A stretch of 64,000 nucleotides of DNA from Blepharisma stoltei ATCC 30299 (Eukaryota; Protista; Ciliophora): the NCBI GenBank assembly GCA_965603825.1, contig CBFDEM010000044.1, positions 248,001 through 312,000 of the forward strand, read 5' to 3'. The notes beneath the pieces were generated by a model that did no database searches, was not told the DNA's origin, and saw only the letters and a program-made list of their open reading frames with translations. A program made the translations under genes and the position numbers. Below, one piece after another: positions 1-64,000 of this stretch. Every line of letters starts with the position of its first letter. The stretch's first letter is position 1.

Positions 1-2
1 AA

Positions 3-440
3 GGTCCAGGTAAAACTATCCTTGAAATTCCGAAAGAAGAACAAAAATACGATCTTTATATTAGGCTTCATGAAATGTGAAAAGAATATCTCGCAGACCT
101 CCTTGATAATAATTTCAATCCTAAAAACATCCAGACAAGGCTCCTTAAAGCAGACATGCATGGAGCCAAAATCTCAGTCTGAAAAGCCAGCTGCAAAAGC
201 TACGAAGGACAAAAAGGTATTATTTTACATGAAACATTAAGAGCTTTCAAAGTAATAACCCCTGAAAACGAAATAAAAAGTAAAAACTAATCAGTGTTCC
301 TAAAAAAAGATGCAATTTTCTTGCTTGAAATTGGAGATAAAGTAATCAAGCTGTTCGGAGAAGGGTTTCAATACAGAGCAGCTGATAGAGCAAAAATTAG
401 ATGGAAGCAGCGTGATAAATTAAAGATGATGAAATCATAA
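3..440 (+). CDS. POP4: RNase P/MRP subunit POP4/Rpp29 (5'-partial; two TGA=Trp; 15-nt intron 280-294)
   Basis: Frame 3 reads ...LHEM(W)KEYL...RLLKADMHGAKISV(W)KASCKSYEGQKGIILHET...FQYRAADRAK, ending TAA 438-440. LLKADxHGA and GIIxxET match the Rpp29 signature. Missed by the ORF track. Confidence 0.85.
280..294 (+). other. 15-nt spliceosomal intron GTAAAAACTAATCAG
   Basis: GT..AG, A at position 10, contains an in-frame TAA; removal restores the POP4 frame. Confidence 0.9.
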
Positions 441-453
441 AGTTTAAGCCTAA

Positions 454-1644
454 TTAGATTTGAACATAATCGCTGGCGCTTTGGTAAAAAGCTTCATGGT
501 TTCGTCTTCTCCTCATCTGCTTGGACGGGTATAATTTCCTATAGATAAAGTAAATAATGCAGATTGAAACTAAGAAGGTCAGAAAGATATTCCAAAAGCC
601 TTCACTGCTAAGTGTAGCTATTTTAGGACTATTTTGGCCACAAAGATTGCTCATGCATTGAGAGACACAGGCTGTATCGCTATCACTCATTTTGGAGCAG
701 AAAGTTAAGCATTCTTTATTGCATGATGATAACTCGGTGATGCTTGAGTCTGATTTTATTAAGGTTTGTGAGCTGTCTTGGGCGCTTGATGGGAGTTCAA
801 TATTTGACTCATTTGAAGCTTCTTCTTTGGCATGCTGGTTTTCGATGGTTATGGGTTGTTCTTCAGAGGTTGGAGTTGGCACTTCAGAAACGACTATATC
901 TGGATTTGAGCTTTCCTCCTCTGAGCTAGGAGCTTCTGCTGGCAATGTTTCTTCTGCTTCTGGGGTGCTTTCAGATATACTCTCTTCACTTTGCCCAACT
1001 TCTTCTTCTTCTTCTTGGCTGCTTGATTCTTGATTATTTTCTTCACTTGCATCAGCTTCTTCAGAATTTGTATAAGTTGCTTCTGGATTTGTTTCAGCGG
1101 CTTGCTCTGCTCCTTCTTCTTCTTCGTGATCTGAGACTGGGACACTTTCTTCTTCTTGCTCAGAATTCTGATTTTCATACTCATCTTGTTTATTTACACT
1201 TTCCTCTATTTCACTTCCATTACTTTCTTCTTCCTCGCTTTCCTCTTCCTCATTTTCTTCTTCACTTTCTTCTTCCTCATTTTCTTCTTCTTCCTCCTCG
1301 TTTTCTTCTTCTCCTTCCTCGTCCTCTTCTTCTGATTTTTCATCCTGATCATCCATATCAACATTGCCAAAGAAAGGTATTTTCCAAAACTTGAGCTGAT
1401 TTGAGCCTCCAAGAATATCAATGCATCCGCAGTCCTTTTCGCATGCAATTGCTTCTTCTCCAGTCTTTGTAGCAAAGCAAGTATTGGCGCATTCTAGATC
1501 GCATCCTAAAACCTGTGCTTTTTGTTCAACGGTTAGAGGTTTGATATAAACCACTTGGCCGTCTTCAAATTGATAAAATCCCTCAGTTATTAAAGATGTA
1601 GAAAATACTGCAAATGATAGCAGTATAAGAATTTTAGCCATCAT
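454..1644 (-). CDS. Acidic type I membrane/secretory protein: signal peptide, two Cys clusters flanking a Glu/Ser-rich tract, C-terminal TM helix
   Basis: 396-aa ORF; hydrophobic N-terminus; CxxxCxxxC...C motifs near both ends; TM FWNIFLTFLVSICIIYFIY followed by a basic tail. Confidence 0.75.
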   Translation of the reverse strand: MMAKILILLSFAVFSTSLITEGFYQFEDGQVVYIKPLTVEQKAQVLGCDLECANTCFATKTGEEAIACEKDCGCIDILGGSNQLKFWKIPFFGNVDMDDQDEKSEEEDEEGEEENEEEEEENEEEESEEENEEEESEEEESNGSEIEESVNKQDEYENQNSEQEEESVPVSDHEEEEGAEQAAETNPEATYTNSEEADASEENNQESSSQEEEEEVGQSEESISESTPEAEETLPAEAPSSEEESSNPDIVVSEVPTPTSEEQPITIENQHAKEEASNESNIELPSSAQDSSQTLIKSDSSITELSSCNKECLTFCSKMSDSDTACVSQCMSNLCGQNSPKIATLSSEGFWNIFLTFLVSICIIYFIYRKLYPSKQMRRRRNHEAFYQSASDYVQI

Positions 1645-1693
1645 TTTGAAATAATTATTTTATCAGAGAAACAAATCAAATAATATATATAAA

Positions 1694-2002
1694 ATGGAGT
1701 CGCAATGGAAACAAGCACTTGCAATAGTGGCACTTCCTAAGATCAGTTCAAATAGTGAGCATGATCAAAGGCTACTTAACGATCCTCCCATTTTGCCAGA
1801 AATTGATGTCAGATTAGAACATAGTGTCCTTTCTGCAGACCCTGAGGTAAAGCAGCCAGTCTCAAGACTTGCAGCAGTTGTAATAAATCCTCCTCAGCCT
1901 AAAAAGAGCACAGGCGTGATCGGAGGACTTAAGAATCTTGGAAAAGAGTTATACAGTGAAGCAAAAGGTGGGATAAACTCTTTGAAGCAAAGATTTCAAT
2001 AG
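1694..2002 (+). CDS. Hypothetical protein (102 aa)
   Basis: AAA-ATG start, TAG stop, coding-like composition; head-to-head with the previous gene (49-bp gap). Confidence 0.6.
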   Translation: MESQWKQALAIVALPKISSNSEHDQRLLNDPPILPEIDVRLEHSVLSADPEVKQPVSRLAAVVINPPQPKKSTGVIGGLKNLGKELYSEAKGGINSLKQRFQ

Positions 2003-2224
2003 TAAATTGAATTTATAAGCATTTGTTAATGTGAGATATCTAATAGTTTTATTTTCTAATCTAAACTCTGATAATCGCTACCAGTAGGAATCAGAAACGT
2101 AAAAACAAACTAGAAATTAATCATGCTTATTTCGAAATTCACTGAGATATATCTTAAAATTCCAACAGAAATTGTTGGCGTTTTAATTTCTCAACAATTT
2201 AAGGTTTAAAATTCCTATTTATAA

Positions 2225-4447
2225 ATGACAGAAATTGACCAAGTTATAGAATCAATCAGTGCTGACCTAATAACTCCATTGATGAATGGAATTCATTTGG
2301 ACCCAAAATTCCAAATGCCCATAGATAAGCTAAGCACTGTTATCTCAATGATTCAAAAATGCTATGACGACTATAAGAATGGACCAATTTTTTATGAGGT
2401 TTACAATGAAAGTTTGCAGCTTTATGCTAAAAATCTGTTTCTAGCTGAACTAAAAGATGACAACGTTGACACATTTTTAGATAAATTTCTTGAGGAGTGG
2501 GAAAAATACAAGGCTTTTGTGTATTGAATGAAAAAAGGGTTCTGCTATGTCGACAGACGATACTCAAACCGCTTTAAGCTTCATTCATTAGGGAAAATAG
2601 GTTTAGAGACATTTAAATCAGAGATTTTTAAAAAGATTGAGGCAAAGCTAAAAGATTGCCTTATTCAATGAATTATTGCTATCCGAGAAAATAATTTAAC
2701 TGATACTTCTAGAGCTAAAAATGGGATCAGTGTCTTTCTCGATACATTTAAAGATAACGCAGATATTATAAAAAATGAAAATAGGGATATTATATGGACT
2801 GGAGACCAAAATGATTTAAATGCTTACCAAAATAATGTTGAAGATCCTATAATTCATTATTTGAAGCATAGCTATCGAGAATCTGGCAAAGATTTATCGC
2901 AATCTTTACTTACGGGAGAGGTCTTCGCACAACTTCAAGCTATTTTCACCTATGAAGAAAACATGTGAAAAGAATTATTACTCCCATCATCTTTAGAAAA
3001 AATCAAAAAAGCAATAATCCAAGCAGTTGTGGACTCTTTTAAAGATGTTTGTGTAGAATCTGGATCATCTATACTAGAAAGTCTATATGAAGAAAGCCGA
3101 TGGGAGATTTTAAAGAACGATTTCGAGGTATACTCGTCTTCTCCAGACCTTAAGAAAATGATTCAAATTCAATTTGAAACATATGTCGAATCAAAGCTAA
3201 TAAGTCTCAGTTTAATTGATTGGAAAGAAACTGGGGATCTGATAGATTCTATCAGACAGTTTAAAGAGCACTTGGATAAAATAGTGTCAGCTTGCTATGG
3301 AAATGACCAATCCTTTTCAAAATCTTGTGAAGCTATTATTAGAAAATGCATCAATACGATACCAGATATTGCATTTATTGTTGCGAAATACTGTGATAAA
3401 TCGATGAGTAAAGATGCTAATAGATTGGAGCATGAAGAACTGCAGATTTTTTTGAGTGATCTCATTAGCTTGATTTCTTATTTAAAAGAGCAAGATTTGT
3501 TTGTTGCTAATTATTCTAAATTTTTAGGAAAAAGATTGTTAGAAGATGCATTTTTTGAGGACAGCGAAAGATCTTTTATTCAGATGTTGGCTACTGAATG
3601 TGGGAGCTCGTTAGTCGCTAAATTGAGTGCTATGATTAAAGATATAACATCGTCAAGAATATCTCAAAATGAATATATTTCTCAGTCAAGATCAAAGGGA
3701 GCTCCCAAAGGAATTGAAATATATGTAAGGCTTTTAAAAGAAGGAACTTGGCCAGAACAGAAGATTGAGGAATTTCAAATTCCTTATGAGCTTGGTGTTG
3801 CTGTGGCAGATTATTTATCATTTTATCATCAGCGTCATGTAGGGAGAAAGCTATCATGGCTTCATCATTTAGGAAGTGTCGAAGTCCGATTACTAGGATA
3901 TTCATCTGGTTATGTTTTAACAGTCAATACATTTCAATGTTCCATTCTTTTGCTATTCAACCAATTCAGCGAATTAGCAGTTAAAGACATAAGACAAAAA
4001 ACAGACTTATCAATAAAAAATCTAAAGAAAAATTTGATAATGTTTTTTAATCCAAAATACCCACTTTTCTTGAAAGAGAGCTCTGGTAAAACTCTGAATG
4101 ATAATGAAATCATAAGGATAAACCCAAATTTTTCATACAGTCTTTTCATGATAAACTATATGCCAAAAGTAAAGATCGCAAAGCAAGCAGGACAAGCAAT
4201 AAATCCAGATACTAATGAGATTCAGAATGAGAGGCGGTATCTATTGGAGTCAATAATTATCAAAGTTGCAAAATCAGCTAAAAGAATTTCGCATATAGCT
4301 TTAATCGAAAGAGTAATAAATGAAATAAAAACTTTTACCCCTCAGAGCTCAAATATTAAAGAAAGAATTGAGGATTTAATATTTAGAGGGTTGCTTGAAA
4401 GAGATAAGTTGGATTCAAATTGCTATCTCTATATTGCTGAGCAGTAA
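2225..4447 (+). CDS. Divergent cullin (740 aa with TGA=Trp)
   Basis: ORFs 2225 and 3029 are one frame across three TGA; (W)MKKGFCYVDRRY, AKYCD, DLFVANYSKFLGKRLL, GRKLSW, and a C-terminal neddylation-type ERRYLLESIIIKVAKSAK...IKERIEDLI..G.LERD...YLY. Confidence 0.9.
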
Positions 4448-4542
4448 TTAATTATATTAATTTAGATATTTATAATTTATTTGTTTAGAGCTCCAGCTTG
4501 AAAAATATTTAAAGATATTAAGCAAGCCTAATCTATACTAAT

Positions 4543-4854
4543 ATGGTGGATAAAGAGCAAAAAAGATTCAATATTAAGAAATGGAATGCTGTGGTATTGT
4601 GAGCTTGACATGATGAAGTAGAAAAGTGTGCAATTTGTAGAGAAAGTAATAGTAATCCTTGCATTAATTGTCAGCTTGATGAGCGGCCAGGAATATCGAA
4701 CGAATGTGATGTGGTATGTGGGGCTTGTAATCACATTTTTCATTTTCATTGCATCTTTCGATTTTATACATCAAGGCATGTGTGCCCAATAGATGGTAAA
4801 GAATTTGAAATAAAAAGGACTAATAGTAATTCTATTAATTCAATTAACTATTAA
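4543..4854 (+). CDS. Divergent RING-box protein, RBX1/ROC1-like (103 aa)
   Basis: MVDKEQKRFNIKKWNAVVL(W)A(W)HDEVEKCAICRESNSNPCINCQ...ECDVVCGACNHIFHFHCIFRFYTSRHVCPIDGKEF; TGA at 4600 and 4606 fall on the LWAW motif; all RBX1 Zn ligands are present. Missed by the ORF track. Confidence 0.92.
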
Positions 4855-4938
4855 TTTTATATTATCACCTGTGCTAAATCAATAAAATCTACATTTTTGA
4901 GAATCAATAAGAAATATCTAAAGCTAGCTATCTTAAGT

Positions 4939-6600
4939 TTATTGTTTATAAACCCATGGTCCAAAGAGTGCAATATAAAGCCCATTGATCAAGCCATATT
5001 CAGGTGTGCCAGTGCAGATGCTCTGTAAAGCATTAGTTCCCCAAATACGATCACAAACTAGCACAAGTCTACAATTTTGATCACATGATGTCTGAGCTCC
5101 TGGTACTCCATAGTATGCATCTAGATACTGCAAAGATCTGGTCTCATTGGCCATCCAAGTGTTAGCGAAGTCAAGCAAAGTCTGAGGCTGTAAATCTGGA
5201 AGTCCATAGTAGTCCAAAAATGAATAAGCAAGCTCAAATGTCGGAGTGACTGATGGGTTTTCATTGGCTGCTGTAAGATTGAGTCTATATTGATGAATAT
5301 CAGTAACAAGCTTAGTCACTGTATCTGCTTCATAAACTCTAAATGATGGATTCATGCCTTGATAAGTGGTCACACTTGGCGCTGCCCATTGAACACTAAG
5401 TGGAGTTAAGCTTTTAACCCCTCTGGTGATTGACCATTGATCCTTATGAGTATGCCCATAAAACTGTCCAGCAATAGTATTAGAGTATCTATCAACCAAT
5501 GCATTGACATGTGCTGCCCAATCATCTAAGCAATCTCCACTCTCAATTGGAATATGAGAAAACAGGTACACGACTTGTCCACTTTGCTCAGCAGCTGCTA
5601 GCTCTTTTGCAAGCCACTGAATTTGCCCCATAGGGTCAGTTGCATTTTCTAACAAAAAGAAGTTATCGTTATTGCATGCTTGAGTATTGATTGCGACCAT
5701 TTTCAAGTTAGTTCCAGGGTGAACCATTGAATAAGTCCACGTAGATTTTAAAGTTTCGATTGCCTGAGCATCTAGCCAATTCGACCAAATTTGCGTGAAA
5801 GGATCTATAAACACTGACGAATTTCTGGGGTCTAAGTTGTTAACTGGGAAAGGTCCATGATTTCCGAACATATAATAAATAGGGGTCGTTGGGAAATATT
5901 TTTCAAATAAATCGGCAACAACTTGCTGATAGTTTAGGTTGTATGATAACGATTGGTTCCAAACGTCGTGGGCAGGAATGTCTCCAGTGACTATTAAAAA
6001 GTCTAAATCAATCTGACTCATTTGGTCAAGTGTAACTTCAAGTGTTCTGACTGGGAGATCACACTGTAAGTCGCCCCAATAGCCAGAATTGCCTGGACCA
6101 TTCCATGATCTACAGCAGACAGGAAGTCCACAGTTATTATTTGTTCCTTCTTGATAATAAATATCAATATGCAAATCACTGATGTGTCCAAATTTATATG
6201 TCCCTTGTCCAGAAGGAGTTGGTGCTGGTGCTGACGGTTTCGATTGCAAAATGTTGTCTTGCCATTCTGTGAAGTTTTCTTTAACGTACTTAGGAGAGTC
6301 ACAGAATTCCAGCATCGAGCAAGCCCACTCTGGGTCTAAATAATGTCTTGCTATGCTCCCTGTAACTATCAGAACATTTTCTTTTATTGCACCAAGACAA
6401 ACTGGAATAGTGTATCCTTCGAATTTTTTGCAAATTTCCACTGCAATATCAATTGGATACTCCCAAATATTCGGATCTAAGGCCCATTTTTGCGCTTCTC
6501 TGAACACTTCTCTGCAGACTTCACATTCCACTAACTTATTTTTGGTTTCTAGTGAACCCAAAACGCCAAAAAGCAAACATATGAGCACTAATAACCTCAT
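4939..6600 (-). CDS. Acid sphingomyelinase-like phosphodiesterase (signal peptide, saposin-B domain, metallophosphoesterase)
   Basis: CEVC saposin start; SDLHID, TGDIPAHDVW, GNH, HIP, FYGHTH, PSVTTY..NPSFRVY motifs. Confidence 0.92.
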   Translation of the reverse strand: MRLLVLICLLFGVLGSLETKNKLVECEVCREVFREAQKWALDPNIWEYPIDIAVEICKKFEGYTIPVCLGAIKENVLIVTGSIARHYLDPEWACSMLEFCDSPKYVKENFTEWQDNILQSKPSAPAPTPSGQGTYKFGHISDLHIDIYYQEGTNNNCGLPVCCRSWNGPGNSGYWGDLQCDLPVRTLEVTLDQMSQIDLDFLIVTGDIPAHDVWNQSLSYNLNYQQVVADLFEKYFPTTPIYYMFGNHGPFPVNNLDPRNSSVFIDPFTQIWSNWLDAQAIETLKSTWTYSMVHPGTNLKMVAINTQACNNDNFFLLENATDPMGQIQWLAKELAAAEQSGQVVYLFSHIPIESGDCLDDWAAHVNALVDRYSNTIAGQFYGHTHKDQWSITRGVKSLTPLSVQWAAPSVTTYQGMNPSFRVYEADTVTKLVTDIHQYRLNLTAANENPSVTPTFELAYSFLDYYGLPDLQPQTLLDFANTWMANETRSLQYLDAYYGVPGAQTSCDQNCRLVLVCDRIWGTNALQSICTGTPEYGLINGLYIALFGPWVYKQ

Positions 6601-6990
6601 ATTTTATAAACCATATTTAGGAGAGATAATGCAAACGCAATGACACTTTTAGCAGAATTCTTAATTTATTGTGAATTATGTTAAAATTTATATAGTAAAA
6701 TTGAGCAATATTTTGATTAATTTTAAATATTTTATTATGGCTGAATAATCTTTAGAAAAACCATAAGAAAATTAAAATAAATACTAAATATCATATATTT
6801 TTAGTTTATAGTTTAGATATAGCTAAATAAAAATTGTTCGGATATAATTCTTATAAAAAATCAATTTTTTACTATTCCAACAAAATCCACTTTTGAACTT
6901 TTTAGTTGCTTTTTTATAATTTTAAATCCAAATTCTCTTATCTTTTATTTAAATTTTCTTTAAATCCATGCCATATTATACAACTTAAAA

Positions 6991-7749
6991 ATGAGTTGGA
7001 ATAAAAATCCTCCTCCATATGGAGTAAACCCTCAATATTCCTCTTTCAATTCACAATCCAACACTTTTAGTCCTCCACAAAGGCAGAACCAATATGGCGA
7101 TGCTCAGCATAGAGCTGGAGTTCCAGGAGGAGGATGGGATGAGGGCGATGAAGAAATTCGAATCCAACGCCCTAACCAAATGTCTCGTAACCCAGTGATT
7201 TCACCTCCATCAAGACCAAATCCCCCACAAGAAGTTCCTATATCCAATTATGAAATGGAAATCAACGAAGAAGGGCCGATAACTCAGGCTCGGCCAGAAA
7301 TAAAAGTAAACCAAGCCCCTTTGAGATCGCCCTTAGCGCTAGGACTTCAACCTGGCCCTTATGAAAAAAAGCTTATCGAAGACATTTGCATGCCAAGTGG
7401 AGCAAGGGTAAAACCTTCTGAAAAAGACTTGCTGGAATTAAGCAAAAAGTGCACATATTTGCCATGTGAAATTATAGGAAGTCTACTTCTGCAACAATTA
7501 GAGAACCCGCCCAAAGCTTTAAAAGCTCTTTTTGTTATAGACAGACTAATCACTGACTATCAGACTTATTTTGATTTTGCAAACGAAAATCGACACAGGA
7601 TAGAAAGTGCGGGATACTCACAAGCACATTCAAGGGCCATACAAACAATTATCAGCAAATTAGATCGCACAGGAGCAGTAACGACTGTGGCAGCAACTTC
7701 AACACCTGCATATAACCCAAATTCGTTTGAAAACATTTTAGATCTTTAA
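6991..7749 (+). CDS. Hypothetical protein: Pro/Gln-rich N-terminus, C-terminal domain resembling the tepsin VHS/ENTH-like domain
   Basis: 252-aa ORF; EKKLIEDICMPSGARVKPSEKDL...KALFVIDRL recalls the tepsin C-terminal domain (from memory, weak). Confidence 0.5.
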   Translation: MSWNKNPPPYGVNPQYSSFNSQSNTFSPPQRQNQYGDAQHRAGVPGGGWDEGDEEIRIQRPNQMSRNPVISPPSRPNPPQEVPISNYEMEINEEGPITQARPEIKVNQAPLRSPLALGLQPGPYEKKLIEDICMPSGARVKPSEKDLLELSKKCTYLPCEIIGSLLLQQLENPPKALKALFVIDRLITDYQTYFDFANENRHRIESAGYSQAHSRAIQTIISKLDRTGAVTTVAATSTPAYNPNSFENILDL

Positions 7750-7778
7750 ATGCCTTAAGCTTATAGTTTATAATTTAA

Positions 7779-9941
7779 ATGGAATCACTAAAACAATGGA
7801 ACGACTTAAGAGGCCAATACCAGCAAAAACTTGGAAGGCCTCAAACAGCCCCGCGACAAGTAAGGTTTGATTTCTCAGAAAAATATAGCTTAAGAGAGTT
7901 TCGGAATCTTAGAGAAACAAAAGCTTTGGAACTTTTAAATTTCACAAGTTCGAATCTTGCGTATTCTGAAGGCCAGCGAACTCCAGAACTGTCAGTATTT
8001 GAAAATCCTAGTTTTTCTAATAAGTTGGAGTATGCGGAAGAATATATCTGCTTAATCAAGCCAAATTTAGACATTTTTTATATTTCAAACCAAATTGAGA
8101 AGGAGCATTCAGGAAATGAGTCTTATGACGAATGAAAATTGCAGCATATTAGGGAGGACCAAGAAGAAGAAAAATATAATGACTATCAGCAGTTTCTTAA
8201 AAAGCTGAATTCTCCACAAGTGACTCAGATTATTGAAAATTTTGATGAAATCGCTTCAAAAAGATCCTCAAAGGGTATTAAAATTGAAGATCCTTACGAA
8301 GCTGAGCAAAAATCAGTCTCTTCACAGAAAGAAAAAAGTATTGAAAATAAAGAAAATTCTCACGAGTATATAGATGAAGAAATAAAAGATGCTGTTTCTA
8401 ATATTGAAAAAAATGAAAAAGAATTATCAGACAGCTCATTTGATTTCAATATTTCAGATAGCTATCCTTTGGATAGTTTGAAGGTCTCAGAAAGCTTGAG
8501 GGATGGACAAAGTAAAGCTATATATCTAGATGTTTTTGAGTGCCTAACAAGGCCTGAAATAGACATTGATTATTATTCAAAGAGAAAAAGATCAAAACGG
8601 TCTCATAGGTCTCATAGGTCTGATAAATTAGCTGTGAGCGATACTAATTTAGAAGAAACCAAAATCGAAGTTTTTGAAGTTTTAATAAAGCCCGAATCTT
8701 ATATAGATTATTATTCATTGAAGGAAAGATCAAATTCCCCTTCTACTGATAATAAGTCCATTCATATTGATAGTAAAAGTGGAGATTTATCACCTTTCTC
8801 TAGCAAGTCCAATGAAGAAGACAAATTAAATTTCAAATCTGATGAATTTCAGCGTTTTTCAAAACCTAGAGCAGATTTAAGTTACCACTCAATAGGAAAA
8901 AAAACTGAAAATTCCATTTCTGAGCATAAGTCTATTTATGAAGAAAATAAAAGTGGAGATATTTCGCCTTTCTCTTATAAGTCTAATGAAGAAAAAGAAG
9001 AAGAAAATATTAAATTGAGCGAGTTTCAGCTTTTTGAAAAGCCTGAAGTAGACTTGATCTATCAATCAATCGGGGGAAAATCTGATAAAAGCTTGCAACC
9101 TCAAGAAATGCCATTGAATATAGCAAATGAAACTAGTGACAAATTTATATCTGAAATGGACAATTTAATAAGCAATGCTGAAAAAGAGCTTGATTTTGAC
9201 ATTAAGCCAGATGAGCTTACTTTCACTGAACCAATAAAAATCCAAAATAGAGATTATATAGATGAGCAAAAAGCCTATGAAACCTCATTACGTACTAGAA
9301 ATTTATTAAGACAAGAAAATAGAACTACTCAAAAACCATACGAAGCTCTAGACACTTGGAGAAGAGAAACTAGAAGGCCGATGCCAAAAGAAAGAGAGAT
9401 AAACAAGTTTATAGAAAGATGAGAGTTTATTCATACTTATCAAATTTTTCAAGCATTTATTTTTATTTGCAAAACCCATAGAAAATGAATTAACGGCGTT
9501 AAAGCAGAATTCCAGCGAAGAAAATTGATTAACTTCTTGCAGAATTGGAAATTGTATAAGAAATACAAAATAGCAAAGAGAGAATTAGCTGTTAAAAAAG
9601 CCAAAAGAATTGCAGATAAATGGTATAATTTAACGATAAACAAGAAAAGGATGAAAATTTATTCATATCTTTATTGGTATAAAAGCATGATCAGCAAAGG
9701 ACTATTAGGATGAAAACTAGTCACCCAGAATATGGTTTTTAATAAAAACAGAATAAATGAATGCAGGAGGCGACACAGGCAAAGGCTTTTTTATAATACA
9801 TTTTATGCTTGGAAGCATATGAAAGCATTAGTGCAAGCTAATAATATTCCTATAAGAATTAGCACAACCACCTCTGTTTCAAAAACCCATGGAAAACTTC
9901 GAGAATTCCACAGTATTGATATTAAAATTATGAACCGTTAA
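7779..9941 (+). CDS. Hypothetical 720-aa protein: internal repeats and C-terminal Sfi1-like (FxxWK) helical repeats
   Basis: ORFs 7779, 8139, 9525 and 9732 are all in one frame joined by TGA; ends TAA 9939-9941; FLQNWKLY, LLG(W)K, FYAWK motifs. Confidence 0.7.
8530..9080 (+). repeat. Degenerate intragenic tandem repeat (4 copies of a (D/E)xFxxxx(K/R)PxxxxxYxS-like motif; the last two units about 174 bp apart)
   Basis: DVFECLTRPEIDIDYYS / EVFEVLIKPESYIDYYS / DEFQRFSKPRADLSYHSIGKK / SEFQLFEKPEVDLIYQSIGGK; DNA similarity between 8751-8820 and 8925-8993. Confidence 0.75.
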
Positions 9942-9982
9942 AATATACTTCTAATTATTTTCTTAATCATTTTAAGTAAAAC

Positions 9983-12949
9983 TTAAATTGGACTTTTATC
10001 ACCAACTGGCTTAAAATATGAAGCTTCTCCAGTTGAGAAAGATTGCCTCAAAGGGCAACGATAAAACATTCTTCTTAAGCTTGTAGGTGTTTCAACTGAA
10101 AAGCTAAGTGTTTGATTTATCAAATTTTTGATTTCAGCAAAACTTGTTTTTGATAGTGGTTTCTCATCAAACTGAATTGATTCCTGCAGTTCCATAAATT
10201 TATGGATTCATTCTCCTAGTAATTTATTTAATTTTTTGACCTCAATCTGTTTTCTTGCAAGCTCTTTTTCACATCCAATTTTTAGCTCAGAGAAAAACAG
10301 TTTCCACCTGTCTCTTTCTTGTTTTTGGGCCAAAATTATTTTTTGTTCAAATTCTTTTAATAATTTTTGGTATGTAATTGATTGATTTTTATTTACTTCA
10401 TTGCTTCTTTTTAGTTCAGTATTATATAGTCTCTGCATTTCTAGACTGGTTTCCAATGCTTTAGTCTTCATTGCCAGATTTGATGGTTCTAAAGAATCAG
10501 TGTCTACATAAGAGCCACAAATAGACAGTTCAGGCGTTTTTTCTCAATGATCAGGAAATACTCTTACACTGCCTCTTGGAGCATACATATTTTTAGATGA
10601 AGGTCTTGGGGTAAAAGGTTTAAGAATGATAGGTTTTGGGACCGCCAATGTATCTGGTGTCTTTGCTGCGCTTGAATCTATTTTTTCAGATAATTTAACA
10701 ATGTGAAGAAATGAGTCATGAAGATAGTCGATCATTTCTTCTAGAGATTTAATTTGTTCTTGTTGGTGCTTGCATAAATTTCTTTTCATTTCATGCTTGG
10801 TGTTAATTAATTCTAATTTTCATTCTAATGAATAAATTGATCTTGCCATGTTGGAGTTTATTATGCTGGCTTCAATAACTTGATTTTTTAGCTGAAAAAT
10901 TGTAAAATCTTTGCTTAATTCAGTATTTTCTTCTACAGCATTTTTGATCTCGTCTGTATAATTGTTAGATGCCAACAATTTTTCTTGATCTATTGAAATA
11001 AACTTAGCTGTCGTTGAAATACTAATGTCTTCAAATGATGCGTCTGCGTCTGAGACTGTATTTAAAGTATTCCTGGCATTAGTCTCTAATGCATCGTTAA
11101 ATTCAATACAAGTGCTTTCCTTCATATTTCTTGCGTTTTCAATAAAGGTTTTATATTTGTCATCCAAATCTTGCAAAGCATGCGTTAGTTTACTAATTTG
11201 AAGTGCTGCCTGCTCATTTTGCTGCTTTAAAAACCTATTTTCTTCTGAATCTTTATTTATCATCAGCATGCTTTTATGATAATGCTCATAATATTCATGA
11301 GCTTTTTGTTCAGCTTTAAGCTGCTTTTCAATAGCTTTTGCCAATTTTTTTTCCAAGTCATTTATTTTTTCAGAATGAAGACTGTTTTCTGTTTTTAACT
11401 TTTTTATTTTCTTTTTATGACTCTCTTTTTCCCTTTCACACTTTTCACAATTAAAAGGAATTTTTTCAATTCCAGGGCTTGGAATAGAATAATCAGATTT
11501 TTTATCTTGTGGCAATGAAAATGATGCTTGCAGAGAGTCCCCTTCATATATTGAAAATGGATTCTTCTTTGATGACTCTTCTGTTGAGGTCCTTAGATCA
11601 TCAAGAGAAACCATGACTTTTAAGTCTGAGCCTGAGTTTGGTCTTTTATGCTTTCCTCTTGGAGTTTCTAAAGGCTTGTAAGTCTTTGAGCGACTTGGTG
11701 GGGATTGGCATAAGCTTGATCTGGTGTCTGTGCAAGATGTAGCTGAATCTCTCTCTGCTCTAAGTGCTTGGATTTCGCTTTTTGCTAAACTTAATTCAAG
11801 CCTTAATTGTTCAATAATAAGATTGATGCTGTCAGGAGAATTTTTGATATTTATAGAAACTTTGTTTTGGATGTTTTTAGCTCTCATAGCAAACCGAAGA
11901 GTGTTTAATGTTTCTTCTTGTGACCTTGGAGAAGGCGAACAAGCCACTATGAGGGTAGTTTTATAGTTCCCTCCTAGTGATTCTTGAAGAAGTCTTGTCA
12001 ATTTTGAGTCTCTATAGGGAATATGATCCGAGTTTGATATGAGTGCATGAATCACATTACCAAGCGCTGACAAGGAAAGGTTAATTTTTTTGGCTTCTTC
12101 GAGCTTATTTCCTGTCACCCCTGACCTATTAACATTTTCACTTCCAGCTAAATCAACTAAATTTAATTTCCCTTTTTTCTCACTGTCATTTGGCAGTTTT
12201 TGGTTAACTTCTGTTATAAAAAGCAGATGGGACCTAGAAGATGTATTATTCAGTCTTGTTGATGCAACTGTTCTCATTTGTTCACCTAATGCTAAAACCT
12301 CAAGCATGTCTTTTTCAGAGGTTATACATACTTCAGTTAGTCCATGTACGTATATTCCTCGTCTTGGGCATTGCTTAATTTTAAGATTTACCTGCTGGGC
12401 TTGTAATAAGTCCCTCAAATTTTCTTTATATATTTCAAGCATTGAGCATTTTAATATATACTCCACTTCTCCAAAATCTGAATTAACCGCTTCAAAAATC
12501 TGAGACGCGGCTCTTGGTATGACACCTCTAAATTCTTCATCAAAAATATCTTTTCCCATCATTGTATGGGTTTTCCCTGACCCTGTTTGGCCATATGCAA
12601 AAATTGTGCCGTTGTATCCACTGAGTACATCCTCTATAGTTGGCCTTCCTAAGAACTCGTAAACCTCGCTCTGAGTTGACTGAGAAGAGAAGACGTGGTC
12701 AAGGCTAAAAGTTTCTGGGTCTTTACCTTCTCCTCCTATAGAAACTATTTGATCGGATACAAAAGTTACAAATTGTTTATTTTCAGATAAATTCTATATA
12801 GAGCTTGCCATTTCAAAATCATTTAATGGTCTGAATCGACCAATGACCTTAATTTTGGTGCTTCGTGCTGCATTTTGACTTGGAGATAGATCTGAGGTCT
12901 TTCTAGGTGTTGCAGGAATTGTCAAATGTTTGACTTTTTTGGTTGACAT
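9983..12949 (-). CDS. Kinesin (N-terminal motor, kinesin-1-like; about 983 aa; GC-AG intron 12794-12808)
   Basis: MSTKK...IKVIGRFRP, GYNGTIFAYGQTGSGKT, SSRSH, LVDLAGSE, HIPYRDSKLTRLLQESLGGN; downstream ORFs 10789, 10471 and 10195 join in frame through TGA. Confidence 0.92.
12794..12808 (-). other. 15-nt GC-AG intron GCAAGCTCTATATAG
   Basis: Removes an in-frame TAG from the kinesin motor domain; same length and position-10 A as the GT-AG introns. Confidence 0.8.
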
Positions 12950-13312
12950 TTAAGTTTTATAATAGATATTATTAGTTCTGAAATATGAATAAGGCTCAAC
13001 ACAGGTTTTTTTAGAAATTTTTGAAAATCCAGAATTCATGGCATAGATTTGTATATAAATAAATTTTGAGAAGCAATAAAAAAGAGCAAAGCTCGGTAAA
13101 CTGATCATAATTTAATTTGAGGAATTTAGACTATATTCAAACACTTTCAATTGAAAAATAATTTATTTATCAATAATTTTTATAGTTGCTAAAATTGTGT
13201 TATTTTTATCATTAAATAATTTTATGATAAATCTTTTCATAAAAATAAAATAACTATCAAAACCTGTGGCTTTTTATAAATCATTTAGAATTGCCCTTAA
13301 TAAATAATATTA

Positions 13313-14608
13313 ATGGCGAAAAGGCAAGGGTCATCAAAAGAAGAGCTTGTTCTCCTTACGAAACCAGTGTCTTTCGTCAAAGCTTCTGGTAAAGATTCAA
13401 GTGATGAGTCTGAAGACAGCAGCAGTGAAAAAGCAAAGAAAAATAAAGTTAAAGCAAATAAACACACAGTTTTTTCCGAATCCAAAACTAAAAGTAAAAA
13501 GGTCAAGGATTCTTCAAGTGATGAAGAAGAAAAACCACCAAAATCAAAGAAAAAGAAGCAAGAGTCATCTGAAAGTGAAAATGAAGAAAAGAGCTCTAAA
13601 AAAGCTAAAAAATCTAAAAGAAAAAACACTGAAGACTCATCTGAAGAATCAGACACAAAAACAAAAACTAAACCACAAAAGAAAAAAATTATTAAAGATT
13701 CTTCAAGTGATTCTGAAGAAGAAAAGCAGCCTGCTAAAAAACAAAAGAAAAATAAAGCAGAAAGCGATACAGATAGTGACCATAAAGTATTGAAAAAGCA
13801 ACCTGCAAAACCTTTGAAAAAGAAGAAGATAGAAAGCTCAGATAGCGAAGAGGAGCCAATAAAGGCAAAAAAGACCACACAAAAAAATAATTCATTAGAC
13901 AAAAAAGCAAAAGAAGCACTGAAAAATAAGCTTAAAATGGAAATAGAAGAGTCTGATTATTCAAGCAGTGGAGAAGAAAAAAATAAAGCTGCAAAGAAAG
14001 AGACAAAAAAAGTTAAAAAAATCAAAGAAGATTCTGAAAGCGAAGAAGAAAAAATTGTTAAAAAATCCAGAAAGATTTCAGAAGACAGTGCCAGCTCCAA
14101 AGAAGTAAAAACCTCAAAAAATAAAACCAAAAAAAGTAAAAAGGAAAGCTCAGATAGTCAGGAAGAAAAAGTGATAAAGCCAAAAGAAAAAGCCTCTAAA
14201 AAAAGTAAAAAGATAGAGAGCTCAGACAGTGAAGAAGAAGAGAAGCCAAAAGATAAAAAAACTAAAGCCCCTAAATCAGATTCAGAAAGTGAAGAAGAGC
14301 CTAAAACTAAGAGTAAGGACAAAGCATCTAAAACAAAGAAAAAAGAAGAAAGCTCTGAAGACAGTGAAGAAGAATTGCCCAAAAAACGAAAAGGCAGCGA
14401 CATAAAAGAGCCTCAACCAATAAAAAAACCAGAAATCCCAGCTCAGCCTGTTATCCAATCCAAAAACTACGAGCATACAAACTTTAATCCAAACCCAGTC
14501 CATCCAGCAGGCCAAATAAGATATACTCCTATATCCGGAAAACCCAAAGAAAAACTCAGAAAAACAGGCGTGGTTCAGCAATGGGAAGGAATTAAACGAT
14601 ATTTCTAA
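13313..14608 (+). CDS. Lys/Ser/Glu-rich low-complexity protein (possibly nucleolar, Nopp140/SRP40-like composition)
   Basis: 431-aa ORF of alternating basic and SSDSEEE acidic blocks. Confidence 0.7.
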   Translation: MAKRQGSSKEELVLLTKPVSFVKASGKDSSDESEDSSSEKAKKNKVKANKHTVFSESKTKSKKVKDSSSDEEEKPPKSKKKKQESSESENEEKSSKKAKKSKRKNTEDSSEESDTKTKTKPQKKKIIKDSSSDSEEEKQPAKKQKKNKAESDTDSDHKVLKKQPAKPLKKKKIESSDSEEEPIKAKKTTQKNNSLDKKAKEALKNKLKMEIEESDYSSSGEEKNKAAKKETKKVKKIKEDSESEEEKIVKKSRKISEDSASSKEVKTSKNKTKKSKKESSDSQEEKVIKPKEKASKKSKKIESSDSEEEEKPKDKKTKAPKSDSESEEEPKTKSKDKASKTKKKEESSEDSEEELPKKRKGSDIKEPQPIKKPEIPAQPVIQSKNYEHTNFNPNPVHPAGQIRYTPISGKPKEKLRKTGVVQQWEGIKRYF

Positions 14609-14628
14609 AGCTTTACTAAAATTTCTCT

Positions 14629-15273
14629 TTAACTAAATTTCACTTTCTTTGTCGGCTCTGATCTCTCATCTTCATTCAGCTCTTGAAGCGTGAATTTCGC
14701 TATTTTTTTAAATGTGGCCTCATCCAATGCATCAATTCTCAGCTGTAACTTTTCTTCTGGTAAATGATGCAACGCACTTGGGCAGTCTTTTTCTATCATT
14801 TCCACCACTTTTCCTAAAGCTGGGTGGCTGATTTTCTTTAAGCTTTCGCTTAGATCAATTTTTTCTTGTAATTCAATTGTTTGTGAATCTGGCTCAGTTT
14901 TGGGTCTCTTGACTGGGAGATCAAGAGGAATGCCATGCTGGCTGCAATATCTTTGCATATGCCTTTCCATGATATCGGCTTGATGGTAAATTGGGGAGTC
15001 ACTCATATTATATGTTCTGCAATTGTCCCATATCAGCATTACATCTTGTAAAAATTCTTCAAAGCTGTTGTATCGAGAATTTTTAAGGTTTTTCTTAATT
15101 GTTGAGAGGTCCATAGGCTTCTTGATAATTAGAGGGTAGTCGTCTAAGCCAAGTCCTTTGAAATCGACTGGATGATGAAAATCGAAACTTTCTGGCTGCT
15201 CTTCGAGGAACTTAATTAGTGTTAAGGCTCGATTAGTTTCTTCTCGTGAAAAACCAGGCCTTTTAGTTGACAT
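14629..15273 (-). CDS. Bromodomain plus ET-like domain protein (BET/GTE family)
   Basis: FHHPVD..GLDDYPLIIKKPMDLSTIK...IWDNCRTYN; C-terminal EKIDLSESLKKI...LGKVVEMI...LRIDALD. Confidence 0.88.
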   Translation of the reverse strand: MSTKRPGFSREETNRALTLIKFLEEQPESFDFHHPVDFKGLGLDDYPLIIKKPMDLSTIKKNLKNSRYNSFEEFLQDVMLIWDNCRTYNMSDSPIYHQADIMERHMQRYCSQHGIPLDLPVKRPKTEPDSQTIELQEKIDLSESLKKISHPALGKVVEMIEKDCPSALHHLPEEKLQLRIDALDEATFKKIAKFTLQELNEDERSEPTKKVKFS

Positions 15274-15335
15274 ATTACTTTACTTAGCTTTTTGAACTTA
15301 GTCATTAAATTTTGATTTATCTAAGACAGAGTAAA

Positions 15336-16043
15336 ATGGAGCTTCTCAGACTTGAAGATCTCGATCATAGTGGAAGCATCAAAGATGGCTTGCCAAAAGA
15401 AAAAGAGCTAGAGCTCTTAAACGAATCTTTAGTCCTTATCAGAGACATTGGTGAAAAAGCTAGAAGTACCCAAGTTTGTATCGCTACTGCACAAGTCTAC
15501 TTCCAAAAAGTAAAATTCACATAGTTCGCCTATAAAAGGCCCTATAGAAAATTCAATCGCCACTTTATGGCAGCTGTGTGCTTGATTTTAGCTTCAAAAG
15601 CAAACGAGGAGTCTAAACGCTTTGAAGAAATTTGCAAGATTTATATGACTGTTATGAATGAGCATAAAGGTCTTAGAACCCAGCCTGAGGTACCGAGCAG
15701 TGTAATAGAAAAATTGAGAAAACAATTTGTTGAGTGTGAATATCAGCTTTTAATGGAAATTGATTTTCAATTTATAGTCTCAATGCCATATCATCACATT
15801 TCACAGTTCTGCAGAACTTTAAGAGATTTTGAGCCTCAAATCAGAGACACATTTTTAAAAGTGGCTTATAATTTCGCCAATGATAGCTTTCTTACACAAG
15901 TTCCGCTAATCAGGGATGCAAATAGTATTGCATACGCCTGCATATATTTGGCTAGTAAATACATAGAAATAGATGTAAATGTAGACGCGGATCCAGTAGC
16001 AGTTAATTTGATATTGGATCAGTACCAGCAATATAATAGGTAA
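15336..16043 (+). CDS. Transcriptional cyclin (cyclin T/K/L-like); intron 15510-15524
   Basis: IATAQVYFQK|FAY...MAAVCLILASKANE, ECEYQLLMEIDFQF...PY, AYNFANDS cyclin-box motifs. Confidence 0.85.
15510..15524 (+). other. 15-nt intron GTAAAATTCACATAG
   Basis: GT..AG, A10, in-frame TAG; removal gives YFQKF in the cyclin box. Confidence 0.9.
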
Positions 16044-17026
16044 TGATGTGCTTTTCTATTAATTAAATAAATTTAATAAAATTATTAACATATTTCCAAA
16101 ATTTAGCAATGATTAGTAAAACAATTTTAGGTAAGCCAGCGCATAAGGTAGCATTTGTCTAATATTGGATATTGATTTATATAAATCTTTATAAGTAGTA
16201 AACATACAAATAATCCTAAATTTACTTTTACTATGCGTTTCTTAGTATATGAGATTTCTTAAGGACTCCTATCAGCTGACTTGTGTTTCATTGTGGTAAA
16301 AAAATTCACTAGTAAATAATTGTAGATGCAAGCCTTTATATGTGATCTTTTTCTCACACTTTGAGGAATTTCCAAATATGAGATTCTATAAGAAATTTGT
16401 CCAAGAGAGTATATGAAACAACTTAAGATTCATTTTATTAATGTGTTTCTTTTTAATCATCCCTAAATTCATGAAAACTCCAATAATAATTATCTCAAAA
16501 ACTTAATTACCTTATAGATAAGTTAAATTTTTACTAAATAAAGCTTAAATAAGTTTTTATTTAGTTTCTCAAGCATTTTCACAAAAATTCAAAAACTCTA
16601 TTACTAGAGCAAATTATAGACCTGAATTAATGCATTATCTTCTTTCTCAAACTTTTTTACAACTGATGAAATCACAAGCAATAGTATTATTAATTTAAAA
16701 TTTGAATTAAATTAATATTCTCTTTAACCTTTATACAAGATTTCAAATTTTGTAACGCATTCTTACTCACAGGTTTTTTAAATACCATTGAGTATCCCCA
16801 TCTAATAAATGCATTTATATCGGCTAGTGATGTATTAAAATCTATTTTAAAACACAAATATCCCCAACGATATTTCAAAATCATTCTAAATAAAAAATGA
16901 AAACTTTAATCACTAAACAGTATTGGGCTCTCAAATTCAAAGATCTATTTAAGATAATCACATTACACTCGAATTGCTCATTTGATAGCTATAATTTGCA
17001 AAGAAAAAAACATAAATAAACAAAAA

Positions 17027-17371
17027 ATGGTTTACTTGTGTACTTACCCCGAGTGTAAGAAAAGATTGAGCTCTAAATACAACCTGAAAAGACACATAGA
17101 ATGCTGCCATAAGAAAATACGGCGCTTTGAATGCATGGTCTGCTTTAAAAAGTTTTCATCAGCCCAAAATTTAAAGGAGCACATGTTCCTCCACGACGAT
17201 ATACAGCAGCAAGAACAAATTAAAATGCCAGAAAATTACGTTCCAGATCGTAATATTGGCGTCCCTAAACTTACAGATTTAGTCTTTCTTTCCATAGACC
17301 CAGAAATCCGCCCACTGATGAAGGTTATACGTTTATACCCTTATGCACCAGTTACTGTGACTAAAATATAA
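17027..17371 (+). CDS. C2H2 zinc-finger protein (2 fingers)
   Basis: YLCTYPECKKRLSSKYNLKRHIECCH and FECMVCFKKFSSAQNLKEHMFLH. Confidence 0.85.
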   Translation: MVYLCTYPECKKRLSSKYNLKRHIECCHKKIRRFECMVCFKKFSSAQNLKEHMFLHDDIQQQEQIKMPENYVPDRNIGVPKLTDLVFLSIDPEIRPLMKVIRLYPYAPVTVTKI

Positions 17372-17506
17372 CCACTTAAATTTTTAAGAATTTTCAATTA
17401 TAATTCGTTTTTGTGCTTTATTGGATGAAAAATTTTAATCTAGCTTAATTTGTCGATTAATTTAGCATTGCCATTATTAAAGTCTAAAATAACGTATAGT
17501 TTAAAT

Positions 17507-19576
17507 CTATCTGATGCCTTTAGCAAAAAACTCATAAGAAATCACGCCTAGTAGCTTGCCAGAGCTTGTGACATAGATTTGCATAAGTCCCAGCATTAAG
17601 AACAGGTAATGTACTTTTGCTAAAGAAGTAGACTCTGACACTGATAATGGCGCATTATTGAGGCGCAGCAAAGGTGACCTAAAATCGACTTCACTGCTCC
17701 AAAACTTGTCAATTTGCTCTCTTGACTGCTCACTTATGTCGAAAATCACTCCTTCGCCCTTTGGATGTGTAATTTCTCTCGCAATATCTTGTTTTGCTTC
17801 TTGAGATATCCCTTCTGTGTCTAATTCATAGCATGCCGTTAAGTAATTTTTTATACTTGCAATACTAACGTCTGCTATAATGTAGCCTTCAGTGTCAACG
17901 ACTGGAATTCTTGTAAATCCAGTGATGTTTTTAACGGCATCGAGCAAATCTTTTAGAGAGCATGGGTAAATGATAGAAGTTATACTTGTATCCAGCATAT
18001 CTTTTGCATGATATGAGTAGACATCTGAAGCTCTGAAAGCAGGAAGATATGGCAAGCCTCTGAGGCCTAAAAATGCATCATAAATGCTTGTATTCAATGT
18101 AAATCCAATTGTGTAAGCAATCACGCAGCTGATGCACATAGGAATCAGATATTGGATTGAGCCAGTTATTTCAAATACTATAATAGCAACAGAAATTGTG
18201 TGGGTTGCTGAAGCAACTAATGCTGCTGCTCCAACTGCTGAAAAAATCCCTGCTGGAACTGTATCCCCTGTCAGAGATGAAATTTCTCCAAAAAATCTCC
18301 CTACAACTGCCCCGAGTACTAAAACAGGCATAAAAAAGCCAGCAGGTGTGTTAGCACTAATATCCATCCCGCTCAAAAGAAATTTCAAAAAAAATAAAGC
18401 AGCAATCGTGGGGATCGGACTTGATGTTCCCCAAACTCCAGGTGTCCGATAAAGATCGCCAAGTTCATCTGTTCCAAAAAGATGGTTTAGTAGCTTTCTG
18501 TCACTATTTTGGAGCCATGGAATAAAAAACACAAAGCATGCAGTCGTAGTAGCTAAAAAGCAAGCATATCTATATCGTTTATGTAGCCAGGGGATAACTT
18601 TTCTATTCCTATACCAAACAAGCCTTTTTCCAAATTCTACAAATGCTGATCCCATGAATCCGCAAACGACGCCCATAGCGATAAAGAGAAAGATATCAAG
18701 ATTATAGTGATACTTTGGATAGTCAGTTTTTTCTACTAAATCAGTTATCCCTAATAAATGCAGAAGCCAAAATGTTATTGTGCTGACAACTCCACAAAAT
18801 GAGGCTCTCCATAAATTGTTAACAATATAAAATGATGCAGTAACTTCAATGCTAAAAATAACCCCTCCAATTGGCGTTCCAAATGTTGCTGCCACTCCTG
18901 CTGCAACAGATGCTGCCATAATTTGATTTCTGTAAGTCGTATTATTTCTAAGATGTTTTAAAAAGTCTAGAGTTAAAAGTCTATCTGCGACAATTGCTGC
19001 CAAATGAACAAATGGTCCACATCTTCCAATCATAAGTCCTGATCCAAGTGCAAGAGAAAGTCCACACACCTTTGCAAATAGACATTTCCAATTCAAAAAA
19101 TTAGGCAGCTCAACTCCTGCAAGAAAAACTTTAATTTCAGCAATTCCTGCGCCTTCAGCTGCTTGGCTAACATACTCCCCGAAAGACGCTGCACCTAAGA
19201 CAAGAACTATTGCAGTAGAGACCCAAACAAATAAACCTAAAATAGGTTCATCAATATTAAAAGCAATATACTTTCTCCCCATAACCATTTCTTGGCTTGC
19301 TAAGTCTACTATAAATGCTAAAAACGCTGTTATCACTGCAGTCAAAAACATAGCGATCCATGAAGAAAAGCTCAGTACATGAAAATTTGCGATTCAGCTA
19401 TGAATTTTTGATTCTGGTATTGGAGGTTCAAGAAATGTTCTTGCATTTACTTCTTCAATTTTAGTAAAGTAGTCAGTCAATAAATAGTTTTCTCTTGTAT
19501 ATCTCGATCCAACTGGCACTACTTCTTGAACTATTTCACTTCTATCGTCAAGCCTCTGATATGAAGCAGGCTCCAT
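17507..19576 (-). CDS. CLC-family anion channel with CBS domains
   Basis: Starts MEPASY, joined through the TGA at 19394; GAGIAE, GRCGP, FGTPIGGVIFSIEVT, GFFMP, FEITG, SIYD motifs and a C-terminal CBS pair. Confidence 0.92.
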
Positions 19577-19616
19577 ACAATAATATAAGAAATTATTACT
19601 TAAAATTAACTGGTAA

Positions 19617-20126
19617 TTAATTTTGGATAATATTAAAATTGATCCCTCTTGCCCAAAAATATTCTTCTTGTAGCCAAGCCTCGTGCTCACTGATTGGTAC
19701 TAAGTTTTCCTTGTATTCTTCTGATAAAGTTTCTTTGTCTTTTAGCCTGAGCGTGATTGCGATTTTCATGCATATAATTTCAGTGAGGGTTTTAATGTCA
19801 AGCCTTTGTGAAGCAAGCAGAAGTTTGAGCAGAGACTCAATTTCAATCCCTTCGACAAACTCAGCATCCCAAGTATCATATAAGTGACTTACTAAATCTC
19901 CTGAATTTAGATGGCATGAAGCTAGATTTAGAGGTTTGAATTCATGATGCTCTAAATATGTTAGGATAAGTCTTAAGGGCTCATCGTCGATTTCAAGAGG
20001 CTCGAGGTGGATTTGGGATTCATAGTCAGGGCTCTCTTTTAAAGGTTCTGATACGTCTAGAATAGAGATTGGAACTGTAAATACAGTCCCTTCATAAGAA
20101 ACGAGTTGGATTGTTTGTCCCTCCAT
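19617..20126 (-). CDS. Divergent Skp1-like protein
   Basis: IQLVSYEGTVFTV, LRLILTYLEHH, WDAEFV, LLLASQRLDIKTL..IC..IA, EEYFWA. Confidence 0.82.
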   Translation of the reverse strand: MEGQTIQLVSYEGTVFTVPISILDVSEPLKESPDYESQIHLEPLEIDDEPLRLILTYLEHHEFKPLNLASCHLNSGDLVSHLYDTWDAEFVEGIEIESLLKLLLASQRLDIKTLTEIICMKIAITLRLKDKETLSEEYKENLVPISEHEAWLQEEYFWARGINFNIIQN

Positions 20127-20158
20127 TTTATCAAATTTTTATTAGATTTATTTAAGAA

Positions 20159-21265
20159 TTATTCTTTGCTTTTATTTTTGGCCCTTAGTTTCCATTTTCT
20201 TCCGTATAATTTCTAAATAGCAATTACTGCAAAAACAACGCTTCGTATCGGTTTTAATGCTACACATATTTCTTCGTCAGTTGGCTCACTCATAGCTGCC
20301 ACTGTTGGACAAAGTGGATTACAGTCCATGTTTATCCAATGATTTTGCAGTATTTCAAACATTTTTATCCTTGTTTCCGGATTCTTGTCGAGAAGCCTTC
20401 CAATTAAGTATCTCAATTCAGCTGAAATCGGCATACTTGGATCAAATTCCAATTGGAAATTCTGAATTGCTTCAAAAATTCCAGCTAAAGAATCAGCTGT
20501 ATATGGAAGTTTTTTATATACTAGCGCATATAATGTAAGACCTAAAGCCCAAATATCTGCAGCTTTCCCAGAAAAATCTTCCGACTCCGCAGAGCAGCAT
20601 TCTGGAGGGAAAAATTGATAAGTCCCAATAGTTTTGCTTTGTCTATCTGAATCTCCAAAAATTTGAGCTTGTCCAAAGTCTCCGATTTTAACATTCCATT
20701 CATCTGTAAGCAAAATATTTTGAGGTTTTATATCTCTATGGACAATATTGTGAGAGTGCAAATATTCCAATCCACAAACCATGTCTCTAAAAAATTTCCG
20801 AAGCTGCTGTTCTCTAAGAACTCCTGAAGGGTTTCAAGGAAAATAAAATGAGCTCGTGTCAGGGTTTCATTCCATAATTGCTCCTTTTCCACAATAATCA
20901 AGGACCATATACAGCTTATCTCTCTCGTCATCATCAATTACTTCATGCAATTTTACAGCATTGATATGATTAAATTTCTTCATCATAGCGATTTCTCTTG
21001 CAACGTCTTGCATTGCACTTGTTGCTGTCATTTCGCCGTTTTGGTTTCTGTGAAAATCGCGCTTTCTCCGAAGCAGCGCTTTATTATAAATTTTCACAGC
21101 GTATAAATTATTTTCATATTTGCATAATTTGACCTTTCCAAAGGCACCTTCTCCTAAATTTTTAATTAGAGAGTATTGGTTTACGGTTGCATTTCCATCT
21201 TCGTCTAGGCCTCTTTTGACTTCATGTGTTTCTCTTACAATATGTTTGCACTCTTCTTCTTCCAT
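20159..21265 (-). CDS. CaMKK-like Ser/Thr kinase; intron 20213-20227
   Basis: VNQYSLIKNLGEGAFGKVKL, REIAMMKK, HRDIKPQN, DFG, GT..F.PPE, GKAADIWALG; two TGA in the linker; the spliced tail VVFA|KLYGRKWKLRAK is a basic CaM-binding-like helix. Confidence 0.88.
20213..20227 (-). other. 15-nt intron GTAATTGCTATTTAG
   Basis: GT..AG, A10, in-frame TAG. Confidence 0.8.
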
Positions 21266-22208
21266 TTTATAAAATCAAATCAATAAGTAAAAGTAGCAAT
21301 TTCAGAATATTTATTGGATTTAATTATTTGATGATAGTTCTAATTGGTTACTAAAAGCCAATATAATAAATCCGCGAAGAATTTTTGGATTTTAACGGCG
21401 AAATTTATTTTGGGTCGAGGAAATTATTGAGAAATTCAAGCAAAATATGACGGTATTTTATTCATTTCAAGTGAAAATAGCATAATTTATAGCAGAATTA
21501 TTTATTTACTATGCATTAATTAATATCAGATCATGAAAGGGAAAGAAAGAAACAAAATTAAATAGATCAATTTATTTATAAATAAACTAGCTAGAATCAG
21601 TATATGCAATAAAGTATAAATTATAAAACAAAACAAACCGTGTGAAAATAAATAGTTTGACTTCTGTAGATGGTAGCTTACTTTCAGCGAAGTTAAGTTA
21701 AAAGTTTATAGACGTATTCAATTTAAAATTTTTATGTGAAGTATTTTACTAATATTATAATCATAGCTCATTAAATAAGTGGTAGAGTAAAAATATTCCC
21801 TTAGTTTAATTAAGTCACAGCTGTTATTAATCAATTATATATTATTGCTTATTAAATCTAGAGTAATAGATGGAAATAATTTTATCATAGATTCAATATG
21901 TGGAGTTAAAAATATTTACTTTTTATCTTCTAAGATCATCTAAAGACTATATAAGAAAAGTTCTAATTAGGCAATTTTAAGATCGGATTAATTAATATTA
22001 AATCTAAATTCTCTCACACTACAGCTTACCCTATTTATAGCAGAAATATCTCAACTTTACTACAATTATTCAAATAATAGATAAAAAAAATACTCGTTAT
22101 AGTGGAAAGATATTTAATTAAGCATTAAATTTTTATTTATTAAATTTATTAGTAAATATTAAGAGAAAGCCACCGTTTCTTATGAAAAATCAGAAACTGC
22201 TGCTATAA

Positions 22209-23087
22209 ATGGCACAAACTAATTTCATTGAAAGATTCAAGAATAAAGTGTCGACTATAGGCAAGTCTGGCGAAATTGAGATTGACCCCGCAAAACCTAT
22301 CCTCAAAGCAAACAGCGCACAATTCCATAAGTCAATTATGCAGTTATCTGCATCAAATATAATCCGAAACAACCTTCAATCTCCAAAGCCAGATACTTTT
22401 GTCTCAGCAAGGCCAATAAAAGTCGCAGCCAAAGATGACAGTCCTACATCTCCTAAAACAGTCACTGCAACTTTTTCCGCTCCATTGCAGCCAGAAGTTA
22501 TAAATGGAGCAACACCTAATATTTCACAATCAAGGAACCCAGACCAAAATCAAAGGCGAAATTATAGTCACTCGGCAACTCCATTTAGAAAGCCACAAGT
22601 AGATGATGTACCGAAAACCAGTGATGGGATTACACAGTCTTTTGAATCAAGATATGCAAAAAAGCAAGGAGTTATTGATTTCTCGCCATATACACTAACT
22701 GATTATCATATGATAAAAAACGATAAGTATTATGAGCTGGGAGGGCTTGGGGCTGTAAATATAGGAACTGAGGAGTGAATCAAAAGAAAAGAAATGCAGG
22801 ATAGGAGGGTGGATTATGCTAAACAAGTAAAATATATAAATGCTGCTAGTTTACCGCCATCTGGAGCTAAGAAGACACCAAAAATCACAGAAAAGGTGCC
22901 GAGCAAGATGCAAAGAGCAAATGAGTTTGCAAAAAATATTCCGAAACCGCAATTAAAAATAAGAAATGATTCGATAGAAGGAAAGGAAAATCCAAGCGAA
23001 AAGGATTTTAGCCCATTAGAGTATCAGCTTGATAAGCATGATAGTTATAGAACTATTATTGATGAAATCAAAGCAAATATTGAGTAA
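22209..23087 (+). CDS. JHY-domain (ciliary) protein
   Basis: PYTLTDY...YYELGGLGA...(W)..RK..YAKQVK..N...RANEFAKNIPKP resembles the JHY domain; two ORFs joined through the TGA at 22776. Confidence 0.65.
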
Positions 23088-23163
23088 AATTTACTGTTTA
23101 AAATAATTTATTAATCAATAATTATTTAATCTTTCTGTGCTAATTGATAAAGAATTCTGAAAT

Positions 23164-24545
23164 ATGAAGGAATGCTTTGAACCAAACTGCAAGCTTGAAA
23201 TCAATTAAGAATGCCAATCCACAACTCCTGAAAGCAGGCTTTATAAAACAGATCCAAAAATATGATATCTTTTGAACAAATCATAATGTTCGTCCAATAA
23301 AGTTTGCATGAGTAAGCAAGAATGAAAAATAAATCATACTTAAGCTTCTCTCTGAAGAAAAGTGAAGACAAGAAGATATTTAGACCAAATTATTAACCTC
23401 TGTCTGACAAAATATTCTTAATTTAGAAAATAGCTTTGACAATTTATTACAAAGGTTAGATTTCGATTTAAATAGCATCAATTATTGTTTTGAAGGAATT
23501 TACCAGGTCCAAAGAATATATAGTTTGAACAAGACCCAATTTTGAGACTGCTAACTATAGAGTCTAATTAGGCAACTCATAAATTTAAAGAAATTGCTTT
23601 AGTTGCCCATAAATCATATAAGAATTCTAAGTTTAATTGCGAATCAAATGAAATAGAGTATATATTGATTGAGGGGCTAATTAAGGACAAGCTAGAAACT
23701 TTCTAGAAAAGGCTTTCCAACATTTAAAGCATTCATGAAGAGCACGGTGCACTTGATGCACAATTGAAGAAAGGACTCTATTTCCAATCTGATTACTGAG
23801 GTACATGATTTTAAATCGAACTCTTTGACAGTGTGCCATTTCCTAGGACAATTAGGTCGGCATTTAAATAGTGCAACCAATTATTCATTTATGACATTTA
23901 AAATTAAGCAGAAGAAAATACTCCAGAATTGCTATTTTTGCTTTGGAAAGGCGTTGCCGGCTTCTGAAATTTTATTGATCATAGATAAAAACTATGGATT
24001 ACGAGTTTTGCCATTGGAGTATCTTGTTGCTATTAGTCAGCTATCTTTTTTGAGAATAATGTCTTTTATTTGGAGGGCAAATAATGACCGAAACTCATTG
24101 GCTCTTTCTGAATATTAGAAATCAATGGATCAAATTAAAGTCGTCTCAAACTGATTCCTATTGCTATTGTATTCTGTTTAATGGCGATATTCTAATTTCA
24201 GGATATAAAGTAGATATATCTTACATATTCAATAGAATGCGACTTTTTTATAATACCTTTTGAATTCGCAGAATGGACAAGAAAAAATCTTGATAATTGC
24301 TGAGAGGCTGAGAGGATGTATTTCATTGAATGGGGCTCTGATAGGTTTGCATACAAAAGTGAGAATAAAAATCAAACAATCTGAAATCAAATTGCATGTA
24401 CTGAAATTATTAACTATTTTTTATCAAAGTTTATTGCACAGTTAATAATTGAATAATGCATATTGAATCTAGGCTTACAGATGGATACTATAAGTTCAGC
24501 TTAAAAGAAAAAGAATTGATAAAGCTTGGCCCCAAAGGTGATAAT
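23164..24545 (+). pseudogene. Decayed gene with an N-terminal Cys motif and Kelch-like fragments
   Basis: ATG-MKECFEPNCKLEIN*ECQ... then coding-like fragments (YFCFGK..., IIDKNYGLRVLP) broken by TAA/TAG and frameshifts that 15-nt introns cannot rescue. Confidence 0.55.
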
Positions 24546-24757
24546 TAGTAATTAAATTGCATTTCTCTATCCATGTAAATTTATTAAATTTATTTAAAAT
24601 GGAGCCCAATTTCCAGCTACATCATTCTTTATAATTTCTGGAAAAGTTTACAAAATCTCATTTAAATTTATATTTGAATATATATCTCTTAAAGTCTAGA
24701 AATTTCTATCAGCTCTGATCAGACCCATCGTCTACTTAATAATTTTATTCAAAACTA

Positions 24758-26167
24758 ATGAGCTCAAACATTAGCTTAAAAATCATAAAAGGTGAAGAAA
24801 TTAGAAGAGTTAAAGAATTACCAGACTCATTTTCCTCACTTCAAGCTGTCTTGAATTCTTTATATGGCTCACCTGCTTTCCAAATTTCATACCCAGGCGA
24901 GGGTTCCGATCTTATTTATATTTCAAATGACGATGATCTCAAAAAAGCTTATGAAAGATTTAATGGCCAAGTCAGTGTTAGGCTGATTATAAAAGAAATA
25001 AATGAAGAAGACTTGATGGCCAAAATAGATAATATGAGACAAAGTTTATCTGAAATAATATTAGAAAAGCCTATCAACCATGAGCCTGAGGTAAAAGTGG
25101 TAGATCCTCTTATAGCAGATCCTACGAGGACTGATATTGTTTTTGAAGAAGAAAAAAGTGCAAGCCCCCAAAAAGAAAAAAAATTAGAAAAGAAAGAGAA
25201 GAAAGAGAAGAAAAAAAAGGTTGCCAAAGAAAACAAAAAAGAGGGATTTAAGCAGCAACAGCTTATACAAGAAATTAAAAAAATAGCTAAAAAAGAAGCT
25301 GCAAAGGCCGCAAAAGAAGAATCAAAAACCCTTGAAAAATCACTTGGCAGTCAAATTAAAAAGGAATTTCAATCTCTTTCAGGCTCTTCCATTGAAAACA
25401 TCGAAGATAGATCTCTTTCTGACCTAAGAAGAGAATATGGGGATAAAATTCATTTGAATGTCACATGTGATGGATGTGGGATGAGTCCAATACTTGGAGA
25501 TTTATACAAGTGCACAGTTTGCGAAGACTTTGAATTCTGCATGAACTGTGAAAACAATATTAACCACCCCCATTCATTTATAAAAATTAAGTATCCTCAA
25601 TCTATTTATAAAGCCCCTGCTCAAATCAAGCGAAAAGATAAAGATATTCTGATGGGCTCAATGGCTGAGCTATTATTAATGAAAACACTTAACCAGCAAA
25701 AGTCTAAAAAACTTAAAGCTAAAGTGTTGAAAATTCTCAGTCCTATAGAAAATGAAATAGTGCAAGCAGGAAAGCCAGTATCCCAACAATGGAAATTAAA
25801 AAATAAAGGCTCAAAAGCATGAAAAGCAGGCACTAAAGTTGTATTTTGCAAAGGAAACTGTGAAAAGGTAAGTGAAGCAGCCTTAGCTCCAAAGGTAAAC
25901 CCAGGAGAAAAAGTCATTGTAGAAGTCCAGTATTTTACACCAGAACAAGAAGGAATTTGCAAAGGAACTTGGCGTTTAGAAAGCAAGGGGAAAAAATTCG
26001 GGAAGCTTGTGTCCAAAGTAAGAACTGTAAACTGCCTAGACAATGAGTTCGAAAAGCTCAAAATTCTTATGAATATGGGCTTTACAGTCGAGCAAGCTAA
26101 ACTAGGTTTATCATCATCAAAAGAAGATCTTAATATGGCAATATCCCAGATATTCAGGTTAACATAA
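24758..26167 (+). CDS. NBR1/p62-like selective autophagy receptor (PB1-ZZ-FW-UBA)
   Basis: PB1 (EEIRR..., ISNDDDL), ZZ (HLNVTCDGC..PILG..YKC.VC.DF.FC..CE...H.H), FW domain (WKLKNKGSKA(W)...GTWRL...FG), UBA (LMNMGF); ends TAA 26165-26167. Confidence 0.88.
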
Positions 26168-26261
26168 TTACAATATCCTATTAATTTCATTATAAAATAA
26201 ATGCAGCTCCCATTAAAAGCTGATATCTATTATAGCCATAATTGAGAATTCATTTAAGTAA

Positions 26262-26624
26262 TTATTTTCCTTCTACTTCACTCCTCAGTGATGACAAAGT
26301 AGTTAAAACAGTCTGAATAGTAGTATGAGAAACCGCTGCATCAGATGCGGCCTCTTCTAAATGATAGAAAAATACATCAACTTCATGTTTTGTAATCCCC
26401 AAGCCAGCGAAAATTTCAGACAAGGGAAGCCCTGTATACATATTAGAATTCTTTGTGAACAATGATTGCAAGTATTCAGTAAATCCTTGCTTAATTTGCT
26501 CAATATCTCTGCCTCTGAAGCGGTTTTTCACTCTAGGGTCATCTAGGAGTCTTTTGAAGACATCTTCAATTATTTTAGAAAGTCCTTGGCCATTTCCGAG
26601 TCTGTCTAGAACGTCGTCTTCCAT
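26262..26624 (-). CDS. Group I truncated (2/2) hemoglobin-like protein lacking the proximal His
   Basis: LDRLG..., DDPRV..RF...D, YTG..L...AGLGIT..E...F..HL: trHbN pattern, with Phe at the F8 position. Confidence 0.8.
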   Translation of the reverse strand: MEDDVLDRLGNGQGLSKIIEDVFKRLLDDPRVKNRFRGRDIEQIKQGFTEYLQSLFTKNSNMYTGLPLSEIFAGLGITKHEVDVFFYHLEEAASDAAVSHTTIQTVLTTLSSLRSEVEGK

Positions 26625-26631
26625 TTATAAA

Positions 26632-27717
26632 TTATGAGAAATTAGTTACAACAAAATTAGAGCTTGAAATGCTGTGACTTGAACTTTTGGTCAAATTCAC
26701 TGTGCTTTTGGAAGATATTGATTTGGAATTGGAGTAAACTTTGTAGGAGTCTCGTTTTCCGATAAAGAGAGTTCTTACCCTTGATCTGGGGACTGTTCTT
26801 TCATAGCTATTTTGGATTGCGCTGTAGTCAGGAGATGGTAGTGAATATTCAGTGTCAAAAATGCTGTTTCTGGAACTCATTTTGTCAAAAGGTAAAATAC
26901 CTTTACTTAATGACTGTTTTAAAAATTCATGATTTGGGTGATAGTTCCCATCATGAATTTCATGATTAAAAAGCTCTTGCCTTGATATATATTGTTTAAA
27001 ACTCGGTGCTTTAAGCGACTCTGATTTTTTCACAACTGGCTCTTTATCAAGAACACTTTCATGCATCTGATTTAAAGGGATTCCTTTTCTCTCTGACTGT
27101 TTGCTAAAAGATATTTTTGCCATGTGAGACTGGTAATATTTAGCACTTGTTTTTTTCCTTTTACAACTTCTAATTTCAGCTGAATTCATAAAATCGCTTA
27201 AATTCATTGTTTTTTGAAGCTCAGATTTTCTTTCAGCTTTATGTGGATATTTGCATTCTAAATCTTTTTCATCGACACAATCAGGCAAAAAAACTTTTGG
27301 GTCCCTTGGGATGCTTGATCTCTGGGTTTCTCTTAATTGAACATTAGTGGGTGTTCTAGGTCGGACTCAAAAATAGTTTGGGGAATATTTTGTTGAAGGC
27401 GGAGCATCACTGTAATTTGATTTTTGAATTTCTTCACGCTTTTCTCGTGTAACAGATAAAAAGGAAGAGCTAGGGACTTTAGTCTCTTTTTTCATTAATA
27501 AAGATTTGTGAGGCTTTTGGGGAGTATTTACAAGTTTTTCAATTTCTTCAGAATTCAAAATAGATTTTCTGGCTTCCACAGCGCTTTTGATAAATTTTTT
27601 GGTTGGGATTAGGCGTTGTGTAAATTTGATACTAGATCGTCCATGGTGGGAATATCTCGGGACATCATTGATAATGCTTTCGATTTCTTTTATTAGACTT
27701 GACTTATCAGTTGTCAT
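26632..27717 (-). CDS. Hypothetical basic Ser-rich protein (361 aa)
   Basis: Two ORFs joined in frame through the TGA at 27367; APPSTKYSPNYF(W)V motif. Confidence 0.7.
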
Positions 27718-27980
27718 TATTTATTCATTTATTTTTTTAGTTTATATTAAAAAAGGTAAAATAATCGAGAATTAAAACTTGTGCAGGGTAATTAAAAAGA
27801 AATCAATAGCAATCAATAGAGAGGATTATAACACATGATAAAATATTAATATTTAAATAAGTTGAAAACGCTTACTGACTAGTAATTTTATGATATCAGC
27901 CTTGCAGACTATTGTTGCATCAATATCAGATATTTTATTAGACTATATAATTTTTTACATAAAATTTATCAATATATTAT

Positions 27981-29537
27981 TTATTTGCATTCATGAAGCT
28001 TCATGCACTTGAGATGAATAGGCTTTTTGCATTCATGACAACAGTGTCTAGTTTTACTACATTTCTTACTTTGTAGCGTTTGATGCTCCACACAATACCT
28101 GCACCTTGATACTTTATTCATTTTCTCTGCAAGCTGTTCATTTTCTTCTTGGCTGACATCTTTTGTAAGCTGTTCCGCTAGTAATCTTGTAAATTTCTCA
28201 TGACTCATTGCTTCTACTATGCCTTTAGTACTGTAATGCTTATAAATGATGAAAGAATTTGTTACTGCAATTTCAATTAAATAGTGGAAGCATGATTTCC
28301 ATCATTTTACAGACTTTCTATGTGTGCTATACGCTTGTATGAGCTGATCATAATAGTCCACTCCGCCCATCCCAAATGTGTATTTCGATACAATAACAGG
28401 CTTTTCCACATTTTTTTCAGTCCCCTCTTTTGCCGTTCTTTTAACAGAGTTGAATTGGATTCCTTCAATATTGGATAATAGATATATAGGTCTATGGTCA
28501 TATCATGCACAAAATAGCAGGTCCCCTCTCAAGAAAAATTGGTTTCTTGTTTTTTTGCTTATGCTTGCTTTCGGAAGCCCTTTTCTGTTTGGATTCACTG
28601 TTCCTGTTGCTGCAAGGCCAAGATTTGAAAGCGAATTGAATAGTTCGATACTAGAATATCAGCGATCAAAAAACAAATAGTGCTTGTGAAAGCTTCCTTG
28701 CAAGCTTTCAATAAGCCGCAGCACAACTCTCATTGTCGAATGTACATCGTCTTGAGATTTTCCAGAAAAAATATAAAAATTCCACATATAGCCAGACACA
28801 GAATCACATAGAGCGAACACTTTAAAGCCTCATTTTATAGGTTTCGCTGGCATATACTGTATAGCTTGATGCCTTCCTTTGAATTGAATCATTGATTCAT
28901 CAATTGAAATGTATTTTCCAAGGCAATAGTTGGCTTTGCATCTTTCCCGAATCATGCTTAGTATAGGTTCTATTTTGGAAAGCTTGTTGCTTCCGTAGTA
29001 TTGCAATGGAGATAAATGCATCATGCGGCTGATGGCTTGGAATCTTCTACTTGGCATTATCCCAGATATTAATTTATTGTGATAAAGAGGGATCGTTGAC
29101 CAGTAATCCGTTTGCTTTGGTGCTTTAATTAGGCCCATCATAATGGCTATTCCAAGCCAGTTTTCAAGTTCTCGAGGGGTGAGTGGAGTCATGTCTCCCA
29201 TTCTCCTTGATGGGATTGGATTTGCCTCAAATATAGATTTTGCATAGTCGTTTGAATTGTTTGTGATTTCTTCGAGAACTTCTTCATCAAAAAAGATTCT
29301 AAATAAAGATAGAGGAGTAATTTGATCAGGCTGAGGCTGACCTGGTTGAGGATCCATTAAAGGAATGGTATCTTGTCTTTTGAGCTTTGTAAGTTCGGTT
29401 CACTCTTCTGTACTAAATTCATCAGTGCAAGCTGTTGCTTCATCTTCGCTAGAGAAAGAAGCGCCGGAAGAGTAGCTGGATGAGTCTTCAAATTCATTTT
29501 CAAAAATGTCTTCTTCAATATTAAAAGCACTCTGCAT
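27981..29537 (-). CDS. piggyBac-family transposase (DDE_Tnp_1_7) with complete DDD triad and Cys-rich domain; likely domesticated (PiggyMac-like)
   Basis: One 518-aa frame with 5 TGA: acidic N-terminus, PLSLFRIFF, SIDESMIQFKGR..QYMPAKPIK(W)GFK, FFDR(W)YSS, GTVNPNRKG, MGGVDYYDQ, RKSVK(W)WK, C-terminal CRYC...CHEC...HLKC...H. No TIR/TTAA ends found. Confidence 0.93.
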
Positions 29538-30045
29538 CTTGATGTTGTCGAATATCTATTAAATAAACTTGGGGGCTTCAAATTGTTTGCTCGTATGCAT
29601 TTTTATTGCAATATCTTAAGTTTTCTATGTCATTTTTAGAAGTATATTTTAATTCTATCAAACAATTAAATAATTTTGGTTTAAATTTCTTGTAAGTAAA
29701 ATTTGCTTATAATTATAGATTTTATGCTTATTTAGTCTTCATGAAGGATATCAATAGGATCAGGTGCTTTTCTTTAAACTTAAATGCTAATTTTTACTTT
29801 TCAGATGGCTGAGGCTGAATTTTAATCCAGTAATGATTTTAGAATACTAATCTCCATTATAAGTTTTAATCTTTCCAATTTTTCATTTCATCTTTAAAAC
29901 TTGCCACGTGCTCATTCCATATTCGTCTAAATCGCTTATATAATCTACTCTCATTATTCTTAATAAGCTTAATTATAACTCCAATCAAGAATTCCCAACA
30001 CTAGCTGCATCTTCTTTCCAATTTCTGTTCAGCATCTAACAGTAA

Positions 30046-32484
<2,439 letters not shown>

Positions 32485-32549
32485 ATCATCAATTTCTAAA
32501 TATTTTCTTTTTTAAATTGATTTACACTTAATCTATATTTGAAAAATGA

Positions 32550-33605
32550 TTAAACAAGACAATATATCATAGAGATAAGGCCAATAATCATAGCATTATC
32601 ATGGCTCATCCAATCTTCTGTGTCAAAAAGTCCAAACTTCAAAGCACAAGAGTCTATGAATCCGCTTTTATAAAGAGGTCAATAATTTCTCTGATGCAAA
32701 ATGTGATAGTAAAAGTTATAATTGTCACCAGTTATAGAGGTGCATGCAAATAAAATATCAGGATCTATTGAATGGGCTGGATCTCCAGAACATTTAGTAT
32801 CATTAAATACCAAAGCTTGAGAAATATCAATCGAGCTTACTCCAGGCGTGTCAAATCAGCAAAATCCTGTTGAATTTCCTCTATCACCTCCACAATTGCA
32901 AGATTTGCTATAGGCGAACTTCTTAGTCATTCTATATAAATACATGCAATTCGATCCCATATTGCATTGAAAAGGATAATCTAAATATTGTTCAGCTTCT
33001 GAATAAATCACAATATTATCACATATCCCATCTTGCACCAGCATGCTTTTGCAGAATTTCATGTTCTCCGATTTCTCTCCATCATCTAGCGATAGAAGCC
33101 CAGTGCATTTCTTTAAATTGCACCCACATCCAGGAGGGCATTCATAATCAGTATCACAATTTGAGCCTATTTCTGCGCTAACTAAAGTGCAGTAGCCTGA
33201 ACAATAATATCAAGGCTGGCATTGTCCATGATATTCACATTCTTGCCCAGATGTCAAGCCTTGGCAAGTATTATTTATGCAACTTCCTGAAATGCAGTCT
33301 GAATTTTCACAGCATGACCAGCCTGTTGGATTTAAATCCGGGGTTCATGTGCCTCTGCCGCAGTTATCAATAGCGGTGCTTTCACAAGTGATGTTTGGGA
33401 ATGAAGTTGTTGTTGATGATGCTAAAAGAGCTGCTGCATTTGTGCAGGTATAGTTGCCAAGGCAAGGACTTAGCGTCAAGGTTGTTTGACTGTTGTTAAG
33501 CATGCATTGCTTTCAGGTACCTGCACCACATTGAAGACCGATGCAAGTATAACTTGCATCTGCAGCTGCATATGATGTGATAGAAAATAGTAAAAGTAAT
33601 ATCAT
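32550..33605 (-). CDS. Cys-rich secreted, probably GPI-anchored surface protein (351 aa)
   Basis: Signal MILLLLFSITSYAAA; continuous frame with TGA=Trp; more than 25 Cys (CCENSDCISGSCINNTC, CDTDYECPPGCGC); hydrophobic C-terminus AMIIGLISMIYCLV. Mostly missed by the ORF track. Confidence 0.85.
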
Positions 33606-33621
33606 GTTTATTTATAACTTA

Positions 33622-34560
33622 TTAAATTTCTTCATCTTTCTTTGTAAACTGCTCAAAGTAGTCTTTATATTTTATTCTTTCAGGATTCTTTGTCATTGCT
33701 TTTCCACTTGTAGATATTCCTACTTTCGAATCAATTCCTTCAGGTGTTCTAAACATACTCTCATTGCTTTTTTTCTGTGCCTTTTGCTGAAAGTTTTTCC
33801 AAGAGCTTGTGTAATCTCTTGTTTCTTTTTCAATTTGATTCTGCCTCCATGCCTTTTTCAAAGCTTTTATTTTTTTCTTTTTTTTAAGTCTTACGTGTTC
33901 ATTGTCATTTGGAAGAATTTTTAAGCTATTCGGAATCTCAAAAATTTCCCTTTCAGGCAATGGTCTTTTTTGAGGATTTGTGCAAAATCTTACACAGTCA
34001 TAAGAAAGCTCATGCATATGTCCCCATCGGCTGAGCTTTACTGTTACAGCTTGTTCATTGAAAATCTGGATGTTTGCAGGGTATCATTTTCCATCTTGCA
34101 AAAGGACTTCTACTTCTTGGCCTTCGTGTAAGTCTGGCTGCTTTGGAGGTACAAGCATTTGAATATAGGAAGCTGGAAGTTTATACTTATCAGCAAACCC
34201 TAGAAAAATGATTTCAGCTGTTTGCTCTTCTTCATTGACTTTGTTAATATGGGCTGGATGCCAATTTTTATCTTGCTCATAATATGCATTGCATTTGTGA
34301 TTTTCATTTGCAACTGTAAGTCTTACACTTGAAAAAAATTCTTGGACCCTATTTTCAGCAATTTTAAGCAGATCTTGGTTATACTCAATAGCTTTTTCCA
34401 GATCATTTTTTAGTTTCGTGAGATCTCTTTCTCGCTGAGTCCTTGCTTCTTCATCTCTTACCTTATCAGCATTTCTTTTCAAAGCTTCCTCAACCCTTGC
34501 TAAATTATCTTTGTATTCATCGATTTTGGCTTGAATAGTGACAAAGTTAGTTGATTCCAT
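33622..34560 (-). CDS. SPF30/SMNDC1-like splicing factor (Tudor domains)
   Basis: YKDNLARVEEAL, CNAYYEQDKNWHPAHI, DGK(W)YPA, EIPNSLKILPND...KKKKIKALKK, WKNF, SMFRTPE...KVG...GKAMT. Confidence 0.8.
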
Positions 34561-34710
34561 TTATTATTATAAATTTAGCATATAATGTTATGTATACATT
34601 TTAAATTTGATGTATTATATATTATTTAAACTTGACACTTTTTGGTGAATAAAAATTTTTAATGTTATGATTTAACATTACATTTTACCATATAAAATTT
34701 GTTGATAAGC

Positions 34711-36177
34711 TTAAACTATACTTTTTTCAACACGAAAATTCACATTTCTGAAGGTCATTGACATTTTTATTGGCTCTTCATTTGCAAGAGTTTCTTGTGT
34801 GCAGGGTCTAGTTCCATTTATATTATCAACTTCATAAGATTCGCTTGCAGAGTTATCTAGTTCATCAATAGTTTTATTTATAGTGACAAACTCGTCTAAC
34901 ACTTTTCTACTTTTTGTTCTTTTCAGCTGAGGCTCAGATTTGATTAGAGGTACAGGAATAGTTCTTCTGCTAAAAATAGCTATATAAAGGAAGGAAGATA
35001 GGCAAAAACAGAGAACCCCTATTAATGAAAAAGTTGGACCTTGCTCTGCACAAAATGAGATATCGGTATCTCCAGCTTGAATTTTGCAGGTTGAGCTGTA
35101 AGAAGCTCCTGAAACTATGAATCAGCTCATATTTCCACATAGATTAATAACAGTGGTTAAAATTGGCCAAAAATAATTTAAGGATACGATTCCAAAATTT
35201 ATTTTTCGCGCTAAAAATATAAGATGCTCTATTCACATTATCAATAATATATATGAAATACAAGTGAATCATAAGTAGTAATAGTTTGCAATACCTAACT
35301 TATGAAAAGCGTTGCAATTTCTAATGGAATTTGCATATTTAGGAGTTTCCTCACATCTCGGACCACTTATACACATATAATCAAGTTCATCATGCCCTTC
35401 GTATTGATTCATGCCTACTAAATTACCATAAATTTTGCTCCGACTGTGATAACTGACCCATTTTCACCCATATCCAATTCCAATAAAGCAAATTCCTAAC
35501 AAAAGGATAGGAAGCACTTTTCATGAAAACCAAGACCCATAATTTCCAAAGTTTAATGGCTCTCTTATAATTTTATCTCTGCCTTTATCTCTTGACCTTA
35601 GAATAATAATACTAGTAACCACACAAATCCATGCAACAGCATTTGACTCTATCACTAGCCAAAGGCCATTTCCACTGCATATTTCATTCTTTTCATTGCA
35701 CGTACTGCTCACACTGACTCCACTTACAAAAATATAGACCATAATACCAACAATTTGTATCCCTGCTGGGAGTACTGAAAAAGCATAAAATATCCTTATA
35801 CCTCCATATGGTCTTTTTAGGACCATATAAAATAATCTTTCAAATAGTAAGAGAGAAACAAAACTCCCGAGCGCTAAAAATACCAGTAACACCAATCGAC
35901 TTTTGCTCAAAACCACTGCCTTTTCGCAAAGGGATGATTTTTGGCTGTCGTCACATGTGAGTTCAGATAAGCAAGAATAGTTTGTGTGAGCATATTCGCT
36001 TGGGCAATCTTCACAATCAAAAAGCCCATAATTAAATTTTTGATCCATAACAGAAAATCTTGTCCAATCTGGAGACATGATCCCCACAATTAGCAGTGCT
36101 CATTCTCCAATTATTAATAATAGTGTTGAGCTTGTTAACAACGAGAGAAGGTGGATTTTTTTGAATCTTAAACCCAT
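34711..36177 (-). CDS. Polytopic membrane protein with two tandem 4-TM, Cys-loop (claudin/tetraspan-like) halves (488 aa)
   Basis: Single frame over 6 TGA; each half has TM-W...G-L...Cys loop-TM-TM-VSG..S..C...C-TM. Confidence 0.75.
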
Positions 36178-36282
36178 TTCAGTCGAAAAATTGATTATTC
36201 TCCATTAGAAATTTAAATAAAAATGCTATTTTAGTGTATTCGAAAGAAATGTGTTAGGAAAATAATTGGAATTTGTAAAAAT

Positions 36283-37968
36283 ATGAGACAAAAGCCTAAA
36301 GAAGAAAAGCCAATTCTGATGCCGTTTAGGCTAATTAGATATACACCAGCATTTGAAACACAAGTTTTAATGACGACGAGAAAAGAAAAACACATGCGTA
36401 TGGAAGCATCAAAAAAAAAGAAGCCAGAGTCAAGCAACCATTCTGACTGTGTAAGATCAAATAATGTAACTCCAAGCATGGAGACTACTAAGGCAACAGA
36501 ACAGCTGCTGAGCACTTTTAGGTCTTCTTTAAAAGATTTAGATGCAGCTCTGGTACCTACATTTGACGAAAATATTATGAGATTAAAATCAATGACACAT
36601 CGCCAATTAGCAACTGTATCACTCCCAAAACTGAAAAAGCCTTTGACCTCGAATGGAAAGCAGCTTATGTCTCAAAGATCCATTATAACTGCTATGAGTA
36701 TCCCGGGAGTTTCAGGTAGCGATCCTGTTCCAGGAGGCTATGATAGTGAAGAGTGTAAAGAATTAAAAATTTTTAAAAAAAATTTCGATCGTTTTTTTGG
36801 ATTTTGAACTATAAAGCCAACTATTGGGGAAAAACTGAATTCAAGAGAAGGCTGCCAAGGGGTTATCGTAGAAAATAAGCTGTATGTTTATGGAGGACAA
36901 AGCTGAACAAAGCACACGGATATAAAACAATTAGCTATCCCTACATGGACATGGAGACAAATAACTGCATCTTATAGTCCTCAAGGAAGACTGGGGCATA
37001 GTCTTGTAGCCTACAAAAAAAAGTTAATAGTCTACGGAGGTTGAGGAAGCCATAGAGAAAATTTAGGTCCCAGAAGATGTGCAAGCAAAGTCTACTATCT
37101 ATCTTTATCTAAGCTTAAATGGCAAAGATACAGCGGATCTGGACCTCAGCCTAATCCTAGAATGCATCACTGTGCTGCACAGCTTGGAAAACATATGATT
37201 GTTTATGGCGGAATTGATACACAAAATATAGCTACAGAGGATCTCTTTCTTTTTGACATAAAATCCAAAGAATGAAGTCTCCCTGAAGTAACTGTTGCTC
37301 AAGACCCTGGGCCGCGTTCTCATGCGAGTTTGACAGCAGTTTTCCATGAAGACTTAAAAAATATTTTCGACTTTTCCATTTTCAACATTCCTTTATTGAG
37401 GCAAGACTATATAATCCCAAACAGTGGTTTTTATCTTTTTGGAGGCCTTGACAGAGGCGGAATGCCTTGCAATAGCTTATTTGGGCTATATATTCAGCTA
37501 AATAAAATTATATGAACTGAAGTTAGTGGCTATGGAAGACCACCTCCTCCAAGATATGCCCACACTGCATGCTCAATTAATAATCTGCTGTTTATTTTTG
37601 GGGGAAGAGATGATTTTTCTCATAAGGCAGGCGAAGATATGAGTTTAAATGATCTTCATGTTTTCAATGTGGAGACTTTGATGTGGTTGAAAGTTGATAC
37701 GATGGGAACTCCACCGGCCGGAAGGTGGGGACATTGTATGGTATCGATAGCAAGCAAAGTCTTGATTTTTGGAGGCATGACCTTATCAAACTTTTTGTCA
37801 TCTGATATATATTGTTTGGAAACAAATAGAGAAGCAATAGAAGAGCTGATGAGAGAGAGTAAACGAAATGTCAAACAAGAAAGAGTTGTAGTTAGAGAGA
37901 AAACTGTGGGGAAGGAACTTAAAGGGTTTATTAGTCGTATGTCAAGTATTGAAGAGCAAGAGACGTAA
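36283..37968 (+). CDS. Kelch-repeat beta-propeller protein (561 aa)
   Basis: Repeated P..R..H...YGG/FGG...W units; several of the repeat Trp residues are TGA. Confidence 0.88.
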
Positions 37969-38241
37969 AATTTTGAACAGAATATTATGAAATATCTTTA
38001 TTATAATTATGAATTTAATTAGCAATTTTATTGAAATTGAATTTTATATTACACTGAGATTAAGGAATAGAGTAAATAATCCGTGGCTAGCTGCAATCTC
38101 TTAAGAAAAAAATTGTTTAGATAAGCTCGATACTATTACATCTCAGAGAAATTCGTGTAAAACTTTTCATATTGCAATCTTATAAAATATCCCGTTTTGA
38201 TTAATTGCTTAATAATAAAAATTTATTAATAAAAATATCAT

Positions 38242-41200
38242 ATGCAAAACCTGAGAGGGAGATCAATTGATGATTCGCCAATTCAAAGAAATTTTATTCA
38301 AAAGAATATTGAGGCTATTCAAATCTATAAGAAAAGAAGCATCACTCCTCCTCCTATTAAAATAGTTCAACCACGAAAAACCTTGCCATCTCCTATTTCA
38401 GAAAGATCCCATTTGCTAGCACCAACAATTGCTTCGTTAATGAAGAAAAGAGAAGGTCAAAAATCTGAACTTACTAAAAGTAGAAGTTCTAATAATTTGC
38501 TGACTTATAAGCCAGATCCTGCTGTTTTTAACAGAAATGATGCAGGCAAAAATCAGCGTGTAACTTTTGATAGCCCACAGCTCTATGGCGATTTTTTAAA
38601 TGAAGATCCCTCGCCTGAGCCTTCTTTAGTACCTATAAGAATCAAAAAAAGGCCAACATCACAAGATTTTATGAAGCCAATAGAAAACGGTTCTCCGAAT
38701 TTATCATTAATATTTTTACCATCAGATGATTCTCCTATTGACAATAAAAGTGACTCCAGCCAAGTACTTATGAAAAAACTAAGCAACCCAAAAAATCTTG
38801 AAATTGATACAGAGAAAATTGAAAATGAATATGCGACGCCAAAAGAATACGAGCCACTTCCAATTGAATACGTTAAACTTGACACTTTAAATTTTTACTC
38901 AAGTCATTTTTCTATCAGAGAAGCTATTGTTTCTGATATCTTGACTGGGAAAATTTTTATAAGTAAAAAAATATTAGAAGGAGGAAGCTTATTGAGAAAA
39001 TGCAAAGGCATAAGAAAGAAAAATATTGAAAAACTTGTATATGAGGTTGAGTTCAAACCAGAAACCTCTGATTGTACTCAGTGATTAGATATAAAAACGA
39101 AATTGATTTCGAAATTTAAAGGAGAAGTGTTTGATATTTTAGAAAAATTAAGCAAGAGTAATAAATTTGCACCAAAAATAATCCCATTAGAAAGAAGATC
39201 ACCAAACAGAGCTTTAAGAAAATTAGATGACCTTTCAGCAAAAATAGGAATGGTTATAGAGTCAAAGCTAAAAGCCAACAAAAAAGAAGACTGATTAAAG
39301 CAAGTAATTAGCAATGACCCAACAATTCCTGACATAACTTTAGAACTACCCCAAGAGTATACAAATTCTGATGAAATGATTGTAGATCTATTTCTCATAC
39401 TCTGAAAGCACCAAATCAAGCCTCTTTCTCCCAAAAGACTTGCTCTTTATCTAGAGCCTGACCGATTAATTCTAAAACTCCCAAAAATCCAAGACCCTCC
39501 CACAAAAATAAAAAGTATCCTTCAGCTGATTCCTCTATTAATTTTAAACCTGAAACTTAAAGAAGCAAACCACTATATAAAATCTGTCGACACTTCTTCA
39601 AAGCCAGCTAAAATATGAGAAGCATGAATTTCAATTTTATATCACGTCTATAACAATGGAAGCACTAAAGAAGCTTATTATATGCTACAATCAGTGAGCC
39701 CTTCAACAAATTATACTCTTCTGTATAAGATTGCTTGCATTTATACATTTTATTTCTCTTGCATATTTAGAGGAATTCCTAGATCAGTTAGCTATGCGAA
39801 ATCTTTAGATTTAGGTGAATGGGAAGGGATTGTTATTGCAGATTTAATGCTTAGGAGTGAAGCAAAAGACCAAGAAGAAAAAGCTGTAGAAATACTAAGA
39901 GGCATGATAGAGAACACGCCTCATTTGAGATTTTTAGCAGCATTTAGGCTATTTCAGTATTATAAAGATTACAGTTTATTACCACAGGCTTTAGAAATCG
40001 CAAACCAAAATTTAAGTTTTTTCAATGATCAGTTCAAAGACTGGAACTCGCTCTTTCAAAGTTGTGTGTTTAAAATTTTAGCTCGAAATCGAACAGAAAT
40101 CACATATAAGCCAACAGATCCTTATTTACAGTATCAAATTTCCAGACTTTCTCTAAAATATAATCTTAACACAGATATAGTTGATATCATCACTTATTTA
40201 AACACAGTCATCAAATATGGATCAATTTATAATCTTGCTAACCAGCTATTCACCTTTACATTTTGAAAATTCATTTACTTCAGAAGAGAAGGATTTCACC
40301 GAATTGCAGCGAAACTTGGGGCAACTGCACTAGATTATGAACCGCTAGACAATGATAAAATCCTTTCTATCAAAAAATATTTAGCAAAATATAATAAAGT
40401 TGCTGAAAAACTCAAACAATTAGGCAAAGCTAAAAGTCAAAATGATACGAAACTTTGTAAGGAAATTCAAGAGAATCTAGAAGATTTTGATAAAAATATG
40501 GGTCTATGCATATCGTTGCTATTAGAACTGAATACAACGCTATCTCCTCCAAAAAATATTTCTTTATGTAAGTCATTATTAAAAGTCCCGCATAAATTTG
40601 AAAATATGTTTGTTAACTGATACAATCTTTATAAAAGCAAAAAAATTAAAGAAAAGCAGTTTAAATGTTTGGATGGGCAAGAAGAAATTGATAAGAGGGA
40701 TAAGAATAATCCTTTATATGTGTTAAAAGTACATGATATTTAGAAAATTAAAAGTATGCTAGAAAGTTTTGAATTAGCAGAATCAAATTGCTTATCTTTG
40801 AAGCCAGAAGTCTTATGAATATTAGTTGGAAAAGGCTTTGGAGGAATAGAAATAATAGATTCTCTTAGGGTTATGCAAGGAAAGACTTACCTTCGAATCA
40901 ACGTATCAAGATCAGTGCAAAAACTTAAAAAAGGCACCCATAGATCTAAACCTCATCCAATCCTATACTATTATTTAGCGAAATTTCAAATAGCCCTAAT
41001 AAAGCAAACTCGCCATGCAAGTGAAGCCCAATTCAACCAAATAAATCTCTATCTAAATAGTTTCGTCTCTACAGAAAAAATGAACCCAATTTATCAGCTT
41101 AAAGTTTTGTACCTTAATGCTGAATTAGCATTTATGTGCCGAAACTATGAGTAATTTTTATTCAGACAATCTTTACGTTATTTCCAAGAATCAGAAAAAT

Positions 41201-41292
41201 ACGCCAATTCGATTTCTTCCAATTATCTGAAAATTCCTAAAAGACTGCTAAATGCTGATATAATTACTCAAAGATTACCTAAATATGAATAA
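38242..41292 (+). CDS. Large hypothetical protein (about 1006 aa): disordered N-terminus, helical/TPR-like C-terminus; two 15-nt introns
   Basis: ORFs 38242, 39103, 39682 and 40873 share one frame; the only TAG/TAA lie inside introns 40729-40743 and 41151-41165. Confidence 0.75.
40729..40743 (+). other. 15-nt intron GTACATGATATTTAG
   Basis: GT..AG, A10, in-frame TAG. Confidence 0.8.
41151..41165 (+). other. 15-nt intron GTAATTTTTATTCAG
   Basis: GT..AG, A10, in-frame TAA. Confidence 0.82.
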
Positions 41293-41315
41293 AATTTTTG
41301 AATAAAATAAATTTA

Positions 41316-42056
41316 ATGAATTTTTTAATTTTCTCAAGCTTTTCGTTTCTACTTGTGTATTCAGATAGGCTTGAAAACTCAATCACTGAAAATTTGAATG
41401 AAATTTATCAGGAAATTGCTGGGAAAGAAGAAAAAATATATGAATTTGTAGAGATTGTTTTCAAAGAAGAAGCTTTGTATAGCGGCAGACAGGTTATACT
41501 GTTGAATAATACAATGTCAGGAGAGATTTCCCTGCATTATGTGGTATATGAAAAAGAAGATGACTCAAATAAAACTGATATCATCCTGCATCAGACCCCA
41601 GATTTTGCTTACAGAGAAAGTGATATTAAGCATATCACCGAAGCAATATTTAAAGAATTTAATACCCAAGAAATTCAGTACAGTGTTTTAACGTCCCCGA
41701 AGCGTCAAACTGTAGAAATTGAGAAGGACAAAGTTTTTAAAGATATAAGCTTGGTGAACGCAATTATTTTTTATAAGAATCAGACTTTTTCTATCAATGT
41801 AATTATAGACGGAGCAAACAAATCATCGTTCCACTGACTTACACTACCAATAGATAGGAAAGAAGTCTATACCTATTCAACATCGTCTCCATTTACTCTT
41901 GCAATTATGTGCACTCTTATAGTAACTTTTATTGCTGTTTATTTTGCGCTTTTTGCTTACTGAAGGTACTCAAATAGTGTTCCGTTTACTAAATTCAGGC
42001 TATCCGACTTAAGAGCATTAATCACTACTACTCAAACAGAAAGATCTTTTAATTAA
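41316..42056 (+). CDS. Hypothetical type I membrane protein (246 aa)
   Basis: Signal-like MNFLIFSSFSFLLVYS; TM LAIMCTLIVTFIAVYFALFAY after TGA readthrough; ends TAA. Confidence 0.7.
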
Positions 42057-42320
42057 AATGTCCGAAAAAAATCACATGTGCTTCCTTGTTAATAAATATT
42101 TATTTTAAAATGTAAATTATGGACTATCTATTGAATTATTGCTAAAGCAAATAAAAATTAAAAGAAAAAGAGAAAATATTGTAGGTCTTTTAAGTTTATA
42201 TAAAAAATTAAGATAATTTTGTTAAATAAGCACAAAATCCAAGAATTAGCTTGAATAACACTTGTAAGTATCAATAATACTATTTTAAATGTCTTTAAGT
42301 TTGAAAAATTCTGATAAAAA

Positions 42321-42917
42321 ATGGGTTCGAAATCAAGTAAAGATACTCTAGATGATACCTTATTTAATCTGAGATTTGCAGGCAAAACATTAATAAAAGA
42401 ATCAGATCGAAGCCAAAAAGAAGAAAAAATAGAAAAGGATAAGGCCAAAAGAGCTTTAGAAAAAGGTCTTATTGATAACGCTAGAATAGCTGCAGAAAAT
42501 GCTATCAGAAAGAAAAATGAAGCCTTAAACTACCTAAGATTATCCTCAAAACTAGATGCAGTCGCATCCAAAATAATGTCAGCGAGCAGAACAGAAGCTA
42601 TGACTCGTCAATTTTCTCAAGTAATTCCACAAATGAACAGAGCCATGAAAAGTATGAACCTTGAGAATATAAGTGAAACAATGGGACAGTTTGAAAAGTG
42701 CTTCGAAAATTTAGACGTTGCTTCTGGATATGTTTCTGAATCATTAAATCAAACTACGACAGTGTCAACGCCAAGAGATCAGGTTGATAATTTGTTGGGA
42801 ATGATTGCAAGCGAGCATAATATTGAGGTAAGAGGGCAGCTAGGAGAAGCACCGCTGGGGATTAGCGCAAAGGAAATTGAAGAGAGTAATAAAATTGATG
42901 TCCAAAAATTGAAATAA
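42321..42917 (+). CDS. CHMP1: ESCRT-III CHMP1/Did2/Vps46
   Basis: LFNLRF..K.L...S....KEEK.EK.K.K.A..KG....ARI.AENAIRKKNEALNYLRLSSKLDAVAS. Confidence 0.92.
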   Translation: MGSKSSKDTLDDTLFNLRFAGKTLIKESDRSQKEEKIEKDKAKRALEKGLIDNARIAAENAIRKKNEALNYLRLSSKLDAVASKIMSASRTEAMTRQFSQVIPQMNRAMKSMNLENISETMGQFEKCFENLDVASGYVSESLNQTTTVSTPRDQVDNLLGMIASEHNIEVRGQLGEAPLGISAKEIEESNKIDVQKLK

Positions 42918-42923
42918 TCTAGT

Positions 42924-43814
42924 TTATTTTAGAAATCTTCTAATAACTTTGTCTTGGGATGTTTCTGTTGTTATTTTCTTTAAAATTTCTTGTTTAAACG
43001 AAGCAGATAATTGCTGTTTTGTTATTTTGTTAAGCAAAATATATGTGATTACGTCTTTGCAGCCTTGTGAAAGATCTTGATTGTCGTTATTAACGCTATT
43101 TATTATATTTTCCATTGCTTTGTTTGAAAGATAAGGGAAAAATTTTTCACAATGCTCTTGCAATATTATCTGCAAAGCAATAAGACATTTCATCAATATT
43201 TCAGCTTGATAATTTTCAATAGCAAAATTAAATATTTCAGCTAAATTTTCAAACGATACTTCTTCTTTTGTTTTTATTATTGATTTAGAAACAAGAAAAA
43301 GTAATTCAGATAATTCACTCATCAGCTCATCTGATTCTGCTTGCTCTTTATCTAGCTCATAAAAATCAATAATTTTTCGTATTGAATTAATAGTGCCACT
43401 GGTTAAGCCTTTTTCTATTTTAGATTTGTTGAGTTCGCTTCTAAATTGTTCTTTTAGCCTCTGTAAAATTATGATATGAAAATACCAATTTATGATATTG
43501 TATTCTTTTTCCTTGTCTAAAAATGAGGATATTGGAATGTCTTTTCTTTTGGAGAAAAGCATTGATATATTGCACTTATAAAGGTAAAAAAACTTCATTA
43601 ACCATGAAGAAGTGTCAATGTTTATGATTTCTAGCCCAATAACAAACACTATGTTAAAATTACACATAGAGCCAAACATCCCTGCACCGCTTACTCCGCG
43701 AATGTAGTCTCTTTTTGTAGCCTTGATATACATTTGCTTTGCTTCATAAACTTTCTTCTCATATCCAAATTCCTTTTGAAAGTGGCTTGCCCTTTGGATA
43801 ATTTTCTTTATCAT
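42924..43814 (-). CDS. Hypothetical protein (296 aa)
   Basis: Uninterrupted ATG-TAA ORF in very AT-rich DNA; helical C-terminus. Confidence 0.6.
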   Translation of the reverse strand: MIKKIIQRASHFQKEFGYEKKVYEAKQMYIKATKRDYIRGVSGAGMFGSMCNFNIVFVIGLEIINIDTSSWLMKFFYLYKCNISMLFSKRKDIPISSFLDKEKEYNIINWYFHIIILQRLKEQFRSELNKSKIEKGLTSGTINSIRKIIDFYELDKEQAESDELMSELSELLFLVSKSIIKTKEEVSFENLAEIFNFAIENYQAEILMKCLIALQIILQEHCEKFFPYLSNKAMENIINSVNNDNQDLSQGCKDVITYILLNKITKQQLSASFKQEILKKITTETSQDKVIRRFLK

Positions 43815-44430
43815 ATTAAAAACAGAAGGAAAATATTATCTGATTTATATATCTCATCAAAAAAGAATAATATATTATTAGAAATAGATGTAGATTTAAA
43901 TTCATTGTATTTATTATAAATTAAGGAATATTTATAACCTATCTTTTGAGTTACTATTGTAGATTTCTTTAAATAATATCAGTCCTCTATCTGTTAAGAA
44001 AGCTTATTTCGAAACAAAATAAATTTGTTTTAAAATTTGGATAAATGGATTATAATTTAAATTTATATCTTATTATATGGTAATTATTTATTTATGCAAT
44101 TTAAAGTAAATTAATTATCTTTAGTTATTTCATTACCACTTCTAATTAATTTTGAGTTCCCTACGCATATTTGGGAAGTGTAATTTAAAAATTTTAAATC
44201 TTTATGAGAAAAAGACATAAAATATTATAAAACCAAGCATTTGTAATAGCCAAAGATTCTAAGAAAAAGAAAATTTCTAATTTTTTAAATGCAAAAATAA
44301 AATTAATTCAATGGCTCCGTTACTTATAATTACTGTTAAAACATTAATAATAAATGATAGCAAAGATCTTTATTCAAAGTAGAATCACCTGTAAAAATTC
44401 AACTTTGCAACCAGGCTATGATAGATTTAT

Positions 44431-46488
44431 TTAAACATCAGGCTTGAAGATTTCTTGGCATTGATGATTATTTTCTTCATATATAATAGAACAAATGAAT
44501 TTTACAAACCGCTCTCCATAGTCTTCACTTCCTACAGCAGAAATATCTAACTTTGATACTCCTGGCATCACAAAAGACTTGCTTAAAGTTTCCAATCTTT
44601 TAAGTCTCCCATACGTTTGCAAAAAATCAATAATTCCAATTACATATCCTTTTCCCTTATCATTTCCAATAGCTCTAAAACTGTTTTTTACAGCCACTTC
44701 TTGATAGCTTATCCCAAGAAGCAGTGAATAGTCCATAATGTTTAATCTTGTAAATAGCTGCACATCACTATGGATTCTCTTTTTCAAAGCCAAACCATCC
44801 TCATAAGAAAGAAAAATCGATTTTTTAAGGTGAAGAAAGTCCAAGTCTTTATAAATTCTATCATTTAGAATGTCATCTATGCTTTTCACACTTACATGTG
44901 AAATTGTTTGTCTGGCAACTTTGCTACCTTTTAAGTCAAACACAGCTTGCATATTATAGCTGGGCAAAATATTTTGCATGATAATTAAATTGCATTTGGT
45001 GTTATTAAAAGAAATCGCAAAAAGGCCAAATAAGCGCGCGATCAAACTATCAGGGTTTTGTTTTATATGAGCATGATATTCAGGTAGAAGTACTTCTAGT
45101 AGCACTTTTTGTTCAGCTTTAGTTATAGTTTTGACCAAATATTTTTTATCAAAAGAAAAATAAAAGAAAGCGCTGCTTCTTCCTCCTTTATTTCCAGAAT
45201 TTTTTCTAATATATGGCAAATTTCTCATAATATCAAATGACAAGCACAATTCTGTCTCTGAAAGTCCTTCAAGACTTCTTAAATCTTTAAAGACCATTGG
45301 TGCATACTCTTTAACTTTGCATTTAAAGCTAGCCACTAAATATTCCTTACAATAAGTTTTCAACGATGGACTTATTTCTTCATTTTGGAAATCATTTCCA
45401 TCAAACGTCCATTCAACAGATTGCTGATAATAATCATCGCTGTTTAAATATTACCTTCAAGGAAGTATCATTTCTTCTTCGATATCCTCATATCGATTTT
45501 CGCTTGAAAGCACCAGCTTTAAGGAGATTATTGAATTTATAACAGCTTCGTCAAACATTGCAGAAAAAATCTGCGTATAGTCAGACTCATAAATGCTTTC
45601 TCTTGTTAATAAAGACTCATCTGCTAAAGAAACACCTGAATCCCGATGGTCACCTATCAGCTTCGCAACTGTATTTCTTCTGCTCATTTTATTAGAAAAT
45701 CCTAATCGCTTTTTTATATATCTTATAAATACAGGATCCGTTAAACGGACCGTGTTAATTGCAAGGCCAGAGGAGCAGCCAAATACCATAGCAGTTTGAT
45801 TAAATCATAGATTTTTTTCTGATAACAAGTCTTCTTGTAAAATTAAGTCCAAGCATACAGGTAGCCAAAACACTGTATAAACGATGAGGAATACTGAATG
45901 CTTGATTAAAAAGGTCTTGAAGCTCTCTGAAGTTGTTTTTGTGATTATATATATAGACATGATAGATACCACTATACTGAAAGGGTAATAAGTGAATAAA
46001 GGAATAAACATAATATTGTTTACCCATGACCCCTTTTTAATTAAACAAATTCCTATGACAGATTCCCCAGCGCTATCTAGGGAAATAACTAGAATGGCTA
46101 TAATAAGACCTATTGAATGTGTAGCAATGTGATATATGGGAGATCTCTTCCTGTAGCTGCTATCCATAGGGTTGTTGATTTTAATCAAAACTTCATGACT
46201 GAGGCATAAACTGTAGTTTCAGCTTACAAAAAAGAAATATAAGGTAATTATCCCATTTACAGAGCAAAAGATGGAACCCGGAACTTCGCTCTGAGTTCAG
46301 TACCGAAATGAAAAAAAGCTTCATTGAAAATCTACGATTGTCTGAGCAAGGGATTGTCCAAGAATAAGCATTCCTGGGTGTTTTCGCATTCCTTTTAAGA
46401 TAAAGTAAGCAGCAAGTAAAAAGAGACCTGAAATAAACGAGAGCAGGCCAAGAATTCCATATACATAACCTCCTTCTTTTGTTTCCAT
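44431..46488 (-). CDS. GPCR-PIPK fusion: 7TM receptor-like domain plus phosphatidylinositol-phosphate kinase (about 680 aa); intron 45440-45454
   Basis: N-half has multiple TM helices (MRKHPGMLI, FCSVNG, YHIATH, GICLIK); C-half has EYAPMVF..LR, GGRSSAFFYFS.D.KYLVKT, MQNI, FDLKGS, KDLD, MDYSLLLG, GIIDFLQ. One frame via TGA and one intron. Confidence 0.88.
45440..45454 (-). other. 15-nt intron GTAATATTTAAACAG
   Basis: GT..AG, A10, in-frame TAA; its removal links the 7TM and PIPK halves. Confidence 0.82.
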
Positions 46489-46555
46489 ATTATCTTTAAA
46501 CAAATTTTAAAAGTTTTATATGGATAAGTTATAATTAGTAACAAATTTAAGCAAG

Positions 46556-48028
46556 ATGGGATGTTTTGTGTCGAAAAATAATTGTCAGTCTTCTAATAAA
46601 GCCTTAGAAGAATTTCATTCAAATCCGAGTCCTCATAAAAGCGCAATTGACCCAAGTATCATTACAATGGACATCAGAAAGTTTTATGTTTTTGAAGAAA
46701 GAATCGGGAAAGGGCATTTCGGAGAAGTTTATTTAGTGCATCGTATAAATGACATCAATAAGAAATTTGCTGTAAAATCTATATCAAAGCCTCAATTCTC
46801 CACCCATAATGTTAAATATGTCAAATCAGAAATAGAAAATCTCCAAGCCTTGGATCATCCAAATATCATAAAATTATATGAAAGCTATGAAGATGATGAG
46901 CATATACACTTAGTAACTGAATACTGCTCTGGAGGGAAGTTACTTACGAAAATGAAAAAGAAACCGATTTTTACTGAAGTTGAAGCTGCAGCAATAATTA
47001 TGAAAATTTTAAGAGCAGTTAAATATTTGCATGAAAGAGGAATTTGTCATCGAGATATTAAGCCTGATAATTTCCTTCTTGAAACTGAAGCTGAAGATTC
47101 AGATATTAAGATGATTGATTTCGGACTTTCTCACAAGCTGGAAGGAAAAGTCAAGAGAATGAAATCTACTGTTGGAACGCTAAATTATGTTGCTCCAGAA
47201 GTATTGAAAGGGAATTATGGATTTAAATGTGATTTATGAAGTGTTGGCATAATAATGTTTATATTATTAACTGGAGATATGCCAATAAAAGGAAGATATC
47301 AAGCAGAAATTTTAGAAAGCTTAAGAAACTACCAGTTAAATACTGACTCTGAAGAATGAGCTCAGCTAAGTCCTTGGGCCCAAAATCTTTTAACAAATTT
47401 GTTAGAAAAAGACCCTAACAGAAGATATGATGCCCAAACTGTATTAAAGCATCAATGGCTTCAAGATAATTATAAAGTTCCTAGAAAAGCAATAGATCCC
47501 AAAATTTTTGAAGCTTTAAAAAGCAGCAAAATAACTTGTAAGTTTCAAAAAGAGGTTCTTGATTTTATCGTTAAAAATATCGACTGCGAAGAGCTTCGAG
47601 ACCTGAAAAATGCGTTTTTAGACTTAGATACAGAAAATATAGGAGCTTTAACTTTTAGCGAGCTTGAATCTGCATTGCAAACAATGAACCACTCAAATAA
47701 ATCAGAAGAAGTAAAAAGAATAATCACAAATCTCAAAGCTGAAGATAGCATGAAACTAAATTATTCTGAATTTTTGGCAGCCACTTTTAGCTCGAAATTA
47801 AAGTTTGGAAAAGAGTTATTAAAGGTAGGATTTAAGCATTTTGATAGAGATAACAAAGGGTTTATTAACGAAGAAGATATATATGAAGCTTTGAAAAGAA
47901 GTGGGAGAAAAATAAAGAAAAAAAAAGTGCATGAAATTTTTGCTGAAATTGATGCTGATGAAACAGGCAAAATCAATTTCAAACAATTTAGAAACATTTT
48001 GTTAGGAAAGAGCAGAAATCGGATTTAA
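46556..48028 (+). CDS. Calcium-dependent protein kinase (CDPK) with N-terminal MGC acylation motif
   Basis: GKGHFG, HRDIKPDN, DFG, APE, CDL(W)SVG with TGA on the invariant Trp; EF-hands DTENIG, DRDNKG, DADETG. Confidence 0.93.
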
Positions 48029-48062
48029 TTTCTAAATCTTTCTTAATTATTAGGAAAAATAA

Positions 48063-48662
48063 CTATCTTTTCATTTGTCTTCTCCAAGCAACTAGCAATT
48101 CTTTAAATTCTTTTTTGGTTAGGATATCTTGAGAATTCACACTTTTGAATCTAGCTTTTTTCCATCTGCTTCGGTTCATTTCTTTGATTTCATCAGATTT
48201 AATTTTTGAAATAATTTTTATTTCATCTTCTAAAGCTTCACATTTTCTTTTAGTTTTACTCAAACTCGTCTTTAGCCCATCATTAGTCGCTTTATCAATT
48301 TTTGATAGAACATCATTTATTTTATCCAGCCTCAATTGCTGTATAGGAGACCCTGAAGTTAGTCCAGCTTTAGTAGTACAGGATTTACAGGAAATTTTAA
48401 AGTTAGGTATTGATAAAGATTCTTTCAATGAAGAAATAATTGAACCTTGCCGCATTAATCCAGGTAAAGTATGGAAACTTTCTCTGTCGGTTTTTCTTGC
48501 TTTAAAAAGTGGGGAATTATTTCTTGATGTAGCATCATACATATCTGTGTCACCAAAAACTACAGATGAAGATCGATGCTGAAATAAAGGTAAGGAAAAT
48601 TTTGTCTGAGGATCTTTCTTTTTACCAAAAGGTTTATTAGTTAAGGTTGGCCATATTTTCAT
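48063..48662 (-). CDS. Hypothetical basic protein (199 aa)
   Basis: ATG-TAG ORF with coding-like composition. Confidence 0.6.
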   Translation of the reverse strand: MKIWPTLTNKPFGKKKDPQTKFSLPLFQHRSSSVVFGDTDMYDATSRNNSPLFKARKTDRESFHTLPGLMRQGSIISSLKESLSIPNFKISCKSCTTKAGLTSGSPIQQLRLDKINDVLSKIDKATNDGLKTSLSKTKRKCEALEDEIKIISKIKSDEIKEMNRSRWKKARFKSVNSQDILTKKEFKELLVAWRRQMKR

Positions 48663-48743
48663 ATTTTACTATTTATGCAAAAAAAGTACTTAAGATAGAA
48701 TTCTATATGCATATATAGTGAAAAAAATAAAAATAAGTATCTT

Positions 48744-49490
48744 CTTATTGAAAGCTGCAACTATGAGCTTTCTTCACTGGATTCACTTTCTTAGGAACTG
48801 CTTTGAGCTTTTTCAGTTTCTTCCAGCTCTCCTTTGGAGCTTGCATCATCACTTGAACTATCACTTTGCTCAGTTTATTTTCTCCTGAAGATGCTTTATT
48901 TTGATTTTATTTATTCTCAGCTTTATTATTTTCATTTTTTTGGCCTCTTGGTTTTTTACTTTTAATCATACTTATTGAATTGCTTTATTTTTGATTCTTA
49001 ATTAAAAAACTTTGGAATATAAGCAATTAACAAAATTGGCCTTAGCAATTCCTCTTCTTTCTCCTGCTCACCAATTTCCTCTTTATCCTCCATTTCATCG
49101 AATCTTTTTTAAGAGCTTCTCAATCATGTTTATATTCATCATTATTGACATATTTTATAGAGTTCATTTCAATATCCATATTATATATATCAAATCATAT
49201 GCCAGGATATGGCATTTCAAGCCGAATGAAATGGAAAAGAGGAATTAAACATCAGAATAATGTAATAACCCAAAACCGACTGCAATAAGAGTATCTTTGA
49301 TGCAAAAGGTGTATGAAATGGTCTTCATAATCATAATGTTCTGATTAAAATCTCAGCTGCGCAGCGATCGATTTTCCACATCCCAGTTATTGGGGATTTT
49401 CCATAGGGCTGCATATGAAAATCCGCTGAAAATTCAGTCTTTTCGTGTGCTTTCAATCTATCAATAGGCCATTTTTAGAAGCATATTTAA
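48744..49490 (-). pseudogene. Possible decayed gene
   Basis: Coding-like fragments (WPIDRLKAHEKTEF..., DYEDHFIHLL..., DEMEDKEEIGEQEKEEE, TEQSDSSSDDASSKGELEE) lie in different frames, separated by stops. Confidence 0.35.
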
Positions 49491-49861
49491 ATTTATCATA
49501 TCAGAATTGATGGATGGAAAATATTTATAAATGATTTTAATGAACCTAATCATGGCCTTTTCCTTAGTTTAATCAATAAATAAACCCTTAAATTTTATTG
49601 TAATTTTCAATTATCGATCAAATTAAGTTCTTTCAGGCAGTAAGTAATATATTTTAATAGCTATAAAATCATGATTGATGGCCTACCTCTGGTTCAAGCA
49701 ATCATTATTCATAAAATTTACTGAATAAGATATTTTAAATAAAAAAAGAACTAAAATTTACATTTACAGTCACTAATTTAACATCAGTACTCTCAAGCAT
49801 CTTATTTAGTAAGTATTAACATAATTTTCAAACCAATCAACCAGCTTTTCTTACAAATAAA

Positions 49862-50593
49862 ATGTCAGGCCCAGATCTTCGCAATATCCCAAATGACGTG
49901 CTCTTCAATGAAGTCAAGCGCAGATTTGATTGCTCTTTCAAACCTAAAGGAAAAGTAATCTTGACTGGACCTCCAGGCTCTGGCAAAGGTACTCAAGCTC
50001 CTCAATTAAGCCAAGAGAATTGTTGGTGTCATCTTTCTACTGGCGATCTTCTTAGAGACGAAGTATCAAGAGGTACCGAGCTCGGCAAAAAAGCGAAAGA
50101 AATCATGAATCAAGGCGCCCTTGTATCTGACGATATTGTCATAGGAATGATCAAAAACAAGCTTAAAGAGCCTATCTGCAGCCGTGGTGCCATTTTTGAT
50201 GGGTTCCCAAGAACAGTTCCACAAGCTGAAGCTTTAGACAAAATGCTTGAAGAAGAAGGCAGCAAAATTGATAAAGTCGTTGAGTTTAACATCCCAGACG
50301 AGATTTTGGTAGAAAGAATTACTGGACGAAGAGTTCACCTTGCCAGTGGAAGATCTTACCACGTCAAATTTTCACCTCCAAAGGTGCCTGATGTTGATGA
50401 TATCTCTGGAGAGCCTTTAATCCAAAGGAAAGATGACACTGCAGAAGTTCTCAACAAGAGACTTCAAGCCTATCATTCAACTACAACTCCAATTCTCAAC
50501 TATTATTCTCAGAAAGGACTTTTGGCTACTATTAATGCCAATCAGCCAGTGAAAACTGTATGGGAAGATCTTTTGAGAAACATCAGCCCATAA
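49862..50593 (+). CDS. AK2: Adenylate kinase (AK2-type, long LID)
   Basis: GPPGSGKGTQ, HLSTGDLLR, FDGFPRT, RITGRRVH.ASGRSYH, QRKDD. Confidence 0.96.
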   Translation: MSGPDLRNIPNDVLFNEVKRRFDCSFKPKGKVILTGPPGSGKGTQAPQLSQENCWCHLSTGDLLRDEVSRGTELGKKAKEIMNQGALVSDDIVIGMIKNKLKEPICSRGAIFDGFPRTVPQAEALDKMLEEEGSKIDKVVEFNIPDEILVERITGRRVHLASGRSYHVKFSPPKVPDVDDISGEPLIQRKDDTAEVLNKRLQAYHSTTTPILNYYSQKGLLATINANQPVKTVWEDLLRNISP

Positions 50594-50630
50594 TTAAGTT
50601 CTTAGCCAAAATAAGTGAATTAAATATTAA

Positions 50631-52295
50631 ATGGAAATTCTATCTTTGCAATTAGCGATAAACTCTATAAGTGTTTCACCAGATGCCAAATTACTCATAT
50701 GTGGGGGAAGGGAAATCCTTAAAATTTTTAAACTTGAAAATAAAATAACAGAAGATAGAAGTCTTAGGATAGGAAAGCCAAATCTTAATTATAGCACCCA
50801 AGATTTAGCTTGGCATCCTAGGCAGTCCAATTATATTCTTTCAGCAGCAAAAAATTCATGTATTGTTCTATGGAATTTAGACAAATCTGGGCCAAATAAG
50901 CTTGATTTAATCTTTAAAGGTCACTCTAAGGTTGTGAATCGAGTAAAGTGGCAGCATACTAACTATGACGTCTTTGTGTCAGCCGGACAAGATGGGATGA
51001 TAAAACTATGGGACAAACGAGTTGCTGACCAAGTTATCCTAAATTTACAAGGAAACGCAGAAGGCGCCAGAGATGTCAGCTTTTCGCCGTTTAAAGAAAA
51101 TTTAATAGCAGCAAGTTTTGATAATGGACAAGTCCAGATATGGGATTTAAAGATGCCAAACCCGCTTTGCAAAATCGGTGCCCACAAGAGAAATGCATTA
51201 AGCATTGACTGGCACCCAAATTATGCAGATTTATTAGCATCTGCTGGAAGTGATAAAAACATTAAAGTATGGAATGCTCAGTCTAGTGAGCTTGTATGCA
51301 AGGTGCAAGCACCCGAGCCTGTAGCCAAGGTATCATGGGTTCCACATGAGAATAATCAGATTGCTTCTGCTTCTCATACACTAGATAACAATTTATATAT
51401 TTGGCATTTAAACGAGCCATCTTTGCCACATTTCGTATATCGAGGGCACGCGCATCCCATCAAAGATTTTTTATGGGTCGGGGACTCGATTATTACATGT
51501 AGCGAGGATGGAAACTTAATTAGGAATCCTAGAGAAAACGCTTATAGGCCACACAAGTATTTAGCAAAACATTCATTGGCAGTAAGTCCATTGAATGTGT
51601 TAGCAACTTATTCAGACTCTCAAACACCTAGTAACCCAGATGAATTGCTATCCCAAGCTGATCGATCTTTAATTCATCATACCTCAAAAATGAAAATTTA
51701 TGACTTAGGAGACTATAAAACAGAAATTGAAAATCTCGCAAGCAGCTATCAGCTCAAAGGAAAAAACGTTGAACAATTATGCAAAGAAAACGCTGCAGTG
51801 TCTAGGAAAAAAGCTCCAATTTGAAATTCAGTTGAACACCTATTTAAAAGCAGCTATTCAGTTGATTACCCATGAATCAACACAATTATTCTAAACGCTT
51901 TGCAAGAAACTATTGATTATTATTCAGAAATAGGAGATGTACAAACTGCCGCCTGCTTGTCAGCTGTATTTAATTATAGGGGGCCAGTGAGAGAATATGG
52001 GGATTTGTTAAGGCAGCTGAACTTGCATCATGAAGCCACAAAACTAGATATCCCTCAGCCAAACGTAGAAATTTTTTTACGATGCAAGTGTGGGAAAATT
52101 AGTGAAGACCAGCCTTGCAGTAAATGCAAAGATATTTCTAATTGCGCGGTTTGCAACTTACCTGTGAAAGGTCTTTATTCTTGGTGTCAAGGATGCTGCC
52201 ATGGAGGCCATTTAATGCATTTAAAAAATTGGTTTAGTAGAGAAACATTGTGTCCTGCTGGATGTGGGCATCAATGCTCGTTTGAAAATTTTTAA
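50631..52295 (+). CDS. WDR24: GATOR2/SEACAT subunit WDR24/Sea2-like (WD40 plus C-terminal Zn/RING)
   Basis: WD40 repeats, GDVQTAA, CAVCNLPVKGLYSWCQGCCHGGHL.H...WF....CPAGCGHQC; joined through two TGA. Confidence 0.82.
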
Positions 52296-52456
52296 TAGTG
52301 AATAAGTTAATATACCAGCTAATCTGACTGAGCCATTAGGCTTCGTTTTTATCTATATCTAAATCATATTGGGCAATCCAGTCAAAAATATAATTATTTT
52401 ATCATCTAAAATAAACCCAAATAGCTCAAATCACTTTGTTTCACTATATCTTTAAT

Positions 52457-54070
52457 ATGGAAATGGCGGAATCTCTTTTAGATCTCCATCGCTTCGAGCA
52501 GAGGAAGCAGGAGTTTCAGAATATCCCTGTCTCAGAAGAAATTAAAAAACGGAATGAAAACTATGCAGTAAAATTGAGGAAAAATAAAAGAGACTTGCAT
52601 TCAGCGAAAAGAAGAATCTTAAGCTCTTTTACAGCTCCATATTCTGCAGTGATGAACAGTGATGCAGATTTTTTTGAAATTCCCAAAGAAATTTGTGAGT
52701 TATATCCTGGTGTAAATATTGAGGATTATGATTTTGACCAAAGACTTTTATTTTTAAAGCGTGCCATCAATGAAATTGAAGAAACACGAATTGTTTTATT
52801 AGGATTAGTAGCTTTTAGAAAGCTATCTCAGAAAAGCTCAAACAGTGTCCCAATTTTAGTGAGCCTTGGTTTAGTAGATATCGCTTTAAACTTTATTGAC
52901 ACAAAATATGAAGAACCTTTAAGGGTGGAAGCAAGTTGGATATTGTGTAATATAGCGGCTGGAAGAGAAGATTTTAGCAAATTTCTACTTGAACAGCCAG
53001 CATTAGACAAAATTTTTGGATTGATTGATTTTAACTATTCAGAAACTTCTCTCCACCTTATTTGAACCCTTGCAAACTTATGTTGCAGCATGGTAGCTGC
53101 AGAAAAATTGATAAAAATTGGTGTAATAGATGTTATCTATGAGTTATTGGCAAAACCAAGGAAAATACCCTTGGAATTTAAACAAACTTGCATATGATGC
53201 CTTTGCAACATCACAAAAAAGAGTGAAATCTATGACCCTGACACTGTTGAAAGAATATTAGTATGCATCGGGAATTCACTGATTGAAGAAAATGATAATT
53301 TAATTGCAGACTGTTTTTGGATTTTGGGATGTCTAACTAAAACGGAAAATTCAAATATTCGCTACGTTAGGGATTCAAAATATATATCGCAAGCTATTAA
53401 TGGCTTAAAAAGTGACTCAGACAATGTTGTGCAGGCATGCATGAGGCTGATAGGAAACGTTGCTTCAGGCAGTGTTGAAGATTCTCTGTATTTGCTTAAG
53501 CTAAAAGTACTAGACAGCTTAATATATTTAGCTGAGTCTAAATTGCCTGAACTTCTAAAAGACTTGTATTGAACCTTAAGCAATATTGGAGCCAGTGATG
53601 TATTTCAAGCATCAGAAATAATGAAGCATGAAATCGTACATAAAATTATTGAAGCTTTGCTGCACGAATATCTAGAGGTAAAAAAAGAAGCTGCACATAC
53701 TATATCAAATATGCTATACAAAGGAAGTATGGACATTGTGTTTAGGTTCATGGAACTAGAAATATTCAAAACCATTTCTATAGGTCTAAAAGAAAATGAC
53801 CCGGAATATCTTTTACTTATTTTAGAAATTTCAAAAGAGCTGCTAGTTAGCTGTGAGGAATTTGGAAAAATAAATGAAGCTTTGGAGAGGTTTAGGAGCT
53901 CAGGATGTCTTGAAGCAGCTGAAAAGTTAAGCTCTCATAAAAATCCATATGTGGAAAGAGCTGTTGAAGAGATTCTCAAACGATATTTTGATGCTGAAAA
54001 TATAGTACCATGAGCCTCTGCGATTGGGGGGAATAGAATATCTTCTGATGTTGAAGTGTTTATCATATAA
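52457..54070 (+). CDS. Divergent importin-alpha-like ARM-repeat protein
   Basis: IBB-like KRNENYAVKLRKNKR; EASWILCNIA, I(W)TLAN, I(W)CLCN, Y(W)TLSN: TGA falls on WxxxN motifs. Confidence 0.85.
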
Positions 54071-54276
54071 AAATTAATAGCATACAAGATAAAACTTTCA
54101 TTAAATGCATTAATGAATTGAATAATACCATTATTCTTATTAAAGTTATCTAGTTTTTAAATTTTGGCAATAGGATTATTACATCTGTGTAATGCAGTTA
54201 AGTTATTAATTAGTTTTAAAAAGTCTAATTAAAAGAGCCTGTATTTTCTGAAATAGGGAATAGAAATTTATTAAAT

Positions 54277-55275
54277 ATGAGTGGGTTTTCAAGCTCCAGC
54301 TTCCAGCAGAATAAATTCCAAAATCAAGGCCCTAAAATGAGCATGCCAACCCAAAATCTTTCTAATCAAGGATTTCATAGTGGCGGTGGCAGCTTTAGCT
54401 CGTTCTCAAATCCATCAGGAAATTTTTCTCAAAGGCCAACTGTAGAAATTGATTATGGAGGGCCTAAAGCTCAAACGTTTAACAAATCTTTTCAGCCTGG
54501 ATCATCTTCTAAATCTACAGCTCAATCGCAAGGATTTAATTCTCAAAAAGGATCATCATCAAGCCAAAAATCAACACAGCCAACCCAAGGAGGTTTTATG
54601 TCTTCAGCACCGCAAGGGTCATCACAATTTGCTCCTTCACCGGGAGGATTTGGGGCTTCATCATCTCAGTCATCTTTTCAAGGCTTCAATACAGGCAAAC
54701 CATCTTCCAGCTCTACCTCAACTGGGTTTTCCCAATCTACGACAGCTTCAAAAGGAGCCTTTTCTTCCAACCCAATTTCAGGATCATCATTTCAATCTCA
54801 AGGATCTTTTCAATCATCTCAGCCATTTTCAACCCAAAAATCAGCATTTCCTGCAACTCAAGCTCCAACGCAGGGATTCGGAGCTCCAAAATTACTTGCT
54901 TCTTCAAATCCAGCAAGCCAATCAAGCCAAATATTTTCATCAGGGTTTCAGGCTTCTGTCCCACAAAACAAGTCATCATTTGCTCCACCCCAAACTGGGT
55001 TTGGCGGAGGAGGGCCACCAACTGCATTTCAAGGGTTTAAGCAAGGACCTATAAGTACCCCAAGCACATCTTTGTCCTCAGGGGGGTTTTCTTCTGCTTT
55101 TTCAAGTTCTGGAGGATTTTCTGCACCACAGCCTAGGTCTATGTTTCCTTCGAAAAGTGATACAGGAGTTTACTCAGATACTTTAACTGAAGAAGAAACC
55201 AATGCATTTAAAAGTGATAAATTTGAACTGGGAAAAATTCCTTTAAATCCTCCTACAAAAGAACTGTGCCAATAA
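54277..55275 (+). CDS. FG/FS-repeat nucleoporin, Nup42/CG1-like
   Basis: GF/SF-rich low-complexity body; C-terminal YS..LTEEE.NAFK...FELGKIP..PP.KELC Gle1-binding motif. Confidence 0.75.
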   Translation: MSGFSSSSFQQNKFQNQGPKMSMPTQNLSNQGFHSGGGSFSSFSNPSGNFSQRPTVEIDYGGPKAQTFNKSFQPGSSSKSTAQSQGFNSQKGSSSSQKSTQPTQGGFMSSAPQGSSQFAPSPGGFGASSSQSSFQGFNTGKPSSSSTSTGFSQSTTASKGAFSSNPISGSSFQSQGSFQSSQPFSTQKSAFPATQAPTQGFGAPKLLASSNPASQSSQIFSSGFQASVPQNKSSFAPPQTGFGGGGPPTAFQGFKQGPISTPSTSLSSGGFSSAFSSSGGFSAPQPRSMFPSKSDTGVYSDTLTEEETNAFKSDKFELGKIPLNPPTKELCQ

Positions 55276-55601
55276 AATTACTATTTGATAAATTAATATC
55301 TTTATTATTCCAGTGTTTTCAGTTACTTTTAATCCATTAAATATTCATATAAGATTCAGGAGAAGTAATTTTTGGCAGTTTCAGCTCTTTTTAATAATTT
55401 TGATCAAATTTTAATAGCATGTCTTTAATATAATACAATATTGTAATAAATGATTCAACAAACCTTTAGCTCTATGCTAAAACAAGCTTTATTTTTATGA
55501 TTAATTGCATATAATATCCTCTGCTCAATTTAATATTACATGCATTACGTTAGCTAATGATATCTAAATAAGAGGAGCTAATTAAATGTTACAAATAAAA
55601 A

Positions 55602-57191
55602 ATGAGTAATCCAAGCCATGACATTAAGCACAAGCGATCTTCAAGCTCCATTTCGCACTCACTAAAACACTCTTCAAGTAAAAAAAAATTTTCGTCACCT
55701 GATTCTAATATAAAGAATTCCTCAAATAAGCCTACACGAGAAGAAGAAAAAGCAACGATTCTATCCATGGAGAGGCCTGATTGCCAAGTTTATTATCTGA
55801 TAGAAGCTTCTTGGATAAAAGAATGAGCACATTATATCTCAGGAAGTGAGCCGCCTGGGAAACTCAGAACTAAAAAGCTTTTAGATTCAAATGGCAAACG
55901 AAAAAAGAAGCTAAGTTTAAAAAAAGATTACAGAATGCTCAACAGAGACCAATGATACTTCCTTAAATCTATATATGGAGCTGATCCGTCTGTAAAGAAA
56001 AAGAATAGACCAAAATTAGATGAAAGCAAAGTGATAGAAAAAGAAGAAAGTCATGAAGATTCCCAAAGCACACCTAAATCGTGTCCTTTGAACTTAAAAC
56101 TGCCAGCTGCTTTTCGAACATCCAACGCATCTGAAATTTCATTTATTAAAGAGACACATACAAGGACAGTGTCTGAAATCACTATACAGAAACTAGATCC
56201 TGCAGATGCAGAAATAGCAAACCTAAGTCCTCTTATATCTGCAGAGTCAGGAAAAGATTCTTTAGAATCATTCACAAGAAGCACGATGCATAGCACTCCT
56301 CAAGAAACAAATTCTGACTATGCTTTTGTTAGCCCGTCAGAATACTTAAAAAAAGGCTTAGTAGGGCTCGATAACCCTAAAAATTACTGCTATATGAATG
56401 TTGGGGTCCAGCTGCTGCTATCAATTGTTCCACTGAGGGATTTTTTTTACAAGCAAAAGCTTGATGAATCTGATTTTCCATTCACACACAGCTTCATCAA
56501 TGTTACCACTTCAATTTTCAAAATGGACAGTGGAAGTATCGGCCCACTTTCTTTGTGAAGACTTGTCAACAAATCCTTTCCGCCTGGAAAGCAGCACGAT
56601 TTGCCTGATTTTTTGAGGTTTTATATAGACAAGCTAGACACTGAGCTTACAAAGCCAAATATTTTGACTTCATTTATATTCAATGGTGTCACTGCAAGCA
56701 GGTTGAAATGCAAAAACTGTGGGTATGTCTCAGAAAAATACGAGCCTTTTATAGATCTTCAGGTTGCTTTAGCGCCAACGTTGAGACAGTGCATCCTTCA
56801 ATATGCTGAAGAAGAAACATTGCATTACCGCTGTGAAGAGTGCTCTGAGGACGCAGTTTCCTGCAGGCGATTCATTCTATCAACACCTCCTCGATATTTA
56901 CTGATCCAAATCAAGCGGTTTAAATCTGAGCCAATCCCTATTAAACTAGACACCCCTTGCAAGTTTCATAAAATTTTGGATCTTACAACTTTTTCTGAAA
57001 AGAAAACCGAATATAAGCTGATTGGCATTGCTGTTCATATTGGATCAATGTCTTCTGGGCATTATAAAGCGTTTTGCAAAAGGGGCAGAAACTGGTATTG
57101 CTTTGATGATAGTTTCTGCACAAAGAGCAGCCTGAAAGAAGTTCTTTCACAGCAAGCTTATGTTTTGCTTTATAAATGTATTAGTTTGTAA
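55602..57191 (+). CDS. Ubiquitin-specific protease (DUSP plus USP domains)
   Basis: YYLIEASWIKE(W)...PPG DUSP; Cys box GLDNPKNYCYMN..VQ; QHD; His box HIGSMSSGHY; WYCFDD. Confidence 0.9.
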
Positions 57192-57227
57192 TTATATTTA
57201 AATTAAGAGTGTTTGCAAGTGATTTTG

Positions 57228-58520
57228 TTAATTAAACTTAATGTATTTCTTTAACACCCAGGCTAAAGCTGTTATTAGAATAATGCCAATAATTGTATAT
57301 AGCCAATTCCATCCTTGTTTTGGCTGCTCTTCTAATTTAGCTGCTCGTTTTGCTCTATCTTCTTCACTGCATTTTTCTATACAAAAATTCAATAATTGAT
57401 CATTAAATTTTCCGCCACTAAATGCCATTGAAATTTTGAACCTCTTAATAGACTCCACAGCTGCAATTACTTTTTTATCATTCACATCAAATCCAGCCTC
57501 TTTCAAAGCATTGCCCAGCACTGGGTTTTCCACAGTCAACCTTGAAATTTTGTTCATCTTATAATAAATCGGTTGTACTTCAGCCAGTTCTTTTCTGATA
57601 TTTATTCTTTGATGATATTTATTTCCTTCTTGATAGAACTTCAGCATTTCTTCATATTTTTGCATCATCCTATTAATAACTTTTTGCTCAAACTCCATTT
57701 CATCACTAACTTCTTCAGTCTCTCCTACTCCATGTCTACTCAAAGAAGTCAATATTTCTTTGACCAGGTTCAGCTCTTCTGATTTGCGTTCTCTTATCTT
57801 GGCTTCTACTTTTTCTATCAAATTAGAAAATTTTTCTGATAAATGTGCTGCTGTTTTTGCGTCTTCCAAAGCCAAATTTAATTCATTATCATCTGATGCT
57901 AAATTGTGAAACCTTGCTTGTGATCTTTTCGCATATAAAGAAGCGTTGTCTGGGTCGTATTCTAAAGCTTCAGACAATGCATAAACGGCCTCATTATAAT
58001 GCCGTAGAGGAATCATAGCAGCGCTTAAGTCAAGCAAAATAGTTACCATTGCAGCTTTAGTGATTTTATCTTCGTTTATTTCTTTAGGCTGAGGAGCCAC
58101 CAAATTAATTGCATTGTCAATTATTGTTTTGAATTTCAAGCCTTCTTCGGTTTTAAATTCAAGATATTTAAAAGCGCCATACCCTTTTTCGTAGCATTCT
58201 AATGCTTTTTCATATTCTTTTGTATGGTAAAGTTTATTACCAGCTTTTTTGAAGTCGTCAAGGGCGATGAGCTTTTCCATGAATTCGCATCTTCTGAGGT
58301 TTTTAGAATGGTCAGGCTGGAATAAAGTGTTTTTAAGGTAAAGAGGATATTGAATAAATTGCTTTCTGTTGTCGATTAAATCTGCTGGCTTGCAGTAGTC
58401 AATCAAATTTTGAAAAGGAGAAGTTTGGGTAATGGGATAGCCATCTTCAAATAAGAACTCATCTGGGTCTTGACAGTTTTCAGTGCTTTTTCCTTGTTTA
58501 GCGAGAAATGGGCATGCCAT
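57228..58520 (-). CDS. TPR-repeat tail-anchored membrane protein with N-terminal CPF motif
   Basis: MACPFL start; FKKAGNKLY..KEYEKALECY and ALEYDPDN TPR motifs; C-terminal TM WLYTIIGIILITALAWV-KK. Confidence 0.75.
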   Translation of the reverse strand: MACPFLAKQGKSTENCQDPDEFLFEDGYPITQTSPFQNLIDYCKPADLIDNRKQFIQYPLYLKNTLFQPDHSKNLRRCEFMEKLIALDDFKKAGNKLYHTKEYEKALECYEKGYGAFKYLEFKTEEGLKFKTIIDNAINLVAPQPKEINEDKITKAAMVTILLDLSAAMIPLRHYNEAVYALSEALEYDPDNASLYAKRSQARFHNLASDDNELNLALEDAKTAAHLSEKFSNLIEKVEAKIRERKSEELNLVKEILTSLSRHGVGETEEVSDEMEFEQKVINRMMQKYEEMLKFYQEGNKYHQRINIRKELAEVQPIYYKMNKISRLTVENPVLGNALKEAGFDVNDKKVIAAVESIKRFKISMAFSGGKFNDQLLNFCIEKCSEEDRAKRAAKLEEQPKQGWNWLYTIIGIILITALAWVLKKYIKFN

Positions 58521-58654
58521 ATTAAATATGTTTTTTAGAACAGTAAATAGAATTTTGATAAAAAACATTAAGCTAATAAGTAATTTATTTTAGTATTGTT
58601 TTTAACTATTTAAGCTGCTAACTAAGATTTTAGAGATTTATGATAAATAGCCTT

Positions 58655-60331
58655 TTATTCTTTATGCTTAAGCTCCAATTCTTTCTGCTGGTCAAGTTTC
58701 ATCACGTATTTCATGATTTTCCCTGATATCGTTAATGGGAATGAATCAACTACTTTAATGATTTTCGGGACTTTATATTTAGCGATTTTCCCTCTGCAAA
58801 ACTGAGCTAGGGTTTCGTGAGTAACAGGGGCTTTGTCTGGCTTCATTTTGATCCACGCGCACACTTGCTCTCCGAATCTCTCATCAGGAATTCCAAAGAC
58901 AGCCACATCTTCAATGTCTGGGTGGGTTTGCAAGAAGTTCTCGACTTCAGCTGGATAAATATTTTCACCTCCCCATATAATCAGATCTTTGCTTCTTCCG
59001 ACAATTTTCACATACCCATCCTCGTCCATGGATGATAGATCTCCTGTATGCATCCATCCGTCAGCGTCGATAGCTTCATTTGTAGCTTTTTGGTCTCCCC
59101 AGTAGTATTTCATGACAAAATAGCCTCTTGTGCACAATTCACCAATTTCTCCTCTTTCGACAGTTTGCCCGTTACGGTCAATAATTTTTGCTTCACCATG
59201 TGGGTGGACTACTCCTACTGTTGAAATTCTTTTTTCGAAATCTGCTTCTGGATGCAGCTGGAAAGAAACTGGACTGGTTTCAGTCATTCCGTAACAGTTC
59301 GTGACGTGTGGGAGGTGCAACTGGTCAACCATTTTCTTCATCAGCTCCGGAGTGCAGACTGACCCTGCAACAACACCAGTTCTCAATGAGTCAATATTCC
59401 TCTTCTTCCTTTGTTGCTCTCTCAAATAGGCGATGTACATGGTTGGGACGCCATAAATTGAAGTGCATTTTTCGTTTTCGACAGTATCCATGGTTGCAAC
59501 TGGGTTGAATCCTGCATCAGGATATATCATAGTAGACCCGTGAGAAATGCAAGCTAGGTTTCCAGCAATCATTCCAAGACAATGATAAACTGGCACTGGA
59601 ATGCAGACCCTGTCGTGGTGAGTGTACTTCAAGATTTCTCCACAATAAAAGCCATTGTTTATCGCATTATGATGAGATAAAGTTGCTGCTTTAGGCTTTC
59701 CAGTAGTTCCAGAGGTAAACTGGATATTGTAAGGATCTTCAAAATTGATATTTTGAGTTCTAGTTATATATTCGTCACTTTTAAGGTTCATGAGTTCTTC
59801 AAGCCTCATCATACCTTTATGGTGCTTATTGTCAGTCAAAATGACCCGTCTTAAGTGAGGCAATCTGGCTGAATTGAGTTCTCCTATTTTTGAGTCCTGG
59901 ATTTCAGGGGCAAGCTTTTCAATCATCCCAATGTAGTTGTCATGCCTATTATGGGATGGCATGATTAGAGTGTCTACTTGAACTTTGTTCAATGAGTATT
60001 CAAGTTCCGTTTCTTGGGAAGCAGGGTTGACATTTACCAGAATTAAGTCAGCCATTGCTGCTGCGCATTGAGTCAGAGTCCAGTCTTTGCAGTTTGGAGC
60101 AAAAATTCCTACTCTTGTTTGCTTTGGGAGGCCAAGGGCAACAAGACCTTCTGCCATGGCTTCTGATCGTTCGAGCAGTTCTTTATAACTCCACCTAGTC
60201 TTTTCGGCAACATTTACGATGGCATCAACCTTAGGGTGCTTGTGAGCTGTTTCCCTCAGCATCGCTCCTACAGTTTTCCCTAATAAGCCTTTGCCACCGG
60301 CAGAGACATAGCTCAAATGCTTGGCCCTCAT
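58655..60331 (-). CDS. AMP-forming acyl-CoA synthetase (ACSF2-like)
   Basis: NIQFTSGTTGKPK, YGMTETSP, GELCTRGY.VM, GWMHTGD, GRSKDLII.GGENIYP.EVE, SGKI.K. Confidence 0.93.
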   Translation of the reverse strand: MRAKHLSYVSAGGKGLLGKTVGAMLRETAHKHPKVDAIVNVAEKTRWSYKELLERSEAMAEGLVALGLPKQTRVGIFAPNCKDWTLTQCAAAMADLILVNVNPASQETELEYSLNKVQVDTLIMPSHNRHDNYIGMIEKLAPEIQDSKIGELNSARLPHLRRVILTDNKHHKGMMRLEELMNLKSDEYITRTQNINFEDPYNIQFTSGTTGKPKAATLSHHNAINNGFYCGEILKYTHHDRVCIPVPVYHCLGMIAGNLACISHGSTMIYPDAGFNPVATMDTVENEKCTSIYGVPTMYIAYLREQQRKKRNIDSLRTGVVAGSVCTPELMKKMVDQLHLPHVTNCYGMTETSPVSFQLHPEADFEKRISTVGVVHPHGEAKIIDRNGQTVERGEIGELCTRGYFVMKYYWGDQKATNEAIDADGWMHTGDLSSMDEDGYVKIVGRSKDLIIWGGENIYPAEVENFLQTHPDIEDVAVFGIPDERFGEQVCAWIKMKPDKAPVTHETLAQFCRGKIAKYKVPKIIKVVDSFPLTISGKIMKYVMKLDQQKELELKHKE

Positions 60332-60578
60332 ACTTTTACTTAACTATTAATAAACGGCTAAAAAAGTGATACTATATAAAATTTCACCTAATATGAGTAT
60401 TTTAGCATTATTAGCTTAATGCATAGCAAAAAACTAGCAACATTTATTTAAATAGCAACTAATTATTTGAATGTCTACCCTAGGTATCGTTCAATAATTT
60501 CTGTAATTTCCCATTTCATTAATTCCCGAAAATTTATGATTTATTCTCATCTATTTTCAATTCATATAATTGTAAAAT

Positions 60579-62879
60579 ATGAATCGTGGATCATTCAGAG
60601 CGCAACCTCCTTCTAACCAAGGCAGACATGTGCAAATAATAACAAACTTTTTCAGGCTCAGCAATACTCCTTCTGCAAATGTTGGTCTCTATTCCATAGA
60701 CTATTCTCCTAATGTCGACGATAATAATCGAAGCCTTCAATCCAAGCTCATCAAATCAGCTAAGCTTGACATTGAAGCACAGATAGGAGAAATTGTGAAA
60801 TCAGGGAACAACATTGCAGGACTGAGAATTCGTACTGAGCCTTTTACAGTTTTTGCAATGGGATTTGAAAAAAAGCAATACACTTTAGTGATTAGACTTG
60901 CAGGAACAGTGGGTTTAGACCATCCTCCAAGCTATAGAATGTATTGCAATAATATACTGAAGATGATGATGTTGAAAGACTTGAAATATATACAAATGAC
61001 GAGGCTTCCTGTGTTTTATGATAAGAGTAATATTGCTAATGTGCCGCAATATCAGCTTTCGGTCTATAGAGGATATTCAGCAAGCTTTTCTCACAATTCT
61101 GACCAAATGCTGCTGACAATAGATTTTTCAAGCAAAATTGTGCGTGATATGACTGCTTTGGACATGATGCTGGAGATTAGAAACAGTAACCAGCAGAATC
61201 TGAAGCAAGCTTTTGAGAGGCAAATGAAAGACACCTGGGTTATGACTAACTATGGAAACTTAAAGACCTATAGAATAGAAGGATTCGACTTCACTCAAAA
61301 CCCTTCCAGCAGCTTCAGAGGCAAAGATGGGCCTATTACCTATATTGAATACTATAAAAGAAATTATAAAATAGACATAAAAGACAAGAAACAGCCTCTA
61401 ATTCAAACTTCTATAAACAGAGGTCAAAAAGTAATTTTTCTTATACCTGAGCTATGCAAATTGACTGGAATCCCTGAAAGAATGAAAAAGAATTACAACG
61501 TCATGAGAGAATTAGCTCAGTACAACAAACCTGAGCCTCAAGAGCGTCTTAGTTCTATTCAAGATCTATCAGCTGAGCTCACAGGTGAAAAAGTCCAAGG
61601 AACATGCGAAAAATACAGCCTCAGTATAAACCCTGCACCTATCACAATGGAAGCCACTCTATTGCCAATGGAAAAAATCAGATTATTTAACCAAGAAATC
61701 TACCCAAACGACCAAGCCCAATTCAATATCCGAGGTAAGATTTTAAGCTCAGTCAATATTGAAAATTGGGTAGTTCTCTCAACTCAAAATGACAGCAATA
61801 TGAGAAACGAACTCATAAAAAGTTTGAAAAGATCAGCTCAATCTTTTGGTATAGAAATTGAAAGTCCTGCAGTAGTCACATACAACCAAAATAATTTAAA
61901 AAACGTCATTGAAGGCTTGAATGCGAGGGGAAATGAGGACTTACAAGTTGCTGTTATATTGCTCCCTAGAAGCTGGAGCTATAAGTATCATGAGATTAAA
62001 GCAGCTGCCTGCTTGAACTCAGGAGTTGTGACACAAGTTGTGTTAGTAGAGACACTGAATAACCAGAAAAGGTTTGAGCAAATAGTGCAAAAAATAATGC
62101 TCCAAATTGCTGCAAAGACAGGATCAGACTTGTGGGGAGTAACACCAGCCCAAAATGTGGCGAGAAGAAGCATGATTATTGGGATTGATGTCTTCCACGA
62201 TACTATTAACAGGCAAAATAGTGTCCTTGGGTTTATAGCATCGCTTAATGACCAATTTACTAAATACTACAACACTGTAAAAATCCATCCTTCAGGGAAA
62301 GAAATTGCAAACTCATTAGGCAGTTGTCTTGGGGATGCACTAACGGCTTACTATGAAAATACTAAGAGAAGCTATCTACCAGATCATATCATTATATACA
62401 GAGACGGAGTGGGTGATACAATGTTCGATGCTGTGAGACTAAACGAAATCGAAGGGATGAAAGAAGCGATACGCAATTTTCAAGGCTATATTCCGAATCT
62501 CACATATATAATTGTGAATAAAAGGATCAGTGCTAAGCTATTCACTCAAGTGCGTGGAGAAATCAAAAGTGCTCAGCCAGGAACACTTGTGAATAGCGTC
62601 ATTGTACCTGACCAAAATTCATTTTACCTTGTAGCTCATTCTTCTGGGCAAGGAATGGCTGTGCCTGCATTGTATAGAGTGATTTACAATGATTCTCAAA
62701 CAAGTGTAACAACTTTTGCAAGACTGGCATTTAAGCTTTGCTATATGTATTATAATTGGACTGGAGGGATCAAAGTTCCAGCTCCAACTATGATGGCACA
62801 TAAGCTAGCTTATATTGTTGGCCAAAGCATTCATCACGATTATTTGGAATCTCTCAAGACATCTTCATTTTTCTATTAG
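60579..62879 (+). CDS. PIWI-clade Argonaute
   Basis: PAZ (TNYGNLKTYRI...QPLI...LIPELC.LTG), MID, and PIWI domain with GIDVFH, KEI, YRDGV, YNWTG.IKVPAP...AHKLA, SFFY end. Confidence 0.95.
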   Translation: MNRGSFRAQPPSNQGRHVQIITNFFRLSNTPSANVGLYSIDYSPNVDDNNRSLQSKLIKSAKLDIEAQIGEIVKSGNNIAGLRIRTEPFTVFAMGFEKKQYTLVIRLAGTVGLDHPPSYRMYCNNILKMMMLKDLKYIQMTRLPVFYDKSNIANVPQYQLSVYRGYSASFSHNSDQMLLTIDFSSKIVRDMTALDMMLEIRNSNQQNLKQAFERQMKDTWVMTNYGNLKTYRIEGFDFTQNPSSSFRGKDGPITYIEYYKRNYKIDIKDKKQPLIQTSINRGQKVIFLIPELCKLTGIPERMKKNYNVMRELAQYNKPEPQERLSSIQDLSAELTGEKVQGTCEKYSLSINPAPITMEATLLPMEKIRLFNQEIYPNDQAQFNIRGKILSSVNIENWVVLSTQNDSNMRNELIKSLKRSAQSFGIEIESPAVVTYNQNNLKNVIEGLNARGNEDLQVAVILLPRSWSYKYHEIKAAACLNSGVVTQVVLVETLNNQKRFEQIVQKIMLQIAAKTGSDLWGVTPAQNVARRSMIIGIDVFHDTINRQNSVLGFIASLNDQFTKYYNTVKIHPSGKEIANSLGSCLGDALTAYYENTKRSYLPDHIIIYRDGVGDTMFDAVRLNEIEGMKEAIRNFQGYIPNLTYIIVNKRISAKLFTQVRGEIKSAQPGTLVNSVIVPDQNSFYLVAHSSGQGMAVPALYRVIYNDSQTSVTTFARLAFKLCYMYYNWTGGIKVPAPTMMAHKLAYIVGQSIHHDYLESLKTSSFFY

Positions 62880-63152
62880 GCTAAATAACTTTTATTTATA
62901 AACTCTGGCTTTTCATTAAATAATAAAAATAAATACAAGTAAAGTTTTTAAACAAATATTATTCTTAGATAAAAATCTTAATAATAGCAGATATATAAAT
63001 CTACCTTATTTTCTTAAGCTAACTTGATGCTTCACAAGAAGAATTATTAATAAGAAAGATGCCCATTTAACTATGCTTAAAGCAGTTCCAAAATCTCTAT
63101 AGAAGACACGTAGCAAATTCAATAACTTTTAAAAATTTGCAATAAATTATAA

Positions 63153-64000
63153 ATGGAAGAAGAGGAAAAGAAAAATAAACCTTCAGACTCTGATTTTAAA
63201 CAGCAGCGAATAAAAGCATGAAAATTAACTCCATCAAACACTTCATTGGGAATTATTTATATTGCTATGGGAGTATTCTTTGTAACCTTTGGAGCAGTTT
63301 ATTTGTATGAATCTAGCGAAGTAATAGAAGTTGCCAAACGCTATGATAATCTCGATGAATGCAAAGCTGACTGAAAAAACCCAAAAACTTGCATTATAGA
63401 AATGGATATTTCAGAGCACATGGAATCTCCTATCTTTATCTATTACGAAATCAATAACATGTATCAAAATCACCGAAAATACAATAAATGCCGCGATATA
63501 AATCAGCTTATGGGAGAAGACCAATCGAAAAGCGAGATTTCTTCATATTGTGAGCCGGTTGTAACAATGAAAGATCTAGGGCTTATCACAAATTTGTCTG
63601 AAGAAGTTGAAATTGCAAACCCATGTGGGCTAGTAGCAAAGTCATATTTTAACGATACTTTTTTGCTGATGCCACCTGCAGACAGTCCTAAAGATATTAT
63701 TGAGGTAAAACATGATGATATTTCATGGTGGGTGGACAGACATGAAAAATTCAAGAGAAATGAGCACTGGGAAACTGTTCAGTGGACTGATGTAGAAAAT
63801 GGTAATTAACATGTAGAACATTTTATCAATTGAATGAGCACGGCTGGATTGCCAACTTTTAGGAAACTCTGGGGGAGAATTGAACATGATTTAGATAGTG
63901 GGAAATACCGAATGCAGATTACTAATAATTATGATATCAGTTCTTTTAGCGGAGAAAAAGGTATCATAATTACTACTCATTCAATTTTTGGAGGGAAGTT
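63153..64000 (+). CDS. CDC50/LEM3 P4-ATPase flippase beta subunit (3'-partial); intron 63802-63816
   Basis: FKQQRIKA(W), YYEINNMYQNHRKY, NPCGLVAKSYFNDTF, N|EHFIN(W)MSTAGLPTFRKLWG. Confidence 0.93.
63802..63816 (+). other. 15-nt intron GTAATTAACATGTAG
   Basis: GT..AG, A10, in-frame TAA; removal restores the conserved NEHF. Confidence 0.92.

Follow-up and report, generated by a model that had tools for sequence, protein, structure and literature searches.

A UGA-recoded piggyBac transposase gene in the Blepharisma stoltei macronuclear genome identified as BPgm, the published candidate IES excisase

The window analysed was a 64,000-nucleotide stretch of Blepharisma stoltei ATCC 30299 DNA (contig CBFDEM010000044.1, positions 248,001–312,000 of the forward strand). 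At 27981–29537 (-), translation with TGA read as Trp yielded a single frame of 518 codons followed by a TAA stop. This frame is preceded by a 5' intergenic segment (29538–30087 (.)), which it shares with a divergently transcribed CDC48/p97 AAA ATPase gene (30088–32484 (+)), and is followed by a 3' intergenic segment (27718–27980 (.)) that extends to where the next gene, a 361-aa ORF, begins. The spacers are correspondingly short, with 263 b from the stop to the next gene and ~550 b from the start to CDC48. A gene for a small truncated (bacterial-like) globin (26262–26624 (-)) lies two genes downstream, and further neighbours encode a PB1-ZZ protein, a protein kinase and a CLC channel. The original prediction had described the surroundings as cellular, in agreement with CDC48, the truncated globin, the PB1-ZZ protein, the kinase and the channel.

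The 518-codon frame contains five internal stops, all of which are TGA (codons 46, 236, 293, 345 and 412), with no in-frame TAA or TAG and no frameshifts. Under the standard or the bacterial code, the same ORF splits into six pieces. Since an in-frame TAG is found seven codons upstream of the ATG, M1 was assigned as the first possible start. The TGA codons were then located in a family alignment comprising 11 other members. Three of them coincide with near-invariant Trp columns, namely codon 46 (29400–29402 (-); Trp in 10/11 homologs), codon 345 (28503–28505 (-); 10/11) and codon 412 within VK-W-W (28302–28304 (-); 11/11). The other two occupy largely aromatic W/Y/F columns, namely codon 236 within KPIK-W-GFK (28830–28832 (-)), whose column holds R in 2/11, and codon 293 within DR-W-Y (28659–28661 (-)). 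Most long ORFs of the window likewise carry in-frame TGA. Decoding of UGA as Trp is therefore well supported, and the 518-codon ORF does not represent a chance reading. The earlier proposal that the apparent ORF fragments form one 518-aa protein once TGA is read as Trp was confirmed by both the translation and the family alignment.

A six-frame read-through search of the genome with the Pfam profile DDE_Tnp_1_7 (PF13843; curated cut-off of 22.4) matched the frame at 28251–29318 (-), equivalent to C44:276251–277318, with 272.7 bits over profile positions 1–349 of 349 and four TGA codons inside. The HMMER comparison that had been suggested with the original prediction therefore returned a full-length match. 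The pieces between TGA codons match the profile colinearly, covering positions 1–153, 155–209, 215–255 and 276–327. Upstream of the domain, residues 1–45 (29403–29537 (-)) form an acidic, Ser-rich N-terminal tail without a Pfam match.

Within the domain, all three catalytic Asp columns of the family are occupied in one frame, which gives a complete predicted DDD triad. The first putative catalytic residue, Asp213 in ISIDESM (28899–28901 (-)), lines up with D268 of T. ni piggyBac, as counted along the printed alignment with PDB 6x67, and with LSLDEG of piggyBat (9c0f). The second, Asp291 in FFDRWYSS (28665–28667 (-)), takes the place of the invariant Asp of DN(F/Y/W)(Y/F)(T/N)S, in a column tied to IYMDNYYNS of piggyBat. 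This residue was positioned via the family alignment; a PDB search with the 56-aa piece ending at D291 returned no piggyBac match, the motif lying at the very end of that piece. The third, Asp394 in GGVDYYDQ (28356–28358 (-)), aligns with KGVDRADQ of piggyBat. D213 and D291 are 78 residues apart, and D291 and D394 are 103 apart, so that the triad has exactly the positions and spacing originally proposed. The frame ends with a Cys/His tail, C479-x2-C482...C500-x2-C503-x4-H508-x2-C511-x3-H515, which spans 27993–28103 (-) and reads CxxC-CxxCxxxxH-CxxxH, as anticipated from the Cys/His-rich character first noted for this region. Pfam PF13842 did not match the tail, and its assignment as a C-terminal cysteine-rich domain (CRD) was made by motif and alignment.

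The original prediction had cautioned that the gene may not be new, and rightly so, as it is the gene that Singh et al. (PNAS 2023, PMC9942806) described under the name Blepharisma PiggyMac, BPgm (Contig_49.g1063 / BSTOLATCC_MAC17466). In the supporting information of that study, a GC-AG intron of Contig_49.g1050 (BSTOLATCC_MAC17453) is given together with the bases on either side. The resulting 21-b exon-intron-exon string has one exact occurrence, at 12791–12811 (-), against 0.00 expected, and counting ORFs from this intron to the 518-codon ORF gave 13 over ~15 kb, which leads to g1063. Furthermore, the ORF is the sole PF13843 match on its own contig, and the other PF13843 matches mirror the arrangement in Table S7 of PMC9942806, with one contig carrying two matches separated by 85 kb, another an adjacent pair, and three more contigs a single match each. 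The position of the g1050 intron, the ORF count, the sole match on the contig and the Table S7 arrangement together equate the ORF with Contig_49.g1063, BSTOLATCC_MAC17466 and BPgm. The motif given for Blepharisma PiggyBac homologs in the supporting information is also CxxC-CxxCxxxxH-CxxxH (PMC9942806). The ORF shares with published BPgm the contig, the gene order, the CRD motif and the standing of sole homolog whose DDD triad lies in a single frame, and no difference was detected at these levels. Judged by locus, gene order, domain, triad and CRD motif, the ORF is identified as the already published BPgm, and is referred to as such hereafter.

A phmmer search with a 189-aa piece against 1.84 billion representatives returned B. 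stoltei paralogs as the nearest proteins (45% and 43% identity), gave no self or ortholog match, and otherwise listed animal piggyBac-like proteins. A profile built from the six pieces plus three homologs retrieved only metazoan-type piggyBac proteins from a 5.8-billion set. The 189-aa piece alone produced no match at E ≤ 1e-10 in a search that covers only proteins of 104–331 aa sharing exact words. The closest matches outside Blepharisma are animal PGBD4-like proteins.

Transcription was assessed with contigs from four public runs of one study (X1–X4; type guessed as RNA), which were placed on 26600–32500. They cover 27992–29611 collinearly, without joints or indels, and thus extend into the 5' intergenic segment as far as 29611, while intergenic positions 27682–27991 and 29612–30151 are empty of contigs. 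BPgm is transcribed, and the contig pattern is transcript-like. Because these contigs are collinear and free of joints and indels, the coding sequence is intron-less. Contig depth, a poor measure of expression, was 36–116 over BPgm in X1 and X3 versus 3–9 in X2 and X4, and ran in the opposite direction over CDC48 (600–680 in X1 and X3 versus 750–1225 in X2 and X4); with that reservation, it suggests a roughly tenfold regulated difference relative to CDC48. Of note, X1 and X3, and not X2 or X4, contain additional contigs that differ at seven single bases of the BPgm coding sequence (28380–28647). Four of the changes are synonymous, and the three that are not (T373N, T368M and S327N) all lie between D2 and D3. 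The variant contigs probably represent a second allele or a partner strain in mixed mating samples. The published developmental time course mixed two mating types (PMC9942806), to which the variants in X1 and X3 may be tied.

The flanks and copy number of BPgm were examined in the macronuclear (MAC) assembly of B. stoltei ATCC 30299 (41,464,486 b in 64 contigs). TTAACC and GGTTAA are absent within 27000–31000, and neither intergenic segment contains a terminal inverted repeat (TIR) or TTAA end. Among TTAA-bounded inverted pairs across both flanks, the best has 8/14 matching bases, which is equalled by 83% of shuffles. Inverted repeats around BPgm are AT-rich, show 70–84% matches and are randomly scattered. 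The reported absence of TIR and TTAA ends was therefore borne out, with nothing above chance in either flank. At the DNA level, BPgm is a single copy, the other matches in the genome being short and 68–80% identical, and at the protein level it shares 28–44% identity with the other homologs in the genome. In this MAC assembly, the copy-number and terminal-repeat search outlined with the original prediction accordingly revealed neither near-identical copies nor terminal repeats.

Separately, the segment 27100–27900, which comprises the 5' portion of the 361-aa gene together with the region upstream of it, is partially duplicated on this contig at a distance of ~100 kb (C44:377400–378200; L016). 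This duplicate is 84% identical with many indels, and the duplicated segment ends ~80 b short of the BPgm stop. An 80% DNA match ~100 kb off proved to correspond to this duplicate of the 361-aa gene, which excludes BPgm.

Elsewhere in the genome, the C5a paralog has a 534-aa open frame in which the triad positions are taken by K, G and I, the C5b paralog is devoid of the D1 segment and carries Glu in the D3 position, and the loci on C9, C23, C57 and C58 are frameshifted. BPgm is thus the only paralog in the genome with the triad in one open frame. In a quick phylogenetic tree, BPgm forms a clade with the two C5 paralogs (SH-aLRT of 92), in which its branch length is 0.40 compared with 0.97 and 1.46 for the C5 paralogs. 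The shortest branch is as expected for the clade member under the tightest constraint. In this tree, built without Paramecium or Tetrahymena sequences, BPgm groups only with the C5 paralogs; a clade of ciliate PiggyBac homologs has been reported (PMC9942806).

A piggyBac-like element of ~1.75 kb is present in the genome as four copies, at C9:324153–325913 (L002), C57:760556–762039 (L006), C58:87356–88780 (L005) and C23:113981–115765 (L004), plus one left-end fragment of ~350 b at C1:681340–681685 (L017), mutually 90–97% identical in DNA. In the two full copies, homology starts with CATTCTCTAGGGC, directly preceded by TTAA, and closes with ATTATAGAGTG, directly followed by TTAA, beyond which the flanks are unrelated. 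Seven of the first nine bases of the termini match as an imperfect inverted repeat. Four left ends are concordant, one of them with TTAG instead of TTAA. The copies carry frameshifts, a common 14-b deletion immediately downstream of D1 and a single ~470-b insertion. All three Asp codons are kept in the C9 copy, distributed over two frames, within the motifs IAIDESM, LYIDNWYNS and RGIDMFDQ. Its apparent frameshift lies between D2 and D3 and produces two overlapping ORFs (L002:2280–2420, about 325.2 kb), and no GT-AG mini-intron was found there to bridge the frames. A further relic at C23:644652–645050 (L013), short and nearest to BPgm, covers the D1 region, where it is 68% identical to BPgm in DNA and, over 74 aa, 62% identical in protein. 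It is full of TAA, TAG and TGA stops and is absent from the eight homologs of Table S7 of PMC9942806.

The C9, C23, C57 and C58 loci correspond to the BPgm-like genes (BPgmLs) on Contig_3, 17, 60 and 61 of PMC9942806, and account for five of the seven BPgmL models. In that study, the homologs were described as having no terminal repeats and as being all under purifying selection, with dS values versus BPgm of 6–108 in Table S7 (PMC9942806). These dS values are saturated. Most of the published BPgm-like genes look like decaying TTAA-flanked piggyBac copies retained in the MAC, and this contrast sharpens the case for BPgm itself being domesticated. It is also conceivable, though we would sooner bet against it, that BPgm acts without catalytically dead partners of the Paramecium type, the BPgmLs on Contig_3, 17, 60 and 61 being decaying transposon copies and only the two C5 paralogs being left as possible partners. 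If true, this would revise the published claims of absent terminal repeats and of purifying selection in all homologs (PMC9942806).

With a probability of roughly 80%, we consider the ORF to be BPgm, a domesticated piggyBac transposase that would serve as an IES excisase during new-MAC development. Drawing on family chemistry and on published Blepharisma data, BPgm would be made in quantity during development of the new macronucleus and would recognise the ends of germline-limited IESs. Its RNase-H-like DDD site would then free them by double-strand cuts, after which the flanks would be sealed precisely by host repair, as has been shown for Paramecium PiggyMac. In the published work, BPgm is the sole complete-triad PiggyBac homolog of eight and the primary candidate IES excisase, and its expression rises to a peak at 22–38 h, when new MACs form (PMC9942806). 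About three quarters of Blepharisma IESs are TA-bound and about one quarter are not, and short IESs show a ~10-bp length periodicity that the authors took to indicate one main excisase (PMC9942856). In addition, intragenic IESs require seamless excision, for which piggyBac enzymes are known among the cut-and-paste transposases of eukaryotes (PMC9942806, PMC9942856). Both here and in the literature, an active excisase is inferred from the triad, the published developmental up-regulation and the TA-bound, periodic IESs; a literature search retrieved neither a knockdown nor an in-vitro cleavage study of BPgm.

Two other accounts of the ORF itself were weighed and appear highly improbable. In one, an autonomous piggyBac transposon that can still move would be present in the somatic genome, with the ORF encoding its transposase, as might be suggested by the intact ORF and triad and by the TTAA-flanked piggyBac copies found elsewhere in the genome. 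This is contradicted by the single copy at the DNA level and the absence of TTAA/TIR ends, the flanks having neither TTAACC/GGTTAA nor a TTAA-bounded inverted repeat above chance. The proximity of cellular genes on both sides (263 b and ~550 b) and the mere 28–44% protein identity to other homologs point the same way. The other account, that of a decaying non-functional relic whose frame arises from chance read-through of TGA stops, is hardly more credible, even though the standard or bacterial code does leave six pieces. The full-length Pfam match, the transcript contigs and the location of all five internal stops, each a TGA, on Trp or aromatic family columns contradict it, as do the in-frame TGA codons of most long ORFs in the window and the freedom from TAA/TAG stops and frameshifts over 518 codons. 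The genuine relics of this genome (L013 and L014) differ in that their stops are a mixture of TAA, TAG and TGA.

A more serious, if still unlikely, alternative concedes a domesticated piggyBac protein that is not the main excisase. In this scenario, BPgm would excise only some of the IESs, in the manner of Tetrahymena Tpb1/Tpb6, or play another developmental DNA role, and DDE_3, IS1595 and MULE transposases would do the bulk of the work. The same genome indeed encodes such complete-triad, development-induced domesticated transposases, whose involvement cannot be excluded according to the authors (PMC9942806) and which could take over the excisase role or a share of it. The IES fraction without TA boundaries (about a quarter; PMC9942856) and the lack of a published BPgm knockdown in our search also fit this scenario. 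Against it, the ~10-bp periodicity of short IESs favours one main excisase (PMC9942856), the seamless excision that intragenic IESs demand is known for piggyBac enzymes, and BPgm evolves more slowly than the other members of its paralog clade. On balance, BPgm as the candidate IES excisase of new-MAC development is the preferred reading.

The gene and its proposed role have already been published (PMC9942806, PMC9942856), and no new biology is added by the present analysis. What it contributes is an independent sequence-level confirmation of the gene model, which includes the absence of introns, the location of UGA on Trp or aromatic columns, the single copy and the absence of transposon ends. 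The sole possibly new element is the transposon-copy observation on the BPgm-like genes. That these are mostly TTAA-flanked transposon copies bears on whether Blepharisma possesses a Paramecium-like multi-subunit Pgm/PgmL machine.

Among known systems, T. ni piggyBac (6x67/6x68) and Myotis piggyBat (9c0f) resemble BPgm in the Pfam domain, the acidic N-terminus and the C-terminal CRD. Both lie inside TTAA-flanked elements with TIRs, whereas BPgm has neither. The triad spacing of T. ni piggyBac is 78 and 101, the D1–D2 distance of 78 being equal to that of BPgm. Identity to animal piggyBac-family proteins amounts to about 26–46% over the N-terminal half. The CRD of BPgm comprises five Cys and two His, in contrast to the six-Cys variants of Paramecium and Tetrahymena, and the heterotrich CRD layout is grouped not with the Paramecium/Tetrahymena type but with piggyBat and the human domesticated piggyBac proteins PGBD2/PGBD3 (PMC9942806). 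Compared with PGBD2/PGBD3, the BPgm ending CMKLH does not include the penultimate Tyr of the -YH ending.

Pgm of Paramecium tetraurelia is, like BPgm, a MAC-encoded, TIR-less domesticated piggyBac protein with a DDD triad and a CRD. Pgm is about twice the length of BPgm and carries a long C-terminal extension, unlike BPgm, whose 518-aa chain terminates directly after the CRD. Each is the sole triad-complete member among its paralogs and is induced in new-MAC development (for BPgm, PMC9942806), and the IES substrates in both systems are TA-bound with periodic lengths (PMC9942856). The excisase role was shown experimentally for Pgm and is proposed for BPgm, and the PgmL-like partners in Blepharisma, unlike those in Paramecium, mostly look like transposon copies. 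Tpb2 of Tetrahymena thermophila is likewise a domesticated piggyBac protein with a DDD triad that operates in programmed DNA elimination (PMC9942806). Its excision lacks precision and most of its IESs lie between genes, whereas most Blepharisma IESs lie within genes and have to be excised precisely (PMC9942806, PMC9942856).
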